From positions 1,890 to 65,889 of the forward strand of contig JBDRIE010000037.1 in assembly GCA_043816165.1 (NCBI GenBank): DNA of 64,000 bases, given 5' to 3'. The stretch is from Nitrospirota bacterium. GTDB lineage: Bacteria; Patescibacteriota; Gracilibacteria; UBA1369; LOWO2-01-FULL-3. The notes beneath the pieces are model-generated. The model was not told where the DNA came from. It did not search any database and was given only the letters and a program-made list of their open reading frames with translations. How positions within the stretch are numbered: position 1 is the stretch's first letter; the number at the start of each line of letters is the position of its first letter. The position numbers and the translations under genes were made by a program. Positions 1 to 64,000 of the stretch are shown in pieces.

Positions 1-248
1 AATTATTGGCTTTATCCGGGCAATTTTTGAACAAGGATACTGAGACAGTCGACATGCTAATCGTCGGAAACCTGGACAAAGAGCGTTTTTCAAAATACCT
101 GAGCGAAGACTTAAGAACCAAAAGATCAGTGAAATTCACTATAATGAACGAAGAAGATTTTAAATACAGAAAAGAGTGCCACGACAAATTCATATCAGAA
201 ATAATCTCCGATCCCGAAAATCAAATCCTCATCGACAAATTCGCCTAA
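1..248 (+). CDS. 3' end of a gene truncated by the window edge (hypothetical protein, C-terminal fragment)
   Basis: The frame of ORF 6..248 stays open back to base 3, so the start lies outside the window. No recognisable motif in the 80 aa seen. Confidence 0.5.
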   Translation, partial: LLALSGQFLNKDTETVDMLIVGNLDKERFSKYLSEDLRTKRSVKFTIMNEEDFKYRKECHDKFISEIISDPENQILIDKFA

Positions 249-1180
249 AAGTCGACTTCATCCAAATCAGGATTAATATACTCAGTTTTTGCGCTTTGTA
301 GTACGCAATTTGCAAATTCCAATTGATCATAAGTAAGTTCCTCGGGATAAACCTGAAGTGTTTGACCGACATCACCGGTGCAAAGGTTATAATCCATGAG
401 ATTTGCCGGAGCCGCATTGGACCCATCTCCGCAGGCAGCCATACAAACATCACCGCTCATATAAGTAGTGATTGACTGAATATGAGCGCAAGCCTCACTA
501 TAATTAACTGTATCATCGAGACCATCACCCCCGGACGCAAAAGGGTGCTTCAACTCTAATATATGTCCCATTTCATGGGCAGTCGCCTTTTTTAGATATG
601 TTGTGCCAGCATCATCTGTATATAATGCCAAAAATTCTTCACCTTTTGGAGTAGTCAAATATGTACCACTAACCCCCGTATCCCCGGGAATATACATAAT
701 ATCTACAGCGCCATCTGTACCATTTACATCTATATAAGCTCTTAATCTATCTTCATATTCGTCACGAGACTCACCCGGAATCATATTTGGTTGAAGAGCA
801 CTATCATGAACTCTTCTAACTCTGGCAACATAGAAATCCCTAATCATATCACCATATACACGACGTAAATCATCTATATTTACCCTAATAGCATCTTCAT
901 TTATATCCGAAGCGCCATCATCATTCATGACTATATGAATCGCGAGAGCTACAAAGATCATTTGCTGAAATAGGTATTGTCTTCTATGACCAGGGTCATA
1001 ACACCTCTCTATAGCAGCTTTCTTTGAATCTTCGCCCTTTTCACACGCCCCCAACACAGCCATCAAGCTCAAAGCGGTAACGGCCACTAGATCTTTAATT
1101 CTTCTTCCAGCTATACCTAATCTACCCAATTTTGCCCTTGGGATCGTATTTGAACTACTTGTTTCACTTAGTTTATTCAT
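245..1180 (-). CDS. secreted/lipoprotein zinc metalloprotease, metzincin-like
   Basis: HEMGHILELKH fits the HExxHxxxxxH spacing. The internal ATG at 1180 gives a signal peptide with lipobox LGAC. The C-terminus is Cys-rich. The upstream part of ORF 245..1303 would run into the rplS promoter. Confidence 0.7.
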   Translation of the reverse strand: MNKLSETSSSNTIPRAKLGRLGIAGRRIKDLVAVTALSLMAVLGACEKGEDSKKAAIERCYDPGHRRQYLFQQMIFVALAIHIVMNDDGASDINEDAIRVNIDDLRRVYGDMIRDFYVARVRRVHDSALQPNMIPGESRDEYEDRLRAYIDVNGTDGAVDIMYIPGDTGVSGTYLTTPKGEEFLALYTDDAGTTYLKKATAHEMGHILELKHPFASGGDGLDDTVNYSEACAHIQSITTYMSGDVCMAACGDGSNAAPANLMDYNLCTGDVGQTLQVYPEELTYDQLEFANCVLQSAKTEYINPDLDEVDF

Positions 1181-1264
1181 AAATAAAATCAAAATGCGCC
1201 ATAGCATGACGCAAAATAGCGATAGTGTCAAGTACGAGCTGGGCACAAAAAAATACAAATTCCC

Positions 1265-1293
1265 TTGATTTAAACCTTTACCTTCAGTATATT
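1265..1293 (+). promoter_or_regulatory. candidate sigma-70-type promoter of rplS
   Basis: TTGATT (1265-1270), 17 nt spacer, TATATT (1288-1293), about 23 nt before ATG 1316. Confidence 0.45.
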
Positions 1294-1315
1294 GCACGAG
1301 CATTTAATTTCGCAA

Positions 1316-1843
1316 ATGAGCATTTTACAGGATATTCAAAAATTAGCGGTGAAAAAAGTTCCGGTTATCCGACCTGGAAATACGGTAAGAGTGCACCAAA
1401 AAATCAAAGAAGGAGAAAAGGAACGTATTCAAATCTTCGAAGGTTTGGTAATTAAACTTAATAGTGGTTTTGGCGCAGACAAGACAATTACTGTACGAAA
1501 AATCGTAGGTGGGATCGGAGTTGAAAAGATTTTCGCGCTTTATTCTACAAACATTGTGAAAATTGAGGTTAAAAAGAAATCAAAAGTTCGTAGAGCGAAA
1601 CTTTATTACATGAGAAAAAGATCCGGTAAATCAGCAAGACTAAAAGAAACTTTCATAAGCGATAAGGAGGTAGAAAGTTCAATAGAGGAATTAGCTGAAA
1701 AGCGCGCAGTCGAAGACGAAGCGCAAGAAAATGACGATAATGCTGTAGAGGAAAGCGTTCCAGCAGCAGATGAAACCCCAAAGGCCGAAGAAGCCCCAAA
1801 GGCCGAAGCAGAAGCTCCAGCCGAAGCCGAAAAAAAAGAGTAA
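1316..1843 (+). CDS. rplS: 50S ribosomal protein L19 with a long acidic/Lys C-terminal extension
   Basis: MSILQDIQK...[29 protein letters not shown] is the typical L19 core. About 60 extra C-terminal residues end in [24 protein letters not shown] 1316 is preferred over TTG 1292, which lies inside the -10 box. Confidence 0.9.
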
Positions 1844-1859
1844 AGTTTAAATCCAGATT

Positions 1860-2456
1860 ATGGTCCCATTCGTTCCCATTGAATCCAGGCTAAGAAGCAT
1901 TGGATGCCGTTTAGTTGCGGGAATAGACGAAGCAGGTCGCGGTCCACTTGCCGGCCCCTTAGTTTCTGCTGCGGTAATTTTGAAAGAAAACGTAAAAATA
2001 CCGGGATTGAATGATTCAAAACTACTATCCAGCAAAAAAAGAGAAGAATTATTCGAATTAATAGTAAAAAATTCTGTAGATTTTTCAATTTCAATAATTC
2101 CACATACCCAAATCGACAAGATAAACATTGTAGAAGCGGTAAAATTGGCAAACTATAATTGCATAAAAGAACTAAGGTGTAAGCCGGATATCGCATTAAT
2201 AGACGGAAGAGACAAGCAAATCCTAGATATTAAGTTTTTAACGGTAATCAAAGGTGACCAAATTATAAAATGCATTGCAGCGGCTTCGATATTAGCGAAA
2301 GTAACCAGAGACGCACTCATGAAGCATTATGCAAAAGAATTCCGACAATATGGGTTTGAAATTCACAAAGGCTACGGGACAAGAATTCACAGAAATAACA
2401 TAAAGAAATTTGGACGTTGCGAAATACACAGGAAAACTTATAAGATTAAGTCATGA
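1860..2456 (+). CDS. rnhB: ribonuclease HII
   Basis: GIDEAGRGPLAGPLV active-site motif and matching overall length. Confidence 0.9.
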   Translation: MVPFVPIESRLRSIGCRLVAGIDEAGRGPLAGPLVSAAVILKENVKIPGLNDSKLLSSKKREELFELIVKNSVDFSISIIPHTQIDKINIVEAVKLANYNCIKELRCKPDIALIDGRDKQILDIKFLTVIKGDQIIKCIAAASILAKVTRDALMKHYAKEFRQYGFEIHKGYGTRIHRNNIKKFGRCEIHRKTYKIKS

Positions 2457-3529
2457 AAATAGTTATTACAGGTAATTATGGCGCCGGAAACATTGGTGAC
2501 GAGATGATTCTCGAGGGCTTGATGAATGCAATTAACAACAGCACAAAAGATGCAAAGATCACAGTGTTAAGGGGTGACGAGAAGTTCCCATCAGGCCCTA
2601 GAAGCCTAATAAAATCACTTTTCAAATCAGAAAGGAAAACTAAAAAATTAGTAAAAGAATGCGACTATTTTATTTTGGGTGGAGGTGGACTTTTTGGTAG
2701 TCTCACATTAAAAGCAAATATTATTTGGGGAGTCCAAGCACTAATGGCTTATTTCTACAAAAAACCGGTCATTATGTATGGGCAAAGTGTAGGGGAATTA
2801 AAAGGTAAGTTTAGAAAATGGCTGGTTAAATACATATTTCAAAAAGCAAAACTAATTACGGTAAGAGACCAAGAGTCAAAAAGGAGGCTAAAACTGCTCG
2901 GAATAACCAAAAAAATCCACGTAATACCGGACTTGGCCTTCAATATTTCGTACAAACCAAATAAAAGATCCCGAAAATCCATAATTCTTGCATTAAGGCA
3001 ACACCCAGGAATTAAAAAGAAATTTATAACAACAATAGCAAAATATTTAAATTGGATAATAGAGGAAAAAAACTACGACGTAGATATAATAAACTTTCAG
3101 GAGCCACCGTCAAAAGATGCGGACGAAATATTGCATGAAAAAGTCATTGAAGAGATAAGGAATAAATCAAAAGTTAAAATCATTCCAACTCCGGACAATA
3201 CAAAACAGCTCTTTGACGTCATAAGTAATTCAAGTTTACTGCTGGGGATGAGGCTTCACTCAATAATTTCTGCAATAAAAGCCGAAAAGCCATTCCTCGC
3301 ACTGTCTTATGCTCCAAAGGTCAAAGACATGCTCAACTATGCCGGTCTGGAATTATATATGCTCGATGCTGAAAAAATTGAATCATACATACAGCTTACA
3401 AAAACAACAGAGTCTATATTAAGAAAAGCTGAAAAAATCAAAAAAGATCTAGAGGAAACAAACAAACTCTTCCTCGAAAAACATAGAGAATTCGAGAAAA
3501 ACATCCTTAGTAAAATTTTCTCAACCTAG
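2453..3529 (+). CDS. polysaccharide pyruvyl transferase family protein (CsaB-like)
   Basis: N-terminal GNYGAGNIGDEMILEGL motif. ATGA overlap with the rnhB stop. Confidence 0.7.
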   Translation: MKIVITGNYGAGNIGDEMILEGLMNAINNSTKDAKITVLRGDEKFPSGPRSLIKSLFKSERKTKKLVKECDYFILGGGGLFGSLTLKANIIWGVQALMAYFYKKPVIMYGQSVGELKGKFRKWLVKYIFQKAKLITVRDQESKRRLKLLGITKKIHVIPDLAFNISYKPNKRSRKSIILALRQHPGIKKKFITTIAKYLNWIIEEKNYDVDIINFQEPPSKDADEILHEKVIEEIRNKSKVKIIPTPDNTKQLFDVISNSSLLLGMRLHSIISAIKAEKPFLALSYAPKVKDMLNYAGLELYMLDAEKIESYIQLTKTTESILRKAEKIKKDLEETNKLFLEKHREFEKNILSKIFST

Positions 3530-4439
3530 ATTCAAACTCATCCTTTGTAAATGAATGGGTTTGAGTGCCGTTTTTGCTAACAACAAAGGAAGCGGCAGTA
3601 CACGCGATTTTACACGATTCCTTGAGAGATTTATCATTAACGTAACCATGCACAAATCCCGCTCTAAAAGCATCTCCACATCCGGTCACATCAACCACAT
3701 GCATACCTCCTATTGCAGGAACATGAGTTTGCTCCCCATTCTCAAAAATTGTACATCCATTTTCCCCTAAAGTTTCTACATAAAAACCTGCCCAACCCGT
3801 TAATTGTGATAAATTCATGCGCATCTTTTCCACCAAAAGACTTGTTTCATATTCATTTGCGATAATGCCCTTACACCCATCTATAATTATAGCCAAATAT
3901 TCTTTTGATAAAGCGGAAATTGCCTGACCCGGATCAAAAAGAAACGGAACCTTATCACGGATCAAATTCTCAGCAATTGTTAACATTCTGCCTGGGATAT
4001 CCGGGGCAAGCACTGCAAAATCAACACTAGAAAGATCACAACATGACAAATTTTTGCAAATTTCTACAGCCGCCGATGCTCCCGGAGAAAAAATTGAAAT
4101 TTGATTATGTGAATTATCAGCCAAAATATAGGCGGCTGCTGTAGGGTTTCCATCGTCAATTTGAACACACTCAGATGTAATTCGATTGCTATTCAACCAA
4201 TCTCTATAATCATCGAAGTCATTACCCGCAACCCCAAGTATCATGGGCTTTTCACCCAAAAGATTCAAAGTATAGGCTATGTTTGGGGCACAACCACCAA
4301 AAAAAGTTTCCCTGGAATCAGCCAAAAAAGAAACACTCAGATTATCAAGTTCTTCCGGAATCAAAGACTCCTTGAACCGTCCCTTATAGAACATTATGTG
4401 GTCATAGGCTATGGAGCCCGACACTAGAATATTTTTCAT
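3507..4439 (-). CDS. PfkB-family carbohydrate/nucleoside kinase
   Basis: DVTGCGDAFRAGF anion-hole motif near the C-terminus and ribokinase-like layout. Confidence 0.8.
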   Translation of the reverse strand: MKNILVSGSIAYDHIMFYKGRFKESLIPEELDNLSVSFLADSRETFFGGCAPNIAYTLNLLGEKPMILGVAGNDFDDYRDWLNSNRITSECVQIDDGNPTAAAYILADNSHNQISIFSPGASAAVEICKNLSCCDLSSVDFAVLAPDIPGRMLTIAENLIRDKVPFLFDPGQAISALSKEYLAIIIDGCKGIIANEYETSLLVEKMRMNLSQLTGWAGFYVETLGENGCTIFENGEQTHVPAIGGMHVVDVTGCGDAFRAGFVHGYVNDKSLKESCKIACTAASFVVSKNGTQTHSFTKDEFESRLRKFY

Positions 4440-5217
4440 TCTCTTCGTTAAGACCTGCCTGTTTTCGGTCTAAAATTGATAAATCATTCGATATTTGAGC
4501 CAAATGACTGTTTTTGACTAAGGCTGAAGCATTGTGCAAACCTTCAAAAGATTCGCCACAATCTCCCCAGAATCCTTCAAGAATATCGTATTTCAGAGTT
4601 CCTTGTTCCAAATAGTAATTATTAACATCTGTTATTTCTAATTCATTACGATTTGATGGGTTTAGGCTTTTAACAATATTAAAAACCTGAGGATCATACA
4701 TATACACACCGGTTACTGCAAAATCAGATTTTGGATTTTCCGGTTTTTCTACAATTGAGGTGATTTTATCTCCATCAAGTTCCGCAACTCCATAAGACTC
4801 AGGATTGTGTACTTTTTTCAAAAACACTCTCGCTCCGCTGGGTTGAGCCGAAAATTCTTTCACTGCGCCGGCGATACTATCCTCCAATACATTATCACCA
4901 AGAATAACTACAACTTTTTCATTATTTGCGAATTGTTCCGCCAGCCCGAGAGCTTGTGCGATACCTCCTGCCTCTTCTTGCACCTCGTATGACAGCTTTA
5001 CGCCCAAATGTGCACCTGAACCTAATAATTCCAAGAAGTCTCCTGCATGACCCTTTCCTGAGACAATCAAGATATTATCAACCCCCGCTTCCTTAAGCGA
5101 ATAAAGAGGATAATAAATCATAGGCTTGTTGAACACAGGTAAAAGATGCTTATTTGTGACGTTGGTGCACGGTGATAACCTACTTCCTGTTCCCCCGGCT
5201 AGTATTATTCCTTTCAT
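4402..5217 (-). CDS. rfbA: glucose-1-phosphate thymidylyltransferase-like sugar nucleotidyltransferase
   Basis: MKGIILAGGTGSRLSPCT...NKHLLPVFNKPMIYYPL, as in RmlA. It overlaps the downstream kinase gene by 38 nt. Confidence 0.75.
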   Translation of the reverse strand: MKGIILAGGTGSRLSPCTNVTNKHLLPVFNKPMIYYPLYSLKEAGVDNILIVSGKGHAGDFLELLGSGAHLGVKLSYEVQEEAGGIAQALGLAEQFANNEKVVVILGDNVLEDSIAGAVKEFSAQPSGARVFLKKVHNPESYGVAELDGDKITSIVEKPENPKSDFAVTGVYMYDPQVFNIVKSLNPSNRNELEITDVNNYYLEQGTLKYDILEGFWGDCGESFEGLHNASALVKNSHLAQISNDLSILDRKQAGLNEENEKYSSVGLHSL

Positions 5218-5263
5218 AAAAATTGCTTAAACAGCGATATTAAACAGTAAAAAGCCGATTTCA

Positions 5264-6184
5264 TCAAGTAGTTAATTGCAAATAAGCATTTAGAGCTTCT
5301 TTCCACGATCTCATTCTGCAATCCAACTTTGTATTTTGGAGAATAGAGCAATGTGGACGTTTCGCAGGCCGCGGAAATTCTTCAGATGTAACCGGATTTA
5401 CCTTTACGTCCAATTTCGCCAATTTGAAAATTTTCTTCGCAAATCCGCACCAGCTTGTGTGGTCAGAATTTGTTAGATGATAGACACCAAAAGAAGGTTT
5501 TTTCACGGGGGAATCATTCCCAGCCATGTCGCCCTCAGAACCCATCGTCCGGTTATGCTGTCTGGGCAAATTAGAAACATATGGCATCAAAAAACATCTG
5601 ATCAACTCTTCGCACAAGTCCTTTGAGTAAGTAGGGGATCCTATTTGATCATCTACAACATCAAGCTCAGATTTCGTTTCTGCAAGTTTCAGCATCGTTT
5701 CTACAAAATTCTTCCCATTTTCTCCATAAAGCCAAGATGTACGAACTATATAGTGCTTATCCCAGTTTTCCGCTATTAACCGCTCACCACGGAGCTTGGA
5801 TTCACCATATACGTTAATAGGGGACGGGCGATCGTCTTCCTTGTAGCCCTCCGGATTTTCGCCATCAAACACATAATCAGTACTGATATGCAGAAGAACG
5901 GCATTCTCTTCTTTGCATGCAGCAGCCATAGCACCGGGAGCATCACCATTTATTTTTAAAGCCATATCCTTCTCTGTCTCACAAGCGTCAACAGCAGTAT
6001 AAGCCGCGCAATTAATCACAAAATTAGGTGAAATTCTTTTAAAAACCGAACTCAAAGCTTCTTTGTCAGAAATATCCAGGTCGTCTTTATCAAAGGCGTA
6101 CATTTCAAAATCTTCACTTCCTGAAAGAGTCTTTAACATTTGCGAACCAAGCATCCCTAGCTTACCTAAAAGAAGAATCTTCAA
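5264..6184 (-). CDS. rfbD: dTDP-4-dehydrorhamnose reductase
   Basis: Rossmann N-terminus LLLGKLGMLG plus STDYVFDG and SWLYG motifs. TTG start one nt after the proS stop. Confidence 0.8.
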   Translation of the reverse strand: MKILLLGKLGMLGSQMLKTLSGSEDFEMYAFDKDDLDISDKEALSSVFKRISPNFVINCAAYTAVDACETEKDMALKINGDAPGAMAAACKEENAVLLHISTDYVFDGENPEGYKEDDRPSPINVYGESKLRGERLIAENWDKHYIVRTSWLYGENGKNFVETMLKLAETKSELDVVDDQIGSPTYSKDLCEELIRCFLMPYVSNLPRQHNRTMGSEGDMAGNDSPVKKPSFGVYHLTNSDHTSWCGFAKKIFKLAKLDVKVNPVTSEEFPRPAKRPHCSILQNTKLDCRMRSWKEALNAYLQLTT

Positions 6185-6185
6185 A

Positions 6186-7895
6186 TTATTTTCTTAAGAA
6201 TTTTTTTACTTTATCGTTTAATTCAGAGAATTTAACATCAGAGGCTTTATCTTTTGCTCTTTCTTTCCATTCAAGACCATCATTTTCCAAAGTTCTTTTA
6301 CTTACAACCAATCTAAGAGGAATTCCAATTAAGTCAGCGTCGTTTAGCTTAACCCCCGGACTATCATCCCTATCATCATACAATACTTCAACACCGGATT
6401 CCTGCAGATCTTTATACAATTTTTCTGCCGCTTCTTTCACTTCATCATCTTTTCCCAGAGAAACGACGTGAATTTGATAAGGAGCTACACTGATAGGCCA
6501 GATAATTCCTTTATCATCATGGTAAACCTCTACAATCGTCCCCATCAAACGTGTATTCCCGATACCATAGCAACCCATCACGCAAGGTTTTGATTTTCCA
6601 TCTTTATCGGTGAAATTAAGGTCGAAAGCTTCGCTATATCTGGTTCCCAATTGGAAAATATTACCGACTTCAACAGCATGAATTTCCTTCAACGCTTTTC
6701 CGCATTTTGCACAATCGAACCCACTTTTAACCTCCACAAGATCAGTAAAATCTTTAACAATAAAATCCCTCGCCAAATTAACATTTTTATAATCCTTTGC
6801 GTATTCATTTGCGCCTGTCACGAAATTCTTAATATTTTTGATTGAATGGTCACCAATAAAGGAAATTTTCACACCTTCCGGCATATTTACCGGGGAAATA
6901 TAACCCTGTACCAGACCCATTTCTTTCAAAACTTCAGGATCTGCCGGGCGTAGTCGTTTTTTCAAATAGTTTTCCAGCTTTACATCACTCACATTCAGGT
7001 CTCCTCGAATAACAACCCCGACAAGACCCTCATCCTCTACGTCATATACAACACTCTTCAAAATTTTATATTCCGGAACATCGTGAGCCCTAGCATTATC
7101 AGTAACCGTAAATCCACGCTCAATTTTCACAAGCTCCATCGGCAGCTCTTTCTCCTCTTTCACATCCGGATCAGCAATTTTTCCCTCTGCAATCTCCAAA
7201 TTTTGTGCTATTCCGCATTTATCACAAACAATAATTGTATCCTCACCAACTTCACTTTCAACAGAAAACTCATGTGAGAATTTATCAGTAAAAGGACCTC
7301 CGGAAGCCTCAATAACATGTGCCTTCAAATCACACCTTTCGTAAACATTCAAATATGCCTGCTTCACACGCTCATAATATTTATCCAAATCCTCTTCAGA
7401 AGTGTGGAAACTGTACATATCTTTCATCCCGAATTCACGCCCTCTCAGAAGTCCGGACTTCGCACGTGGCTCATCTCGAAACTTTGTTTGAATCTGATAA
7501 ACACTAAGAGGTAAATCCTTATAAGAATTTATATACTTAGCCGCTAGGGGAGTCACAGTCTCCTCATGACTTGGCCCAAAAACAAATTCCTTGTCTCCGG
7601 AAGCATGAGTTCGATACAAAATTTCGTCCATTGTGCGATCACGACCGGTTGTTTTCCAAATATCAATTGGATGTAGAGCCGGCATCAGCAGCCTTTGCCC
7701 TTCCACCGCATTCATCTCCTCTTCAATAATATTATTAATTTTATTAAAAACCCTATACCCAAGCGGTAACAAATTATAAATTCCTGCCGCAAGCTTCTCG
7801 ATAAACCCGGCCTGAGTAAGGAATTTAGCATTTACACTATCCGCATCACACGGAGGATTATGCCTGGTCCTCCCAAAAAGATTACTATATAGCAT
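6186..7895 (-). CDS. proS: proline--tRNA ligase
   Basis: MLYSNLFGRT...AGIYNLLPLGYRV and class II motifs. ATG 7895 avoids overlap with infB; the longer ORF to 7973 is unlikely. Confidence 0.9.
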   Translation of the reverse strand: MLYSNLFGRTRHNPPCDADSVNAKFLTQAGFIEKLAAGIYNLLPLGYRVFNKINNIIEEEMNAVEGQRLLMPALHPIDIWKTTGRDRTMDEILYRTHASGDKEFVFGPSHEETVTPLAAKYINSYKDLPLSVYQIQTKFRDEPRAKSGLLRGREFGMKDMYSFHTSEEDLDKYYERVKQAYLNVYERCDLKAHVIEASGGPFTDKFSHEFSVESEVGEDTIIVCDKCGIAQNLEIAEGKIADPDVKEEKELPMELVKIERGFTVTDNARAHDVPEYKILKSVVYDVEDEGLVGVVIRGDLNVSDVKLENYLKKRLRPADPEVLKEMGLVQGYISPVNMPEGVKISFIGDHSIKNIKNFVTGANEYAKDYKNVNLARDFIVKDFTDLVEVKSGFDCAKCGKALKEIHAVEVGNIFQLGTRYSEAFDLNFTDKDGKSKPCVMGCYGIGNTRLMGTIVEVYHDDKGIIWPISVAPYQIHVVSLGKDDEVKEAAEKLYKDLQESGVEVLYDDRDDSPGVKLNDADLIGIPLRLVVSKRTLENDGLEWKERAKDKASDVKFSELNDKVKKFLRK

Positions 7896-7905
7896 ATTTA
7901 AAGTT

Positions 7906-9225
7906 TTATATTGTTCTGTGTTTTTCCTCTTCAATATACACTTCCAGAATGTCCTCGTCTTCAACAGGAACACTACTATTTACTTTCATACCGCAATCAT
8001 TTCCTTCACCAATATCCTTTACCTCTTTATCAACTTTTCGCAATGATGTGATCAGACCTTCACCTGCAATTGCGTCTTCACCTTCTTCATCTTTGCCTCG
8101 AATAATATTGAATTTAGCTTTATTCGCAATCTTACCACTCAAAACCTTACATCCTATGATCATATCTTTCTTTTTAGTAAGGAAAATTTGTCTAATTTGC
8201 GCACGTCCCAAAACTTTCTTGATTATCTCTGCATCCAAAAGCCCTGAAAGAATCTTCCTAACATCCTCAAGAAGATCATAAATAACTGTATATTTCTTTA
8301 CCTCAACTCCTTCACGCTCCGCCGTCTTATCAACATAAGGCGAGTCGAAATCTGTATGGAATGCAGCGACCAACCCTTTACTTGCTGCCGCCATCATTAC
8401 ATCCGACTTGCTTACGCTTCCTACTCCACTATGAATTATTTTAACTGCAACTTCTTCATCCTTGATTTTAGCTATAGATTGCTTAATCGCTTCCAATGAA
8501 CCCTTTGTGTCCGCTTTGACCACTAATCGTAAAATCTTTTCGGACTTAACCGTTGAAATAACCTGATTCATACCTGACATCCTGGCTTCCGACTCTTGTT
8601 TTGTCTGCAATGTAACCTCTTCGGATCTTTGCTTTGCCACTTTTTCATTTGCAACCACTTGCAATATATCTCCACTTTTTGGTGTTTGTTGAAGTCCGGC
8701 TATGAGTACCGGAGTAGATGGACCTGCTATTCTCAGAGGTTTTCCATTATGATCCTTCATCAGCTTTATTCGCCCATACGTACGACCGATAATCACATTA
8801 TTCATTATCTTCAAGGTTCCGGTATTGACCAAGATAGTAGCCACAGGCCCTAGACTTGAATCTAAGTGCGCCTCAATAACAGTTCCGACCGCTTCACGAT
8901 CTGGATTTGCCTTCAAATCTTCCATTTCAGCAGTCAAAAGAATCATATCCAGCAAAGTATCTATGCCATCACCACGCAATGCAGAAACCGGCACCATTAC
9001 CGTTTTTCCACCCCAATCTTCCGGTTGTAGATCGTGCTCTGCCAATTCTCCTTTTACTTTGTCAGGATTAGCATCTGGCTTATCCATCTTATTAATAGCG
9101 ACAATGATAGGAACTCCCGCTTCTTTTGCGTGATTTATTGCTTCAATCGTCTGAGGCTTAACACCTTCGTCAGCTGCCACAACCAATATTGCAATATCTG
9201 TGACTTTTGCGCCACGTGCTCGCAT
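7906..9225 (-). CDS. infB: translation initiation factor IF-2, C-terminal part (G domain from G2 onward, domains II-IV), cut off from its N-terminus by a frame change
   Basis: MRARGAKVTDIAILVVAADEGVKPQT... Homology continues upstream in the same frame ([19 protein letters not shown]) to about 9283. Confidence 0.9.
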   Translation of the reverse strand: MRARGAKVTDIAILVVAADEGVKPQTIEAINHAKEAGVPIIVAINKMDKPDANPDKVKGELAEHDLQPEDWGGKTVMVPVSALRGDGIDTLLDMILLTAEMEDLKANPDREAVGTVIEAHLDSSLGPVATILVNTGTLKIMNNVIIGRTYGRIKLMKDHNGKPLRIAGPSTPVLIAGLQQTPKSGDILQVVANEKVAKQRSEEVTLQTKQESEARMSGMNQVISTVKSEKILRLVVKADTKGSLEAIKQSIAKIKDEEVAVKIIHSGVGSVSKSDVMMAAASKGLVAAFHTDFDSPYVDKTAEREGVEVKKYTVIYDLLEDVRKILSGLLDAEIIKKVLGRAQIRQIFLTKKKDMIIGCKVLSGKIANKAKFNIIRGKDEEGEDAIAGEGLITSLRKVDKEVKDIGEGNDCGMKVNSSVPVEDEDILEVYIEEEKHRTI

Positions 9226-9266
9226 AGATGTAAATGCTTCATGACCGGGAGTATCCAGAAAAGTTA

Positions 9267-10019
9267 TTAATTTCCCCTTTTTTCCACCTGATAAGCTCCG
9301 ATATGCTGAGTAATCCCTCCAGACTCACCGGCTACTACATCAGTTTCACGGATTGAATCCAATAATTTCGTTTTACCATGATCAACATGCCCCATTACCA
9401 CTACCACCGGAGGCCTTACTTTCAAATCCGAAGAATCATCTTCCTGCAATAGTTTTGTAATGTCACCCGCCATCAACTCCTCGACACCGGCCACTGATCG
9501 CTTTCTCTTGATCTTAATCTCCATATCATCTGCAATAATTTGAGCAGTATCAAAATCAATTTGTTGATTAATATTAGCCAAAATTCCATTCTTCATCAGC
9601 TCGCCAATGATTTTTGCAATTTTTATCCCTGTTTTTTCAGCAAATTCCTTTACAGTAATGGAATCAGGAATTTCAATAGGCTTACTTGTGTCTACTTCTA
9701 GTGTTTCTTCCGGCTTTTCCTCAACTTTTTTTGTTACGGTTTTACCGGCCTTTTGCTTCCTTTGACTCTTAACAATTTCACGTTCTCTCTCTTCTGCAAT
9801 AATTTCATCATATATTTCGGCAACATCAGTTGGTCCTTGAGCTTCTGCAGATTCCGCCTCTTTTTTAGACATAAGTTCGTCTAAAATGAGCTCAGCAACG
9901 TCGTCTTCGATAACACGAGCTCTAGGTGCAATATCAAACCCCAGATTAGTGATTTTATCCTTCAAATCTTTGACCTGAATATCTAATTTTTCCGCTAAAT
10001 CCGCAAGTTTTATAGACAT
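9267..10019 (-). CDS. infB: translation initiation factor IF-2, N-terminal part ending inside the G domain
   Basis: [12 protein letters not shown]... through [12 protein letters not shown]...[13 protein letters not shown], then a premature stop right after an A6 run (T6 on the plus strand, 9278-9283). ATG 10019 chosen. Confidence 0.85.
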
Positions 10020-10101
10020 ATATGATTTCTGTATAAAAAACAAAAATAGTCTACGGAAAAAACGTTTTATTGTAAAGAAAAACAGTATATCATGACCCTC
10101 G

Positions 10102-11193
10102 ATGGAAAATTTATTATTTGTAGTTGGAGTTGGAGTTCTTCTAGGGATGGCTTTCATAATTTATAAGCTGCGAGATATGAAGAAGCCTGATGATCAAAAG
10201 CTCGTTTTTGAATATATAGAAGCATTACGGAAAGAAATGCGTGAAAGCGGAACCGAAAACCGCAAAGAGGTACAGCAAAGACTGGATGTTATCCAAGAGA
10301 GACTCTCAAAAGGTCTAGAGGTTTCTTCACAAACCATTCAAAAACAATTCTCCCAAAGTTCTAAGTTAATATCAGAAGTTACTCAAAAGCTCACAAAACT
10401 GGACGAAACAAACAAGCAGGTCCTGAATTTCTCAGAACAAATGCAAAGTCTGGAAAACATTCTCAAAAATCCAAAACAAAGAGGTATTTTAGGAGAATAT
10501 TTTCTGGAAACGTTACTTGGTCATGTTCTTCAACCAAATCAATACCAAATGCAGTACAAATTTGATAGTGGTGAAATAGTGGATGCAGCAGTTTTCTTTA
10601 AAGATAAGATAATTCCAATCGATGCAAAATTCTCACTCGAGAAATACAACATGATTATGGAGGAAAAGAGTGCAGATAAACGCGAAAAGCTAGAAAAAGA
10701 ATTCAAATTGGACATCAAAAACCGAATAGACGAAACCGCGAAATACATAAGACCAAAAGAAAACACAACCGACTTCGCATTCATGTTTATCCCTGCCGAA
10801 GGAATTTACTACAACCTCCTAATCTACAAAGTAGGCTCATTGAAGATAAACGCAAACGACTTCGTCGAATACGCCTTCAAAAAGCACGTAATCATAGTTT
10901 CCCCAACTTCATTCTTCGCATATCTGGAAACCGTGCTCCAAGGATTAAAAGCTCTAAAAATGGAAGAGTCAGTTCATGAAATCATCAAAAAAGTAGGGGA
11001 CTTAGGGCGACATATGGGAAGCTACGAAGAATACCTCCAAAAAATGGGTAACAGCCTTGGGACAACAGTAAATATGTACAATTCAGCCTACAAAGAATTC
11101 AACAAAATCGACAAAGATGTTTACAAAATCACTGACGGCGACGCAGGCGGTAAAGCCGATCCTGCCGTTTTGGATAAACCAAATATAAATTAA
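10102..11193 (+). CDS. rmuC: DNA recombination protein RmuC
   Basis: N-terminal TM helix, coiled coil, and the RmuC core ([25 protein letters not shown]). Confidence 0.85.
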
Positions 11194-11204
11194 CCAAAAT
11201 TATC

Positions 11205-11696
11205 ATGGGAGTTAGATCAAAAACATTAGTAGTTGTATTACTGGTTGGTCTTGTATTCGGAGTATTCGCCTTATCAACGCGAAACTCTCAATTATTCAAA
11301 GGACAGATCTTTGATGGACCCGGGAATGAGATTACAGAAGAAACAGGAGATGTATTATTGCCGGATCTGACCGTAAATGCAGAAATTATATTTCCGGAAA
11401 TAGCCGATGACGACATAGAGATTGATGTGACAATGGAAAATATCGGAGAAGGCACAATCCCCGGAGGAACACCATACACATACACCATATACATCAATGA
11501 CACGGAAGTATTCTCAAACAGCGATTCTTATAGTGAATTAGCACCTGGAGATGCGTTTAGCTTTAAATATCCAATCTCAAAGACAATTTACCAATACCCA
11601 AATGAAGGAACGGTAAAAGTAGTGGTAGACGGGGAGAATTCAATCAAAGAAAGCAACGAAGGCAATAACGAAATCATAAAAGATTATAAACTGTAA
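11205..11696 (+). CDS. membrane-anchored CARDB-like domain protein
   Basis: N-terminal TM helix, NIGEGT and a terminal VDGENSIKESNEGNNE pattern typical of CARDB domains. Confidence 0.55.
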   Translation: MGVRSKTLVVVLLVGLVFGVFALSTRNSQLFKGQIFDGPGNEITEETGDVLLPDLTVNAEIIFPEIADDDIEIDVTMENIGEGTIPGGTPYTYTIYINDTEVFSNSDSYSELAPGDAFSFKYPISKTIYQYPNEGTVKVVVDGENSIKESNEGNNEIIKDYKL

Positions 11697-11699
11697 AAA

Positions 11700-12896
11700 A
11701 TGTACGATACATCCTCAGGAACACAACCGTTCCCGGAAAAAATAACAGAGTCTGTACTTAAGGATGAAAATACCGGTGCAAGTAAAGCCTTGAAAACCAG
11801 AGAAAAGAAATCAAAGGAACGAGTAATTGAGAAAAGAACCCAAAAAGAGCTCAACGACATGAAGGAAATCAGGAATTTTTGGGAAGAGACTTTTGGGAAA
11901 GGAGCAGTAGCGAGTTTCTTCATAAGTTTGAACGCTTTTCTTGCCGGAGAAGAGGGGACTTTTGATGCCGCGGCCTTCGATGAAGAAATTACCGCAAGAG
12001 CCAAGGAACTTTCAAAACAAGGATTCAACATGGATGAGTTTGTAGTTGCACACAGATCATTGGGGTACGGAAGACACAGAGAGAATTCGGAAGAAGGACT
12101 GAAAGCCGCGCTGAATGGAGGAGAGAAACAAATAGAAATAGATTTGCGTAAAGGTCCGGACGGGAAATTATATTTATCCCACGGCCCAATTAAGAAAAAT
12201 GATGTAAAAAACCTTCTAAGCATAAATAAAGCATTAGAGATTTTTGCTGAAAGTGACAATCAAAATGTTGCCATATTTTTTGATGTTAAGGAAAAGGGCG
12301 TGGTGAAGCTTTTGGATGCGGCAATGAACTTGGTAGATACATCTTTCAAGGGCAGAGCAGGCTACAGATCGCTAAAAGACAGACATTTTATAATGGCATT
12401 CGATAAAACCATACTGAGGGAAGCGAAAAATTCAAATGGAGCTCGTCCTCTGGTTTATTATTATTTCCCAACTGCAAAATACGGAATAATGAGTGGACTA
12501 ATATCACTGATAGGAAGGAAAAGAGTCAAAAGCATGCTTGATACAGCCGATTCAATAGGCGGAACGCGCACAGCTGAAGGATTAGAAAAAACCGGATTAA
12601 GTGTAAATGGAAAATCTGTCGGCAAAAAATTCAAAACCAACTTCGACATGTGGAGAAATTTGCCAAGCAGTGACATTCTAGCAACAATTAAAAGCAGTAA
12701 CGGTTATCTTTGTATACCAGCGGCACTTGCAACCAAAGAATTGGTGAAGAAAATAAAGGGAAAAGGAATCAAAGTAGCTGTTTGGGGCGCAAACGACAGC
12801 AGAATCAAGAAAATGATTCACGAATTAGGCGTAGACCTTGTAATTACTGACACACCAAGGGCGGCTAGCAAAAAATCCGCAAGAAGGGCCGCTTAA
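11700..12896 (+). CDS. glycerophosphodiester phosphodiesterase family protein with an N-terminal extension
   Basis: VAHRSLGYG..ENSEEGLKAAL..IEIDLRKGPDGKLYLSHGP, and C-terminal VAVWGAND...GVDLVITDTP. Confidence 0.6.
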   Translation: MYDTSSGTQPFPEKITESVLKDENTGASKALKTREKKSKERVIEKRTQKELNDMKEIRNFWEETFGKGAVASFFISLNAFLAGEEGTFDAAAFDEEITARAKELSKQGFNMDEFVVAHRSLGYGRHRENSEEGLKAALNGGEKQIEIDLRKGPDGKLYLSHGPIKKNDVKNLLSINKALEIFAESDNQNVAIFFDVKEKGVVKLLDAAMNLVDTSFKGRAGYRSLKDRHFIMAFDKTILREAKNSNGARPLVYYYFPTAKYGIMSGLISLIGRKRVKSMLDTADSIGGTRTAEGLEKTGLSVNGKSVGKKFKTNFDMWRNLPSSDILATIKSSNGYLCIPAALATKELVKKIKGKGIKVAVWGANDSRIKKMIHELGVDLVITDTPRAASKKSARRAA

Positions 12897-15697
12897 ACAG
12901 CCGGACAAATCAATCTATAGTCGCAAAATTTACACAAAAACCCCGGAGTTGGATTGAAATCCGACTTTTTCAATTCGGAAACAGTCTCCTCCACATCATC
13001 CACGATTTTATTGAGTTGCTCGTCTGTTCTTTCCGTAGAGATTTTTTCATTATCCTCCAGATAATAAAGACTCAGTTTGCTAACCTTAATCCCAAAAATA
13101 TCACGACATGCAAGCGCATAAATAGAAAGCTGCAAGTCATTTTTCAGATTCGGATTCGACTTCATACGTCCCGTCTTGTAATCAATCATTTCATATGTGC
13201 CATCATCCAGCTTGTCGATCCTATCAATTCGCCCGGATAGCATGTACTGGCCCAATTTCAGGTTAAACGGCCTCTCCAAAAACGCAGGAACAACCCAAGG
13301 ACTAGAATTGGTTTCATAGAACTTAGTGAGCATCTCCAGTCCTTTATCATAGCGGATCCCCTCGTGTTCTTTACTCTCAAATCCATAAGGAATCCAACTC
13401 TTCTCGTAAAGCTCTTTCAACTTTTCTAAACTTACATTCTCCCCTTTTTTTAATAATTCATAAAGTTCATTCAAAGTTTCATGAACACTGGACCCAAAGT
13501 TTGCCGCATGCGACGGAGGTACGGGGACATTCATGATATATCTGTAGTTGTATTTCAAAGGACACGATTTAAAAGTATCCAACTGTGAATAACTCACTCT
13601 TTTACTTTTAAATGGAGGTAAATTGAAAATAGGGGTAACCGGAGACTTGAATTCCTGCAGTTTCTTTACTGAATCTTCAGAGGCGGAATGATCCGTACGT
13701 ATTCCGTAACCACTATCTTCCACCTCCCCGACGAAAGGAGAAACTTTCCACTTTTTGTTGCCCTCGTATTGATCACTATAAGTTAAAAAGACTTTTTGTT
13801 TCGCTCTTGTCATGGCCACGTAAAACAATCGCCTCTCTTCTTGCAAATGAAAATCGCCCTCAGGGAAAATTTCTTTGGTCAACTCTTCCGGAACGTAAAA
13901 AGGTTCCCATCTTTTACCGGTAGGAAAGCGCTGATTGACTAAATTTACAATAAAAACATATTTGAACTGCAATCCCTTACTACCATGGCATGTCAAAATC
14001 TGCACAGAATCCTTTGTTTGTGAATCATCATAACTCAAAGGAGCATTAGCTTCATTTAAAAGGTCGATATACGCGGAGAAATCTATTACTGAATTGTGTT
14101 CGTTTTCTCGCCCGAATTTATCAACTCTTCTTGCAAATTGATCAATATTGCCCACTTCCTCATATTTCTCAGAGTCGATAAGAAACTTGATTAAATTTAT
14201 TTTCCTTGAAAACTCATTAAGCACTATTCCAACCGGATTATTTTTCGAAAAATCAATCAATTTCGTAAACAAATTGAAGACTGTCTGTAATGGGTCCTCT
14301 GTGCCCGGGATAGTCATGTTTTCATCTTCCAGTCTGTCCTTTATCAACTTAAACAAGTGGTTTTTCTTGCTTCCGTTTAGTAGTTCCAATATATCCGTCA
14401 TAGGAATCCCAAATACATCCATTTTTAGTATTCGAAGCATTGCAATATCGTCATCAGGATTTGCCAAAAACTTAGTCACTGCAATCAAATCCTTGATTTC
14501 ATTCAACGACATAAGCCCTTTTGGATTTCTAACTTGATAGGGGATCCCAAGATATTTGAGCTCATCAGTAAAAGGAATTGCATGATTATTATTGCGTACC
14601 AAAACTGCAATATCTGCCAAATCGACGCCTTCCTTTTGCAAAAACTGAATTTTCTCCGCAACAAATACCGATTCTTCCAGAAACGTAGGGAAATGGTGGA
14701 TTTCTACGGGTTCAGCGCCTTCCACATTACAATTAAGCTGTTTATTCAAACCGGTCTTTGATTCCAGTCGATCCGGATTGTTATTTTGTATTAAATTATA
14801 AGCCGCATCCAAGATATTTTTTGTGCTTCTATAATTTTCTATCAAAACTATTTTCTTATGATCCTTAAATTCCTCGTCAAACTTTAGAATATTACTAAGA
14901 CTCGCACCCCTCCATTTATAAATACTCTGATCATCATCTCCTACAGCCACAATATTTTTATGATTCTTCGACAGATCCAACAAGAGCTTAAACTGAGCAT
15001 AATTTGTATCTTGGAACTCATCCACCAATATATATTTATACCGATTTTGATATTCAGCCAATACTCCGGGTCTTTTTTCTAAAAGTTGCAAACCCAAATA
15101 TGTAAGATCAGCGAAATCCAAATAATTATTTTTTATCAACAAATCCTGGTATTCCTGAAAAACAGTAGCAATTTCTTTGATTTTTTCCCCATCATCACCT
15201 CCAATTCTCTCCGTGAATTTCAGATACTCAGAAGGCGCAATCAGTTCATCCTTTAGTTTGCCAAAATGAGTCAATAATTCGTAAATAAAACTATTCGGAT
15301 TACCCAGCGGACGATAATAATCCAAACTAAACGAATAAAGGTTTTGTTTAAAGAAAAACCACTGCTCAACTTGCCCAAGGATCTTGAATCCGGGGTCAAT
15401 TCCTATTTCCAAACCGGATTCTCGCAGGATCTTCTCTGAAAATGAATGAAACGTCTTTATACTACACTCCTCATAGCCAAGTGGCATTTTCTCATCGACA
15501 CGCTCAACCATCTCATTGGCGGCTTTTTCAGTAAAGGTTAGCGCCAAAATCTCACCCGGCTTCGCCTTACCGGTTTCAATCAAATGAACAATCCTATCTG
15601 TTATTGCGCGGGTCTTACCGGTTCCGGCTCCCGCGATAATAAGCAAAGGACCCTCATCATGCTCTACTACCAGTTTTTGTTCGGGATTCAGTTCCAT
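12893..15697 (-). CDS. UvrD/PcrA-type helicase fused to a C-terminal PD-(D/E)XK (Cas4/AddB-like, 4-Cys) nuclease
   Basis: GAGTGKT Walker A and VDEFQDTN. The C-terminus has GRIDRID...DYKTG plus C...CxxCxxxxxC. ATG 15697 (MELNPEQ) lies 1 nt downstream of the rpsA stop codon (15699-15701). Confidence 0.85.
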   Translation of the reverse strand: MELNPEQKLVVEHDEGPLLIIAGAGTGKTRAITDRIVHLIETGKAKPGEILALTFTEKAANEMVERVDEKMPLGYEECSIKTFHSFSEKILRESGLEIGIDPGFKILGQVEQWFFFKQNLYSFSLDYYRPLGNPNSFIYELLTHFGKLKDELIAPSEYLKFTERIGGDDGEKIKEIATVFQEYQDLLIKNNYLDFADLTYLGLQLLEKRPGVLAEYQNRYKYILVDEFQDTNYAQFKLLLDLSKNHKNIVAVGDDDQSIYKWRGASLSNILKFDEEFKDHKKIVLIENYRSTKNILDAAYNLIQNNNPDRLESKTGLNKQLNCNVEGAEPVEIHHFPTFLEESVFVAEKIQFLQKEGVDLADIAVLVRNNNHAIPFTDELKYLGIPYQVRNPKGLMSLNEIKDLIAVTKFLANPDDDIAMLRILKMDVFGIPMTDILELLNGSKKNHLFKLIKDRLEDENMTIPGTEDPLQTVFNLFTKLIDFSKNNPVGIVLNEFSRKINLIKFLIDSEKYEEVGNIDQFARRVDKFGRENEHNSVIDFSAYIDLLNEANAPLSYDDSQTKDSVQILTCHGSKGLQFKYVFIVNLVNQRFPTGKRWEPFYVPEELTKEIFPEGDFHLQEERRLFYVAMTRAKQKVFLTYSDQYEGNKKWKVSPFVGEVEDSGYGIRTDHSASEDSVKKLQEFKSPVTPIFNLPPFKSKRVSYSQLDTFKSCPLKYNYRYIMNVPVPPSHAANFGSSVHETLNELYELLKKGENVSLEKLKELYEKSWIPYGFESKEHEGIRYDKGLEMLTKFYETNSSPWVVPAFLERPFNLKLGQYMLSGRIDRIDKLDDGTYEMIDYKTGRMKSNPNLKNDLQLSIYALACRDIFGIKVSKLSLYYLEDNEKISTERTDEQLNKIVDDVEETVSELKKSDFNPTPGFLCKFCDYRLICPAV

Positions 15698-15698
15698 A

Positions 15699-16937
15699 TT
15701 ATTCCTCTTTCTCTTCAACCTCAGTCTCAGCTTTTGGCTCCTCCTTTTCTTCAACCTCAGTCTCAGCTTTTGGCTCCTCCTTTTCTTCAACCTCAGTCTC
15801 AGCTTTTGGCACCTCCTTTTCTTTCTTCTCCGCCTTTTCACTCATTGCCTTGATAGAAAGCGCAACCCTATGGTCATCAGGATCTATTTGAATAATCTTT
15901 GCTTTTACCTTGTCCCCAACTTTCAACGCTTCTTCATCATCACCTGCTTCATCTCCTTCATTTTCAGTGAGCTCACTAACGTGGATAAGACCATTGATTT
16001 CATCATCTAGCTTAATGAATGCACCAAATGGAGTGATCCTATTAACTTCACCCTCAATAACCGTTCCAACCCTATACTTTTTAGTAGCTTCAATCCATGG
16101 ATCAGGCACTAAACGCTTCATTGAAAGACTGATTTTATCTTTTTCTTTACCAATAACGAGAACGTCTACATTGTCATTTAGTTTTCCATAATCATGTGGA
16201 TCTTTTACGTGTCCCCAAGCAATTTCAGAAATATGTACAAGTCCCTCTAATCCTCCAAAAGTGACAAAAATACCAAATTTTACAATACCGCTGATATTCC
16301 CTTTTAGTTTTTGACCAACCTCTAATTTGTCGAACGCCTCACCTCTCTTTAGAGCTTCAGCAGCTTTCTCTGACAAAATCAGTTTACCTCCTTCTGTATC
16401 AAGATTTATTACCTTTACATTCAAAGGCTGACCAACCAGCTTCTGCAATCTATTCAAAATTTCAGTACTGTCTGCGCCATCTACACGTGGATAGTGAAGA
16501 GGGGCTAATTGTGAAACAGGGATAAATCCTTTGATCCCGTCTATATTTAGAAGCAATCCACCTTTGTTTGCCTCGGTTGCGCTAACAGAAATTGGCTCGC
16601 CGGTATCAAATGCATTTACAAATTTATACCATGTTTTTTCCTGACTCGCTTTACGTAGAGAAAGAACAACGAGACCATCCTCGTTCTCCTCTTCAAGAAT
16701 ATACACAGAGACTTCGTCACCAGGTTTTATAGATTTTATTGTCCCGGAGCTGTCGTGAGCTTCTTGTCCGGCAATTACACCGGTTGAAAGTCCATCCATA
16801 TCAACCAGAACTTTATTTTTTGAAACAGAAATTACCACACCGTTCACGAGCGTACCCGGAGCAGGAGTTTGTATTTCTTGAGCACCCGTCATTAATTTAT
16901 CCATGACAGGACTGTTGTCTGTATAAACAGTAACCAT
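15699..16937 (-). CDS. rpsA: 30S ribosomal protein S1 (four S1 domains) with an acidic repeat tail
   Basis: Repeated S1-domain signatures (G.V..V...G..V.., HISE). The C-terminal repeat is EEPKAETEVEEKE. Confidence 0.85.
   Translation of the reverse strand: MVTVYTDNSPVMDKLMTGAQEIQTPAPGTLVNGVVISVSKNKVLVDMDGLSTGVIAGQEAHDSSGTIKSIKPGDEVSVYILEEENEDGLVVLSLRKASQEKTWYKFVNAFDTGEPISVSATEANKGGLLLNIDGIKGFIPVSQLAPLHYPRVDGADSTEILNRLQKLVGQPLNVKVINLDTEGGKLILSEKAAEALKRGEAFDKLEVGQKLKGNISGIVKFGIFVTFGGLEGLVHISEIAWGHVKDPHDYGKLNDNVDVLVIGKEKDKISLSMKRLVPDPWIEATKKYRVGTVIEGEVNRITPFGAFIKLDDEINGLIHVSELTENEGDEAGDDEEALKVGDKVKAKIIQIDPDDHRVALSIKAMSEKAEKKEKEVPKAETEVEEKEEPKAETEVEEKEEPKAETEVEEKEE
15713..15820. repeat. 3 x 36-bp tandem repeat inside the 3' end of rpsA
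   Basis: The unit cttcaacctcagtctcagcttttggctcctcctttt starts at 15713, 15749 and 15785 with one mismatch. It encodes EKEEPKAETEVE x3 on the minus strand. Confidence 0.95.
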
Positions 16938-16946
16938 AATCCTTCT

Positions 16947-17001
16947 TTAGCAAGATGTCTTAATATTTAGTAGCTATTTGGAATGTTGATTATCTTGCTA
17001 A
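16947..17001 (-). promoter_or_regulatory. rpsA 5' leader hairpin (10-bp perfect inverted repeat) abutting the ribosome-binding region
   Basis: TTAGCAAGAT (16947-16956) pairs with ATCTTGCTAA (16992-17001). In the mRNA the 3' arm is directly followed by AGAAGGAUU-AUG. Confidence 0.5.
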
Positions 17002-17033
17002 TAAAAACACCAAATTAACCAAACAGCAGGGGG

Positions 17034-17062
17034 ATTATAGGGATACAGTTATAACTAGTCAA
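17034..17062 (-). promoter_or_regulatory. rpsA promoter
   Basis: On the minus strand: TTGACT (17062-17057), 17 nt spacer, TATAAT (17039-17034). Confidence 0.6.
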
Positions 17063-17071
17063 GGATTAAAG

Positions 17072-19657
17072 CTATTTTCCTTTTATAAGGTCAACTCCGT
17101 CATCCTTCTTCACGATTTTCACCTTATCTCCTTCTTTGAATTCAGAATCCAAAAACTTTGCAGTCAACGGATCTTCAATATACTCTTGGATTGCCCTACG
17201 AACAGGACGAGCACCGTATTTTGGATCATAACTCTTCACCGAAAGGACCTCCAGAGCTCCTGGAGTAATAGTCAAAGTGATATTCTTTTGATTCAATCGG
17301 TCTTCCAGATAACCAAGGTGTAGTTTAACGATTTTCTTAATATCCGGATTTGTTAGTGCTCTAAACACTACGACTTTGTCTATTCTGTTCAAGAATTCCG
17401 GTCTAAAGTGATCTTTGAGCTCTTTCAAGATTTCACCTTTCATCTCTTCAAAATCCTCATTTGCTCGCTCCACTTCTTTCAAATCAGACGCGAATCCGAT
17501 AGGAGCCGCTTTTTCAGTAAGCTTTTTAGCACCAATATTTGACGTCATAACGATAATTGTGTTTCTAAAATCTACTTTTCGACCTTTTGCATCCGTTAAT
17601 TCACCATCCTCAAGGATTTGGAGTAAAAGGTTGAATACATCAGGATGTGCTTTTTCAATTTCATCGAAAAGAACTACGCTATACGGTTTTCTCCTAACCG
17701 CCTCTGTTAATTGGCCACCATCGTCATAGCCTACATATCCCGCAGTTGCACCAACCAGCCTTGAAGTATTATGCCTTTCCATAAACTCACTCATATCTAT
17801 TTTGATAAGAGCACCTTTGTCGTTGTATACCTCTGCGGCGATAGTTTTTACTAATTCAGTTTTACCGACACCGGTTGGTCCCATAAAGATAAATGAGCCA
17901 ATTGGGCGTTTTTCATCTGCAAAGCCTGCTCTGGATCTTCGTATAGCCCTGGAAACAGCCTCAATAGCTTCGTCTTGTCCAATAATATGCTTTTTCAACG
18001 ACTTTTCCAGTGCCTTTAGTCGCGTGATATCATTTTTAACAAGTCTGGTTACCGGAACTCCGGTCATAGCTGATACTATCCCTGCAATTTCATCGGCAGA
18101 AACCATTTCTCGCTTTTCTCTTGGTATTTTTACGAATTTTTGTTCATCAATTAGTTTAACAACTTCAAGCTCCTGATTTCTAAGCTCAGCCGCTTTTTCA
18201 TAATTTTGTTGCGAAACACAATCTTCTTTCTTTTTGATAATTGAAGTTAATTTCTTTTGAAATTTTCTGATTTTATCGTTATTTCCTTTATTCAATATTC
18301 TCTTTTTCGCAGCAGCCTCATCGATAAGGTCAATTGCTTTATCCGGTAAGAATCGATCATTAATATATCTTTTTGATAATGTTACAGCTGCAATTAATGC
18401 GTCATCAGAAATAATAAGATTATGATGATCCTCAAACGGTTCACGAATTCCCTTTAAAATTTCCAAAGTTTCCTCAACTGAAGTTTCATCCACAATTACG
18501 GGTTGAAAACGTCTCTCAAGTGCAGGATCCTTTTCGATATTTTTTCTATACTCACTTGTGGTGGTAGCACCGATAGCCTGTACTTTCCCTCTGGATAAAG
18601 CCGGTTTTAGGATATTCGCGGCATCGAGACTTCCCTCAGCACTCCCGGCCCCCATAACGGTATGCAGCTCATCGATAAACAGAATCACATTTTCCTGGGA
18701 AGCAGCCTCATCTAATATTTGTTTAATTCTTTCCTCAAATTCACCTCTATACTTAGTCCCGGCAACGACAGAAGCCATAGATAGAGACAGAATTTTTTTA
18801 TCAAGCATATTATCCGGGACATCTTCATTTGCGATAGCTTGAGCAAGCCCCTCACAAACAGCTGTTTTACCAACTCCGGATTCACCTATAATCACAGGAT
18901 TATTTTTAGTTTTTCTGGACAGAATACTGATAGTTCGCTCAATTTCCTTTTCCCTCCCAATAATCGGATCTATTTTTCCATTTCTAACCTCTTCAACAAG
19001 GTCATTAGTAAAATAATCCAATGCTGGGGTGCTGGATTTCTTATCTTTCTTCTCTTTTTTATATTCAGCAGTTTCCTTTTGTTGACCTGAAAGTACTCCT
19101 TGCAAACCTGATAAAAAGAATTCCAGAGGATTCATCATTTGAGAGTTCTTTGGTGGCATTCCATTTTCGCTCATTGGGGTTTCTTGAGTGGTCCCTGTCT
19201 TTGCGCGTTCAAATATCTCCATTATTTGCTCTTTGATATCAGAAGGTGACACCTTCATATTCTCCAAAATTACTGTTGCGGCTGTATTGTCTTGAGAAAC
19301 CAATGAATACAGAAGATGTTCTGTTCCGACAAAAGAATGTCCAAAACCATGCGCCGTTTTGACAGCTTCCTCTATGACTTCTTTAGCAAATCCACTTAGT
19401 CCTCCAGATTCGCTTTTTTGCGAAGATGGGGGATTAGTACGTCCTACCGTTTTCAGAACCAGATTCACGTTCTCAAGAGAAACGCCAAAATTTAGCAAGA
19501 TCGACGCACCCAAAGAGTTCTCTTGTGAGAGGATACCTATAAGCACATGCTCGGTACCTACATAACTCAGTTTGGATTCCTTAGCCTTTTCTTGAGCTAC
19601 AATAAGAGCCCTCTTGGCTTCTTTGGTGAACTTATTAAAATTACTGAAATCAGTCAT
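17072..19657 (-). CDS. clpC: ATP-dependent Clp protease ATP-binding subunit ClpC
   Basis: Clp_N repeats, two AAA+ modules (GESGVGKT, GPTGVGKT), a short UVR-like linker (QNYEKAAELRNQE) and a PIGF ClpP-docking loop. Confidence 0.9.
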   Translation of the reverse strand: MTDFSNFNKFTKEAKRALIVAQEKAKESKLSYVGTEHVLIGILSQENSLGASILLNFGVSLENVNLVLKTVGRTNPPSSQKSESGGLSGFAKEVIEEAVKTAHGFGHSFVGTEHLLYSLVSQDNTAATVILENMKVSPSDIKEQIMEIFERAKTGTTQETPMSENGMPPKNSQMMNPLEFFLSGLQGVLSGQQKETAEYKKEKKDKKSSTPALDYFTNDLVEEVRNGKIDPIIGREKEIERTISILSRKTKNNPVIIGESGVGKTAVCEGLAQAIANEDVPDNMLDKKILSLSMASVVAGTKYRGEFEERIKQILDEAASQENVILFIDELHTVMGAGSAEGSLDAANILKPALSRGKVQAIGATTTSEYRKNIEKDPALERRFQPVIVDETSVEETLEILKGIREPFEDHHNLIISDDALIAAVTLSKRYINDRFLPDKAIDLIDEAAAKKRILNKGNNDKIRKFQKKLTSIIKKKEDCVSQQNYEKAAELRNQELEVVKLIDEQKFVKIPREKREMVSADEIAGIVSAMTGVPVTRLVKNDITRLKALEKSLKKHIIGQDEAIEAVSRAIRRSRAGFADEKRPIGSFIFMGPTGVGKTELVKTIAAEVYNDKGALIKIDMSEFMERHNTSRLVGATAGYVGYDDGGQLTEAVRRKPYSVVLFDEIEKAHPDVFNLLLQILEDGELTDAKGRKVDFRNTIIVMTSNIGAKKLTEKAAPIGFASDLKEVERANEDFEEMKGEILKELKDHFRPEFLNRIDKVVVFRALTNPDIKKIVKLHLGYLEDRLNQKNITLTITPGALEVLSVKSYDPKYGARPVRRAIQEYIEDPLTAKFLDSEFKEGDKVKIVKKDDGVDLIKGK

Positions 19658-19781
19658 AATCTGTTTGTTTTAAGTTAAATATTTTTTGAAATTCATACAA
19701 TTCTAGCATAAAATGTGCTTCCTTGGAACTCCAATAGCTAATCTATCCTTTACGAATTTTAGAATGATTGTGATATGGCAA

Positions 19782-19808
19782 TTAGCACTCTTGATTATAG
19801 AGTGCTAA
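19782..19808. promoter_or_regulatory. CIRCE (HrcA operator) element
   Basis: TTAGCACTC-ttgattata-GAGTGCTAA is an exact match to the consensus TTAGCACTC-N9-GAGTGCTAA. Confidence 0.9.
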
Positions 19809-19822
19809 TGAAGCAATGTCAA
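19794..19822 (-). promoter_or_regulatory. clpC promoter (consensus -35/-10) overlapped by CIRCE
   Basis: On the minus strand: TTGACA (19822-19817), 17 nt spacer, TATAAT (19799-19794). Confidence 0.8.
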
Positions 19823-19831
19823 ATGGGGAAA

Positions 19832-21058
19832 TTATTCTTCTTCGATTGCAAAAAGACTGTTAGCCATATATAGCATAATGTCTTTATATTCAGGATTCCC
19901 CGAGATCATAAAAGTCTTAGCTTCAAGGGTTGTATACACTGTATAAAGACTCCCGGACTGTACAACAGTCAACGTCTTTCCATCACCTGCGATAGTTGAT
20001 CCGGCTGGAACATCTCCGGAAATAACATCCAAAGAAATCAACTCATTATTGTCGGTTATCGGTTCATCGTTAAATCCGTAATGACGAATAACATCTGCAT
20101 TTCCGGATGACCCGGCATAATACCAACTGGCAGGGTACTTACCTGCAAACAAATGTGGCAAACTCTCAAAAGTTGCAAATTTCATATCCGGGACTGTCAT
20201 ATTCTCGTCAGTCTCATCAACTAAAGGTTCATCACTCTCATCGTCTCCAAAGTCCAGCTCCACATCCTCCTCTGCGTCTTCTGTATCAAAATCCTCATCT
20301 TCCACAGTAAATCCGGTAAATTTGAATTCTGACAACATTTCAGCGAAGTTGTTTCGAGTATCAGACTCAGTATTTTCGCTATAAAGCAGCTCAATTGTGT
20401 AGATAAAACCACTTCTATATACGTGATAAGTTTCACCACCAAGCACATCCACATACAAAGCATCCAAAGGAGTTGACCCGATTTTTCTGATAGTAGAGGC
20501 GAAATCATCCATCTCTACGTATGTTTTAGATGCATAGTCAAAAATAGCAGACCCTTCCTCTTCTCCTTCCGGAGTAACAACCGGTTCATATTGGAATAAT
20601 TCCTGCGAAATTTGAAAAGTGGACTCGTCAGGAGCTGTAAATTCTATCAAAGAATCGGTTTCTGTAACTTCATAATTGTCATAAACCGCTAATTGTACGC
20701 CAAAATCCGTATTTTTGAACTCAACCAACTCAGGATCCTTTTCTATCTCATGCAAAGCCTCGACTACAGAAATTCCGGTCACCTCAAACACTCCATCATC
20801 TTGATTCAAAAAACCAATCACTTGAACTCTATTTTCCAAATAATTATTGCTGGAAAGATTAACAGATAGGCTCCTGATCGGCGTATCAGCAATACCATCG
20901 TTAAGCAAATGAGTCCCTGCCACGGAATCATTAGTAGACTGTTCTGACAATATACCGGTCAAGGTTGTTAATTCAGGTTCATCTTTAAAAGCATCGTCAA
21001 TTCCACAACCCGCAACAAAAACAAGTAAAGCACCAAACACTAGAGCTAATTTTTTCAT
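19832..21058 (-). CDS. acidic lipoprotein, function unknown
   Basis: Signal peptide with lipobox (LLVFVAGCG). Asp/Glu-rich central region. No recognised domain. Confidence 0.65.
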   Translation of the reverse strand: MKKLALVFGALLVFVAGCGIDDAFKDEPELTTLTGILSEQSTNDSVAGTHLLNDGIADTPIRSLSVNLSSNNYLENRVQVIGFLNQDDGVFEVTGISVVEALHEIEKDPELVEFKNTDFGVQLAVYDNYEVTETDSLIEFTAPDESTFQISQELFQYEPVVTPEGEEEGSAIFDYASKTYVEMDDFASTIRKIGSTPLDALYVDVLGGETYHVYRSGFIYTIELLYSENTESDTRNNFAEMLSEFKFTGFTVEDEDFDTEDAEEDVELDFGDDESDEPLVDETDENMTVPDMKFATFESLPHLFAGKYPASWYYAGSSGNADVIRHYGFNDEPITDNNELISLDVISGDVPAGSTIAGDGKTLTVVQSGSLYTVYTTLEAKTFMISGNPEYKDIMLYMANSLFAIEEE

Positions 21059-21102
21059 ATATCAAATATTAAATTTAACAAACGCAATTATATAAAAGTA
21101 AA

Positions 21103-22116
21103 CTATCTTTGTAAACTAAGATGATCGACTGCCCGTTTGGTAGCAATTCGACCCCTGGACGTTCTCTCCAGAAATCCAAGTTGGATCAGAAAAGGCTCAT
21201 AAATATCTTCAACAGTTCCTTGTTCTTCACAAATGGCAGCGGCAAGGGTATTTAAACCCACCGGACCACCATCGAATTTATCGATAATAATAGATAAAAT
21301 CTCCCTGTCCGTCATGTCCAAGCCCAAATCGTCAATCCCCACCGCCTTAAGAGCCTCATTTACGATGTTTACGTCAATAATAGAGCCATTTTTTACATCT
21401 GCGAAATCTCGAACCCTTTTCAACAAGCGATTAGCTATTCTCGGAGTTTGTCTACATGATTTCGAAAGGATGTTAGCCATTTTTTCATCTATATTGCATT
21501 CCAAAATACCTGCTGATCTCAAAATAATATTCTTTATGTCTTCATTTGTATAAAATTGAAGTTTAAAAACATTTCCAAATCTGGACCTCAAAGGAGCAGA
21601 TAGCATATTCATCTTTGTTGTCGCGCCAATCAATGTAAATTTTGGGAGATTAATACGCATATTTCGCGCTGAGGGGCCTTTTCCAATAATAATATCAATC
21701 CCAAAATCCTCCATTGCCGTGTAAAGAACCTCTTCCACAACAGGTTTCAAGCGATGTATTTCATCAATAAATAAAATATCATTTTCTTGTAAATTTGAAA
21801 TTATTGAAGCCACATCTCCTTGTTTTTCCAGAGCAGGGCCTGATGTAACCTTCATACTTGACCCTATTTCTTTTGATATAATGCCCGCCAATGTGGTTTT
21901 TCCAAGACCGGGAGCTCCATGCAATAAAATATGATCCAATGAGTCATTTCGCTTCTTTGCCGCTTTGATGGAAATATTTAGATTACCTTTTATCACTTTT
22001 TGCCCAATATACTCATCAAACGATTTCGGGCGAAGAGTATTTTCAAATTGCGAACTGCTATTATTCGCAAGAGGGGATAGAACCTTTTCGGCTTTTTCTT
22101 TATTACTTTCGATCAT
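21103..22116 (-). CDS. ruvB: Holliday junction branch migration helicase RuvB
   Basis: LRPKSFDEYIGQ, GPPGLGKTT-like Walker A (GAPGLGKTT), DEIHRL. ATG 22116 preferred, giving a 14-nt overlap with the upstream gene. Confidence 0.9.
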   Translation of the reverse strand: MIESNKEKAEKVLSPLANNSSSQFENTLRPKSFDEYIGQKVIKGNLNISIKAAKKRNDSLDHILLHGAPGLGKTTLAGIISKEIGSSMKVTSGPALEKQGDVASIISNLQENDILFIDEIHRLKPVVEEVLYTAMEDFGIDIIIGKGPSARNMRINLPKFTLIGATTKMNMLSAPLRSRFGNVFKLQFYTNEDIKNIILRSAGILECNIDEKMANILSKSCRQTPRIANRLLKRVRDFADVKNGSIIDVNIVNEALKAVGIDDLGLDMTDREILSIIIDKFDGGPVGLNTLAAAICEEQGTVEDIYEPFLIQLGFLERTSRGRIATKRAVDHLSLQR

Positions 22117-22594
22117 GTAAATTTCTCGTTGAAAAAATATAATTTCTAACGCCTTCCGGATCAGGTGCGTCTTTGAATTCAATTGTGACGTAAGAACTCG
22201 GAGTATCTAATCGGAGTAAACCATAATCAAAAATCCAAAACCTGGACAAGATTCCTTTTTCTTCCGTCTGTACATCTTGAATATCTTTCAAAAAAGCCTC
22301 TGCCTCGTCTCTTACAGTCAGATATTTCCAATCTATATGGATTATCCTTTCATTAGTAATAATTACTTTATCCAACCAATAAATAAGAGAAACGTATATC
22401 AAAACCAAAGTAAACAGCGTAAATACCATCAAGTGCAAAATAACAGCCCATTTCGTAGATAAAACCGGGCTAAACAAAAACAACATCAAGAAAAATGGAA
22501 AACTACCAAGTATAACCTTTAAAACATCCAATACAAAAGGCGTTGGATGATGATGTATGACTTTAATAATTCGTTCCCCTTCACGTAATCGCAT
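22103..22594 (-). CDS. membrane protein with bacterial PH (YdbT/DUF304-like) domain
   Basis: Two TM helices followed by a PH-like region (ITNERIIHIDWKYL...). Confidence 0.55.
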   Translation of the reverse strand: MRLREGERIIKVIHHHPTPFVLDVLKVILGSFPFFLMLFLFSPVLSTKWAVILHLMVFTLFTLVLIYVSLIYWLDKVIITNERIIHIDWKYLTVRDEAEAFLKDIQDVQTEEKGILSRFWIFDYGLLRLDTPSSYVTIEFKDAPDPEGVRNYIFSTRNLHDRK

Positions 22595-22614
22595 AATAAT
22601 TGTAGAATATAACC

Positions 22615-23355
22615 ATGAAAAAGTATTTTCAAGCGCCCTGGAACACCAAGGACATTATTATAACCATATTAGTTGTAATTGGTCTACTCGGAATCTCTCT
22701 TTATGCGATGGATGTTTTTAATGTTAAGGAATTTATCGAAGGCTCAAAGAGCAGAGGACTATGGTTATTGCTTGTATTTGTGTTCCAATGGGTATTGATT
22801 GCGGCTCCAATATTGGTGCTTACAGGAATAAAATACAAGTTTAGCTTCAAGAATTTTGGAATAAATAAGGTAAGCGTTTGGAATATTATAAAACTGGTGG
22901 CTTCAGGATATTTATTATTTTTGGGAATCTCTTTCATAGTATATTTATTAACATTATATACAGACATCAGAATCCCGGGATATCAAGTCCAGGAGCGGAT
23001 ATTGCCTTTATTTGGCGATAATGTTTTAGCCCTAATAATTTCAGGAGTATTGATAATTGCTGTGGCACCGGTTATAGAAGAAGTCTTCTTTAGAGGATTT
23101 TTGTTGCGATCGTTGTCAAATAAAATGGGTATTTTTTATGGGAGCATACTTACAGCTCTCATATTCGCACTACTACATTTACAGCCGAGCTCAATCATCC
23201 CTGTATTTATACTTGGATTGATCATAAATTCACTTGTAATCAAGAGTAAATCGATAATTCCCGCCATCGCATTCCACGCTTTCAACAATGCAGTAGCCTT
23301 CACTATCGAGTTATTGATCCTAAAAGAAGTTGTAAAAATTGAAGAAATAGTATAG
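22615..23355 (+). CDS. CPBP family intramembrane glutamic endopeptidase (CAAX protease-like)
   Basis: EEVFFRGFL, LLHL and FHAFNN motifs in a polytopic membrane protein. Confidence 0.8.
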   Translation: MKKYFQAPWNTKDIIITILVVIGLLGISLYAMDVFNVKEFIEGSKSRGLWLLLVFVFQWVLIAAPILVLTGIKYKFSFKNFGINKVSVWNIIKLVASGYLLFLGISFIVYLLTLYTDIRIPGYQVQERILPLFGDNVLALIISGVLIIAVAPVIEEVFFRGFLLRSLSNKMGIFYGSILTALIFALLHLQPSSIIPVFILGLIINSLVIKSKSIIPAIAFHAFNNAVAFTIELLILKEVVKIEEIV

Positions 23356-23379
23356 AAATTTAGCAATATAAACAATTAT

Positions 23380-23456
23380 GCCCGAGTAGCTCAGCTGGAT
23401 AGAGCAGCGCCCTTCTAAGGCGAAGGTCACAGGTTCAAATCCTGTCTCGGGTACCA
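23380..23456 (+). tRNA. tRNA-Arg (anticodon TCT), CCA encoded
   Basis: Manual cloverleaf: acceptor GCCCGAG/CTCGGGT, D arm GCTC..GAGC, anticodon loop CTTCTAA, T arm ACAGG-TTCAAAT-CCTGT. Confidence 0.9.
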
Positions 23457-23677
23457 TACGCGAGGCTTGCCGAAGGCAAACGTAGAGTCTTTGAAATCCC
23501 AAAACAAAGAGTTGACAAAAAAGGAAGAATATGGTTAAATTCAATGCTTTGTTCCTTGAAAATTTGTACTTATTTTAGTTGATAAAAAGGTGGAGTGAAC
23601 GGAAAATTTACTCTGCTTGGTTCGTTTCCCAAATGGAGAAGCGAATCACAGAATACAAACTCACAGAGGAGGAATCT

Positions 23678-23917
23678 ATGCACTTGAGCATTATTGCGTC
23701 CGCTGACCAAGCGTCAGCCTATTCACTCGGGCATCAGTTCTTGCTGATGTTCGTGATCATCTGTTTAGCGGGGATCTTGGTTTTAGGACTTGTTGTCTAT
23801 GGGATCGTGCCCATGATCAAGAACAACCGTTTGACCTTTCGCAAGGAGTCTCACGAACGCTTGCCGCACAGACCCAACGTCCGACGCATCCCGCGTCCAC
23901 GTGACCAACGGTACTAG
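23678..23917 (+). CDS. small single-pass membrane protein with Arg/Pro-rich tail, in a GC-elevated segment
   Basis: GAGGAGG sits 5 nt before ATG 23678. TM helix FLLMFVIICLAGILVLGLVVYGIVPMI, then ...RPNVRRIPRPRDQRY. The longer TTG-initiated ORF from 23579 lacks an RBS. Confidence 0.5.
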   Translation: MHLSIIASADQASAYSLGHQFLLMFVIICLAGILVLGLVVYGIVPMIKNNRLTFRKESHERLPHRPNVRRIPRPRDQRY

Positions 23918-23920
23918 AGG

Positions 23921-24004
23921 ATGCCGGGAATCACTGAGATCATCGTCGTAGTCGCTATCATAGCGATCGTACTGACCGCATCATTCCTCAAAAAAAAGAG
24001 GTAA
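23921..24004 (+). CDS. candidate 27-aa hydrophobic peptide (MPGITEIIVVVAIIAIVLTASFLKKKR)
   Basis: ATG lies 3 nt after the upstream stop. One TM helix plus a KKKR tail. It is below the ORF-track length cutoff, and its SD-like AGAGG is too close to the ATG for comfort. Confidence 0.3.
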   Translation: MPGITEIIVVVAIIAIVLTASFLKKKR

Positions 24005-24094
24005 CACACGAAACACATGCCCTTCCACGGTGCCAAGTAACGTCAATCCCTCCCAACGTTCACTCCCGCACCTTTTTGTTAACTATTGCAATGA

Positions 24095-24118
24095 AGAACA
24101 CTTGAAAGTGTTCTTTTT
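24095..24118 (+). terminator. Rho-independent terminator closing the tRNA-Arg-adjacent mini-island
   Basis: Stem AGAACACT/AGTGTTCT, loop TGAA, followed by TTTT. Confidence 0.7.
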
Positions 24119-24155
24119 GTGTTATAATCCAAAATGAAAATTTTAACCAAATATC

Positions 24156-25358
24156 ATGGAGAAAAAAACAAAATCAATTCTAATTATAATCGTTATATTA
24201 GCCTTGGCAGCCGGCGCGGCTTATTATTTTTATTACAGAGGACTCGAGGCAGAACCACCATCACTTGAAAGCATGAGCACAACATTCCAGGGCAGTACAA
24301 AAGACAAAAACAAGTTCTCGTGGAGCAAAGACCAAATTGCATCCTTCGAAGGCATAGGTAATGAAAATAAGCTGGAAGAGGGCTTGAACTGGAGATATTT
24401 TGACAAAAAAATAACAACATCAGAATTATTCCTGGAAAGAATAGTACCAATCGAGAACGGCTGGGCAAAGGCTCTGGTCTATAATTCGATAGAAAACGAA
24501 TGTATAGAAGGGGAAGCGGGTTTTGTAGAAATATACAAAGCTGACGATAGAGGAATTAATGATTTTTGTCCGTTAGCAATCACGGTATCCGGTGAAACTT
24601 TTTTCCATGGGGGGCTAAATCCTGAAGATTACGCGGATTTTGATAGAATCGCAGGGAATCTTTCCAAAATAAAAGAAAAAATTACAGAAGACACTTGGGT
24701 ACTAATTCCATTACCAAAAGACTACAACGAATTACAATCAACAACGAACTATTATTTCTTAAACGGACCAAATTCTGATCAATTAAGTTCTCAGGCAAAA
24801 GTAGAAGGCGCAAATCTGGCATGGGTGAAAGTGAAATCAACAGTTTTTGAAGACGAAATAGTTGCGATTCTTAAGCAAAATATGGACGAAACCCATTATT
24901 TAATCGATGAAGTTTCATTAGCAAACAGCAACGAAATAACAATGGTTATAAAAGGAAGAATAGACACAGAATGGTCAAAAGATGTGGATAATGGAATATT
25001 GGCGCAAACAGATGCAGGACACAAAATATATTGGGCGGGCCAAAAAGGTAAAATACGAGCTACATTTAAATTCGAAGATGGTAAGAATTTCTTTGTTGAC
25101 GCATCTGACGTGAATTACTACACAACGGATGAAGACCAAGTCATAGTTGCTGTATATGATGGACAAACAATGTATCTCTACAGAGACGGAGAACTGCTGG
25201 ATTCTAGAAAGATTGGAAGAAATTTAAAAACATCAACCGGCCCAACTTCTATAGGAGCATCTCCTGAAGGGGAGAATTATTTCAAAGGTTACCTAAAAGA
25301 AGTCTCGATCTACAACAGAGCATTTACACCTGAAGAAGTTGCAGCAATCAAGTATTAG
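24156..25358 (+). CDS. membrane-anchored LamG/concanavalin-A-like lectin domain protein
   Basis: N-terminal TM helix. C-terminal pattern VAVYDGQTMYLYRDGELL...FKGYLKEVSIYNRAFTPEEV is typical of Laminin_G_3. An extended -10 (TGT-TATAAT, 24120-24128) lies upstream. Confidence 0.65.
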   Translation: MEKKTKSILIIIVILALAAGAAYYFYYRGLEAEPPSLESMSTTFQGSTKDKNKFSWSKDQIASFEGIGNENKLEEGLNWRYFDKKITTSELFLERIVPIENGWAKALVYNSIENECIEGEAGFVEIYKADDRGINDFCPLAITVSGETFFHGGLNPEDYADFDRIAGNLSKIKEKITEDTWVLIPLPKDYNELQSTTNYYFLNGPNSDQLSSQAKVEGANLAWVKVKSTVFEDEIVAILKQNMDETHYLIDEVSLANSNEITMVIKGRIDTEWSKDVDNGILAQTDAGHKIYWAGQKGKIRATFKFEDGKNFFVDASDVNYYTTDEDQVIVAVYDGQTMYLYRDGELLDSRKIGRNLKTSTGPTSIGASPEGENYFKGYLKEVSIYNRAFTPEEVAAIKY

Positions 25359-25361
25359 AAA

Positions 25362-27179
25362 TTATTTCATCACCTGCATCAATTTGTAGATGGCATAAGC
25401 CACTTCACCACGGCTCATCCCTTTGTCAGGTTCTAAATATGTTATGCTGGAATTAATAATCCCAAGTTCCTTAGCGTAAGCAATATATGGAGCGTACCAT
25501 TCAGTCTTTAGCACGTCTTTGTATGGGTTTTTAGATACCTCAGGATTCACATCAACACCCATCCCGTTAAATAAAATTTTATAAAATTCGGCTTTATTTA
25601 CAGTATTCGCCGGCTTGAAAGTTCCATCAGAATATCCATTCACAACTCCATTGTTATATGCTGTATAAAGATATCCGCCATACCATTGCGACTTATCTGT
25701 ATCTGAAAATGGCAAATTTCCATTTGAAATTTCTTGTTTCAATCCTTCAAAAATAAACTTAATAGCTTCAACTCGGCTCACAGTCTGATCAGGTCTGAAT
25801 GTCCCATCAGGATAACCGGCAACTACACCTTCAGTTACTAAATAATTAACTGCCGAATAATACTCATGACTTTCTGATAAATCAGAGAAGACTACAGTGA
25901 CTTCATTTCCAACAATATCAAACCAATCTGAATGATACGATTCACCATTATATTCTATAATAAATCTGTCTCTACCTTCACTCAAACGGCTAAATTCACC
26001 AATCAAATTCCCAACATTACCAAAATCAATATTTCTTACAATAGAAGGTTTTGGAGTAAACAGACCATTGTCAGATTTAATGATTATTTCTCCCTCAAAT
26101 CCATCTTTGTAAGCATTGTCATACTGATCTCTCAAAAGAATCGTAAATTCACCATCTTGCCCCTCATAATAGACTGAAGAAACAGCATAATCGAACTGCA
26201 ATACAGGTGGGTCCGGAATTACCTCGACCTCCTCAACAACCTCCTCTTCCTCAACGACCTCCTCCTCAACAACCTCCTCCTCATCAACTTCTGGAACATA
26301 CGAATCCGTTGAAACATTTCCATCTAAATACTTTTGGACATATTTCATTGAATTAACCGTTGTCGAGAGCGCATCACTTTGCCCCAAGCCTTCGTTTACA
26401 GCCGAAAAGAAGTCTAAACCGGCATCAGAAGCTTCCTGCCATGTAAATGGCCAATAAGGATGCCAAGGCGCAGAATCATTATCGATCTGGAAATGTAAAT
26501 GAGGTGTGGTCGCAGTACCCGTGTCACCGGACAAAGCAATTTTATCACCTTTTACTACAACATCACCTTCAGATACCAAAAGACTTCCCAAGTGACTATA
26601 AGATGAAAACAAAGTTTCATTAGCATTCGGATCATTCAAAGAAGGAAAATTATTATGCTGAATGACTACATGATTACCAAACCCGGAAGTTTGATTAACA
26701 GCCTTCACCACAGTTCCATTTGCAATAGAATAAATCGGAGTTCCGTTTGGAACCTTTATATCTACGGCAGGGTGTGAGCCGGCATTTTCATAACCATCCA
26801 ATAAATAATTTCCCATATACACAACTGGATACGTAATTTTCGCATTTCTAATAACATCATCCGAAGCATCACCCCATTCCAAGTTGTCCGCACTTGTCTT
26901 TAGTTGATCAGGATCGTAATAAGGAATACTCACAAGGTCTCCACTATTCATAGCACCATAAGAATAATCCCATTCATCAGAGTCCATAGCCATCCAATCA
27001 GGCACTTGTTGTATAGGATAAACAGTCCCGTCAAACGGCTCGTGTTCAGGATAACCAATAATACTTGTTCGAAGTAAATAAGAAATATCTCCTGCCAAAA
27101 ATGACGATGTAAAAATCACAGAAAGTATCAAAATCAACAGCGCAAGCCGTCCACCACTATGTTTTAGGAACTTTTTCAT
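25362..27179 (-). CDS. M23 (LytM-type) peptidase with three C-terminal SLH domains
   Basis: HPAVDI, GDTGTATTPHLHFQI and an E/V acidic linker (coded at 26221-26288). Three SLH-like repeats (YPDGTFRPDQTVSRVEA, YSDGTFKPANTVNKAEF...). Confidence 0.8.
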   Translation of the reverse strand: MKKFLKHSGGRLALLILILSVIFTSSFLAGDISYLLRTSIIGYPEHEPFDGTVYPIQQVPDWMAMDSDEWDYSYGAMNSGDLVSIPYYDPDQLKTSADNLEWGDASDDVIRNAKITYPVVYMGNYLLDGYENAGSHPAVDIKVPNGTPIYSIANGTVVKAVNQTSGFGNHVVIQHNNFPSLNDPNANETLFSSYSHLGSLLVSEGDVVVKGDKIALSGDTGTATTPHLHFQIDNDSAPWHPYWPFTWQEASDAGLDFFSAVNEGLGQSDALSTTVNSMKYVQKYLDGNVSTDSYVPEVDEEEVVEEEVVEEEEVVEEVEVIPDPPVLQFDYAVSSVYYEGQDGEFTILLRDQYDNAYKDGFEGEIIIKSDNGLFTPKPSIVRNIDFGNVGNLIGEFSRLSEGRDRFIIEYNGESYHSDWFDIVGNEVTVVFSDLSESHEYYSAVNYLVTEGVVAGYPDGTFRPDQTVSRVEAIKFIFEGLKQEISNGNLPFSDTDKSQWYGGYLYTAYNNGVVNGYSDGTFKPANTVNKAEFYKILFNGMGVDVNPEVSKNPYKDVLKTEWYAPYIAYAKELGIINSSITYLEPDKGMSRGEVAYAIYKLMQVMK

Positions 27180-27217
27180 TTTTATTATTTGTTTTTATTT
27201 TAAAAAAAGATTATAAA

Positions 27218-27226
27218 ATTATACCA
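27218..27226 (-). promoter_or_regulatory. extended -10 (TGGTATAAT) for the M23/SLH gene
   Basis: The reverse complement of attatacca. The same 9-mer occurs at 28951-28959 and 53765-53773, each in front of a minus-strand gene with an A-rich leader lacking an SD. Confidence 0.5.
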
Positions 27227-27251
27227 AATATAGCCAAAAAAATCAATCACC

Positions 27252-27668
27252 ATGCCAATTACCAATAGTGAGGAAGAAACACTAAAATTTGCAGACGAAA
27301 TAGCCGAAAAAGTAGAGAACGGTGGGGTAATTTGCATGTTTGGAGATTTAGGAACCGGCAAAACAACTTTGGCTAAAGGAATTGCCAAGTATTTCGGACT
27401 CGAAGAAATGACCATAAAAAGCCCCACCTACGCATTTATACGAAAGCACGAAGCGCATGACCGAAACATTTACCATATCGATTTGTATCGCCTAAACCAT
27501 ATTGATGAACTTTTACTTCAAGAAATTGAGGAACTAATTGAAAATCCAAAAAATATAATCATTATCGAATGGGCAGACAGGATGGAAAAATATTTACCTG
27601 AACACAGAATCAACATTTATCTGGAATATATAGATGAAAAAAGACGAAATATTAGAAGTACGAGTTGA
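27252..27668 (+). CDS. tsaE: tRNA t6A37 biosynthesis protein TsaE
   Basis: GDLGTGKTTLAKGIAK P-loop. 138 aa. Confidence 0.85.
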   Translation: MPITNSEEETLKFADEIAEKVENGGVICMFGDLGTGKTTLAKGIAKYFGLEEMTIKSPTYAFIRKHEAHDRNIYHIDLYRLNHIDELLLQEIEELIENPKNIIIIEWADRMEKYLPEHRINIYLEYIDEKRRNIRSTS

Positions 27669-28920
27669 TAGAAGCCAAAGTTGATGGACCTACTCGACCT
27701 GCACCATGGTCGTCAACACTGGAAATAATTTGTTGATCCAATTGGAACGCCAATAGTGCCTCTTGTGTTTGTGGACCAAAGTAATCCGTCATCAGAACTC
27801 CAGCAAAATACCCATTTTCCCTCAAAAATTGTTGTAATTTCACAACTTCAGGGCTTACTAATCCGTAATCCATCTCATTCACTAGATATTTTTGAGCCAC
27901 CGCTTTTTCTTCAGCAACCTCAGGCACCTCAACAACCTCAGCCATCTCAGCTACTTCAGCTATCAAAACACTTTCTTCCGATTTTTCCTTTGTAACTGTA
28001 GCTACAAGTACATTTGTATAATTTCTGGTTGTTATAATCTCATTCAATCTGTCTTTTGTTTTTGGACCAAAAATTCCTACTCCCAAAGATGATGCATCCG
28101 CTACTAATCCTTGTGATTGCTGGAATTTGAAGACTGCGTGTTTCGTAAGTTCATCATATATACCGTGAATAGCCCCCTTGTAATAATTTAATTGATTTAG
28201 CTCTGTCTGTAGTGAAGCCACGGCGTCGCCTTGATCTCCAAACTGCAAAGTTAATCCCAGTTTTTCTGATAATTCAACATCAATCGCAGGCTCCTCCATG
28301 ACCGGAGGCGCGACTTCTATGTGATCGGTAACATCATATATTTCCGGCTCTCTTTCTTCTATATATGAACAATCTTGTGGAAACGCCTCTGATGCAGAGT
28401 AATTTGTTAATGAAATTTCTTCAGCTATCGCTGAATTTACTCCATAAACTGTTACGTCAACATTTCTTTTCCCCCAATTCAGAGCTCTTTGCAGTCCAAT
28501 ATCTCCATAACCCATCCAAATATCCAGTCTGTCATACACACCATTTTCTCCACTATTTTCGACAATTGCTCCTCCACGATCATGAACTGCTACTGTACCA
28601 ACTCCCGGGATATACATCTTGGTTCCAAATGAGTAAGATTTCGGCGCCGCTATCATACCTGGATATACCGGAGTACCATCTGCGCCATTCGTACCATTAC
28701 CATTCAGACGAATATCTCCTTTATAAGTTCCTGTCGTATATTTTGCCTGACATGGTAGTGGAGAATAGTAAGCGGAAATGGTAAATGTTTTGGTATACAC
28801 ACCATCAAGTTCATTCGCCTCAGCTATACTTGGAGGTGTAGAAGGTCCAATTGAAATCAAAACCAGTGTAAAGACCGCGAATGCAAACAGCCGTCTTTTT
28901 AGATGTTTTGGTAGATTCAT
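27652..28920 (-). CDS. secreted 3D-domain (MltA/RlpA-like fold) protein with two PG_binding_1 domains
   Basis: YYSPLPCQ..YKGD..LNGNGTNGADGT..GMIAAP..VHDRGGAI (3D domain). GDQGDAVASLQTELNQLNYY and a second PG-binding repeat. An A/E/V acidic linker between them. Confidence 0.75.
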   Translation of the reverse strand: MNLPKHLKRRLFAFAVFTLVLISIGPSTPPSIAEANELDGVYTKTFTISAYYSPLPCQAKYTTGTYKGDIRLNGNGTNGADGTPVYPGMIAAPKSYSFGTKMYIPGVGTVAVHDRGGAIVENSGENGVYDRLDIWMGYGDIGLQRALNWGKRNVDVTVYGVNSAIAEEISLTNYSASEAFPQDCSYIEEREPEIYDVTDHIEVAPPVMEEPAIDVELSEKLGLTLQFGDQGDAVASLQTELNQLNYYKGAIHGIYDELTKHAVFKFQQSQGLVADASSLGVGIFGPKTKDRLNEIITTRNYTNVLVATVTKEKSEESVLIAEVAEMAEVVEVPEVAEEKAVAQKYLVNEMDYGLVSPEVVKLQQFLRENGYFAGVLMTDYFGPQTQEALLAFQLDQQIISSVDDHGAGRVGPSTLASINSYF

Positions 28921-28950
28921 TTGTTTTTATTTTTATTTTTAAATCACAAA

Positions 28951-28961
28951 ATTATACCACA
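28951..28961 (-). promoter_or_regulatory. extended -10 (TGTGGTATAAT) for the 3D-domain gene
   Basis: The reverse complement of attataccaca, about 31 nt upstream of ATG 28920. Confidence 0.5.
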
Positions 28962-29026
28962 AAACGGGAGCCAAATGGGAAAACAACACTTGCCAAAAGA
29001 AAAGGAAGGTTATTTAATCATTTTTA

Positions 29027-31510
29027 CTAAACTGCTCCAATTCTCCTCAAAATTTCTCGATCCACAAAGTCTCTATCACGACCATACTTGAGCCTCGAAA
29101 GTTGTTTGTAGGCTTCAGCAGCTTCTTTATCGCCTTCTTCCAGATAAGGATTAACAGGGGTAATACTGAATGGGCGACTGGGCTGCGAATCAATAGAGAG
29201 CTTCATAACAGCCTTGTACTTGTCGATATTAATAAGATCTTGGTCACTAAATACAGGAGCCATTTCCTTGGCCATATGCTCCGCATCTTGTGCACCAATT
29301 TTGTAACACATCATTGAACCGATATTGCCAAAAACCGCTTCCTTGATACCTACTCCTTTTTTCCTTGCGCTACCTCCTTCTTCCAATTGACCGAGATATT
29401 GGTGAGCAACATTCAAACTCAAACGATATTTTCTTGCTTCAGATAGAATCGACTCGATACTTTCCGTAACGTAGTTTTGGAATTCATCGATGTACAGGAA
29501 GAAGTCTTGCCGTTCTTCTTTTGGCATTTTTTGTCTTTTTAAAGCAGCCATTTGCAGTTTCTGCACCATAATCAAACCAAGAAGCTTTGAGTTAACTTCA
29601 CCGACAGTACCCTTTGACAAGTTCATAAGGAGAATCTTCTTTTCCTGCATGCACTTTGTGATATCAAAGGCGGACTTTGTCTGACCAATGATGTTTCTCA
29701 TCATTGTGTTTGTAACGAATTGACCAAATTTAGCCGCGAAGTAGGGGATCATCTCCTGCTTCTCCCTCGCACCGGTTTTTGCCATTTGGTGGTCCCAGAA
29801 TGAAGCGACGACAGGGTTTTTAACATGTTGTCTCTTTATTTTTGCAAAATCATCGTCAGTAAATAACCGAACTATATCAGTCAACGCCGCTCCTTGAGGA
29901 TCTGCCATCAGCGTAAGTACTCCATTTCTGAAGTAATCCTGGATTCTAGGCCCAAACACCTCTTCATCAAAAAGCTTAATCATGATATTCATCGCATCAA
30001 GCGCTACCATTTCTTTCTCCTCCTCGGTGTCTCCTTCCAAAATATTCAAACCAAGCGGTCTTTCCAAATCAGAAGGATCGAAATGAATTACATCATCAGC
30101 TCGTTCTCTTGGAACAAAAGGCAATATATCTTCAATCAAAGAACCATGCGGATCTATTACACACACACCATTTCCATTTTTCAAATCCTGTCGAATCATT
30201 ACCTGCAAAATCGAAGATTTACCGGTACCAGTTTGTCCAATTACATAAAAATGCCTAAATCTATCCTCAGTCTTCATTCTTATCTCTTTCTTTTCGCCTC
30301 TGTAAATATTGTGACCAAGAAGAAGTCCTTCATCGGGAATATTTGGAGGTGAAGGCGCAATTTTAAAGTTTTGCCACGATATACATGGATATTTATTAAA
30401 CCTAATATTAGGAATATGGAATAATGAAGCCAACTCTTCACAAGACAAAATCATCTTTTTACCAAATAACCATTCCAACAATCCTATTCGGAAATTCCTA
30501 AAAATATAATTCGTCACGAGCCATCTATTGTTATGCCATGCTGTGTAATCGAAACTATTGCAATTTGAAGCTGAATATTGAGTGAATGCACTTCTTATGG
30601 ACAATTGATTGTTTGCAGCCGTTTGTTTTGAATCTGATGCTGTCACAATTCGTATTATTGTTTCAAATCCCGGTTTAGAATTTTTTTCTTCAATAGCTTT
30701 CACCTCATCATCTGTGACAGGCGTTGTCCTGGTAGTTCCCTTTTGGACATCTCCAATATTATCCATTTTTTCACCTTTTGTGAAAAAATCAAAAAGTGTT
30801 GAAAGCCAGGAGAGGGGATTGTACCATGTGAAATTCGCTCCACCTTCACTTTGAAATATTTTGTGGGCGATTTTTCTACCTTTTTCCTGCCAACTATTAC
30901 TCACAGGTTTAATCATTATTTGTATTGAAGCACCGTCATCGGATCCGATTTTCGACAAAGAATTAATAATTGTATTAATAGGATCCGCATTAAATCTTTG
31001 GTATGTTTTCACCGGAAAAGAGAATGGTTTTGTAGTCGTAATATACGTAGAAACCACCTTACTTTTTGGCCTAAATATATTATAATCATCCACTTGTTCC
31101 ACATAAGCATCCGGGTAAAAAGCCGTAAGCTGCTTTTCTACTATATGAAGTAGGCTCCTTGGGCAAACTATAAAGAAGTGTACTTGACCCTCTAAAACTG
31201 CGTATTCGAAAGATAAAAAGTCCTGTGACAAAAGCACCCTTTTAACCCTACTTGTATAAATACCATGAAGCGATTCAAAAAACTGAGTCATTACACCTCC
31301 GGAAATTTCTTTAAAGTCTTTCGACTGTGAATACTGCTCTCCTTCAACCTCTCTATCCTCTTTTGACTCCTTTTTTGGAACTCTTATATCCAAAAAAACC
31401 ATATTAAAGGACCGCTCCAAATTCATTTTATATCGCACAAATTTGATAACTACAGCAATAACGATTACTGATGCAATTACGAGCAACGATATTAATAGCC
31501 AGTTATTCAT
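29027..31510 (-). CDS. TraD/VirD4/TrwB-like (FtsK-HerA superfamily) P-loop ATPase with N-terminal TM anchor, paralog 1
   Basis: Walker A GQTGTGKSS, Walker B DFFLYIDEFQN, VCVIDPHGSLIEDIL, and an N-terminal helix WLLISLLVIASVIVIAVVI. ATG 31510 is the second codon of the TTG-initiated ORF. Confidence 0.75.
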   Translation of the reverse strand: MNNWLLISLLVIASVIVIAVVIKFVRYKMNLERSFNMVFLDIRVPKKESKEDREVEGEQYSQSKDFKEISGGVMTQFFESLHGIYTSRVKRVLLSQDFLSFEYAVLEGQVHFFIVCPRSLLHIVEKQLTAFYPDAYVEQVDDYNIFRPKSKVVSTYITTTKPFSFPVKTYQRFNADPINTIINSLSKIGSDDGASIQIMIKPVSNSWQEKGRKIAHKIFQSEGGANFTWYNPLSWLSTLFDFFTKGEKMDNIGDVQKGTTRTTPVTDDEVKAIEEKNSKPGFETIIRIVTASDSKQTAANNQLSIRSAFTQYSASNCNSFDYTAWHNNRWLVTNYIFRNFRIGLLEWLFGKKMILSCEELASLFHIPNIRFNKYPCISWQNFKIAPSPPNIPDEGLLLGHNIYRGEKKEIRMKTEDRFRHFYVIGQTGTGKSSILQVMIRQDLKNGNGVCVIDPHGSLIEDILPFVPRERADDVIHFDPSDLERPLGLNILEGDTEEEKEMVALDAMNIMIKLFDEEVFGPRIQDYFRNGVLTLMADPQGAALTDIVRLFTDDDFAKIKRQHVKNPVVASFWDHQMAKTGAREKQEMIPYFAAKFGQFVTNTMMRNIIGQTKSAFDITKCMQEKKILLMNLSKGTVGEVNSKLLGLIMVQKLQMAALKRQKMPKEERQDFFLYIDEFQNYVTESIESILSEARKYRLSLNVAHQYLGQLEEGGSARKKGVGIKEAVFGNIGSMMCYKIGAQDAEHMAKEMAPVFSDQDLINIDKYKAVMKLSIDSQPSRPFSITPVNPYLEEGDKEAAEAYKQLSRLKYGRDRDFVDREILRRIGAV

Positions 31511-31554
31511 CAAAATTTATATAATTATATCTGAATATTTTAGCACGAAAAGGC

Positions 31555-33312
31555 TCATGTGGCAATTTTGATGTGCAATTCTTTTATTTGCTTTGCGGGC
31601 ATTTCTGATGGAGCGCCTAGCATAAGGTCTTTAGCCTTTTGATCTTTTGGGAATGCCATTACTTCCCGGATATTAGGTTCATCCGCAAAAATCATGATTA
31701 ATCGCTCAATTCCCCATGCAATTCCTCCATGAGGAGGAGCGCCGTACTCGAATGCCTGCAGCATATGTCCAAATCTTCTCTCAGCATCTTCATTTGAAAT
31801 TCCCAATATTTTGAACACCTTTGCTTGAATTTTTTGGTCATGAATCCTAATTGATCCGCCACCGATTTCTGTCCCGTTCAAAACCACGTCATAGGCAATT
31901 GACAATGCAGTTTCAGGGCTTTCCTCCAGATCTTTAGTGTTTTTTGGTGAAGTAAACGGATGATGTACAGCTGCTAATGTTTTTTCCTCTTTATCGTATT
32001 CAAACATAGGAAAATCCTTTACCCAACAAAAAGCGAATAACTTTTCATCCTTTAAACCTAGTTTATCTGCTACGGCCAGTCTTACATGCCCCAACGATTC
32101 ACATGCCGTATTGAACTCATCGGCACAGAAAAATAAAATATCACCATCCGTGGCCTGGCATCTCTCAGCCATTTGTTTAAGCTCCTCTTCTTTGAAAAAT
32201 TTCACTAGTGACGATTTGAATTCACCATCATCCATCACTATATAAGCAAGTCCTTTAGCTCCATGAATTTTCGCTACTTCTGTATATTCATCAATTTCTT
32301 TGCGAGTAAATTTCGCTCCTCCCTCAACCCTCAATGCCTTAACAACCCCTCCACCTTCTACAACATCATTAAACATCTTGAAGTCGCATTCAGCTGCAAC
32401 ATCGGAAACATCCGACAATGGCATATCGAACCTCATATCAGGAGAATCCGAACCGTATAAATTCATAGCTTCATCGTATGTCAGAACCGGGAATGGCTCT
32501 TGCATAATTTTTTTATGTGGAACAAATTCTTTAACCAGTTTTATCAGTAATTCTTCGTTGAGTTTCATTACATCCTCTTCCTCAACAAAAGACATCTCAA
32601 CGTCTAATTGAGTGAACTCCGGCTGCCTATCTCCTCGCTGATCCTCATCCCTAAAACATCGTGCTATTTGAAAATACCTGTCAAACCCTGCAATCATTAA
32701 TAATTGTTTCAATTGCTGTGGTGATTGAGGCAAAACAAAAAATTGTCCCGGATATAAGCGCGATGGCACTAAGTACTCACGACTTCCTTCAGGAGTTCCT
32801 TTAATCAAAATAGGAGTTTCTATTTCCAAAAATTCATTATCTGACATGAAATCCCTGATATATTTCACGACTTTATGTCTCAGCACAATATTATTCCGCA
32901 ATCTTTCTCTGCGAAGATCCAAGTACCTATACTTCAAACGCAATTCCTCGCCAACCTCTTTATCCTGATCGATTTCGAATGGTGGAACTTTTGAGGCATT
33001 TAAGATTTCAGCTTTTATCACCAAAACTTCGATCGCTCCTGTATCAAGGTTTGTATTTGTCTGACCATCCGGGCGACTTCGTACCTTCCCCGTTATTTTT
33101 AAGACATATTCACTTCGAGTATTATCCATCAAATTATGAGCTTCAGAGTATTCAACAGGATCAGAAACAATTTGAGTTAACCCATAACGATCACGTAAGT
33201 CGATGAATATTACACCACCATGATCACGCCGTCTGTGAACCCATCCGGACAGAACAACTTCTGAATCAATATGTTTTTCAGTAAGCTCATTGCAAGTATG
33301 TGATCTATACAT
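31555..33312 (-). CDS. aspS: aspartate--tRNA ligase
   Basis: MYRSHTCNELT...GWVHRRRDHGGVIFIDLRD and class II motifs (FRDEDQRGDRQPEFTQLD, GGGSIRIH). Confidence 0.92.
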   Translation of the reverse strand: MYRSHTCNELTEKHIDSEVVLSGWVHRRRDHGGVIFIDLRDRYGLTQIVSDPVEYSEAHNLMDNTRSEYVLKITGKVRSRPDGQTNTNLDTGAIEVLVIKAEILNASKVPPFEIDQDKEVGEELRLKYRYLDLRRERLRNNIVLRHKVVKYIRDFMSDNEFLEIETPILIKGTPEGSREYLVPSRLYPGQFFVLPQSPQQLKQLLMIAGFDRYFQIARCFRDEDQRGDRQPEFTQLDVEMSFVEEEDVMKLNEELLIKLVKEFVPHKKIMQEPFPVLTYDEAMNLYGSDSPDMRFDMPLSDVSDVAAECDFKMFNDVVEGGGVVKALRVEGGAKFTRKEIDEYTEVAKIHGAKGLAYIVMDDGEFKSSLVKFFKEEELKQMAERCQATDGDILFFCADEFNTACESLGHVRLAVADKLGLKDEKLFAFCWVKDFPMFEYDKEEKTLAAVHHPFTSPKNTKDLEESPETALSIAYDVVLNGTEIGGGSIRIHDQKIQAKVFKILGISNEDAERRFGHMLQAFEYGAPPHGGIAWGIERLIMIFADEPNIREVMAFPKDQKAKDLMLGAPSEMPAKQIKELHIKIAT

Positions 33313-33368
33313 AAAAATAGATTAAAAATACAAAAGACTTCAGAAATAATCTTAGTGGAGAATGTAAG

Positions 33369-36300
33369 TTATTTCAACAAAGAATCAACGCTTTTTCTCA
33401 GCTCAGAAGTGAGATTTATACCGAACGGAAGCTTTATTTTTTTGTCGGCTGACGGAATTGATATAGAAACCGGCGTTTCACCTTTATGGCGGAGCAACAA
33501 ATCATTCAAGTCCTTCATTTTTGCATTATCCGCTTCCTTTGGAACCTCTATAGTGAATAGGGGAGCGGTTTTTTTCTCTTTCTCAGGCGGTTCATTCTCC
33601 GAAATGATATCGTCAATTTTTCTTGCAGAAAGATCAAAAGGCTCATCTGGGTCGTATAATTTTGTATTTTTTGCATTACTAATCATTGTTTCTATCGACA
33701 ATACTTTAGCGGAATCACATACGATTTGATAATAACCTCTTCTGTTATCGAATTTACCGGTTAAAACTGCCAAATTATCCTCAACAAGTGCGTCCCCAAA
33801 ATGCGTAAACGCCTTTGAAAACATAATTCCATTTATCTTCGCTGTTGGATCCTCAATAGTAAAAGTTACCATATAACCTCCAGCTTTTGTCATTATTCTT
33901 TTAACCTCGGACAACAAACCAATAACCTTTATATTATTATTCAACATTTTGTTGCTCAGAGTTGCTATCAAATGAGATTTTTTTCCCAGGTATTTCTTTA
34001 AACCTCTTAGTGGATGATTAGAAACATACATCCCCAATAATTCCTTCTCCCATTTTAGACATTGAAGCTGCGAAGCCTCAGGAATTTTATCCAACCTTAG
34101 CCCACCATGAACCGGCTCCGAATCATCCAGCATTCCAAAAATCGACGTTTGGTCATCTGACCGTGACTGTTGAGATAATTTTGCGAATTTTGTGACTTGC
34201 TCATAATTTTCTGCAATTTGATTTCTTTCTCCAAATTCATCCAACGCACCGCTATAAGCCAACGCTTGAACGACTTTTTTGTTTAAATTTTGTGCAGGAA
34301 CACGATTGGCAAAATCTTCAAGTGATTTAAACGGGCCATCCTTTTCACGCTTTTCTATAATTTCTTTAATCGGACCCTCACCGATTCCTTTGATAGCCAG
34401 CAATCCAAATCTAATCTTCTTTTTATTTACAATAGTGAAATCTTTATATGATTCGTTTACTGAAGGTGGCAGTACATCTATCCCTTTCTCATTGCACTCT
34501 TTTATTTCCAAAACAACTCGATCCGTATTATTCGCATCTGCACAAAGCAATGCTGTCATAAATTCCACCGGGAAATGAGCCTTTAGATATGCAGTTTGAT
34601 ACGCGATAAGCCCATAACAAACAGCGTGAGCCTTATTAAATCCATAACCTGCAAACGGCTCTATCACCTTCTCAAAAACTTCTTCTGCAAATTTCTCATC
34701 ATACCCATTCTTTACCGCACCATTTATGAACTTCTCCCTTTGTTCTTCTAAAAGTGAAGCGATTTTTTTACCAACCGCCTTGCGCAAAAGATCCGCTTCA
34801 CCTAATGAAAATCCCGCAAAGTCACGCGCTAACTGCAAAATCTGTTCTTGGTAAACCGCTACACCATATGTTGACTCCAAAATGGACTTGAATGATTTAT
34901 GAAGGTACTGAACCTTATCCGGATTATGTTTTCCGTTTATATAATTCGGGATCCATTCCATCGGTCCCGGTCGATACAGAGCGCCCATCGCCACGATATC
35001 ATCAAACATGTTTGGCTTTAACTCCTTCAAATATCTTTTCATCCCGGAAGACTCCAATTGAAACACCCCGGTTGTATCTGCTTTTCGGAGCAACTTAAAA
35101 GTCTTTTCATCGTCCATTGGAATTTTGTTGATATCTACATCCTTTTTTTGTGTTTCCTTAAGTAAATTACAGGTCTCTTCTATAACAGTGAGATTCTTTA
35201 ATCCCAAGAAATCCATCTTCAAAAGACCCAAGCTCTCAATTGGCTTCATCGAAAACTGTGTGACAACTTCCTCTTTTCCACCCGCTCCATACTGCAGAGC
35301 GGTATATTCAGTTAATGGCTTTTCAGAAATCACAACCGCACATGCATGTGTTCCGGCGTGACGAACTGTTCCCTCCAGCTGTATAGCATAATCCAAAAGC
35401 TTTTTAGCTCTCGGGTCAGTCTCGTACGCATTTTTCAGATCAGCATACTCCTTTATAGAAACCTCAAGTGGCACATGCTTCCCAAGTACCGGTGTGGGAA
35501 CTATTTTGGCTAATTGATCTACTTCTTGATATGGGTACCCCAAAGCTCTTCCGACATCGCGCACTGCCGCACGTGGAGCCATTGTTCCAAAAGTTATGAT
35601 TTGAGCAACATTATCACGTCCATATTTTTCATTCACATATTCCAATACTTCATCACGACGATTATCAGCAAAATCAATATCTATATCAGGCATACTCACT
35701 CTTTCCGGATTCAAGAACCTTTCAAAGAAAAGTCCATATTCAATTGGATCGAGATCCGTTATAGCAAGTGACCAAGCCAATATTGAACCTGCAGCTGATC
35801 CACGTCCCGGCCCTACTACTATTTTTTGTTCCTTCGCGTATTTAACAAAATCATGAACTATTAAAAAGTAAGTATCAAATCCCATTTCATGAACTGTTTT
35901 TAGCTCATATTCCAATCTCTCGTTGTATTCCTTAGGGATTTTTTTTCCATTAAATCGACTATTAAGACCTTCTTCGCACAATTGTCTCAGATAAACATGT
36001 GGATCTTCGTTTTGTGGAGTGTCGAAAGAGGGGATCAAGAACTTGTCGAATTCATATGTGACATTGCATTTTTCAGCAATTTTTACTGTGTTTTCTATAG
36101 CTTCCGGAGTGTCGGAAAATGCCACTTTCAAGTCGTTCACTTCTCTTATTGAGAAATCACCGGTATATCTCATTCTATTTTCCTCATTCACATTTGTACC
36201 GGTTTGTATGCAGAGCAAAATGTCATGAGCCTCACTGTCCTCCGGTCTCGGATAATGTGAATCATTTGTAGCAACTAACTGCAGATCGTATTCTTTTGCC

Positions 36301-36878
36301 AATTTCTTCAAACGCTCATTAACGATCTCTTGATCTTCAAGCAGCGGATGATCTTGCATCTCCAGGTAAAAATCGTCTTTTCCAAAAATATCTATATACT
36401 CCTTTATCTTATCATGAAGATCTTCTTCGTTTTCGTCCAAAATCAGTCTCGGCAAGTGTCCTTGAAGACACCCACTAAGCGCTATAAGACCCTTTCCATA
36501 CGTTTTTAAAAGTCCATAATCAACTCTCGGTTTATAATAAAAACCCTCCAAATTCGCCTTCGTGACCAGTTGTAAAAGGTTTTTATATCCCTCGTTATCC
36601 TTTGCCAATAGCGTTAGATGATACGGTTTTACATCAATCCTTGGTTCCTTGTCGAAACGTGTTCTCGGCGCAATATAAATTTCGCACCCTAAAACTGGTT
36701 TAATTCCTTCCTTCTTTGCAGCTTTATAAAATTCTACCAATCCATAAGTAACTCCATGATCCGTTAATGCAGCGGCTGGATAACCCAGTTCTTTTGCTCG
36801 CAAAATGATAGCCTCCGGACTTCCAAATCCATCAAGCAGACTATAATGAGAGTGACAATGTAGATTTACAAATGACAT
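33369..36878 (-). CDS. dnaE: DNA polymerase III subunit alpha
   Basis: PHP N-terminus MSFVNLHCHSHYSLLDG, the PDIDIDF palm motif, 1169 aa. Confidence 0.92.
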   Translation of the reverse strand: MSFVNLHCHSHYSLLDGFGSPEAIILRAKELGYPAAALTDHGVTYGLVEFYKAAKKEGIKPVLGCEIYIAPRTRFDKEPRIDVKPYHLTLLAKDNEGYKNLLQLVTKANLEGFYYKPRVDYGLLKTYGKGLIALSGCLQGHLPRLILDENEEDLHDKIKEYIDIFGKDDFYLEMQDHPLLEDQEIVNERLKKLAKEYDLQLVATNDSHYPRPEDSEAHDILLCIQTGTNVNEENRMRYTGDFSIREVNDLKVAFSDTPEAIENTVKIAEKCNVTYEFDKFLIPSFDTPQNEDPHVYLRQLCEEGLNSRFNGKKIPKEYNERLEYELKTVHEMGFDTYFLIVHDFVKYAKEQKIVVGPGRGSAAGSILAWSLAITDLDPIEYGLFFERFLNPERVSMPDIDIDFADNRRDEVLEYVNEKYGRDNVAQIITFGTMAPRAAVRDVGRALGYPYQEVDQLAKIVPTPVLGKHVPLEVSIKEYADLKNAYETDPRAKKLLDYAIQLEGTVRHAGTHACAVVISEKPLTEYTALQYGAGGKEEVVTQFSMKPIESLGLLKMDFLGLKNLTVIEETCNLLKETQKKDVDINKIPMDDEKTFKLLRKADTTGVFQLESSGMKRYLKELKPNMFDDIVAMGALYRPGPMEWIPNYINGKHNPDKVQYLHKSFKSILESTYGVAVYQEQILQLARDFAGFSLGEADLLRKAVGKKIASLLEEQREKFINGAVKNGYDEKFAEEVFEKVIEPFAGYGFNKAHAVCYGLIAYQTAYLKAHFPVEFMTALLCADANNTDRVVLEIKECNEKGIDVLPPSVNESYKDFTIVNKKKIRFGLLAIKGIGEGPIKEIIEKREKDGPFKSLEDFANRVPAQNLNKKVVQALAYSGALDEFGERNQIAENYEQVTKFAKLSQQSRSDDQTSIFGMLDDSEPVHGGLRLDKIPEASQLQCLKWEKELLGMYVSNHPLRGLKKYLGKKSHLIATLSNKMLNNNIKVIGLLSEVKRIMTKAGGYMVTFTIEDPTAKINGIMFSKAFTHFGDALVEDNLAVLTGKFDNRRGYYQIVCDSAKVLSIETMISNAKNTKLYDPDEPFDLSARKIDDIISENEPPEKEKKTAPLFTIEVPKEADNAKMKDLNDLLLRHKGETPVSISIPSADKKIKLPFGINLTSELRKSVDSLLK

Positions 36879-36880
36879 AT

Positions 36881-37201
36881 CTAAAATGGTGACATTAGAT
36901 GATAATGAAGATGAAACACCTCTTGCCCTCCTTCACGACCGGTATGAATCTGCACTCGATACCCTTTCAACTCCTTATCTGCCGCTACTTTCTTAGCAAC
37001 AAGGAGCATATGCGATAACAGTTCCGCATCTGATTCTTGCGCATCCGCAAGTGATGGCAGATGTCTTTTCGAAACTATTAACAAATGCGTTTTTGCCTTT
37101 GGATTAATATCGTTAAAAACAACGCACTGGTCGTCTTCATACAGAAATTCCGTATCCATTTGACCGGAAGAAATTTTACAAAAAATGCAATCATCAGACA
37201 T
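36881..37201 (-). CDS. HIT family hydrolase
   Basis: CIFCKI plus the HLHYHLM histidine triad. Confidence 0.85.
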   Translation of the reverse strand: MSDDCIFCKISSGQMDTEFLYEDDQCVVFNDINPKAKTHLLIVSKRHLPSLADAQESDAELLSHMLLVAKKVAADKELKGYRVQIHTGREGGQEVFHLHYHLMSPF

Positions 37202-37210
37202 GTGAACAAT

Positions 37211-38275
37211 TTACCTTGTCTTTTTTCCCTTTGCAAGCTGGTAAACAGCTCGACCTACCCTAACAAATTGAGGATTTTTTTGTAGATTTAGGGATATAGT
37301 CCCTTTCTTTACCTGACGTTGCTTTAGAACCCCTTCTATAATTTCCTGTTTCGTCATTGGGCTTTTTTTCTTCAAAAGTCCTTCAATAACGTCCGCTACC
37401 GTACCCTTAGAAAATCCGAATTCTTTCAAAGTATATAAACCACGACCAACAAGCACAAATTGATCATATCTGATAAGTTCGTTATGAACCGCCTGAGTCG
37501 TCACTACTTTCTTGTCAAATCCGGCTTCTGTAATTTTATTCGCAATTTCTACAAAGTGAAGTGGGTTTTTCTCTTTTTTCAAAACTATATAAGCCTTATC
37601 TCTAATACTTCTTGGATTAATATGTCTCCAAACCATAAGACCAAATCCATCCTCTGTTCGTTTAAGTCTCTTGTCTACTTCAAGACAAGAAATAATCATT
37701 GGATCATTATAAGATTCAATAGAGTCGCCAAGCAGTTGTCTAATTTGAATAATCACTTTCGAATCTGAAAGAACCTCGCTTTTTTTCTTCAAAATTTTAA
37801 TACCCGAACTAATTACCGACGAAATTGTAGCAACATCTATCTCTTTGATTCTCCAGAAAGGTTTAAAAATATTAGTTTTTTCAGCCAATTCAATATTCAA
37901 ATTAATATTCAATGCCAATTTAATAATATTAGCATCAACATCTTCTTTAGACTTGATAAGATTTAGAACTTCACCAATTAGCTTTGTCTCAAGCAAAACT
38001 CCTCCATTATCTGCAATTACTTTATTGGCGATATCATTGACTACATTCAATCTTGTAGTTTGAACAGTTCTTCTTAGCTTACCAAGAGCGATCTTCTCAA
38101 TTTGTCTTATACGTTCTCTTGTAACTGAAAATTGCTGACCAATAAACTCCAGGGTCCGTTTTGGTTTATTATCTAAACTAAATCTTTTCACGATAACATC
38201 TTTCTCTTTATTCGTAAGGACTAAAAACATTTCTTCTACGACATCAGCAAGATTAATTTTCGTATTACTGCTCAT
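37211..38275 (-). CDS. sigma-70 region-4-like HTH fused to HARE-HTH-like winged helices, paralog 1
   Basis: LTNKEKDVIVKRFSL...[30 protein letters not shown] closely mimics sigma region 4.1/4.2. There is no region 2. C-terminal FVLVGRGLYTL and FVRVGRAVYQL resemble RpoE-delta/HARE-HTH. Confidence 0.65.
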   Translation of the reverse strand: MSSNTKINLADVVEEMFLVLTNKEKDVIVKRFSLDNKPKRTLEFIGQQFSVTRERIRQIEKIALGKLRRTVQTTRLNVVNDIANKVIADNGGVLLETKLIGEVLNLIKSKEDVDANIIKLALNINLNIELAEKTNIFKPFWRIKEIDVATISSVISSGIKILKKKSEVLSDSKVIIQIRQLLGDSIESYNDPMIISCLEVDKRLKRTEDGFGLMVWRHINPRSIRDKAYIVLKKEKNPLHFVEIANKITEAGFDKKVVTTQAVHNELIRYDQFVLVGRGLYTLKEFGFSKGTVADVIEGLLKKKSPMTKQEIIEGVLKQRQVKKGTISLNLQKNPQFVRVGRAVYQLAKGKKTR

Positions 38276-38505
38276 AATTTAATGATTAATATGCGCCCCC
38301 CAGTAAGGCCAATAAAGAATATTGACTTTGCAGTTAATTGTCAAGCAAGAAAGTTGATATAACCGCAACTATGTTTTATAAACGCATAAGCCATTTAAGA
38401 GGAGAACTTACACCATTATAAAATATATGTCAAAATTATTTTTAATAATAACTTTTATATTGCAATTTAATTTTTGCCCAGTAATATTGTGGAGCAGCGA
38501 ATTAT

Positions 38506-38591
38506 GGGCGAGTGGTGGAATTTGGTAGACACGCTAGTCTTAGGAACTAGTGGCGCAAGCCGTGAGGGTTCAAGTCCCTCCTCGCCCACCA
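38506..38591 (+). tRNA. tRNA-Leu (anticodon TAG), long variable arm, CCA encoded
   Basis: Acceptor GGGCGAG/CTCGCCC, anticodon arm CTAGT-CTTAGGA-ACTAG, T arm GAGGG-TTCAAGT-CCCTC. Confidence 0.9.
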
Positions 38592-38657
38592 TGCTTGCGA
38601 AGCAAAGCGGAGCAAGTCGCGAGCTAAGGCGAGCGTAGTATGAGCGAAGCGAATACC

Positions 38658-39632
38658 TTATCCAACTACCTCCATCCCAATATCGAAATTCTCCACATTT
38701 CTCGTCAAACATCCCATAGAAATGACGTCTACGCCTGTTTTTGCGTATTCTAAGACATTTTTCTCTGTAATCCCCCCTGAAGCCTCAAACAACACATCAT
38801 CATAGTATCTTTGCCCCTTTATATCTTTCATAGCCGCAGAAACTTCAGCAGCAGACATATTATCCATCATTACCACTCCAATTGAGTTCAATTTCTTATT
38901 TTTTGTTAATTCTGAAAACTTTTCAGCAACTTTTTTTGCCTCCTCAGCATTATCAACCTCGATTTCCAGGAATCTAAAATCATTCTCACTATTTTTGATT
39001 CTCGCAAAAACATCATCAAAATCCCTCTTCAAAACGTCCAAATGAGTATCTTTCAGAATAACTGCGTCAGAAAGATTGATCCTATGAGTTCCACCACCAC
39101 CAATCAAAACCGCTTTTTTGTCTAATAATCCCCACAAAGTTTTTCTTGTCGGTGTTACCAAAACATCATACTCCTTTACAATATCAACAATTCCTTTAGT
39201 AAATGTAGCCACAGAACTCATTCGCATAAGTAAATTCAATATCACGCGTTCAGCCGCCAAAAGATCCTGAGCGTTTGCTGTAATTTTCATAATCACATCC
39301 CCCTTTTTTACAAAATCTCCATCATTAACCTTAAAATCTATATCAAATACCCCTTTTAAACTTGGTCGAAAATTTGGATCAGAATCGATCAAGAAGTATT
39401 TAATCTCCCTTATACCCGCTATTATTCCTTCGCTTCTGGAAACTATTTTCCCCGTAATCTTAAATTCTCCATCCGCAAACAATAGATTTGTACTGACGTC
39501 TCCTTTAGTCCCTAAATCTTTTTCCAATTCCAAAAAAGTATACCTAAAAACCCATTGCTTATAAGCAGAATTACCAATTTCCAAAAAATTATCCGCTTTG
39601 TGAGTAAATTGTACTATCGATTTTCGGTCCAT
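38658..39632 (-). CDS. nadC: nicotinate-nucleotide diphosphorylase (carboxylating), quinolinate phosphoribosyltransferase
   Basis: TPTRKTLWGLLDKKAVLIGGGGTHRINLSDAVILKDTH. ATG 39632 lies 1 nt after the nadA stop; the ORF-track start at 39647 is TTG. Confidence 0.8.
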   Translation of the reverse strand: MDRKSIVQFTHKADNFLEIGNSAYKQWVFRYTFLELEKDLGTKGDVSTNLLFADGEFKITGKIVSRSEGIIAGIREIKYFLIDSDPNFRPSLKGVFDIDFKVNDGDFVKKGDVIMKITANAQDLLAAERVILNLLMRMSSVATFTKGIVDIVKEYDVLVTPTRKTLWGLLDKKAVLIGGGGTHRINLSDAVILKDTHLDVLKRDFDDVFARIKNSENDFRFLEIEVDNAEEAKKVAEKFSELTKNKKLNSIGVVMMDNMSAAEVSAAMKDIKGQRYYDDVLFEASGGITEKNVLEYAKTGVDVISMGCLTRNVENFDIGMEVVG

Positions 39633-39633
39633 A

Positions 39634-40533
39634 TTAAGAAAGTTCAAGCATCTTATCTAACGTAGTTCTAGCCATGTCCGCTACACTTTTTTCTACCTTG
39701 ACCTCCACTTTTTCGTTTATCAAACAGTCGAGAACTGATTCTAATGTATTTTTCTTCATATCGAAACACATATTGCAAAGACCGTAGAAATTTTTATCAG
39801 GCAATTCACGTTTCAATCTTTCGGTCATTCCACACTCAGTCAGTATAAAAAATTCCCTGGCCGGATCTCGCCGCGCCGCTTCAATCATACCTGTAGTGCT
39901 ACAAACATGATCTGCTAACATCAAAACTTCGGGTCTACACTCAGGATGTGCAATAATCTTTGCCTCCGGATGATCTTCTCGAATTTTCTCAACATACTCC
40001 TTCGTAAGTGAATGATGCACCGGACAAAACCCTTTCCAGGGTATAATTTTCTTCTCTGGAACTTTAGTTTGCACATAGGCCGCCAAATTCTTATCCGGTA
40101 CAAAAATTATCTCATCTGCATCCAGCTGACTTACTATTTTCGCTGCATTTGATGATGTACAGCAAACATCGGACTCTGCCTTTACCGCTGCTGATGAATT
40201 CACATAGCAAACAACGGTCGCATTTGGATGCTTCTTCTTGAAATTTATTAAATCCTCAGCCTCCACCATATCTGCCATAGCACAGCCGGCATCAATATAA
40301 GGAACAATGACTTTTTTGCCCGGATTCAGTAGACAAGCAGACTCAGCCATGAAATGAACTCCACAAAAAACGATCAGCTCTGCTTCTGTTTTAGCCGCTT
40401 CCTGACACAACTGCAACGAATCACCGATAAAATCTGCCACATCATAAATTTCCGGCCTCTGATAACTATGAGCAAGAATTATTGCGTTCTTCTCTTTTTT
40501 GAGTTGTTGGATTTGGTCAACAATATCGCTCAT
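39634..40533 (-). CDS. nadA: quinolinate synthase NadA
   Basis: AHSYQRPEIYDVADFIGDSLQL, conserved Cys ligands, 299 aa. Confidence 0.85.
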   Translation of the reverse strand: MSDIVDQIQQLKKEKNAIILAHSYQRPEIYDVADFIGDSLQLCQEAAKTEAELIVFCGVHFMAESACLLNPGKKVIVPYIDAGCAMADMVEAEDLINFKKKHPNATVVCYVNSSAAVKAESDVCCTSSNAAKIVSQLDADEIIFVPDKNLAAYVQTKVPEKKIIPWKGFCPVHHSLTKEYVEKIREDHPEAKIIAHPECRPEVLMLADHVCSTTGMIEAARRDPAREFFILTECGMTERLKRELPDKNFYGLCNMCFDMKKNTLESVLDCLINEKVEVKVEKSVADMARTTLDKMLELS

Positions 40534-40589
40534 AATCGAAAATTAATCTCCCCGGAAAGAAATTATACATTACGCCTTTTATAAAACAA

Positions 40590-41126
40590 CTACATCACAC
40601 CATGAACAAACCGCAACCAAAGAGTTTTAAGATTTTCCATAGAAGCTTTAACCAGTTGAACTAAAAGCCCTTTCAATTCTCGTATTTTTTTCATCAAATT
40701 TGTCATTTCAAAAAAGCTCATCCCGCTTGGTACGGCCATCAATTTTACTGCTTTTTTGTGAAGATATTTAATTTCTTTCTTAATTTCGCTTTCGATTTGT
40801 TTACGCATCAGTTTTTCACCTGGAAGATTCTTTAGCAAATTTGCCCGAATTGTCTCTGGATCAACCGGTGCGAATCCTTTTTGAGCCGCTCCAGTCGCTC
40901 CAGTCGCTCCACCACCCTTTTGCTCTGACTGATCTTTAATAACCTCACTAACTCTTCCGGTAGTTTCTACCGACTCTTCATAATCAGCCGCCTCTTGAAT
41001 CGCCTCTCTTCCAACCCCGGCTTTCCGGATTTCTTTACTCTCTTCTGTTTTCTTAAAAACAGACTCTTTTTTCGTCTCCAAAGATGGCTTATTGCTTACT
41101 TTATTTATTTGTGAATCTGACACCAT
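40590..41126 (-). CDS. hypothetical protein (charged N-terminus, helical C-terminus)
   Basis: Clean ORF with a candidate promoter: TTGACA (41178-41173), 17 nt spacer, TAAAAT (41155-41150). No motif recognised. Confidence 0.55.
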   Translation of the reverse strand: MVSDSQINKVSNKPSLETKKESVFKKTEESKEIRKAGVGREAIQEAADYEESVETTGRVSEVIKDQSEQKGGGATGATGAAQKGFAPVDPETIRANLLKNLPGEKLMRKQIESEIKKEIKYLHKKAVKLMAVPSGMSFFEMTNLMKKIRELKGLLVQLVKASMENLKTLWLRFVHGVM

Positions 41127-41258
41127 ATTTTTTATAATTACACTACTAAATTTTAAACTAGAAACGGCTTATTGTCAACCATCTGTGCCTGGCAAAACGG
41201 ATTGTAACAACAATGCCTACTCTGTAAAATGATCAAGTATCATATAAACGAAAACTTA

Positions 41259-43886
41259 ATGAATTTCAACATAGAATCTGCATATGAAGCAAAAAAATAT
41301 GAGGACAAGATTTATAAAAAATGGGAAGAAAGTGGAGCCTTCAAGCCAAAAATTGATCCCAAAAAGAAGCCGTTTGTGATTTCTATGCCACCACCAAACG
41401 CTACCGGAGTTCTTCACCTTGGACATGCAGTAATGCTCGCACTGGAAGATATCATGATCAGATACAACAGAATGCAAGGCACTCCATCTCTGTGGCTACC
41501 AGGCACAGATCACGCTTCTATAGCAACTCAAAACAAAGTCGAGCAATTATTAGCTAAAAAAGGGAAAACCAAATACGATCTTGGGAGAAAAGATTTTCTA
41601 AAAGAAGTTCATAAATTCGTAAAAAAATCTCAAGACACCATCAGGAACCAGATTCGAAAAATGGGATCCAGCTGTGACTGGAGCAGAGAAAGATATACAC
41701 TCGACAAAGGGCTTACGGATGCAGTCCAGGAAGTATTCATCAGGATGCACAAAGATGGGCTTATCTACAGAGGCGATAGAATCGTAAACTGGTGCCCACG
41801 CTGCGAATCCACACTTGCAAATGACGAAGTGCAGTACAAAGAGGTAAAGGAAAAGCTATATTGGATAGAATACGGTGATTTCGTTGTGGCAACTACCAGA
41901 CCCGAAACGATGCTAGGGGATACAGCTGTGGCAGTTCATCCAAGCGACAAGAGATACAAAAAGATGATCGGCAAGAAAGTAATGATACCCGGACCACTTG
42001 GAGATTTCGAAGTAACTGTGGTTGGAGACAAAGAAGTAGATCCAAAATTCGGATCCGGTGCGGTAAAAGTAACTCCTGGACATAGCTTTGTAGATTTTGA
42101 AATCGCACAAAGAAACGATTTGCAGATAAAATCAGTTATTGACGAAAAAGGCATCATGAAAAATAACTGCGGGAAATACGCAGGAATGACAACCCTGGAA
42201 TGCAGAAAAGAACTGGTAAAAGATCTCGATAAATTAAACAAAATAACAAAAATAGAAGACTACAGTCACAACCTATCCATCTGCTATAGATGCGATCATC
42301 CAATCGAGCCACTAATATCAAAGCAATGGTTTATAAATGTTGATAAACCCGTGATCAAAGAAGGGAACAAGAAAAAATCAATAAAGGAAAAAGCAATCGA
42401 AGTTGTAAAAAACGGAGAAATCAAAATATTACCGGACAAATTTAACAAGACATATTTCCACTGGATGGAAAACCTACACGATTGGTGCATATCCAGACAA
42501 ATCTGGTTCGGTCATAGAATCCCGGTTTGGTATTGCAAAGATTGCGACCACCTAGAGGTAAGCAAAGAAAAACCAAACAAGTGCAAGAAATGTAAAGATG
42601 ATAAATGGAAGCAAGATGCAGACACTCTCGATACTTGGTTTTCATCCGGATTATGGACGTTTTCTACCCTTGGATGGCCGAAAAAAACTAAAGATCTAAA
42701 ATACTTCCATCCAACTTCGGTTATGGAAACAGGCTATGACATCCTGTTTTTCTGGGTAGCTAGAATGATAATAATGACAACATACACTCTCAAAGAAATC
42801 CCATTCCACACCATATATCTCCACGGATTAATTAGAGATCGACATGGAAACAAAATGAGTAAATCCAAACCGGAAACATGTATTGATCCACTAGAAATGA
42901 TAAAAAAATACGGCACGGACGCAGTTCGCTTGAGCCTTGTGATTGGTAGCACACCGGGAAGCGATATGCGGCTTTATGAAGAGAAAATTGGAGGGTACAG
43001 GAATTTCATAAACAAAATTTGGAACGCTGCGAGATTCGCTCTTATGAACGTTTCAAAAGAAGATTTAAAGAAAAAGTTTGAACCTGGAATGATCAAATCG
43101 TTTGCTGATAAATGGATTTTGACTGAACTGCAATCACTTATAAAAGAGGTAGACACAGATATGAAAAACTACAGATTCTCCGATGCAGGGACGAAAATAT
43201 ACGAATTTATTTGGAAAAACTATTGCGATTGGTACCTTGAAGTTTGCAAAGGACAGCACGTAAACCCGCCTGTTCTCCTCTACGCACTAAAAACATCACT
43301 GAAACTACTACATCCATTTGTCCCATTTGTTACCGAAAAATTATGGGAATTCATAGATGACAAAAACATGCTCATAACCGAAGATTGGCCTAAATTCGAC
43401 AAGAATCTTGTATTCAAAGAAGAAAAGAAAACTATGGAGCTAATCCACGAAATTATTAGTGGAATTAGAAGCGTAAGAGCTGAACAAGGAGTTGAACCTG
43501 TAAAGAAAATCCATGCAATTATTTACGGTGGATCGAAAGCAAAAGACATTGAGGAAAAGAGAGAAGCTATTATGAGGATGGCAAGATTGGAGTCATTGGA
43601 AATTAAAAACAAAGGAGAAAAAATTCCAAAATCAAAAGTCATTCATGTCGGAAAAACTACTACATACTTGCCATTAAAGGATCTTATCGACACAGACAAA
43701 GAAGCTATTAGATTAAAAAAGGAAATTGAAGAAAAGCAAAAATTCATTAAATCATTAGAAAAGAAACTTTCCAACAAAGGGTTTACCGCAAATGCCCCAA
43801 AAGAAGTCGTAGAGAAAAACAGAGAAAGACTTGAGGACGAAAAAGACAAACTCTCAAAATCGCGTGCGCTTCTCAAAGACTTGTAA
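41259..43886 (+). CDS. valS: valine--tRNA ligase
   Basis: PPPNATGVLHLGHA (HIGH), KMSKS, and a C-terminal coiled coil. The start is uncertain. ATG 41229 overlaps a candidate -10 (TTGTAA 41202-41207, 17 nt spacer, TAAAAT 41225-41230), so ATG 41259 is preferred. Confidence 0.9.
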   Translation: MNFNIESAYEAKKYEDKIYKKWEESGAFKPKIDPKKKPFVISMPPPNATGVLHLGHAVMLALEDIMIRYNRMQGTPSLWLPGTDHASIATQNKVEQLLAKKGKTKYDLGRKDFLKEVHKFVKKSQDTIRNQIRKMGSSCDWSRERYTLDKGLTDAVQEVFIRMHKDGLIYRGDRIVNWCPRCESTLANDEVQYKEVKEKLYWIEYGDFVVATTRPETMLGDTAVAVHPSDKRYKKMIGKKVMIPGPLGDFEVTVVGDKEVDPKFGSGAVKVTPGHSFVDFEIAQRNDLQIKSVIDEKGIMKNNCGKYAGMTTLECRKELVKDLDKLNKITKIEDYSHNLSICYRCDHPIEPLISKQWFINVDKPVIKEGNKKKSIKEKAIEVVKNGEIKILPDKFNKTYFHWMENLHDWCISRQIWFGHRIPVWYCKDCDHLEVSKEKPNKCKKCKDDKWKQDADTLDTWFSSGLWTFSTLGWPKKTKDLKYFHPTSVMETGYDILFFWVARMIIMTTYTLKEIPFHTIYLHGLIRDRHGNKMSKSKPETCIDPLEMIKKYGTDAVRLSLVIGSTPGSDMRLYEEKIGGYRNFINKIWNAARFALMNVSKEDLKKKFEPGMIKSFADKWILTELQSLIKEVDTDMKNYRFSDAGTKIYEFIWKNYCDWYLEVCKGQHVNPPVLLYALKTSLKLLHPFVPFVTEKLWEFIDDKNMLITEDWPKFDKNLVFKEEKKTMELIHEIISGIRSVRAEQGVEPVKKIHAIIYGGSKAKDIEEKREAIMRMARLESLEIKNKGEKIPKSKVIHVGKTTTYLPLKDLIDTDKEAIRLKKEIEEKQKFIKSLEKKLSNKGFTANAPKEVVEKNRERLEDEKDKLSKSRALLKDL

Positions 43887-43950
43887 AAGGCTAAATGATC
43901 GACATATCGAGCAAATTTTGCTATAATTCTGTTGTAAAATAAAAATAAAA

Positions 43951-44874
43951 ATGTCTGAAAAAGCGTTTTTCACACAAGTCGAACAGAATATAGAAATAAT
44001 GATTTCTGAAGGTAAGTTAAAAGAAGCTTACGAAAAATGTAAGCGCTATTTGTCGCAGTATCCTGACGAAAACGTTTTTGCTGATTTGATGAGAAAGATC
44101 GAAAAAGAAGTTGAAGAAAAAAACGACAAAGTAATCAAAGACAAAATCAATGAAGTGGAACCCCTCTGGGATAAAAAAGACTATGTCGCAATTTTAAACA
44201 AGCTTAAACCATTGCTAGCAATTGCGCCCAACAACTCAAAAATAAAAAGTCTTATACTAAAAGCACAGGATAAATATAGAAAAGAAGTTGAAAATCTACA
44301 GAAGGACTTTAGAAAAAAACATGAAGAAAGGTTGAACGAACTATTAGAAAAAGACGAGAAAGAACTACTGACTGAACTTTTTTCAATGGAAAAAAACAGT
44401 CCCGGGAACAAACAAGTACAAGGAATTACTAAAGAATACAGAGATAGATTGATAAAAAGAAAAATAAAAAGCAAAGAAGATCTAATTTATTCTGAAAAAT
44501 TTGACGATATATCCCATTTTATCTCTCAATTGAAAAAAATTGATAAAAACAACAAACTCATCAGCGATCTTGAGGGAGATCTGAAAACGAGACAACATGG
44601 AACACAAGTTGATGAAAAAGGGGAATATATGTATAAATCGAATACGCATCTAGATACCCTAATGAGGCTTGGGAAATACGACAAGGCGGCAAAAGTCGCC
44701 GAAGAATTGCTAGCCGTAGACAAAGGAAATAAAAAACTTTTGAAAATCAAAGAAAAAGCTGAACGTAAAGTCAATAATGAAACAAGAGAAATTGCAATCA
44801 AATCCGTACAAGAAAATCTTCCGGCCCTAAAAAAAGATTATGAAGCTGACAAGAGCCAATTTGTGAAAATTTAA
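43951..44874 (+). CDS. hypothetical Lys/Glu-rich helical (coiled-coil/TPR-like) protein
   Basis: Clean 307-aa ORF. No motif recognised. Confidence 0.55.
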
Positions 44875-45941
44875 GCTTTTCTTAATTGGTATCTTTTACG
44901 ACCTACTCTTTCAAAGCAATCGTTATTCTTCAATGCTAAAACAATTGTAATCTCTTTTACCTGCCTTTGTTTTAGAACCGATTCTATGATTTTCTCCTGC
45001 GTAAGTTCCTTTTCCATTTTCAAGATCCTTTCAATTACTTTTGAAACCGTTCCTTTTTCATATCCCCACTCGGCCAACGCATAAATGCCTCTTCCTATCA
45101 AAACAAACTGCTCATGCCTTATCAACTCATTGTGTACAGCTTGCACATTGATATTTCTATTATCGAAATTAGCCGCTGAAATTTTTTCGGCCATATCTAC
45201 AAAGTGCATAGGGTTTCTTTCTTTTCTGAGTATAAACAAAATCTTATCCCTTAAAGTTCTTGGATGAATATGCCTCCATTCCATCAAACCAACCAAATCA
45301 TCATCAATCATCGTTATTCTTTTATCAATGTTGATTAATGATTTTGTTCTCTTCAAGTCAAACTCTGATTCTTCCATTACATTCTTCAGATCTGAATGAA
45401 TTTTTTCTATTTTTTTAACATCACCATATTTATGCAATTGGTTCACCAATTTATCCGAAACATATTTCAAAGAAAAATCTGCAAATTTCTCTTCTTTAAT
45501 ATATGGGTGAAAATTTATTGTGTTGCCAATGCATTCCAAACCGTCATGAAGAACAAATGATAAATGCAAATTATTCTTACTCAATTCAACATTTGGGGGC
45601 ACAATTTGATCAAACTGCCTTAGAAGAAGGTCCTCTTTTATAAATCCACCATTGGTTCTTACCGAAGAAAGTACGAAATCATGTAGATTTCTCAACGCTG
45701 TGTTAAAGACATTTCTTCTCATTTTTGATAACGCATTTTTTTCTATTTGCCTTATTCGTTCTCGGGTTACAGAAAATTCTTTTCCTATTTCATCTAGCGT
45801 GCGTTTTCTTCTTCCATCCAGATTGAACCTTTTTTTAATTACAGATTTTTCCTTGTCTGAAAGCAATAACAGGAGATTGTTGATCAATGGAGGAAGGTCC
45901 AGCAGCGTTTGTATAATAGGTGTACTGGTGGAAGTATTCAT
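44871..45941 (-). CDS. sigma-70 region-4-like HTH fused to HARE-HTH-like winged helices, paralog 2
   Basis: [15 protein letters not shown]...[30 protein letters not shown], then [11 protein letters not shown] and [11 protein letters not shown]. Same architecture and length as 37211-38275. Confidence 0.65.
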
Positions 45942-46043
45942 GGAATGAGGGTTATTTTTCTAATTGCGATTATAAAAAGATTTTGCCAAATGAGCAAAAA
46001 AAAGGTCTTGTGATTGTTGTCAAAATGGTTTCTTATTTAATAA

Positions 46044-46355
46044 TTATGGAGAGAATTTGTAGCCAATGCAGTGTACTGTTTCGATAAATACGTTGCAATT
46101 ATGTGTAGATAATTTTTGTCGTAATTTGCTTACATGCACATCTACAGTATTTGTTGGACAGCAAATATTCCTGTCCCAAACATCTTCCAAAATTCTTGTT
46201 CTACTCAAAACAATATCTACATTTCTCATAAAATATTCCATAAGGTTAAATTCTTTATTCCGTAAAAAAACTCTTCGATTACTTATAAAAAGTATGCGAG
46301 AATTTCTGTCTAACTTTAACACCCCAAAATCAAAATAGTTTTTTTCTTTATACAT
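46044..46355 (-). CDS. stand-alone OmpR/PhoB-type winged-helix DNA-binding domain protein (no receiver domain)
   Basis: LRNKEFNLMEYFMRN...VLSRTRILEDVWD...TNTVDVHVSKLRQKL...IETVHCIGYKF matches the Trans_reg_C pattern. Only 103 aa. Confidence 0.7.
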   Translation of the reverse strand: MYKEKNYFDFGVLKLDRNSRILFISNRRVFLRNKEFNLMEYFMRNVDIVLSRTRILEDVWDRNICCPTNTVDVHVSKLRQKLSTHNCNVFIETVHCIGYKFSP

Positions 46356-46527
46356 ATTAAAAAATTATTGGTACTAATTTAATAAAGCGAAAAGCAATAA
46401 ATTCAAAATCTATATTCACCAACGACCCAGGATTGGCTTGTTTATAAGGATAACGACCGGAAAAAAGTGTTGTTGATAAATGTACAACAGATTTGTAAAC
46501 TAAAGCTAATCAATTAACAAAAAAAAT

Positions 46528-46779
46528 ATGGCTGAAGAAAAGAAAAAATATAAAGTTAAACTTCCTGAAGACAAAGAAGAAGGAGTATATGCAAATGCCG
46601 CATCGGTCCATTTCAATTCAAATGAATGCGTAGTGGATATGGCATACGTCATTCCAAACGCAAGCGAGCCGATTCTGAAAGTTGTAAGCCGGGTTAACAT
46701 GAGCCACAAAACCGCCGAATCATTTCTAAAAATTCTTTCTAATGCTATTTTAGATTACAAAAATAAACAAAAAGAATAA
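46528..46779 (+). CDS. DUF3467-like small protein
   Basis: GVYANAASVHFNSNECVVDMAYV pattern. Its stop overlaps the glyQS ATG (TAATG). Confidence 0.6.
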   Translation: MAEEKKKYKVKLPEDKEEGVYANAASVHFNSNECVVDMAYVIPNASEPILKVVSRVNMSHKTAESFLKILSNAILDYKNKQKE

Positions 46780-48155
46780 TGGAAAATTTAATGGAAAAAG
46801 TAGTAGCCCTTTGCAAAAGAAGAGGTTTTATATTCCCCGGGTCTGAAATATATGGAGGACTGGCCAACACTTGGGACTATGGTCCATACGGAACAGAGCT
46901 CAAAAATAATATAAAACAGCACTGGTGGAAAACATTCGTGCAAAAAAGAGACGACATGGTCGGTCTTGATTCTGCAATTCTTATGAACCCAAAAGTTTGG
47001 GAAGCATCCGGGCACGTTAATTCTTTTTCAGATCCATTAATGGATTGCAAGAATTGCAAAGAGAGAGTTCGCGGAGATCAATTAATCGAAAACAAATTAG
47101 GAGTAGAAGCAGCTGTTGGCAAAACACTGAAAGAAATTGGAGAAATCATTAAAGAAGAAAAAATTCAATGCCCAAAATGTGGAAAGTGTGACTTTACCGA
47201 AGCAAGATCATTCAACCTAATGTTTAAAACTCACCAAGGTGTAATTGAAGAAACAGCAGCGGCAGTCTACCTAAGACCGGAGACCGCGCAAGGAATATTC
47301 GTCAATTTCAAAAATATCGTCCAAACCTGCAGAAAAAAAATTCCATTTGGAATAGCCCAAATCGGGAAATCATTCAGAAATGAAATTACTCCGGGAAATT
47401 TTACATTCAGAACACGTGAATTTGAACAAATGGAAATCGAATATTTCGTTTCTCCTACCGAAAAAGAAGACATTAAGAGAATTTTTGATGAATGGAAAAA
47501 GGATTGTTTTGATTGGTATGTTGAAATTGGTGGTAAAAAGAAAAATCTACGCTACAGAGAGCACGACAAGGACGAATTGTCACATTATTCTACAATGACA
47601 TACGATATTGAATACAAATTCCCGTTTGGGTGGGGTGAATTAATGGGACTCGCATATAGAGGAAACTTTGACCTTACTCAGCACGAACATTATTCCGGCG
47701 CAGATTTGAAATATACAGACCCGATTACTAACGAAAAGTATTTACCTGATGTCATAGAACCATCATTCGGTGCCGAAAGATCTACATTGACCATACTGTT
47801 AGACGCATACGACGAAGACAAAATTGGCGATGAAGAAAGAACGGTTATGCGCTTCGCTCCGGCAATTGCTCCGGTAAAAGTCGCGATTTTTCCCTTAATG
47901 AAGAAGGAAAAGCTAATAAAAACCGCAAAAAAAATTTTTGATGAGCTAAAAGATAAAATGAAAGTAGAATACGATGAAGCGGGAACTATTGGTAAAAGAT
48001 ACCGAAGACAAGATGAAATTGGTACGCCATACTGCGTTACCGTCGATTTCGACACTCTTGAGGACAAAACAGTCACTATTCGTGATCGAGACACAACAAA
48101 GCAGAAAAGAGTAGCGATCAAAGAACTCCTTGAAGGGGAAATCCTGAAGTTTTAA
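46779..48155 (+). CDS. glyQS: glycine--tRNA ligase (alpha2 homodimeric type)
   Basis: RRGFIFPGSEIYGGLANTWDYGPYG, FRNEITPGNFTFRTREFEQME. Confidence 0.92.
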   Translation: MENLMEKVVALCKRRGFIFPGSEIYGGLANTWDYGPYGTELKNNIKQHWWKTFVQKRDDMVGLDSAILMNPKVWEASGHVNSFSDPLMDCKNCKERVRGDQLIENKLGVEAAVGKTLKEIGEIIKEEKIQCPKCGKCDFTEARSFNLMFKTHQGVIEETAAAVYLRPETAQGIFVNFKNIVQTCRKKIPFGIAQIGKSFRNEITPGNFTFRTREFEQMEIEYFVSPTEKEDIKRIFDEWKKDCFDWYVEIGGKKKNLRYREHDKDELSHYSTMTYDIEYKFPFGWGELMGLAYRGNFDLTQHEHYSGADLKYTDPITNEKYLPDVIEPSFGAERSTLTILLDAYDEDKIGDEERTVMRFAPAIAPVKVAIFPLMKKEKLIKTAKKIFDELKDKMKVEYDEAGTIGKRYRRQDEIGTPYCVTVDFDTLEDKTVTIRDRDTTKQKRVAIKELLEGEILKF

Positions 48156-48165
48156 TCAAGCTTGA

Positions 48166-48258
48166 GAGGGAAAAGTTGTAAATTTATAATCAAGCGAATC
48201 TGGCCTAATAAAATTAGGCTCAAGTTGAGCGAAGATTAGAAACTTAAACTTTTCCCTC
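48166..48258. other. nested inverted-repeat element (about 93 nt rod-like hairpin) between glyQS and the second TraD-like gene
   Basis: Outer 12-bp stem GAGGGAAAAGTT (48166-48177)/AACTTTTCCCTC (48247-48258). Middle stem AATCT/AGATT. Inner hairpin GCCTAAT-aaa-ATTAGGC (48203-48219). No U-tract follows. Confidence 0.45.
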
Positions 48259-48321
48259 CCTAACCATTGTTAAAACCGCTCTTTTCTGCTAAAATATAGG
48301 GAAAACTAAAACAAAAAAAGC

Positions 48322-50991
48322 ATGCTTTCCGGCCTTTGGAAATATATAATCAGCAAACCAATATCATTTTTGCTAATCGTAGTCGCGGTAATACTCTTTG
48401 CTTACTACGGTTTAAGATTAATGAGATATCTGTATCGGCTACATATGGCTAAAAAATTAGTATTCCTAAGAGTCACGCTATCAAGAGAAGAATCGCCCAA
48501 AGACAAAGATAAACAGGTGGAAAAAGATTTTAGAGAAAAAATATCTATAATGTCCCAATTCTATAGAAATCTTCACGAAACCATGGAATTGAACTTATGG
48601 AATCAAATTAAAGTTTGGTTATTCAGACACAACATTTTTACATTTGAGCTTGTTGCACACCAAAAAGTTGTAGATTTCTACATCTCTACTCCGAAATACT
48701 ACAAAGGGATTATAGAAAAAGGCATAACATCCTACTACCCTGACGCCGACATAGAAGCCCTGGAGGAATACGAACCAATGCTGAAAGACAGTAAAATGAA
48801 AGGATATTACGCATATACTCAGAAAAAATACTGGTTTCCTGTCAAAACATTCAAGGTTGTTGAAAACGACCCGCTAAACAACCTCACCAACATTTTTTCC
48901 AAGCTTGAATCTGATGAAACCGCAGTAATTCAGATAGTTATTAGACCAAAAAGCGACAAATGGAGCAAAAAAGCCGAAGAAATGGGTGAAACATTTTTCA
49001 AAGGCAAAAAATCTGAAGGAATAAAAATCCCGGTAATTGGATGGGTTTTCAACGTATTTAAGGGAATTTTCCTGGGATACGAAAAGATGGAAATTCAGCC
49101 AAAACAAGGTGGGGACGGATATGTCCGAATGCTTCAATCCAAAGAAGAAGTTGCAAAGAGAATGGGTGAGAAATCGTCTCAATCCGGCTTTGACACTGTC
49201 ATAAGGCTATTATCCTCTGCCAGCACAGAAAAAAGAGCAGAAGAAATCAGCAATAACATGATTATCGGTTTAAGCCTATTTAAAGATCCATCCTCAAACT
49301 GGTTTCAAACTCGAAGAATTTTCTTTATAGATTCATTGAACGACTGGTGGTTTAATTTCAATTTTAGGAAAAGAATGATTGATTGTAGATTTTTTGGAAT
49401 CGGGGAAAAAACCGAGATCCTGGCAGAAGATGAACTTTCTTCCTTATTCCATTTCCCAAATTCAAAATACAACTACTCACCTACGATTAGATGGATGGAT
49501 TACAAGGTTCTTCCGGCCCCTACAAACGTACCTGAAGAAGGAATATTGATCGGCCATAACGTATACAGAGGAAACAAAAAAGAGATTAGATTCTTGAAAG
49601 AAGACAGATCGAGACACCACTATATAATCGGTAAATCTGGTTCCGGTAAATCCGCCCTATTATCCTTTATGGCAAGGCAAGACATAATAAACGGAGAGGG
49701 GGTATGTGTAATTGATCCGCATGGTGATTTGATCGAAGACATACTCACATACATACCAAAAGAAAGAGCAAAAGACGTAATTATATTTGATCCGGCAGAT
49801 CAGGAAAGACCTATGGGATTAAACATGCTGGACGCTAAAGATTCATCCGAGGTGGACTTAATCTCATCACAAGCAACCGAAATATTCATAAAGCTATTCG
49901 GAGATGAAATTTTTGGACCTCGAATCCAGCATTACTTTAGAAATGCTTGTTTGACCTTAATGGAAGACACTGAAGAAGGTGCAACACTGATTGATATTCC
50001 TAGAATGTTTACCGATGATGCATTTTTAAAATTTAAGGTAAAAAAGGCTACAAATCCGGTTGTTAAATCATTTTGGCAACACGAATATGCAAACACCGGA
50101 GATAGAGAAAGACAGGAAATGATCCCATATTTCAGTTCGAAATTCGGTCCATTTATTACTAATTCGATAATGAGAAATACGATTGGGCAAAGAAAATCTT
50201 CCTTTGATTTTAGAAAAGTCATGGATGAAGGAAAAATTCTATTAGTAAAGCTTTCCAAAGGTGAAATAGGGGATCTAAACACGCAACTATTAGGACTGGT
50301 TATTGTCTCAAAAATACAAATGGCCGCGATGAGTCGTGCAGACATGCCTGAAGATCAACGTAAGGACTTTTTCCTCTATGTGGATGAGTTCCAGAATTTC
50401 GCTACGGACAGCTTCTGTGCAATCTTATCCGAGGCGAGAAAGTACCATTTGAACCTAATTATGGCTCATCAATACATAAACCAGCTGGTTACATCAAAAT
50501 ACGGCACAACTTCAACACAAATCCGTGATGCAGTATTCGGTAACGTGGGTACTTTGTGCTCATTCAAGGTGGGCGCCGATGACGCCGAATATCTCGCAAA
50601 AGAATATGCCCCATTATTGACTGAGCAGGACGTAATTGGAATCTCCAACTACAAAATGTACTGCAAATTAAACATAAAAAACTCCACATCCAGGCCTTTC
50701 TCAGTTAACACAATTTGGGATACTACTGGTCAAAACCACAAAATAGCTGAAGTAATACGTGAGTACTCCAGATTGAAACATGCCAGGAAGAAAGAATTTG
50801 TGAATGAAGAAATCGTTACCAGGATTGGCATAGACATTGATGCACCACCTGTAGACATAAGCAAATTGCCAGGCCAACCAAATATGCAACAAGCTCCGGA
50901 AGGCAATGCTATGGCTAATCTTCTAGCCGCAGGCGGGGGAGAGCCTCCAATCGGCGCTGAAGAGCCTCAGCCTGAGAAGGAGGAAGAGTAA
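48322..50991 (+). CDS. TraD/VirD4/TrwB-like (FtsK-HerA superfamily) P-loop ATPase with N-terminal TM anchor, paralog 2
   Basis: Walker A GKSGSGKSA, Walker B DFFLYVDEFQN, VCVIDPHGDLIEDIL. Collinear with 29027-31510. Candidate promoter TTGTTA-17 nt-TAAAAT just upstream. Confidence 0.75.
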   Translation: MLSGLWKYIISKPISFLLIVVAVILFAYYGLRLMRYLYRLHMAKKLVFLRVTLSREESPKDKDKQVEKDFREKISIMSQFYRNLHETMELNLWNQIKVWLFRHNIFTFELVAHQKVVDFYISTPKYYKGIIEKGITSYYPDADIEALEEYEPMLKDSKMKGYYAYTQKKYWFPVKTFKVVENDPLNNLTNIFSKLESDETAVIQIVIRPKSDKWSKKAEEMGETFFKGKKSEGIKIPVIGWVFNVFKGIFLGYEKMEIQPKQGGDGYVRMLQSKEEVAKRMGEKSSQSGFDTVIRLLSSASTEKRAEEISNNMIIGLSLFKDPSSNWFQTRRIFFIDSLNDWWFNFNFRKRMIDCRFFGIGEKTEILAEDELSSLFHFPNSKYNYSPTIRWMDYKVLPAPTNVPEEGILIGHNVYRGNKKEIRFLKEDRSRHHYIIGKSGSGKSALLSFMARQDIINGEGVCVIDPHGDLIEDILTYIPKERAKDVIIFDPADQERPMGLNMLDAKDSSEVDLISSQATEIFIKLFGDEIFGPRIQHYFRNACLTLMEDTEEGATLIDIPRMFTDDAFLKFKVKKATNPVVKSFWQHEYANTGDRERQEMIPYFSSKFGPFITNSIMRNTIGQRKSSFDFRKVMDEGKILLVKLSKGEIGDLNTQLLGLVIVSKIQMAAMSRADMPEDQRKDFFLYVDEFQNFATDSFCAILSEARKYHLNLIMAHQYINQLVTSKYGTTSTQIRDAVFGNVGTLCSFKVGADDAEYLAKEYAPLLTEQDVIGISNYKMYCKLNIKNSTSRPFSVNTIWDTTGQNHKIAEVIREYSRLKHARKKEFVNEEIVTRIGIDIDAPPVDISKLPGQPNMQQAPEGNAMANLLAAGGGEPPIGAEEPQPEKEEE

Positions 50992-51189
50992 ATTTATTGA
51001 CAAAACCACGAAAACAGGGTAATTTTGCATACTTCTATTTTTATCGAAGGAATTAGATCTTTGACAATTTAAGTGGAGAGCAATCTGTCTCTTAAAATAA
51101 TGCTTGACCTCGGCACATCTGTGCGTGAGAGTCAATCGTCTAAGAGCCGGATCCTCTCTCTACTTTTAATGGGATTATTTAAAAACAAT

Positions 51190-51246
51190 TATCGGCAGAT
51201 ATTAAGGATCAAAAACCTGATTTTTGGTTCTCAACATCTGCCGATA
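51190..51246 (+). promoter_or_regulatory. 11-bp perfect inverted repeat (hairpin or protein-binding site) in the leader of the GC-rich gene
   Basis: TATCGGCAGAT (51190-51200) and ATCTGCCGATA (51236-51246), separated by 35 nt that holds a further CAAAAA/TTTTTG pairing. Confidence 0.5.
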
Positions 51247-51288
51247 CTGATTACAGTTTCGGGTATGACAGACAAAACATTCTTTAGA

Positions 51289-51315
51289 CCGGGAATAATC
51301 CCGGCAATTTTTTTT
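51289..51315 (+). terminator. Rho-independent terminator/attenuator directly upstream of the GC-rich gene's RBS
   Basis: Stem CCGGGA/TCCCGG, loop ATAA, then CAA plus T8 (51308-51315). AAGGAG and ATG 51339 follow within 25 nt. Confidence 0.65.
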
Positions 51316-51338
51316 GACCTCAGACAAGGAGAAGGAAG

Positions 51339-52277
51339 ATGCAGGCAAAAACAAAGAAAACAATCGTTTGGTGTGGAGTGGGTTCCATTCTCGCCATCGC
51401 GGTAGTCCTGGGAGTGGTCTACCGCGACGAGATCAATAATGCATTGAGCTCGTCCAGGACGGCCAAACCCAAAGACCGCGACCGCGGCCCCATCATCACC
51501 ACCAAGATGCCACCCACTTCGAAGAAGAAGGCGGCAGTAAAGAAGCCCGCCAAGGTCAAGAAGGCGGTGGTCAAGAAGGCCGCTCCCACGACCTCCACCA
51601 AGCCCGCAGACACGAAGAAGAGCGCGACGCCACCAGCCAATACCCCTCCCACGGACAAGACGGCAAGTCCCGCCCCCCTCGTCGAGCCCACCGAACCGGA
51701 AAACCGGTGCGCCGAACTGCCGTTCAGCTACGAGTTCGCCGCCAACGACCCGAATGCGAAGGATCCCTTTTTCAAGCGCTATTGGGGTCAGAACTACGGC
51801 TGTTTCTTGGCGGCAAGCCATGACCTGGGGATGCCGGGCACGATCCCTCAAGTCAGGGTCCGCCTCGAGAAGATGTCGGAAAGGCACTTCAAGCGCTACA
51901 AGGTCAAACTGGAGAAGATCATTCGGCGCGCCGTTTGTCGCACGCTCGACTACTACCTATCGACGTGCAGGGTAGTCTTGAACCCGAACCACATCAACTA
52001 CCTCTCAACAGAAGACATCAGAGTGCTACTTCAAGGGTCAGCAAGGCTGCACGACGTCACTCCTCCCGACCGATTCCGCTCCAGACGAGCAAATCCGAAG
52101 CGCGTTCGCGTCAACCCGTCACCGGGCCTCATATCTTCAACCCCGCCGACGGACACGGACAGTCCCACCGCCACCACCAAGCCCAACAAGCGGCGCATCA
52201 ATGTCGGCCTAAAAAAGCGCCAACGCATGACGCCTCGGCTGTGCGGTAGCGATCTGAGGGCTTGCCCAAAACCATAG
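51339..52277 (+). CDS. compositionally foreign (high-GC) membrane-anchored basic protein, function unknown
   Basis: SD AAGGAG/GGAAG before the ATG. TM helix IVWCGVGSILAIAVVLGVVY, K/A/P-rich linker, Cys-containing globular part, R/P-rich tail. This frame is chosen over five overlapping shadow ORFs because it alone has both an RBS and a TM helix. Confidence 0.6.
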   Translation: MQAKTKKTIVWCGVGSILAIAVVLGVVYRDEINNALSSSRTAKPKDRDRGPIITTKMPPTSKKKAAVKKPAKVKKAVVKKAAPTTSTKPADTKKSATPPANTPPTDKTASPAPLVEPTEPENRCAELPFSYEFAANDPNAKDPFFKRYWGQNYGCFLAASHDLGMPGTIPQVRVRLEKMSERHFKRYKVKLEKIIRRAVCRTLDYYLSTCRVVLNPNHINYLSTEDIRVLLQGSARLHDVTPPDRFRSRRANPKRVRVNPSPGLISSTPPTDTDSPTATTKPNKRRINVGLKKRQRMTPRLCGSDLRACPKP

Positions 52278-52352
52278 GTACAACAAACAGAAAGGAGGTT
52301 GCGCACTTCACAGCCACGAAGAACCAAATTAATCCCATACAGTAGAACTAGA

Positions 52353-52405
52353 GGAAAGCTCCTTCTTGACGTCCCGCCCGGGGGGTCACTAAGAAGGAGC
52401 TTTTC
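52353..52405. terminator. long GC-rich hairpin between convergent genes (possible bidirectional terminator and island boundary)
   Basis: 15-bp outer stem: AAAGCTCCTTCTT (52355-52367)/AAGAAGGAGCTTT (52391-52403) plus 2 more pairs. Inner GAC..CCC/GGG..GTC pairing. No clean U-tract on either strand. Confidence 0.45.
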
Positions 52406-52415
52406 GCATAACTAT

Positions 52416-53744
52416 TTATTTGGAAAATTCCTTTTTATATTTGGAATTCAACTTTTTCCATCTTTCCCTTTCCTTCGCGTCATCATCATTCTCCATCAAA
52501 TATTCCGAAGAATCTACCAACTGCATAAGCACCACTTTATCACTTTTTCCTTTCAGAAGACCCTCTGTCAATATCACCTTCTTATGATAATGAAGTAAAC
52601 TGTCTTTTAGTATCCTTGGATCAGCCACATATTTTTGCGTATATTCCGCCATTCTCTTAACAACCCAAAAATACAAAAGTTTATATTTCCTTGATGTATC
52701 ATCATTGGCTTCCGCAAACCATTTCTCATATAAATCCAGACCAGTTAAACCAGTATACAATTTACGAATTCCGGCACGCTTACTTGAAAACAATCCCATA
52801 AACCTTGCATCCGCCTGCCCGGGAGTCTCTCCGGGCTTTTCCTTCCAGAAGTCCTTATCCTGAAGATATTTCATTTTATCATCTGTAATCCATTCCTTAA
52901 ATTGATCCAGATCCTTTTTGAATACATCCGGCTTAGCTATTTCATATTTTTTGCAAAATTCCTCACTGCCAAACTGTTCAACCTTCGGCTTCACCTTCGG
53001 CTGAACCTTAGGCTTCACCTTAGGCTTCACCTTCAGCTGAGCTTTCTGCTCTTCCTTCACAATCATATATGCAAATCTGCTTTTTGCGCCTTTCTTTTTT
53101 CCCACACCATCACCGAGCGTTAACTTGATCTGTTCTACCGATAAATCGTCTAAATTTGAATTAACGTTTGTAATCCGCCTAAAAGCCAAAAGAAAGTTTA
53201 AAACTCCTTTTTTCCCGTAAACAATATCGCTTCCACTCTTCTTCACCAACGCCCAAATATCTTTTTGATACTTTCTTTTCAATACTCTATCGGAACCGGT
53301 ATAAGTACCCAGTTTTAGAAAAACATCAAGAGCAGGCTTCAAGTCCTTGAACCACTTTTTTGTGGCAGGATCCAATTTACTTTCCAATTTTGATATTTGA
53401 GATGCGGCATTAATATAAGGCTTGTACCATTTCGCCTCATGCCACTTCTGCGTGAATCTTGTAGAATCCACTGATCCCACCAGGACAGTCGGCTTCAATT
53501 TTCTCATTTTTTTTACATTCTCATTGTCAGTTTCAGATTCACTCATTTTGTAATACTCTTTGTGAATATCACCGCGCTTTTCGAGACTTTCACGTACCAC
53601 ATCTCTAGAAGATCCGGACGTTGCCTTTCTTAAAACTAAACGCTGCGCTGCAGCCTTTTTTATTACAGCTTTTTGCGAAGTGATTTGCAACTTCAATGGT
53701 TGCTTATTTCTTTCTAATTTTCCAACTTCTTTTTTATCTCCCAT
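52416..53744 (-). CDS. Lys-rich orphan protein with a (KPKV)n repeat, function unknown
   Basis: Clean 442-aa ORF with its own extended -10 promoter. No motif recognised. Confidence 0.6.
   Translation of the reverse strand: MGDKKEVGKLERNKQPLKLQITSQKAVIKKAAAQRLVLRKATSGSSRDVVRESLEKRGDIHKEYYKMSESETDNENVKKMRKLKPTVLVGSVDSTRFTQKWHEAKWYKPYINAASQISKLESKLDPATKKWFKDLKPALDVFLKLGTYTGSDRVLKRKYQKDIWALVKKSGSDIVYGKKGVLNFLLAFRRITNVNSNLDDLSVEQIKLTLGDGVGKKKGAKSRFAYMIVKEEQKAQLKVKPKVKPKVQPKVKPKVEQFGSEEFCKKYEIAKPDVFKKDLDQFKEWITDDKMKYLQDKDFWKEKPGETPGQADARFMGLFSSKRAGIRKLYTGLTGLDLYEKWFAEANDDTSRKYKLLYFWVVKRMAEYTQKYVADPRILKDSLLHYHKKVILTEGLLKGKSDKVVLMQLVDSSEYLMENDDDAKERERWKKLNSKYKKEFSK
52981..53040. repeat. 5 x 12-bp tandem repeat (accttMRgctKM) coding for KVKPKVKPKVQPKVKPKV
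   Basis: Units start at 52981, 52993, 53005, 53017 and 53029. Confidence 0.9.
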
Positions 53745-53764
53745 ATTTATTTTTATTTCCGTTA

Positions 53765-53773
53765 ATTATACCA
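53765..53773 (-). promoter_or_regulatory. extended -10 (TGGTATAAT) for the 442-aa orphan gene
   Basis: The reverse complement of attatacca, 21 nt upstream of ATG 53744 and immediately after the tRNA terminator. Confidence 0.5.
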
Positions 53774-53774
53774 C

Positions 53775-53796
53775 AAAAAAGGCTCTATTTAAAGCC
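53775..53796 (-). terminator. Rho-independent terminator after tRNA-Met
   Basis: On the minus strand: GGCTTT-aaat-AGAGCC followed by TTTTTT. Confidence 0.65.
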
Positions 53797-53801
53797 GCAA
53801 A

Positions 53802-53878
53802 TGGTGTCAGGGGGGGGATTTGAACCCCCGACCTCTGGGTTATGAATCCAACGCTCTCACCAACTGAGCTACCCTGAC
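53802..53878 (-). tRNA. tRNA with CAT anticodon (elongator Met, or Ile2 if lysidine-modified), CCA encoded
   Basis: Acceptor GTCAGGG/CCCTGAC, anticodon loop TTCATAA, T arm GGGGG-TTCAAAT-CCCCC. Met versus Ile2 cannot be decided by eye. Confidence 0.85.
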
Positions 53879-53896
53879 ACATACGCCTAAAAACAT

Positions 53897-53971
53897 TGGT
53901 TGCGGGGAGAGGATTCGAACCTCTGACCTCCGGGTTATGAGCCCGACGAGCTGCCACTGCTCTACCCCGCG
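53897..53971 (-). tRNA. initiator tRNA-fMet (CAT), CCA encoded
   Basis: C1xA72 mismatch and three consecutive G:C pairs closing the anticodon stem (GGG-CTCATAA-CCC). Confidence 0.9.
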
Positions 53972-54011
53972 TGAGTAAGCTAATGCAATTCGTGCTTAAT
54001 GTCAATTCCTC

Positions 54012-54410
54012 TTATTTTCCAAAGAAAAAGTCCCACCATTGCTCCGAATTGCTCATTCCGGAGTAGCGTGCAAAGTCCGTAACATCAGAGTTATCAAGCA
54101 CAATATCATCGCTCAAAACATCAGAGGAAAGCACAATTACTTCTTCGCCTGAATTAATCAAACCCAGATTCTGTTTTGCAATTTTGTCTATATATTCTTC
54201 CGATGTGAAATACAAATAATCCTCTCGCTTTTGTCGATTTTCCTCCTCAACTTGTTCATTTTCGGTTTGATAAGTCTCGATATATTTATCAATTTGATAG
54301 CTGTTATACACGTTCTTGGTCAACGAATAAACCAAATATCCCACTAGTAAAAACTCGATTATTATTATAATCTTCGTGAGATTTGATGTATGTGAAAAAC
54401 GTGATGACAT
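54012..54410 (-). CDS. septum formation initiator family protein (FtsB/DivIC-like)
   Basis: N-terminal TM helix, a coiled coil, then YIDKIAKQNLGLINSGEEVIVL. Confidence 0.7.
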   Translation of the reverse strand: MSSRFSHTSNLTKIIIIIEFLLVGYLVYSLTKNVYNSYQIDKYIETYQTENEQVEEENRQKREDYLYFTSEEYIDKIAKQNLGLINSGEEVIVLSSDVLSDDIVLDNSDVTDFARYSGMSNSEQWWDFFFGK

Positions 54411-54480
54411 AGACGAATTTAGAACAAAAAGAGATTATCACAGTTTATTTTTAAACGCAAAACGTCTAGTATTACCCCAT

Positions 54481-55791
54481 ATGAACATAAACAAAGCAAA
54501 ATACATTCATTTTATAGGAATTGGTGGAATAGGAACCTCTGCAATTGCTCAGATTTTGCATAATAAAGGGAAAAAGATTTCCGGATCAGATTTAGTACCA
54601 TCAGAGTTAACCAAAAGCCTAAAACTTTCGGGAATCGATGTAAAAATCGGGCACGAGGAATCATTCATCAACAAAAAACACGACCTAATCGTATACTCTC
54701 CCGCAATCCCAAATTCCAACCCTGAATTGAAAAAAGCAAAGGAGCTCAAAATCAAAACTATTTCCTATTCACACGCCCTCGGACAACTGACAAAAGACCA
54801 TTTCACGATTGCGGTCGCCGGAACTCACGGCAAATCCACAACCACAGCAATGATCGCTCTCATCGCCACAAAAGCCGGCCTTGATCCGTCCGTCGTTATC
54901 GGAACAAAAATTAAACAATTCAAAAACAGAAATTTCAGAGTGGGAGACAGCAACCTGCTGATAATAGAGGCGTGCGAATACAAAAGAACATTCCTGCACG
55001 TACATCCCGACATCCTCGTTTTGACGAATATAGAAGCCGACCATTTGGATTATTACAAAGACCTGGAAGATTACAAAAACGCGTTTAAAGATTTGGCAAA
55101 AAGAGTTTCAAAAAAAGGAGCGATAATAATTAACGAAAAAGGCGCGCACCTGAAAGACATAGTGGGGGATGCAAAATGCCCGATAATCGCCTGGAAAAAT
55201 ACCGGAAACCTAAAACCAAAAGTCCCCGGTAAATTCAACATCGAAAACGCCGAAAACGCCGCTACCGCATGCAAAACCCTCGGAATCGACAACAAAATTA
55301 TAGAAAAAGTCATATCGAACTTTGGCGGAACATGGCGAAGAATGGAAATAAAACGGAAAAAAGGTTACACATGCACATTCATAGACGATTACGCCCACCA
55401 CCCAACCGAAATCCAACTCACACTTGCCACGATCAGAGAGCAAAACCCTACATCCAAAATTCTCTGCATTTTCCAACCACACCAATACAGCCGAACCCAC
55501 CATTTACTAAAAGAATTCGGACGATCATTCTACGACGTCGACAAAGTAATAATCCCAAACATTTACCGCGTCCGCGACACACAGGAAGACATCGAAAAAG
55601 TCTCCACCGACGACCTCGTTGCCGAAATCAACAACACGCGGAAGCGAAGCGGACGCGCAAAAAAACACAAAGCAAGCAACGGCCACGGCCTTCGGGAAAC
55701 CGCCGACTACATCAAAAAAAACAGCTCCAAATTCGACATAATTATCACAATGGGAGCAGGGGACATAACGGATATTTATAGAATGTTGTAG
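54481..55791 (+). CDS. murC: UDP-N-acetylmuramate--L-alanine ligase
   Basis: IHFIGIGGIGTSAIAQIL, GTHGKSTTTAMI, DDYAHHPTE. ATG 54481 preferred over the upstream extension that overlaps the divergent gene. Confidence 0.9.
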   Translation: MNINKAKYIHFIGIGGIGTSAIAQILHNKGKKISGSDLVPSELTKSLKLSGIDVKIGHEESFINKKHDLIVYSPAIPNSNPELKKAKELKIKTISYSHALGQLTKDHFTIAVAGTHGKSTTTAMIALIATKAGLDPSVVIGTKIKQFKNRNFRVGDSNLLIIEACEYKRTFLHVHPDILVLTNIEADHLDYYKDLEDYKNAFKDLAKRVSKKGAIIINEKGAHLKDIVGDAKCPIIAWKNTGNLKPKVPGKFNIENAENAATACKTLGIDNKIIEKVISNFGGTWRRMEIKRKKGYTCTFIDDYAHHPTEIQLTLATIREQNPTSKILCIFQPHQYSRTHHLLKEFGRSFYDVDKVIIPNIYRVRDTQEDIEKVSTDDLVAEINNTRKRSGRAKKHKASNGHGLRETADYIKKNSSKFDIIITMGAGDITDIYRML

Positions 55792-55868
55792 AGAACAGCC
55801 AACCACATTATAGCGAGAAGGTTCGACCATGTCGTCTTAATTTACAAATGATACTTTTCATTTTCAAC

Positions 55869-56102
55869 TTATTTATCCAAAATCTTAAAAAAATCATTTT
55901 TACTTATTCCAAGCTGTCTGCAAATGTTCTGAAATAAATCACCGCTTATTTCGGAATATTGGGGAATAGTAACTTTACCAACTCCATCTTTTTTGAAATG
56001 TTTGTGACTTCCTCTTGTATTTTTATGCTCAAAACCCAACGCCAAAGCAACTCGTTCGCATTCAATCGGTTTTACAGGCCGTATTTGTCGATGTTTACGC
56101 AT
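55869..56102 (-). CDS. hicA: HicA-family mRNA interferase toxin
   Basis: GSHKHFKK..VTIPQ...ICRQLGIS pattern. 77 aa. Confidence 0.75.
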   Translation of the reverse strand: MRKHRQIRPVKPIECERVALALGFEHKNTRGSHKHFKKDGVGKVTIPQYSEISGDLFQNICRQLGISKNDFFKILDK

Positions 56103-56451
56103 TACAAAGATTTTCAGAGCTATATGTCCATTGGGACAAAGAAGTCTCCTTTTTTATAAATGTCATTTCTTTTCTCTTTTCTGTTTCCTTTTTGCGTTTC
56201 TTTTCCGATAATTCCACAAAAAGATCATACATATCCTGATATTTTTTCGGAGCTTTTCTATAAACTTCCTCATCGGATTCCTCTTCTTTGCAACACATCT
56301 CCAGATACCCTGAAGTCGCATCATGCAACCTTTCAAGAGCTTGCATAATACTGTTTCCTTCAGCTAGAAGATCAAACTCCAAAGACACTGCAAGATAGTT
56401 ATGATCTTTTTTGTAGGCAATAACACGGTCTGCAAATGTTCTTGTTTTCAT
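56095..56451 (-). CDS. hicB: HicB-like antitoxin (N-terminal HicB fold, charged C-terminus with no obvious RHH/HTH)
   Basis: YLAVSLEFDLLAEGNSIMQALERLHDATSGYLE pattern. 8-nt overlap with hicA. Confidence 0.55.
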   Translation of the reverse strand: MKTRTFADRVIAYKKDHNYLAVSLEFDLLAEGNSIMQALERLHDATSGYLEMCCKEEESDEEVYRKAPKKYQDMYDLFVELSEKKRKKETEKRKEMTFIKKETSLSQWTYSSENLCNA

Positions 56452-56532
56452 TGTGAATTGCTAAGAGATTGTTGAGATCAAATTATATACAGTTTTCGGA
56501 AAATTTCAAGTTTTTTATAATAAATAGCACAT

Positions 56533-56877
56533 TTAACGAGGATATCCATTCCCATCAAACACACGGATAAATTTGATTTCCTGGCCGGATTCATGGGTTA
56601 AAGTAAATTCAACCGGATGTCCCTCAGGATATCGCCCCACATACATATCCATCCCAAAATTATGCAATCCGACCGCAGAGGCCTCTGATACAGCCTTTTT
56701 CTGAAGATCCTCAACAGTCTCTCCCTCCGGAAGATTAACCGGATCATCAAAAGGCAATGTAAAATCTTCACCGTTTCTTTTTTTGAAGGCAACCTCGACC
56801 CGATAATCTCCCAAAGGAAGATTTTCATTTTCAATGGAAGATTCATCGATCCCTGAGGGAGCATTATTTGTTTTCAT
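56533..56877 (-). CDS. hypothetical small protein
   Basis: ORF in the AT-rich orphan block. ATG 56877 preferred over GTG 56901, which overlaps the upstream gene. Confidence 0.45.
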   Translation of the reverse strand: MKTNNAPSGIDESSIENENLPLGDYRVEVAFKKRNGEDFTLPFDDPVNLPEGETVEDLQKKAVSEASAVGLHNFGMDMYVGRYPEGHPVEFTLTHESGQEIKFIRVFDGNGYPR

Positions 56878-56888
56878 TTTTAAATTTT

Positions 56889-57113
56889 TTAAAACTTCCA
56901 CTCTCCATATTTTCTATATAGACCAACTACCATTTCGCAACTAGTGAATACATCCTTGATATCTATATTTTCTATGGCCAGACCTGATTTTAAGCAGTTA
57001 TCTAAGTAAATATCTGCTTTTGTATTCCTTGGATTCGTTACAAACAGGTACCAACCGAAAATAATTGCAAAGAGAAGTACAACTGCTGTCAGAATTAAGT
57101 TTTGTTTTTTCAT
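56889..57113 (-). CDS. hypothetical small protein with signal-anchor helix
   Basis: MKKQNLILTAVVLLFAIIFGWYLF. Confidence 0.45.
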   Translation of the reverse strand: MKKQNLILTAVVLLFAIIFGWYLFVTNPRNTKADIYLDNCLKSGLAIENIDIKDVFTSCEMVVGLYRKYGEWKF

Positions 57114-57136
57114 ATTATTTAATATTAATAATAATT

Positions 57137-57577
57137 CTAATTTTCCATATATTGTTTAACCATGTCATTAAATTCTTCTTTGGCATGCACAGCAGAATTA
57201 TCTTCCCCCAAATGTTCACATGCTTTATACGAGTCACCAAGACCTAAGCCACAAATTCCAGAAATTTGATCTGCAGTATGTATACCACCATATTCCTTAT
57301 TTTCATAAACATCATATAAAATCTCATGAAATTCATAGGGCTCATTATCATTTGTTATCAATATAAAACATTTATTTAAATTCTGGCTATAGTGATTCGT
57401 AAAACTATAGCTATTCCCCGTATACTCCATGCCATAATTTTCCATGTAGTTACTAAAAAACCCTTTCGCACTTTTGCTACATTTTTCTTGGGATTCTAGA
57501 TTAGATGAAGATAAAGTGGAGCAGCCATTTAACATTAAGGTAATAAACAAAAGCAAAAGGGTTGTTTTAGTTTTCAT
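57137..57577 (-). CDS. hypothetical lipoprotein
   Basis: MKTKTTLLLLFITLMLNGCS lipobox. ATG 57577 preferred over TTG 57616. Confidence 0.55.
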   Translation of the reverse strand: MKTKTTLLLLFITLMLNGCSTLSSSNLESQEKCSKSAKGFFSNYMENYGMEYTGNSYSFTNHYSQNLNKCFILITNDNEPYEFHEILYDVYENKEYGGIHTADQISGICGLGLGDSYKACEHLGEDNSAVHAKEEFNDMVKQYMEN

Positions 57578-57647
57578 AAATTTATTATTAAGAATAAAAT
57601 TTACTATTTTTTTCAAAACAAAGAGTTTTAGCTGATGTGCCGCCCAT

Positions 57648-58298
57648 TTATTTTAGTGGAAATGGAACGTCTAAAATGGCACAGTCATCTTCTACTTCAT
57701 GGTAACCGAAACGAATTGTAAACAGATAATTTGGCTTCACTTTATGATTTCCTCTAACAATTTCATTGAACTCATAAGGTCCTGTGATATTGCCGGAATT
57801 ATCTCCTACATAGCGCATACGACTGCCTAGGTATGGCAACTGTGGGATTCTTTGAGCACTTTCCCTATTTTTATGAACAAAAAAATCTATAAAAATCCCT
57901 GTGCTATTTGTAAATTGAGTGTCTTTGGGAAGACAAATTATTTGTGCTTGATACCATTTACCGATTGGTTGACGGTAGGTCAATATGGGACGGCTGCGCC
58001 ACGTAAAAAGCCTAATAAAATCTTCTGTTAATGAGCCTTCTTCTTGATTGACCAAGTTAGTATTAAACCTTAGATGTCTATCTTCGCCTAAGGATTTTGT
58101 GAGGTGGAGATTCAGATCAGAAGGGATCGAAAAATGTTGATAATCGTCAATTTCGGTTTCAATCCCATCAGCGACAAGTTTTGTTTTGCCTGAATCGGTT
58201 GTAATGATTGGAAATGTTTGAATTATTTTAAGGTCGAAAACTTTTCTTCCGATTGATTCCTGATCTAGACCTAAAATCATTAATGTTCCTGATTTCAT
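57648..58298 (-). CDS. hypothetical protein (216 aa), no recognisable motif
   Basis: Clean ORF with an ATG start, in the AT-rich block. Confidence 0.55.
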   Translation of the reverse strand: MKSGTLMILGLDQESIGRKVFDLKIIQTFPIITTDSGKTKLVADGIETEIDDYQHFSIPSDLNLHLTKSLGEDRHLRFNTNLVNQEEGSLTEDFIRLFTWRSRPILTYRQPIGKWYQAQIICLPKDTQFTNSTGIFIDFFVHKNRESAQRIPQLPYLGSRMRYVGDNSGNITGPYEFNEIVRGNHKVKPNYLFTIRFGYHEVEDDCAILDVPFPLK

Positions 58299-58396
58299 AA
58301 TTTGGCAGTAAAAATGGGGGCATTTAAGCTAATGACAAAGACTATACGATATATAAAATACGCCAAAGACAGATCGCTGGCAAATATGTGCTAAAA

Positions 58397-59077
58397 TTAA
58401 TTACGAATCCTCTTAAATTTTTCTGCAAATTTTACTGCAAATTTTACTGCTGTACAGGGATAATGATCATTGCGCGCTATTTTTATCCAAGCATCACGAA
58501 AATTATATTGAAGTGAATTTATATCATCCAATATTGTTCTAATTAAATCTTCAGTAATCCAATGAAAGTTGCTGGGTATTTTATAGCAGTTTTCTCTGTG
58601 CGGATATCTTTCCGCTTGATTCTGAATATCCCCATCCCATTCAATATTTTCTTGAATAAAAGTCCCAAAATAGTATTTACTTATAATAGGCCAGATGTCC
58701 TTTTTTAATTTTTCGAAAATAGATTTATTTTTTTTATTTTTAGCATTATCAATAAGATAATTAAATAATTTTTTATAGTCATGTTCTGTAAGATATTTGT
58801 CATGATCTAAATTACTTAATGTCTTTATATAAATCTCAATACCGTGTTTCAGATTAAAAATGATAGGAAAGATCAAGTAAGAATTAGGATGTCCTGGGAA
58901 TTTATATTCCGTGCTGATTTTACTATTAAAAAATATTTTTTTAAAACCAGGCTTCCCTATGAACTCCAAATTATCTTGTATTTTTTTGCAAAGAATTTTT
59001 GCGGATAAAAAATAAAATTGCGGAAAAATTGCCCAATCATAGCCAGTTTCTTTTGGATTTATTTTGAGTTTATTCAT
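58397..59077 (-). CDS. hypothetical protein (226 aa), probably all-helical, no recognisable catalytic motif
   Basis: Clean ORF starting 13 nt after the stop of the zinc-ribbon gene. Confidence 0.55.
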   Translation of the reverse strand: MNKLKINPKETGYDWAIFPQFYFLSAKILCKKIQDNLEFIGKPGFKKIFFNSKISTEYKFPGHPNSYLIFPIIFNLKHGIEIYIKTLSNLDHDKYLTEHDYKKLFNYLIDNAKNKKNKSIFEKLKKDIWPIISKYYFGTFIQENIEWDGDIQNQAERYPHRENCYKIPSNFHWITEDLIRTILDDINSLQYNFRDAWIKIARNDHYPCTAVKFAVKFAEKFKRIRN

Positions 59078-59090
59078 CCGTGTAATAATT

Positions 59091-59618
59091 TTATTTTAAT
59101 TTATCTGATTTATTTTTTAAATCAGATCTTGCCTTTAATCCTGCAAATAAACATTTTAGACCGTCATAACCTGTAAATACTATTATAAGTCCCAATATAT
59201 TCCAGGCTGTTAAATTTGTGTTGATGAATGTGTTGATAAAATAAATAAAAGCACCGAACGCGCCCAATGTTTCGATAATCCCTCTTAAAATCATTCCAGA
59301 GATATTTTTCCCCATGAAATTGCCGCAGTGATCGCAAAAGTATTTTTCTTTATGCGTATACGGAAAACTTCCTCTTTTTTCCGATATGATTGTTTCCTTT
59401 TTACAATTATCGCAAATAGCGGTTTTGTGCTTGTTTTTATCGATAACATACTCTTCAACCTGCTCTTTTTTCTGTTGTTTGCTTTTTATTTTATTTATAT
59501 ATTCTTTGTGATGTTTTTCAAATGCTTCTTGTGTTCTCCAAAACACTTCTCCACAGTTTTTACATTTGTACTCCTCATCAATAGAGCATTCATGTTTACA
59601 GTTTGGACATTGATTCAT
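59091..59618 (-). CDS. double zinc-ribbon protein with C-terminal transmembrane helices
   Basis: CPNCKHEC...CKNCGEVF and CDNCKKE...CDHCGNF, then GIIETLGAFGAFIYFI and ILGLIIVFTGY. ATG 59618 preferred over GTG 59672, which lies inside the candidate promoter. Confidence 0.55.
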   Translation of the reverse strand: MNQCPNCKHECSIDEEYKCKNCGEVFWRTQEAFEKHHKEYINKIKSKQQKKEQVEEYVIDKNKHKTAICDNCKKETIISEKRGSFPYTHKEKYFCDHCGNFMGKNISGMILRGIIETLGAFGAFIYFINTFINTNLTAWNILGLIIVFTGYDGLKCLFAGLKARSDLKNKSDKLK

Positions 59619-59650
59619 ATTTTTAGGATTAGTATGTATTTGACAAGTGT

Positions 59651-59679
59651 ATAATATGCCGTAGGCGTACACCCGTCAA
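59651..59679 (-). promoter_or_regulatory. candidate promoter for the zinc-ribbon/226-aa gene pair
   Basis: On the minus strand: TTGACG (59679-59674), 17 nt spacer, TATTAT (59656-59651). Confidence 0.45.
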
Positions 59680-59708
59680 ATTTGCGTGAGTGAGCGGTAA
59701 AAATAGAA

Positions 59709-59954
59709 TTATTTTCGACTTCTTATTATAAATATTCCTGTGACAATTAATACTATTCCGATTGTAATCAATATCGTTTGTGTATCGCTATAAATATGTT
59801 CCAGTATTGAGAAATCAAAATCAGTCCCTTCAGGGACTGATTTTGATTTCTTATAATGAATAACATTAAATAAACCAAACATGTTATAACTTGTCATAGT
59901 TACACCTACTAATGTTACAAGTTCTCCAATGTATTTTTTTATAAATTTGATCAT
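59709..59954 (-). CDS. hypothetical two-TM small membrane protein
   Basis: Helices ELVTLVGVTMTSYNMFGLF and ILITIGIVLIVTGIFII. Confidence 0.5.
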   Translation of the reverse strand: MIKFIKKYIGELVTLVGVTMTSYNMFGLFNVIHYKKSKSVPEGTDFDFSILEHIYSDTQTILITIGIVLIVTGIFIIRSRK

Positions 59955-59997
59955 GTTTTTTTTGTTAGAAAATAATTTTATTTAACGAGCGAATTGG

Positions 59998-60288
59998 CTA
60001 ACCCTTGTTATTGGATGCAATTGAAAGTTCTTGTATTGCCTCCTCAAACAATGCTAGATCTTTTGCATAGAAAGTAAATTCTGTAGGAAGCTTGGATAAG
60101 TCATCAAAATTGATTTCGAGAGCTTTGACCAGTATTTCTTCAATTGGTATGTTTTTAAATTTTTGTAAAGCATTCCTGAATTCACGAGCAATTTTTTTTT
60201 GATTGAGAAAATGTTCTAAAGTGTCATCAATTTTGATGACACTTTTACCTACCAACCATTCTAATGAATTATTTTGCACAATGTTCAT
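59998..60288 (-). CDS. hypothetical small helical protein
   Basis: Clean 96-aa ORF. No motif recognised. Confidence 0.45.
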   Translation of the reverse strand: MNIVQNNSLEWLVGKSVIKIDDTLEHFLNQKKIAREFRNALQKFKNIPIEEILVKALEINFDDLSKLPTEFTFYAKDLALFEEAIQELSIASNNKG

Positions 60289-60356
60289 GTTTAAGTTTTG
60301 TTATTATAAAACTTTCAATTATTTACGCCAACCACGATTCAAAACACCCCCAACCT

Positions 60357-61742
60357 CTACCCCTTCCTCCAAACCGTACCTTCCGCGGTATCTTCAAGCT
60401 CAATTCCACGTTCACGAAGCTCATCCCTAATCCGATCTGAAGCCTCAAAGTCTTTGTTTTTACGAGCTTCTTCACGTTCTTTTATTAACTTTTCAATATC
60501 CTCGTCAATAGTCGCTTTAGTCTCTTTCTTTGTAGGAAAAATAACACCAAAAACTTTGTCTAATCTTTTTAACTGTTCAAGAATAAAAGCACTATCCAAA
60601 TTTATCATTTTATCCTCAAGAGCTTGATTTACGCTTTTAACAGCTACAAAAATTGTTCCAAAAGCACCAGAAGTATTGAAATCGTCGTCCATCGATTCAC
60701 CAGCTAGATCCTCAAACTCAATTTGCAAAGGATCCTCATTGGAAGTGGACTTATAATTCTCTAATTTTTTCACAAACCCATGCAAAGTTACCAAAGCCGC
60801 CTTCGCCTGTTCCAACAATTCATCAGAAAAATTGATTGGATTGCGGTAATGCGTTTGCAAAAACATAAATCGCACCACTTGCGGATCATACCGCTCAAAA
60901 ATCTCCTTCAAAGTCGAGAAATTCCCAAGACTCTTGCTCATTTTTTCATTATCCACATTTATAAAACCATTATGGATCCAATATTTGGCAAACGCCCCTT
61001 CACCCAAAGCACAAACACTCTGTGCGACCTCACATTCGTGATGGGGAAACAGCAGATCCAGCCCACCTCCATGAATATCAAATTCACGACCAAGATGCTT
61101 GTAACTCATAGCACTACATTCAATATGCCAACCCGGCCTTCCCTCCCCCCATGGACTTTCCCAAGCAGGCTCGCCCTCCTTTTTAAACTTCCACAACGCA
61201 AAATCATACGGATTCCTCTTCGCCTCATTCACCTCAACACGAGCACCCATTCTCAAATCTTCCAAATTTTGCCCCGACAGCTCGCCATACTCAGAAAACT
61301 TCGTAACATCAAAATACACACCATCCCCATCAATCACATAAATATATCCGCCTTCGTCCAGCTTTCCGATAATCTCCAAAACCGCGTCAATATTCTCAGT
61401 AGCACGAGGCTGAACATCCGCACGAGCAACTCCCAGAGCCGCATAATCCTTCTCATACTCTGGAATAATCTTGTCCGCCAACTCAGAAACTGAAATCCCA
61501 TCCGCCTTCGCTCTCTTTATCATTTTGTCATCAATATCCGTATAATTCGACACAAATTTCACATCAAAACCGCGATATTCAAAATATTTACGAATAACGT
61601 CAAAAGCCACAGCACTACGCCCATGACCCAAATGCGCCACATCATAAACTGTCGGCCCGCACACATACATCGAGACTTTCCCGTCAATCAAAGGCACAAA
61701 TTCTTCTTTCTTCTTCGACTTCGTGTCATAAATCTGAATCAT
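60357..61742 (-). CDS. cysS: cysteine--tRNA ligase
   Basis: HLGHGRS (HIGH), KMSKSLGN, WHIECS zinc site. Confidence 0.92.
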   Translation of the reverse strand: MIQIYDTKSKKKEEFVPLIDGKVSMYVCGPTVYDVAHLGHGRSAVAFDVIRKYFEYRGFDVKFVSNYTDIDDKMIKRAKADGISVSELADKIIPEYEKDYAALGVARADVQPRATENIDAVLEIIGKLDEGGYIYVIDGDGVYFDVTKFSEYGELSGQNLEDLRMGARVEVNEAKRNPYDFALWKFKKEGEPAWESPWGEGRPGWHIECSAMSYKHLGREFDIHGGGLDLLFPHHECEVAQSVCALGEGAFAKYWIHNGFINVDNEKMSKSLGNFSTLKEIFERYDPQVVRFMFLQTHYRNPINFSDELLEQAKAALVTLHGFVKKLENYKSTSNEDPLQIEFEDLAGESMDDDFNTSGAFGTIFVAVKSVNQALEDKMINLDSAFILEQLKRLDKVFGVIFPTKKETKATIDEDIEKLIKEREEARKNKDFEASDRIRDELRERGIELEDTAEGTVWRKG

Positions 61743-62035
61743 AACATCACAAGTTTATTTAATGAAATCACCAGCAATCTAATTATCAAATCAACCCCAA
61801 TCAAAGCTATAATCGGGGATAAATCAATCATACCTATTTTGTGTGGTAATTTCTGAGCCAGCCTGATCACAGGATCGGTTACTTCAATCAAAAACCGCGA
61901 TACCGGCCCGCCTGCTCCGGGACGCCCCATCGTGAACCATGAAACCAAAACTCTACCAATAATCGCATAAGTAACCAGATTCCCTAGAATTACCAGAAAA
62001 TTAATCGTATACGCAATAATTTGATACTTATCCAT
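61739..62035 (-). CDS. yggT: YggT family membrane protein
   Basis: GRVLVSWF....PVSRFLIEVTDPVIRL pattern. Its 3' end overlaps the cysS start codon by 4 nt (ATGA). Confidence 0.75.
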   Translation of the reverse strand: MDKYQIIAYTINFLVILGNLVTYAIIGRVLVSWFTMGRPGAGGPVSRFLIEVTDPVIRLAQKLPHKIGMIDLSPIIALIGVDLIIRLLVISLNKLVML

Positions 62036-62117
62036 AAAAAATTAATTATCGCCAATGATACTATCAAAAAGAGATTGTCAATGTAAGGGGAATAAAATGC
62101 AAACCGCAGTCCAACGG

Positions 62118-64000
62118 CTATAAAGCTTCTTTTTGTTTCCTAACAAACATATAAAACATTCCACCAAGCAACGAACAAAGAACAAGCCACTTAATTTCAG
62201 GGCCAGCCTCACTCGGATCACGATCCATTTCCCCCAATGCATCCTCACCCGCTGTCCCCATCGTCACTTCCGGGGAAGCAACCTCAACGATATCAGGGCC
62301 GGGCGTACTGGAAACAATATTGCTGAAATGCTCGCTCACATTGCCTTTTTCATCAACGGCGATTACTGCGAAATAATACTCAACATCATTTTTAAGATTT
62401 GGAAGATACCATGTAGTTGAGTTTGTGAATGTATCCACCGCCTCAGTAAGCTGATTTGGCGTCAATCCGTAATAAACCCTATAGTTTGTGATCAAATTTC
62501 CCAATGTTTGCATTGGATTCCATTCCAACGTAACTCTGTGATCCGAAGAAACAGCCGTTAGACCGTTAACATCTCCCAAAGCTTCAGCATTAAGTCCGGA
62601 CAAAACCCCGACATTCACCGTAGCCAGATTTTCCACTTTATTTTCATTACCTAATTGATCAACAATAACCACGCCAACGGGATATTCCCCGAATTCTATC
62701 GGAGCCGCAAATGACCCCTCATAATATCCGCCAGTATTATGCACCGTTTCATAAATACTATTCTGGAACAAAATTGCTGCCTGTGAAAGATCATCAGAAG
62801 TATAAATTTTTGCGGTAATAATGGCTCCCGGATCTACTTCACCAGTTGGATCCAAAACGATCTGTGCCACCTCCGGACCGGATGTATCCACAATCACACT
62901 AACGCTTTCGCTCGTACCGGTTATAGTCCCGACTTCATTCACCGTTGCCACATAAAAAGAGTGATTGCCGTCTGACAATGCACTTGTTGTGTATGAAAAT
63001 TGTCCCGCAGCATTTGCAACCAACGAAGCAAGCTCAACATCATTATCAAATATTTTCAAAGCTGAACCGGCGGGCGCCGATCCGCTAATTACTTGAATAT
63101 TATTGCTATATGTACCGGAAGTTGGATTTGTAATTTTTATTGTGCTCGCAGATAGATTTGAACCTTCCGTCACAATAAAATCATATTCTCCGGAAACAGT
63201 AATTTCATCCAAATCACGAGCCTCAATTGTATAAGTACCGGCTTGCTGAAAACTCATTGCCAAACTGAAAGTATGCGAACCCAAATCAGATGTCGTGAAT
63301 GTGTAATCCTCCGGAAGACTGGCAAAGAACGAATTATCCGTAACTACGGAAAACCTCACCGTTCCTTCATAATTCGTGACTTCCTGATCCAAAGCATCCT
63401 TTGCAATAAGATCAAACGTTATACTTTCCCCAACACCTATCAGCTCCGGCACACTATCAAATTCAAAAGAATCAATTGCGGAAGAGGGACTTCCAGTTGC
63501 CGCATAAATATATTTTTCCGGAACATCATTCACGAATACATATTCACTATCGGTGAAATACACTATTCTTGATCGTGAATCCAACACAACATCCGCGGTC
63601 ACATCATAAATAGAATAAGTAACTGTTCCTTTTTCATCAGATGAAACTTCGAAAGTTATTTCTCCGTTAGAACCTGTGTATTGGGACGGTGAAGTCACGA
63701 AATCATAACTTGAACTTGAAATCAATTTCACCAAATGATCCTCTATTGGATTTCCATAATCGTCTGACAATTTTACTTTTATTGTTGAATCCTCGTCGTA
63801 TGATCGAACCACTTGTTCCGTTGGAGAAACTAGCGAATTTGATTGCGAAACTTCTCCGGAATAAACCTCGAAGAATCCTACTTTTCCGTAATTAGAATCA
63901 TTTTCATATTTAACAGATACAGAATAGTCGCCAGACGTCCTCGTGAAATAATCTGACAATTCAGTTTGGGCAATCCCGTTCTGATTGGTAATTGCACTCA
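62118..64000 (-). CDS. large cell-surface protein with Ig-like/fibronectin-III-like repeats and a C-terminal TM anchor (5' end outside the window)
   Basis: The frame stays open to base 64000. Beta-rich repeats, an FN3-like VTLEWNP...YRVYYG segment, and the terminal helix WLVLCSLLGGMFYMFV. Confidence 0.7.
   Translation of the reverse strand, partial: SAITNQNGIAQTELSDYFTRTSGDYSVSVKYENDSNYGKVGFFEVYSGEVSQSNSLVSPTEQVVRSYDEDSTIKVKLSDDYGNPIEDHLVKLISSSSYDFVTSPSQYTGSNGEITFEVSSDEKGTVTYSIYDVTADVVLDSRSRIVYFTDSEYVFVNDVPEKYIYAATGSPSSAIDSFEFDSVPELIGVGESITFDLIAKDALDQEVTNYEGTVRFSVVTDNSFFASLPEDYTFTTSDLGSHTFSLAMSFQQAGTYTIEARDLDEITVSGEYDFIVTEGSNLSASTIKITNPTSGTYSNNIQVISGSAPAGSALKIFDNDVELASLVANAAGQFSYTTSALSDGNHSFYVATVNEVGTITGTSESVSVIVDTSGPEVAQIVLDPTGEVDPGAIITAKIYTSDDLSQAAILFQNSIYETVHNTGGYYEGSFAAPIEFGEYPVGVVIVDQLGNENKVENLATVNVGVLSGLNAEALGDVNGLTAVSSDHRVTLEWNPMQTLGNLITNYRVYYGLTPNQLTEAVDTFTNSTTWYLPNLKNDVEYYFAVIAVDEKGNVSEHFSNIVSSTPGPDIVEVASPEVTMGTAGEDALGEMDRDPSEAGPEIKWLVLCSLLGGMFYMFVRKQKEAL

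Follow-up and report, generated by a model that had tools for sequence, protein, structure and literature searches.

A conserved structured 5' leader motif, probably cis-acting, in front of GC-rich genes for envelope or secreted proteins in two Peregrinibacteria families

The gap of about 350 bases that can be read between the stop codon of a TraD-like gene (50989-50991) and an ATG at 51339, in the 64,000-nucleotide stretch analyzed here (the window), is probably DNA for a cis-acting structured 5' leader, through which a factor would set the expression of the downstream gene and a local terminator would be read through. We give this reading a probability of roughly 0.6. By comparison of sequences, the leader is a copy of a previously undescribed RNA motif that is confined to two families of Peregrinibacteria, in the candidate phyla radiation. 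We hold with high confidence that these copies form a family of cis-acting leader RNAs, since a conserved, strand-specific and covarying structure always lies between a promoter and an open reading frame (ORF). The specific mechanism, binding of a factor followed by read-through, is proposed more tentatively. The following features were found in and next to the leader.

50997-51025, + strand: promoter, with -35 TTGACA at 50997-51002, a 17-nt spacer and -10 TAATTT at 51020-51025
51031-51053, + strand: P0, a small 5'-proximal hairpin, ACUUCU/AGGAAU, with one C·A mismatch in the window
51056-51069, + strand: single-stranded 5' box, G..CUUUGACAAU; family consensus G-N-Y-C-Y-UUGAMAAY (short form YYUUGAMAAU)
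51071-51165, + strand: hairpin 1, a 95-nt rod and the core of the motif; the covariance-model match spans 51051-51183
51190-51246, + strand: hairpin 2, near-perfect, 24 bp; its base is a perfect 11-bp inverted repeat, TATCGGCAGAT (51190-51200) and ATCTGCCGATA (51236-51246)
51289-51315, + strand: intrinsic terminator, CCGGGA-AUAA-UCCCGG at 51289-51304 and U8 at 51308-51315
51326-51341, + strand: Shine-Dalgarno site AAGGAG(AAGGAAG) and ATG start, with AAGGAG at 51326-51331 and ATG at 51339
51339-52277, + strand: GC-rich ORF of 312 aa, GC3 0.73 compared with 0.34-0.46 in the neighbouring genes

Promoter, inverted repeat, terminator, Shine-Dalgarno site and ATG had been listed in a first-pass annotation of this DNA, and the position of each was confirmed by reading the sequence. 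Transcription is predicted to start near 51032. The promoter of the window is not called by a consensus scan, because its -10 agrees at only 3 of 6 positions. A TTGACA-N17-TAnnnT promoter is found at the same position in nearly all the related loci that were read, in many genera and in other gene contexts, and a crude regular expression for it matches in 20 of 29 loci. The order of elements in the family is a near-consensus TTGACA-N17-TAnnnT promoter, 5-50 nt, the single-stranded box, hairpin 1, hairpin 2, a variable stretch often containing small hairpins and, finally, a Shine-Dalgarno site with a same-strand ORF. P0 is confined to the genus of the window, where it is weakly supported by RNAalifold on the within-genus alignment (A4). 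In the RNAalifold consensus, the U-tract of the terminator is predicted to pair with the purine-rich Shine-Dalgarno run. Two other candidates in this region were rejected: a leader ORF (51073-51405, 110 aa), which has no conservation outside the genus, and an internal promoter made of the TTGAMA box and ATCTGT, whose spacing is 16-24 nt in the sequences read and whose ATCTGT is unlike a -10. The three metatranscriptomes of the source study contained no reads from the locus; the organism has a depth of only about 6x in the DNA run.

On the plus strand, a 354-nt stretch covering the leader folds at -106.7 kcal/mol, compared with -74.9 +/- 5.6 kcal/mol for dinucleotide shuffles (z -5.7; none of 100 shuffles folds as well), and the minus strand is likewise stable (z -4.9). 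Two large hairpins make up the predicted fold, the 95-nt rod at 51071-51165 and then the 24-bp hairpin. The rod, overlooked in the first-pass annotation, is the most conserved part of the leader. From the base upward, hairpin 1 is composed of P1 with 10 bp (GUGGAGAG/CUCUCUAC), an asymmetric internal loop, P2 (AUCUG/CGGAU), a bulged U and P3, beyond which lie an A-rich loop, P4-P6 and a variable tip. The same rod is obtained for every member by single-sequence minimum-energy folding. It is from such single-sequence folds that P4-P6 are described: the tip is predicted to be an ordered continuation of the rod (A-rich loop, P4, internal loop, P5 with a 3' GA bulge, P6), in which AAUG/CAUU of P4 is swapped for AGUGG/CCACU, GACCAA/UUGGUC or AGCG/CGCU in other members. 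The columns of the 5' box are nearly invariant (alignments A3 and A5).

When the DNA of relatives was searched, a congener proved to have the complete leader, at 89% identity, and other genera had two short conserved islands, window positions 51061-51102 and 51150-51178, which are the two strands of hairpin 1. The consensus of nine sequences has P1, the internal loop, P2, the bulged U, P3 and a variable tip. With 21 sequences, 94.5% of the cells pair and double (compensatory) changes occur at 14 of 21 pairs; with 29 sequences, 94.7% of the cells pair, compensatory changes occur at 16 of 21 pairs and slid-partner controls pair at 42-52%, all of these counts being taken from related sequences in alignments fitted to the model. 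The covariation score of the 29 sequences is 0.426 compared with 0.221 for shuffles, and 0 of 500 shuffles reach 0.426. Structural covariation, which the first-pass annotation had proposed as a check, is thus present in hairpin 1. In a diverged subfamily P1 reads GUAGUUAG/CUGAUUAC where others have GUAGAGAG/CUCUCUAC; these changes, both compensatory and G-U, fit the mRNA-sense strand only. Hairpin 1 of the window scores 122 bits with covariance model R1 and 109 bits with R2, the latter compared with 22 bits on the minus strand. This difference and the G-U pairs show that the structure belongs to the mRNA-sense strand.

The strand asymmetry bears directly on whether the region could act as DNA, either as an origin of transfer or as an attC/attI-like hairpin that captures GC-rich cassettes beside tRNA genes. 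The leader does directly follow a TrwB/TraD-like ATPase gene. In addition, relatives that have a tRNA-Met-like pair at the TraD-like stop make the leader, the ORF and its neighbour look inserted, and a bulged, imperfect rod with a variable tip next to foreign-looking ORFs superficially resembles a folded integron attC. However, a strand-specific structure with many G-U pairs that fit only the mRNA sense (109 vs 22 bits) is what would be expected of RNA. The motif has neither R'/R'' core sites (no RYYYAAC/GTTRRRY in the sequence) nor arrays, and it lies 5' of an ORF behind a promoter, with the promoter always before it and the ORF always after it. It is also found far from any TraD-like gene. 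The upstream gene itself (889 aa, weak TrwB/TraG-D_C matches) is 55-89% identical across the 80 loci kept, its relatives being titled Candidatus Peregrinibacteria, Peribacteria or Gracilibacteria, and on this sequence comparison it is a conserved core gene and does not mark a conjugative element. Its stop, in many relatives, directly abuts what we take, by eye, to be a tRNA-Met-like gene pair; in the clade of the window, the block between them consists of the promoter, the leader, the GC-rich ORF and a convergent ORF of about 440 aa. Nor do the GC-rich ORFs behave as freshly captured cassettes, being orthologous across genera and still GC-rich. We consider a DNA-level element very improbable.

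Model R1 detected the motif in 18 of the 56 genomes of the family (13 of 30 genera); the other 38 of 56 have no detectable copy. With R2, 25 of the order's 205 genomes have it, all of them from two families, and the matches in the second family score 40-45 bits, yet have the full architecture. The source genome (1.07 Mb, about 40% GC, assembly 96% complete) yields, with R2, the copy of the window (109 bits), one at C34:97501-97626 (77.7 bits) and a weak one on contig C36 (35.7 bits). A metagenome scan with a tighter pattern returned 4 further matches that share the layout, among them a sequence identical to a known locus, and 2 chance matches, while nearly all matches of a loose DNA pattern scan of genome contigs were chance ones, in unrelated phyla.

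Rfam 15 gave only 4 tRNAs in the whole window at the gathering threshold. In a permissive scan of 50900-51450 with 4227 families, T-box among them, the best match, to a miRNA-precursor model, reached 22 bits against a threshold of 90 bits, which is chance level, and the leaders of 15 related loci had no match; the failure to recognize a known RNA family by eye in the first-pass annotation is in agreement with these scans. A diverged 6S RNA was rejected, 6S being encoded elsewhere in the source genome. A diverged SRP RNA was also rejected, as hairpin 1, with its variable tip, shows none of the motifs of SRP domain IV; the small-SRP model has no match anywhere in the source genome. The T-box Stem I resembles hairpin 1 in being a rod of about 90-100 nt with conserved internal loops at the 5' end of a leader of about 300 nt, followed in the genus of the window by a terminator. 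In contrast to T-boxes, the leader has no Rfam T-box match, T-box sequence or specifier-loop features, and none of the genes behind it is an aminoacyl-tRNA synthetase or amino-acid gene. The closer comparison is with orphan leader motifs (Breaker/Weinberg type, in Rfam), which are likewise intergenic, have covarying helices, lie upstream of and co-oriented with genes, occur in several copies per genome and have a narrow phylogenetic range. The motif of the window differs from them in not being in Rfam 15, in combining an unbranched rod with a second hairpin free of sequence conservation, and in its genes, which share a GC3-rich composition and export signals rather than a pathway.

Downstream of the leader, ORF 51339-52277 has a GC content by codon position of 0.53/0.50/0.73, compared with about 0.44/0.32/0.38 in its neighbours, and judging from its sequence it is a real coding gene. 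The 312-aa protein has a membrane anchor at its N terminus, a Lys/Pro-rich linker and a conserved domain with six Cys. Besides the window's own copy only 5 homologues were found (45-51% identity); they have no Pfam domain, and there is no GC-rich donor lineage among them. The AlphaFold model of the protein has a mean pLDDT of 50, too low to be of use in searching for similar folds. A same-strand ORF lies downstream of the motif in 29 of 29 loci, at 14-250 nt in 28 of them and at 770 nt in one, and from hairpin 1 to the ribosome-binding site or start codon there are 75-250 nt, within which the second long hairpin is found. The ORFs of the 29 loci have GC contents of 0.49-0.75 and a median GC3 of about 0.76, compared with mostly 0.36-0.50 in the flanks and a genome GC3 of about 0.38, and most of the products have an N-terminal hydrophobic segment. 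Only about eight GC3-rich genes were found in the source genome, when shadow frames are set aside. Orthologues down to about 47% identity keep GC3 at 0.7-0.97, and so the composition appears to be maintained, and is not the trace of a recent transfer.

The motif occupies at least 10 different gene neighbourhoods, which we take to include positions after the TraD-like gene, beside uvrA (read by eye), beside a methyltransferase-like gene and several others. Constant orientation and proximity to an ORF (29/29), together with covariation and with conserved promoters that point to transcription, are the properties expected of cis-regulatory leaders. The first-pass annotation had described a structured leader behind a promoter-like sequence and directly before a foreign gene, and this description is supported: at the related loci the promoter and the orientation are kept, and downstream there is always an ORF.

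Its alternative, a separate non-coding RNA of about 300 nt, is unlikely to be the main role, given the same-strand ORF directly downstream at every locus. In the form considered here, an independent trans-acting sRNA of about 285 nt would run from the promoter at 50997 to the terminator at 51315, with the downstream gene expressed separately. Promoter and terminator do bracket such a unit in the genus of the window, and its fold is very stable. However, the 23 nt from the U-tract to the ATG have no space for another promoter, most copies outside the genus have no terminator, and all 29 copies are co-oriented with a nearby ORF in their many unrelated contexts. An sRNA of this kind is quite improbable.

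The terminator consists of a G+C-rich stem-loop directly before a U-tract (CCGGGAAUAAUCCCGG followed by CAAUUUUUUUU), as intrinsic terminators do, and a pattern scan agrees. It is retained in 5 of the 6 sequences of the genus, in which only the loop varies, while the sixth has a weaker GC stem and UUUU in its place. Since the 23 nt between U-tract and ATG are too short for a second promoter, expression of the ORF in this genus requires read-through of the terminator. Across the family, a stem and U-tract between motif and ORF were found in 5 of 29 leaders, one of them an artefact inside hairpin 2, which leaves about 4 of 29. A terminator-based riboswitch is therefore not the mechanism of the family, and the output step must differ between lineages. 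The layout of an attenuator or riboswitch, suggested in the first-pass annotation, thus stands for the genus and fails for most of the family.

A metabolite riboswitch, with hairpin 1 as the aptamer and the terminator at 51289-51315 as the expression platform, so that a ligand would decide between termination and read-through, fits several observations in the window's genus. A canonical terminator lies between promoter and ribosome-binding site, internal loops and a bulge are conserved in hairpin 1, and several copies per genome stand before different genes, as in many riboswitch classes. However, few leaders have the terminator; the distance from hairpin 1 to the terminator or Shine-Dalgarno site is 75-250 nt and is partly taken up by a long stable hairpin; and the leaders examined showed no conserved alternative pairing. 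Conservation is largely in the stems of an unbranched rod and not in a multi-helix junction or pseudoknot, the downstream genes encode fast-evolving secreted proteins without a metabolic theme, and Rfam has no match. A conserved aptamer coupled to a conserved terminator platform, as in transcription-attenuating riboswitches, was not found across the family. We consider a classical metabolite riboswitch unlikely, given that the rod has no branches, that a long spacer lies before the ribosome-binding site and that no conserved expression platform is present.

Hairpin 2 is conserved in another way. The stretch 3' of hairpin 1 has z < -2 in 23 of 26 non-redundant leaders (median z -4.4), and the longest unbranched hairpin after hairpin 1 has 7-44 bp in 26 of 26 leaders (median 24). 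Its sequence has no conservation across the family; within the genus there are compensatory changes. Hairpin 2 offers the near-continuous double-stranded RNA of at least about 20 bp that characterizes RNase III substrates, and the enzyme is encoded in the source genome (G000:C34:75440-75838). In its length of about two helical turns, and in having structure kept and sequence not, it is similar to the RNase III leader hairpins of T7 early mRNA, lambda N, rnc and pnp and to the ompA 5' stabiliser. Hairpin 1, in contrast to RNase III sites, is strongly conserved in sequence, and cleavage is only putative here. Judging from these sequence properties, hairpin 2 could be a generic double-stranded element, either an RNase III site or a 5' stabiliser.

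Stem-loops just after a promoter, with a terminator to be read through in the genus, are also found in HK022 put and Bacillus EAR. In an RNA-only mechanism of this type, the leader would act on RNA polymerase or block 5' decay with no regulator involved, and the transcripts of atypical, slowly translated GC-rich genes would be completed constitutively. Two stem-loops close behind a strong promoter, a strong terminator on the sole route to the ORF in the window's genus and the resemblance of hairpins near the predicted 5' end to 5' stabilisers are in line with it. So is the absence of a specialised NusG paralogue, given which antitermination would have to be RNA-only: the 96%-complete source genome has a single NusG-domain gene and no RfaH/LoaP-like paralogue. 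However, Rho is also absent from the source genome, and with it the reason for which poorly translated foreign genes usually need shielding. Downstream of most leaders there is no terminator to overcome, and neither in sequence nor in structure does the leader resemble put or EAR (no Rfam match). By analogy, antitermination of the put/EAR type is possible in the genus of the window; as an explanation of the leader it is unlikely. The one NusG gene and the lack of Rho also remove RfaH/LoaP-type antitermination and anti-Rho explanations.

For the preferred reading, a cis-acting leader with factor-set expression, the relevant observation is that the box and hairpin 1 are conserved in both sequence and structure, which points to recognition by a specific partner. 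After initiation, the box and hairpin 1 may together be recognized, in a sequence-specific way, by a trans-acting factor, more likely a protein than a metabolite, and this factor would set the amount of full-length, translatable mRNA. In the window's genus the controlled step would be read-through of the terminator at 51289-51315, placed downstream of the only visible promoter and upstream of the start codon, and terminated transcripts would appear as a by-product of about 285 nt. The leaders may thereby mark a small co-regulated set of compositionally deviant genes for envelope or secreted proteins. One protein encoded nearby, with a sigma-region-4/HARE-HTH architecture, was considered as the factor that reads the TTGACA-like box and was rejected, for it is present in 56 of 56 family genomes and does not track the motif.

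A broader and rather doubtful extension is that the leader is the address label of a Peregrinibacteria-specific expression system for a secreted/envelope regulon, switched by the factor and with codon usage as part of the control. If so, the regulon would be held at GC3 0.7-0.95 in genomes of about 40% GC by selection or by a biased process, and each gene would have a near-consensus promoter and this leader, or a related one with the UUGAAAA box. All these genes would be switched together by the factor through the box and hairpin 1, contact with a host cell being one conceivable trigger, and the deviant codon usage would act in control through mRNA stability or tRNA-limited translation. Bacteria of the candidate phyla radiation have tiny genomes with few recognizable regulators. 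To our knowledge, their gene regulation is almost undescribed, and very few regulatory RNAs are known from them. The motif may offer a way into the control of surface and secreted proteins in bacteria that are likely symbiotic, and into the question of why one class of genes stays GC-rich in an AT-rich genome. Its covariance model can be used to annotate such genes in metagenomes.

Other GC3-rich genes of the source genome also have strong promoters and structured leaders of 300-400 nt. Examples are a 6.7-kb lipoprotein cluster with Cys-rich repeats of the CGNGxLDxGExCDDGN type (contig C34, 79-86 kb) and one gene on contig C24. A UUGAAAA element is present in all of these leaders, two of which are paralogues of each other; genome-wide the heptamer has a frequency of 0.41 per kb per strand, so that the shared element is only suggestive. 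The window has a second leader, with a promoter at 23512 and a box, GTTCCTTGAAAATTTG, at 23551-23566, before a gene for a small membrane protein with elevated GC. In the predicted fold of this small leader (23546-23685) the box pairs with the Shine-Dalgarno site. Among 22 leaders, the box/Shine-Dalgarno duplex has a mean of -7.2 kcal/mol, compared with -6.0 kcal/mol for shuffled boxes, and is not consistently better. The box at 23551-23566 is identical at 14 of 14 positions to the box of another genus.

The block formed by the leader (50992-51338), the GC-rich ORF (51339-52277) and a Lys-rich ORF of ~440 aa looks like an old insertion adjoining a tRNA-Met pair, since the TraD-like gene of relatives runs directly into tRNA-like sequences, read by eye directly 3' of this gene at loci L012, L014, L018, L019, L021, L024, L030 and L032, and in the window's clade the whole block lies between the TraD-like gene and the tRNAs. 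Two public MAG records, JAUVQE010000027.1 (L011) and JAACEU010000105.1 (L086), are titled Nitrospirota/Nitrospirae. Their contigs share 84-89% protein identity with the Peregrinibacteria TraD-like gene of the window and the same leader is present in one of them; both records are probably mis-binned or mislabelled. Logan contigs from the best DNA run break exactly at hairpin 2 (51190-51246), with pieces that end at 51200 and start at 51239; the inverted repeat probably disrupted the assembly here.

The window's own genome (G000) harbors a second copy of the conserved leader RNA motif, a member of a diverged subfamily, at C34:96981-97626 (locus L228). Downstream of this copy there are two small GC-rich ORFs, of 42 aa (GC3, the GC at third codon positions, 0.76) and 95 aa (GC3 0.88); the 95-aa protein contains an ENEGRPRRP motif and is conserved in congeners. 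A group I intron was called by Rfam (78 bits) at L228 2410-2751, about C34:98408-98749, adjoining a tRNA gene, with the second motif copy ~1 kb away.

Another promoter and leader unit, the second in the window, was found at 23512-23685. Its first elements are:

Start of the 23512-23685 unit: promoter TTGACA-18-TAAATT
23551-23566: box GTTCCTTGAAAATTTG, downstream of the promoter

The box has the same sequence as the motif's 5' box in another genus. It is followed by hairpins (fold z -3.2), a strong Shine-Dalgarno site and a small membrane-protein ORF with raised GC, and the minimum-energy fold predicts that the box pairs with the Shine-Dalgarno site. This leader was not detected by R2, the broadened covariance model of the motif.

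Across the 96%-complete G000 assembly, no match to the bacterial small-SRP RNA (RF00169 model) was obtained at E <= 1, and the Rho RNA-binding domain was not found. The genome encodes 6S RNA, RNase III and one NusG.

Beyond the window, G000 also carries a 6.7-kb GC3-rich gene cluster (C34:78900-85700, GC3 0.70-0.80). Its products are lipoproteins or secreted proteins that contain numerous cysteine-rich repeats of the CGNGxLDxGExCDDGN type, which may resemble Myxococcus repeats. Every gene of the cluster has a strong promoter and a structured leader of 300-400 nt. Two of these leaders are paralogous: each has a hairpin whose loop contains CUUGAAAAC and, downstream of it, a long rod beginning UCUGU.
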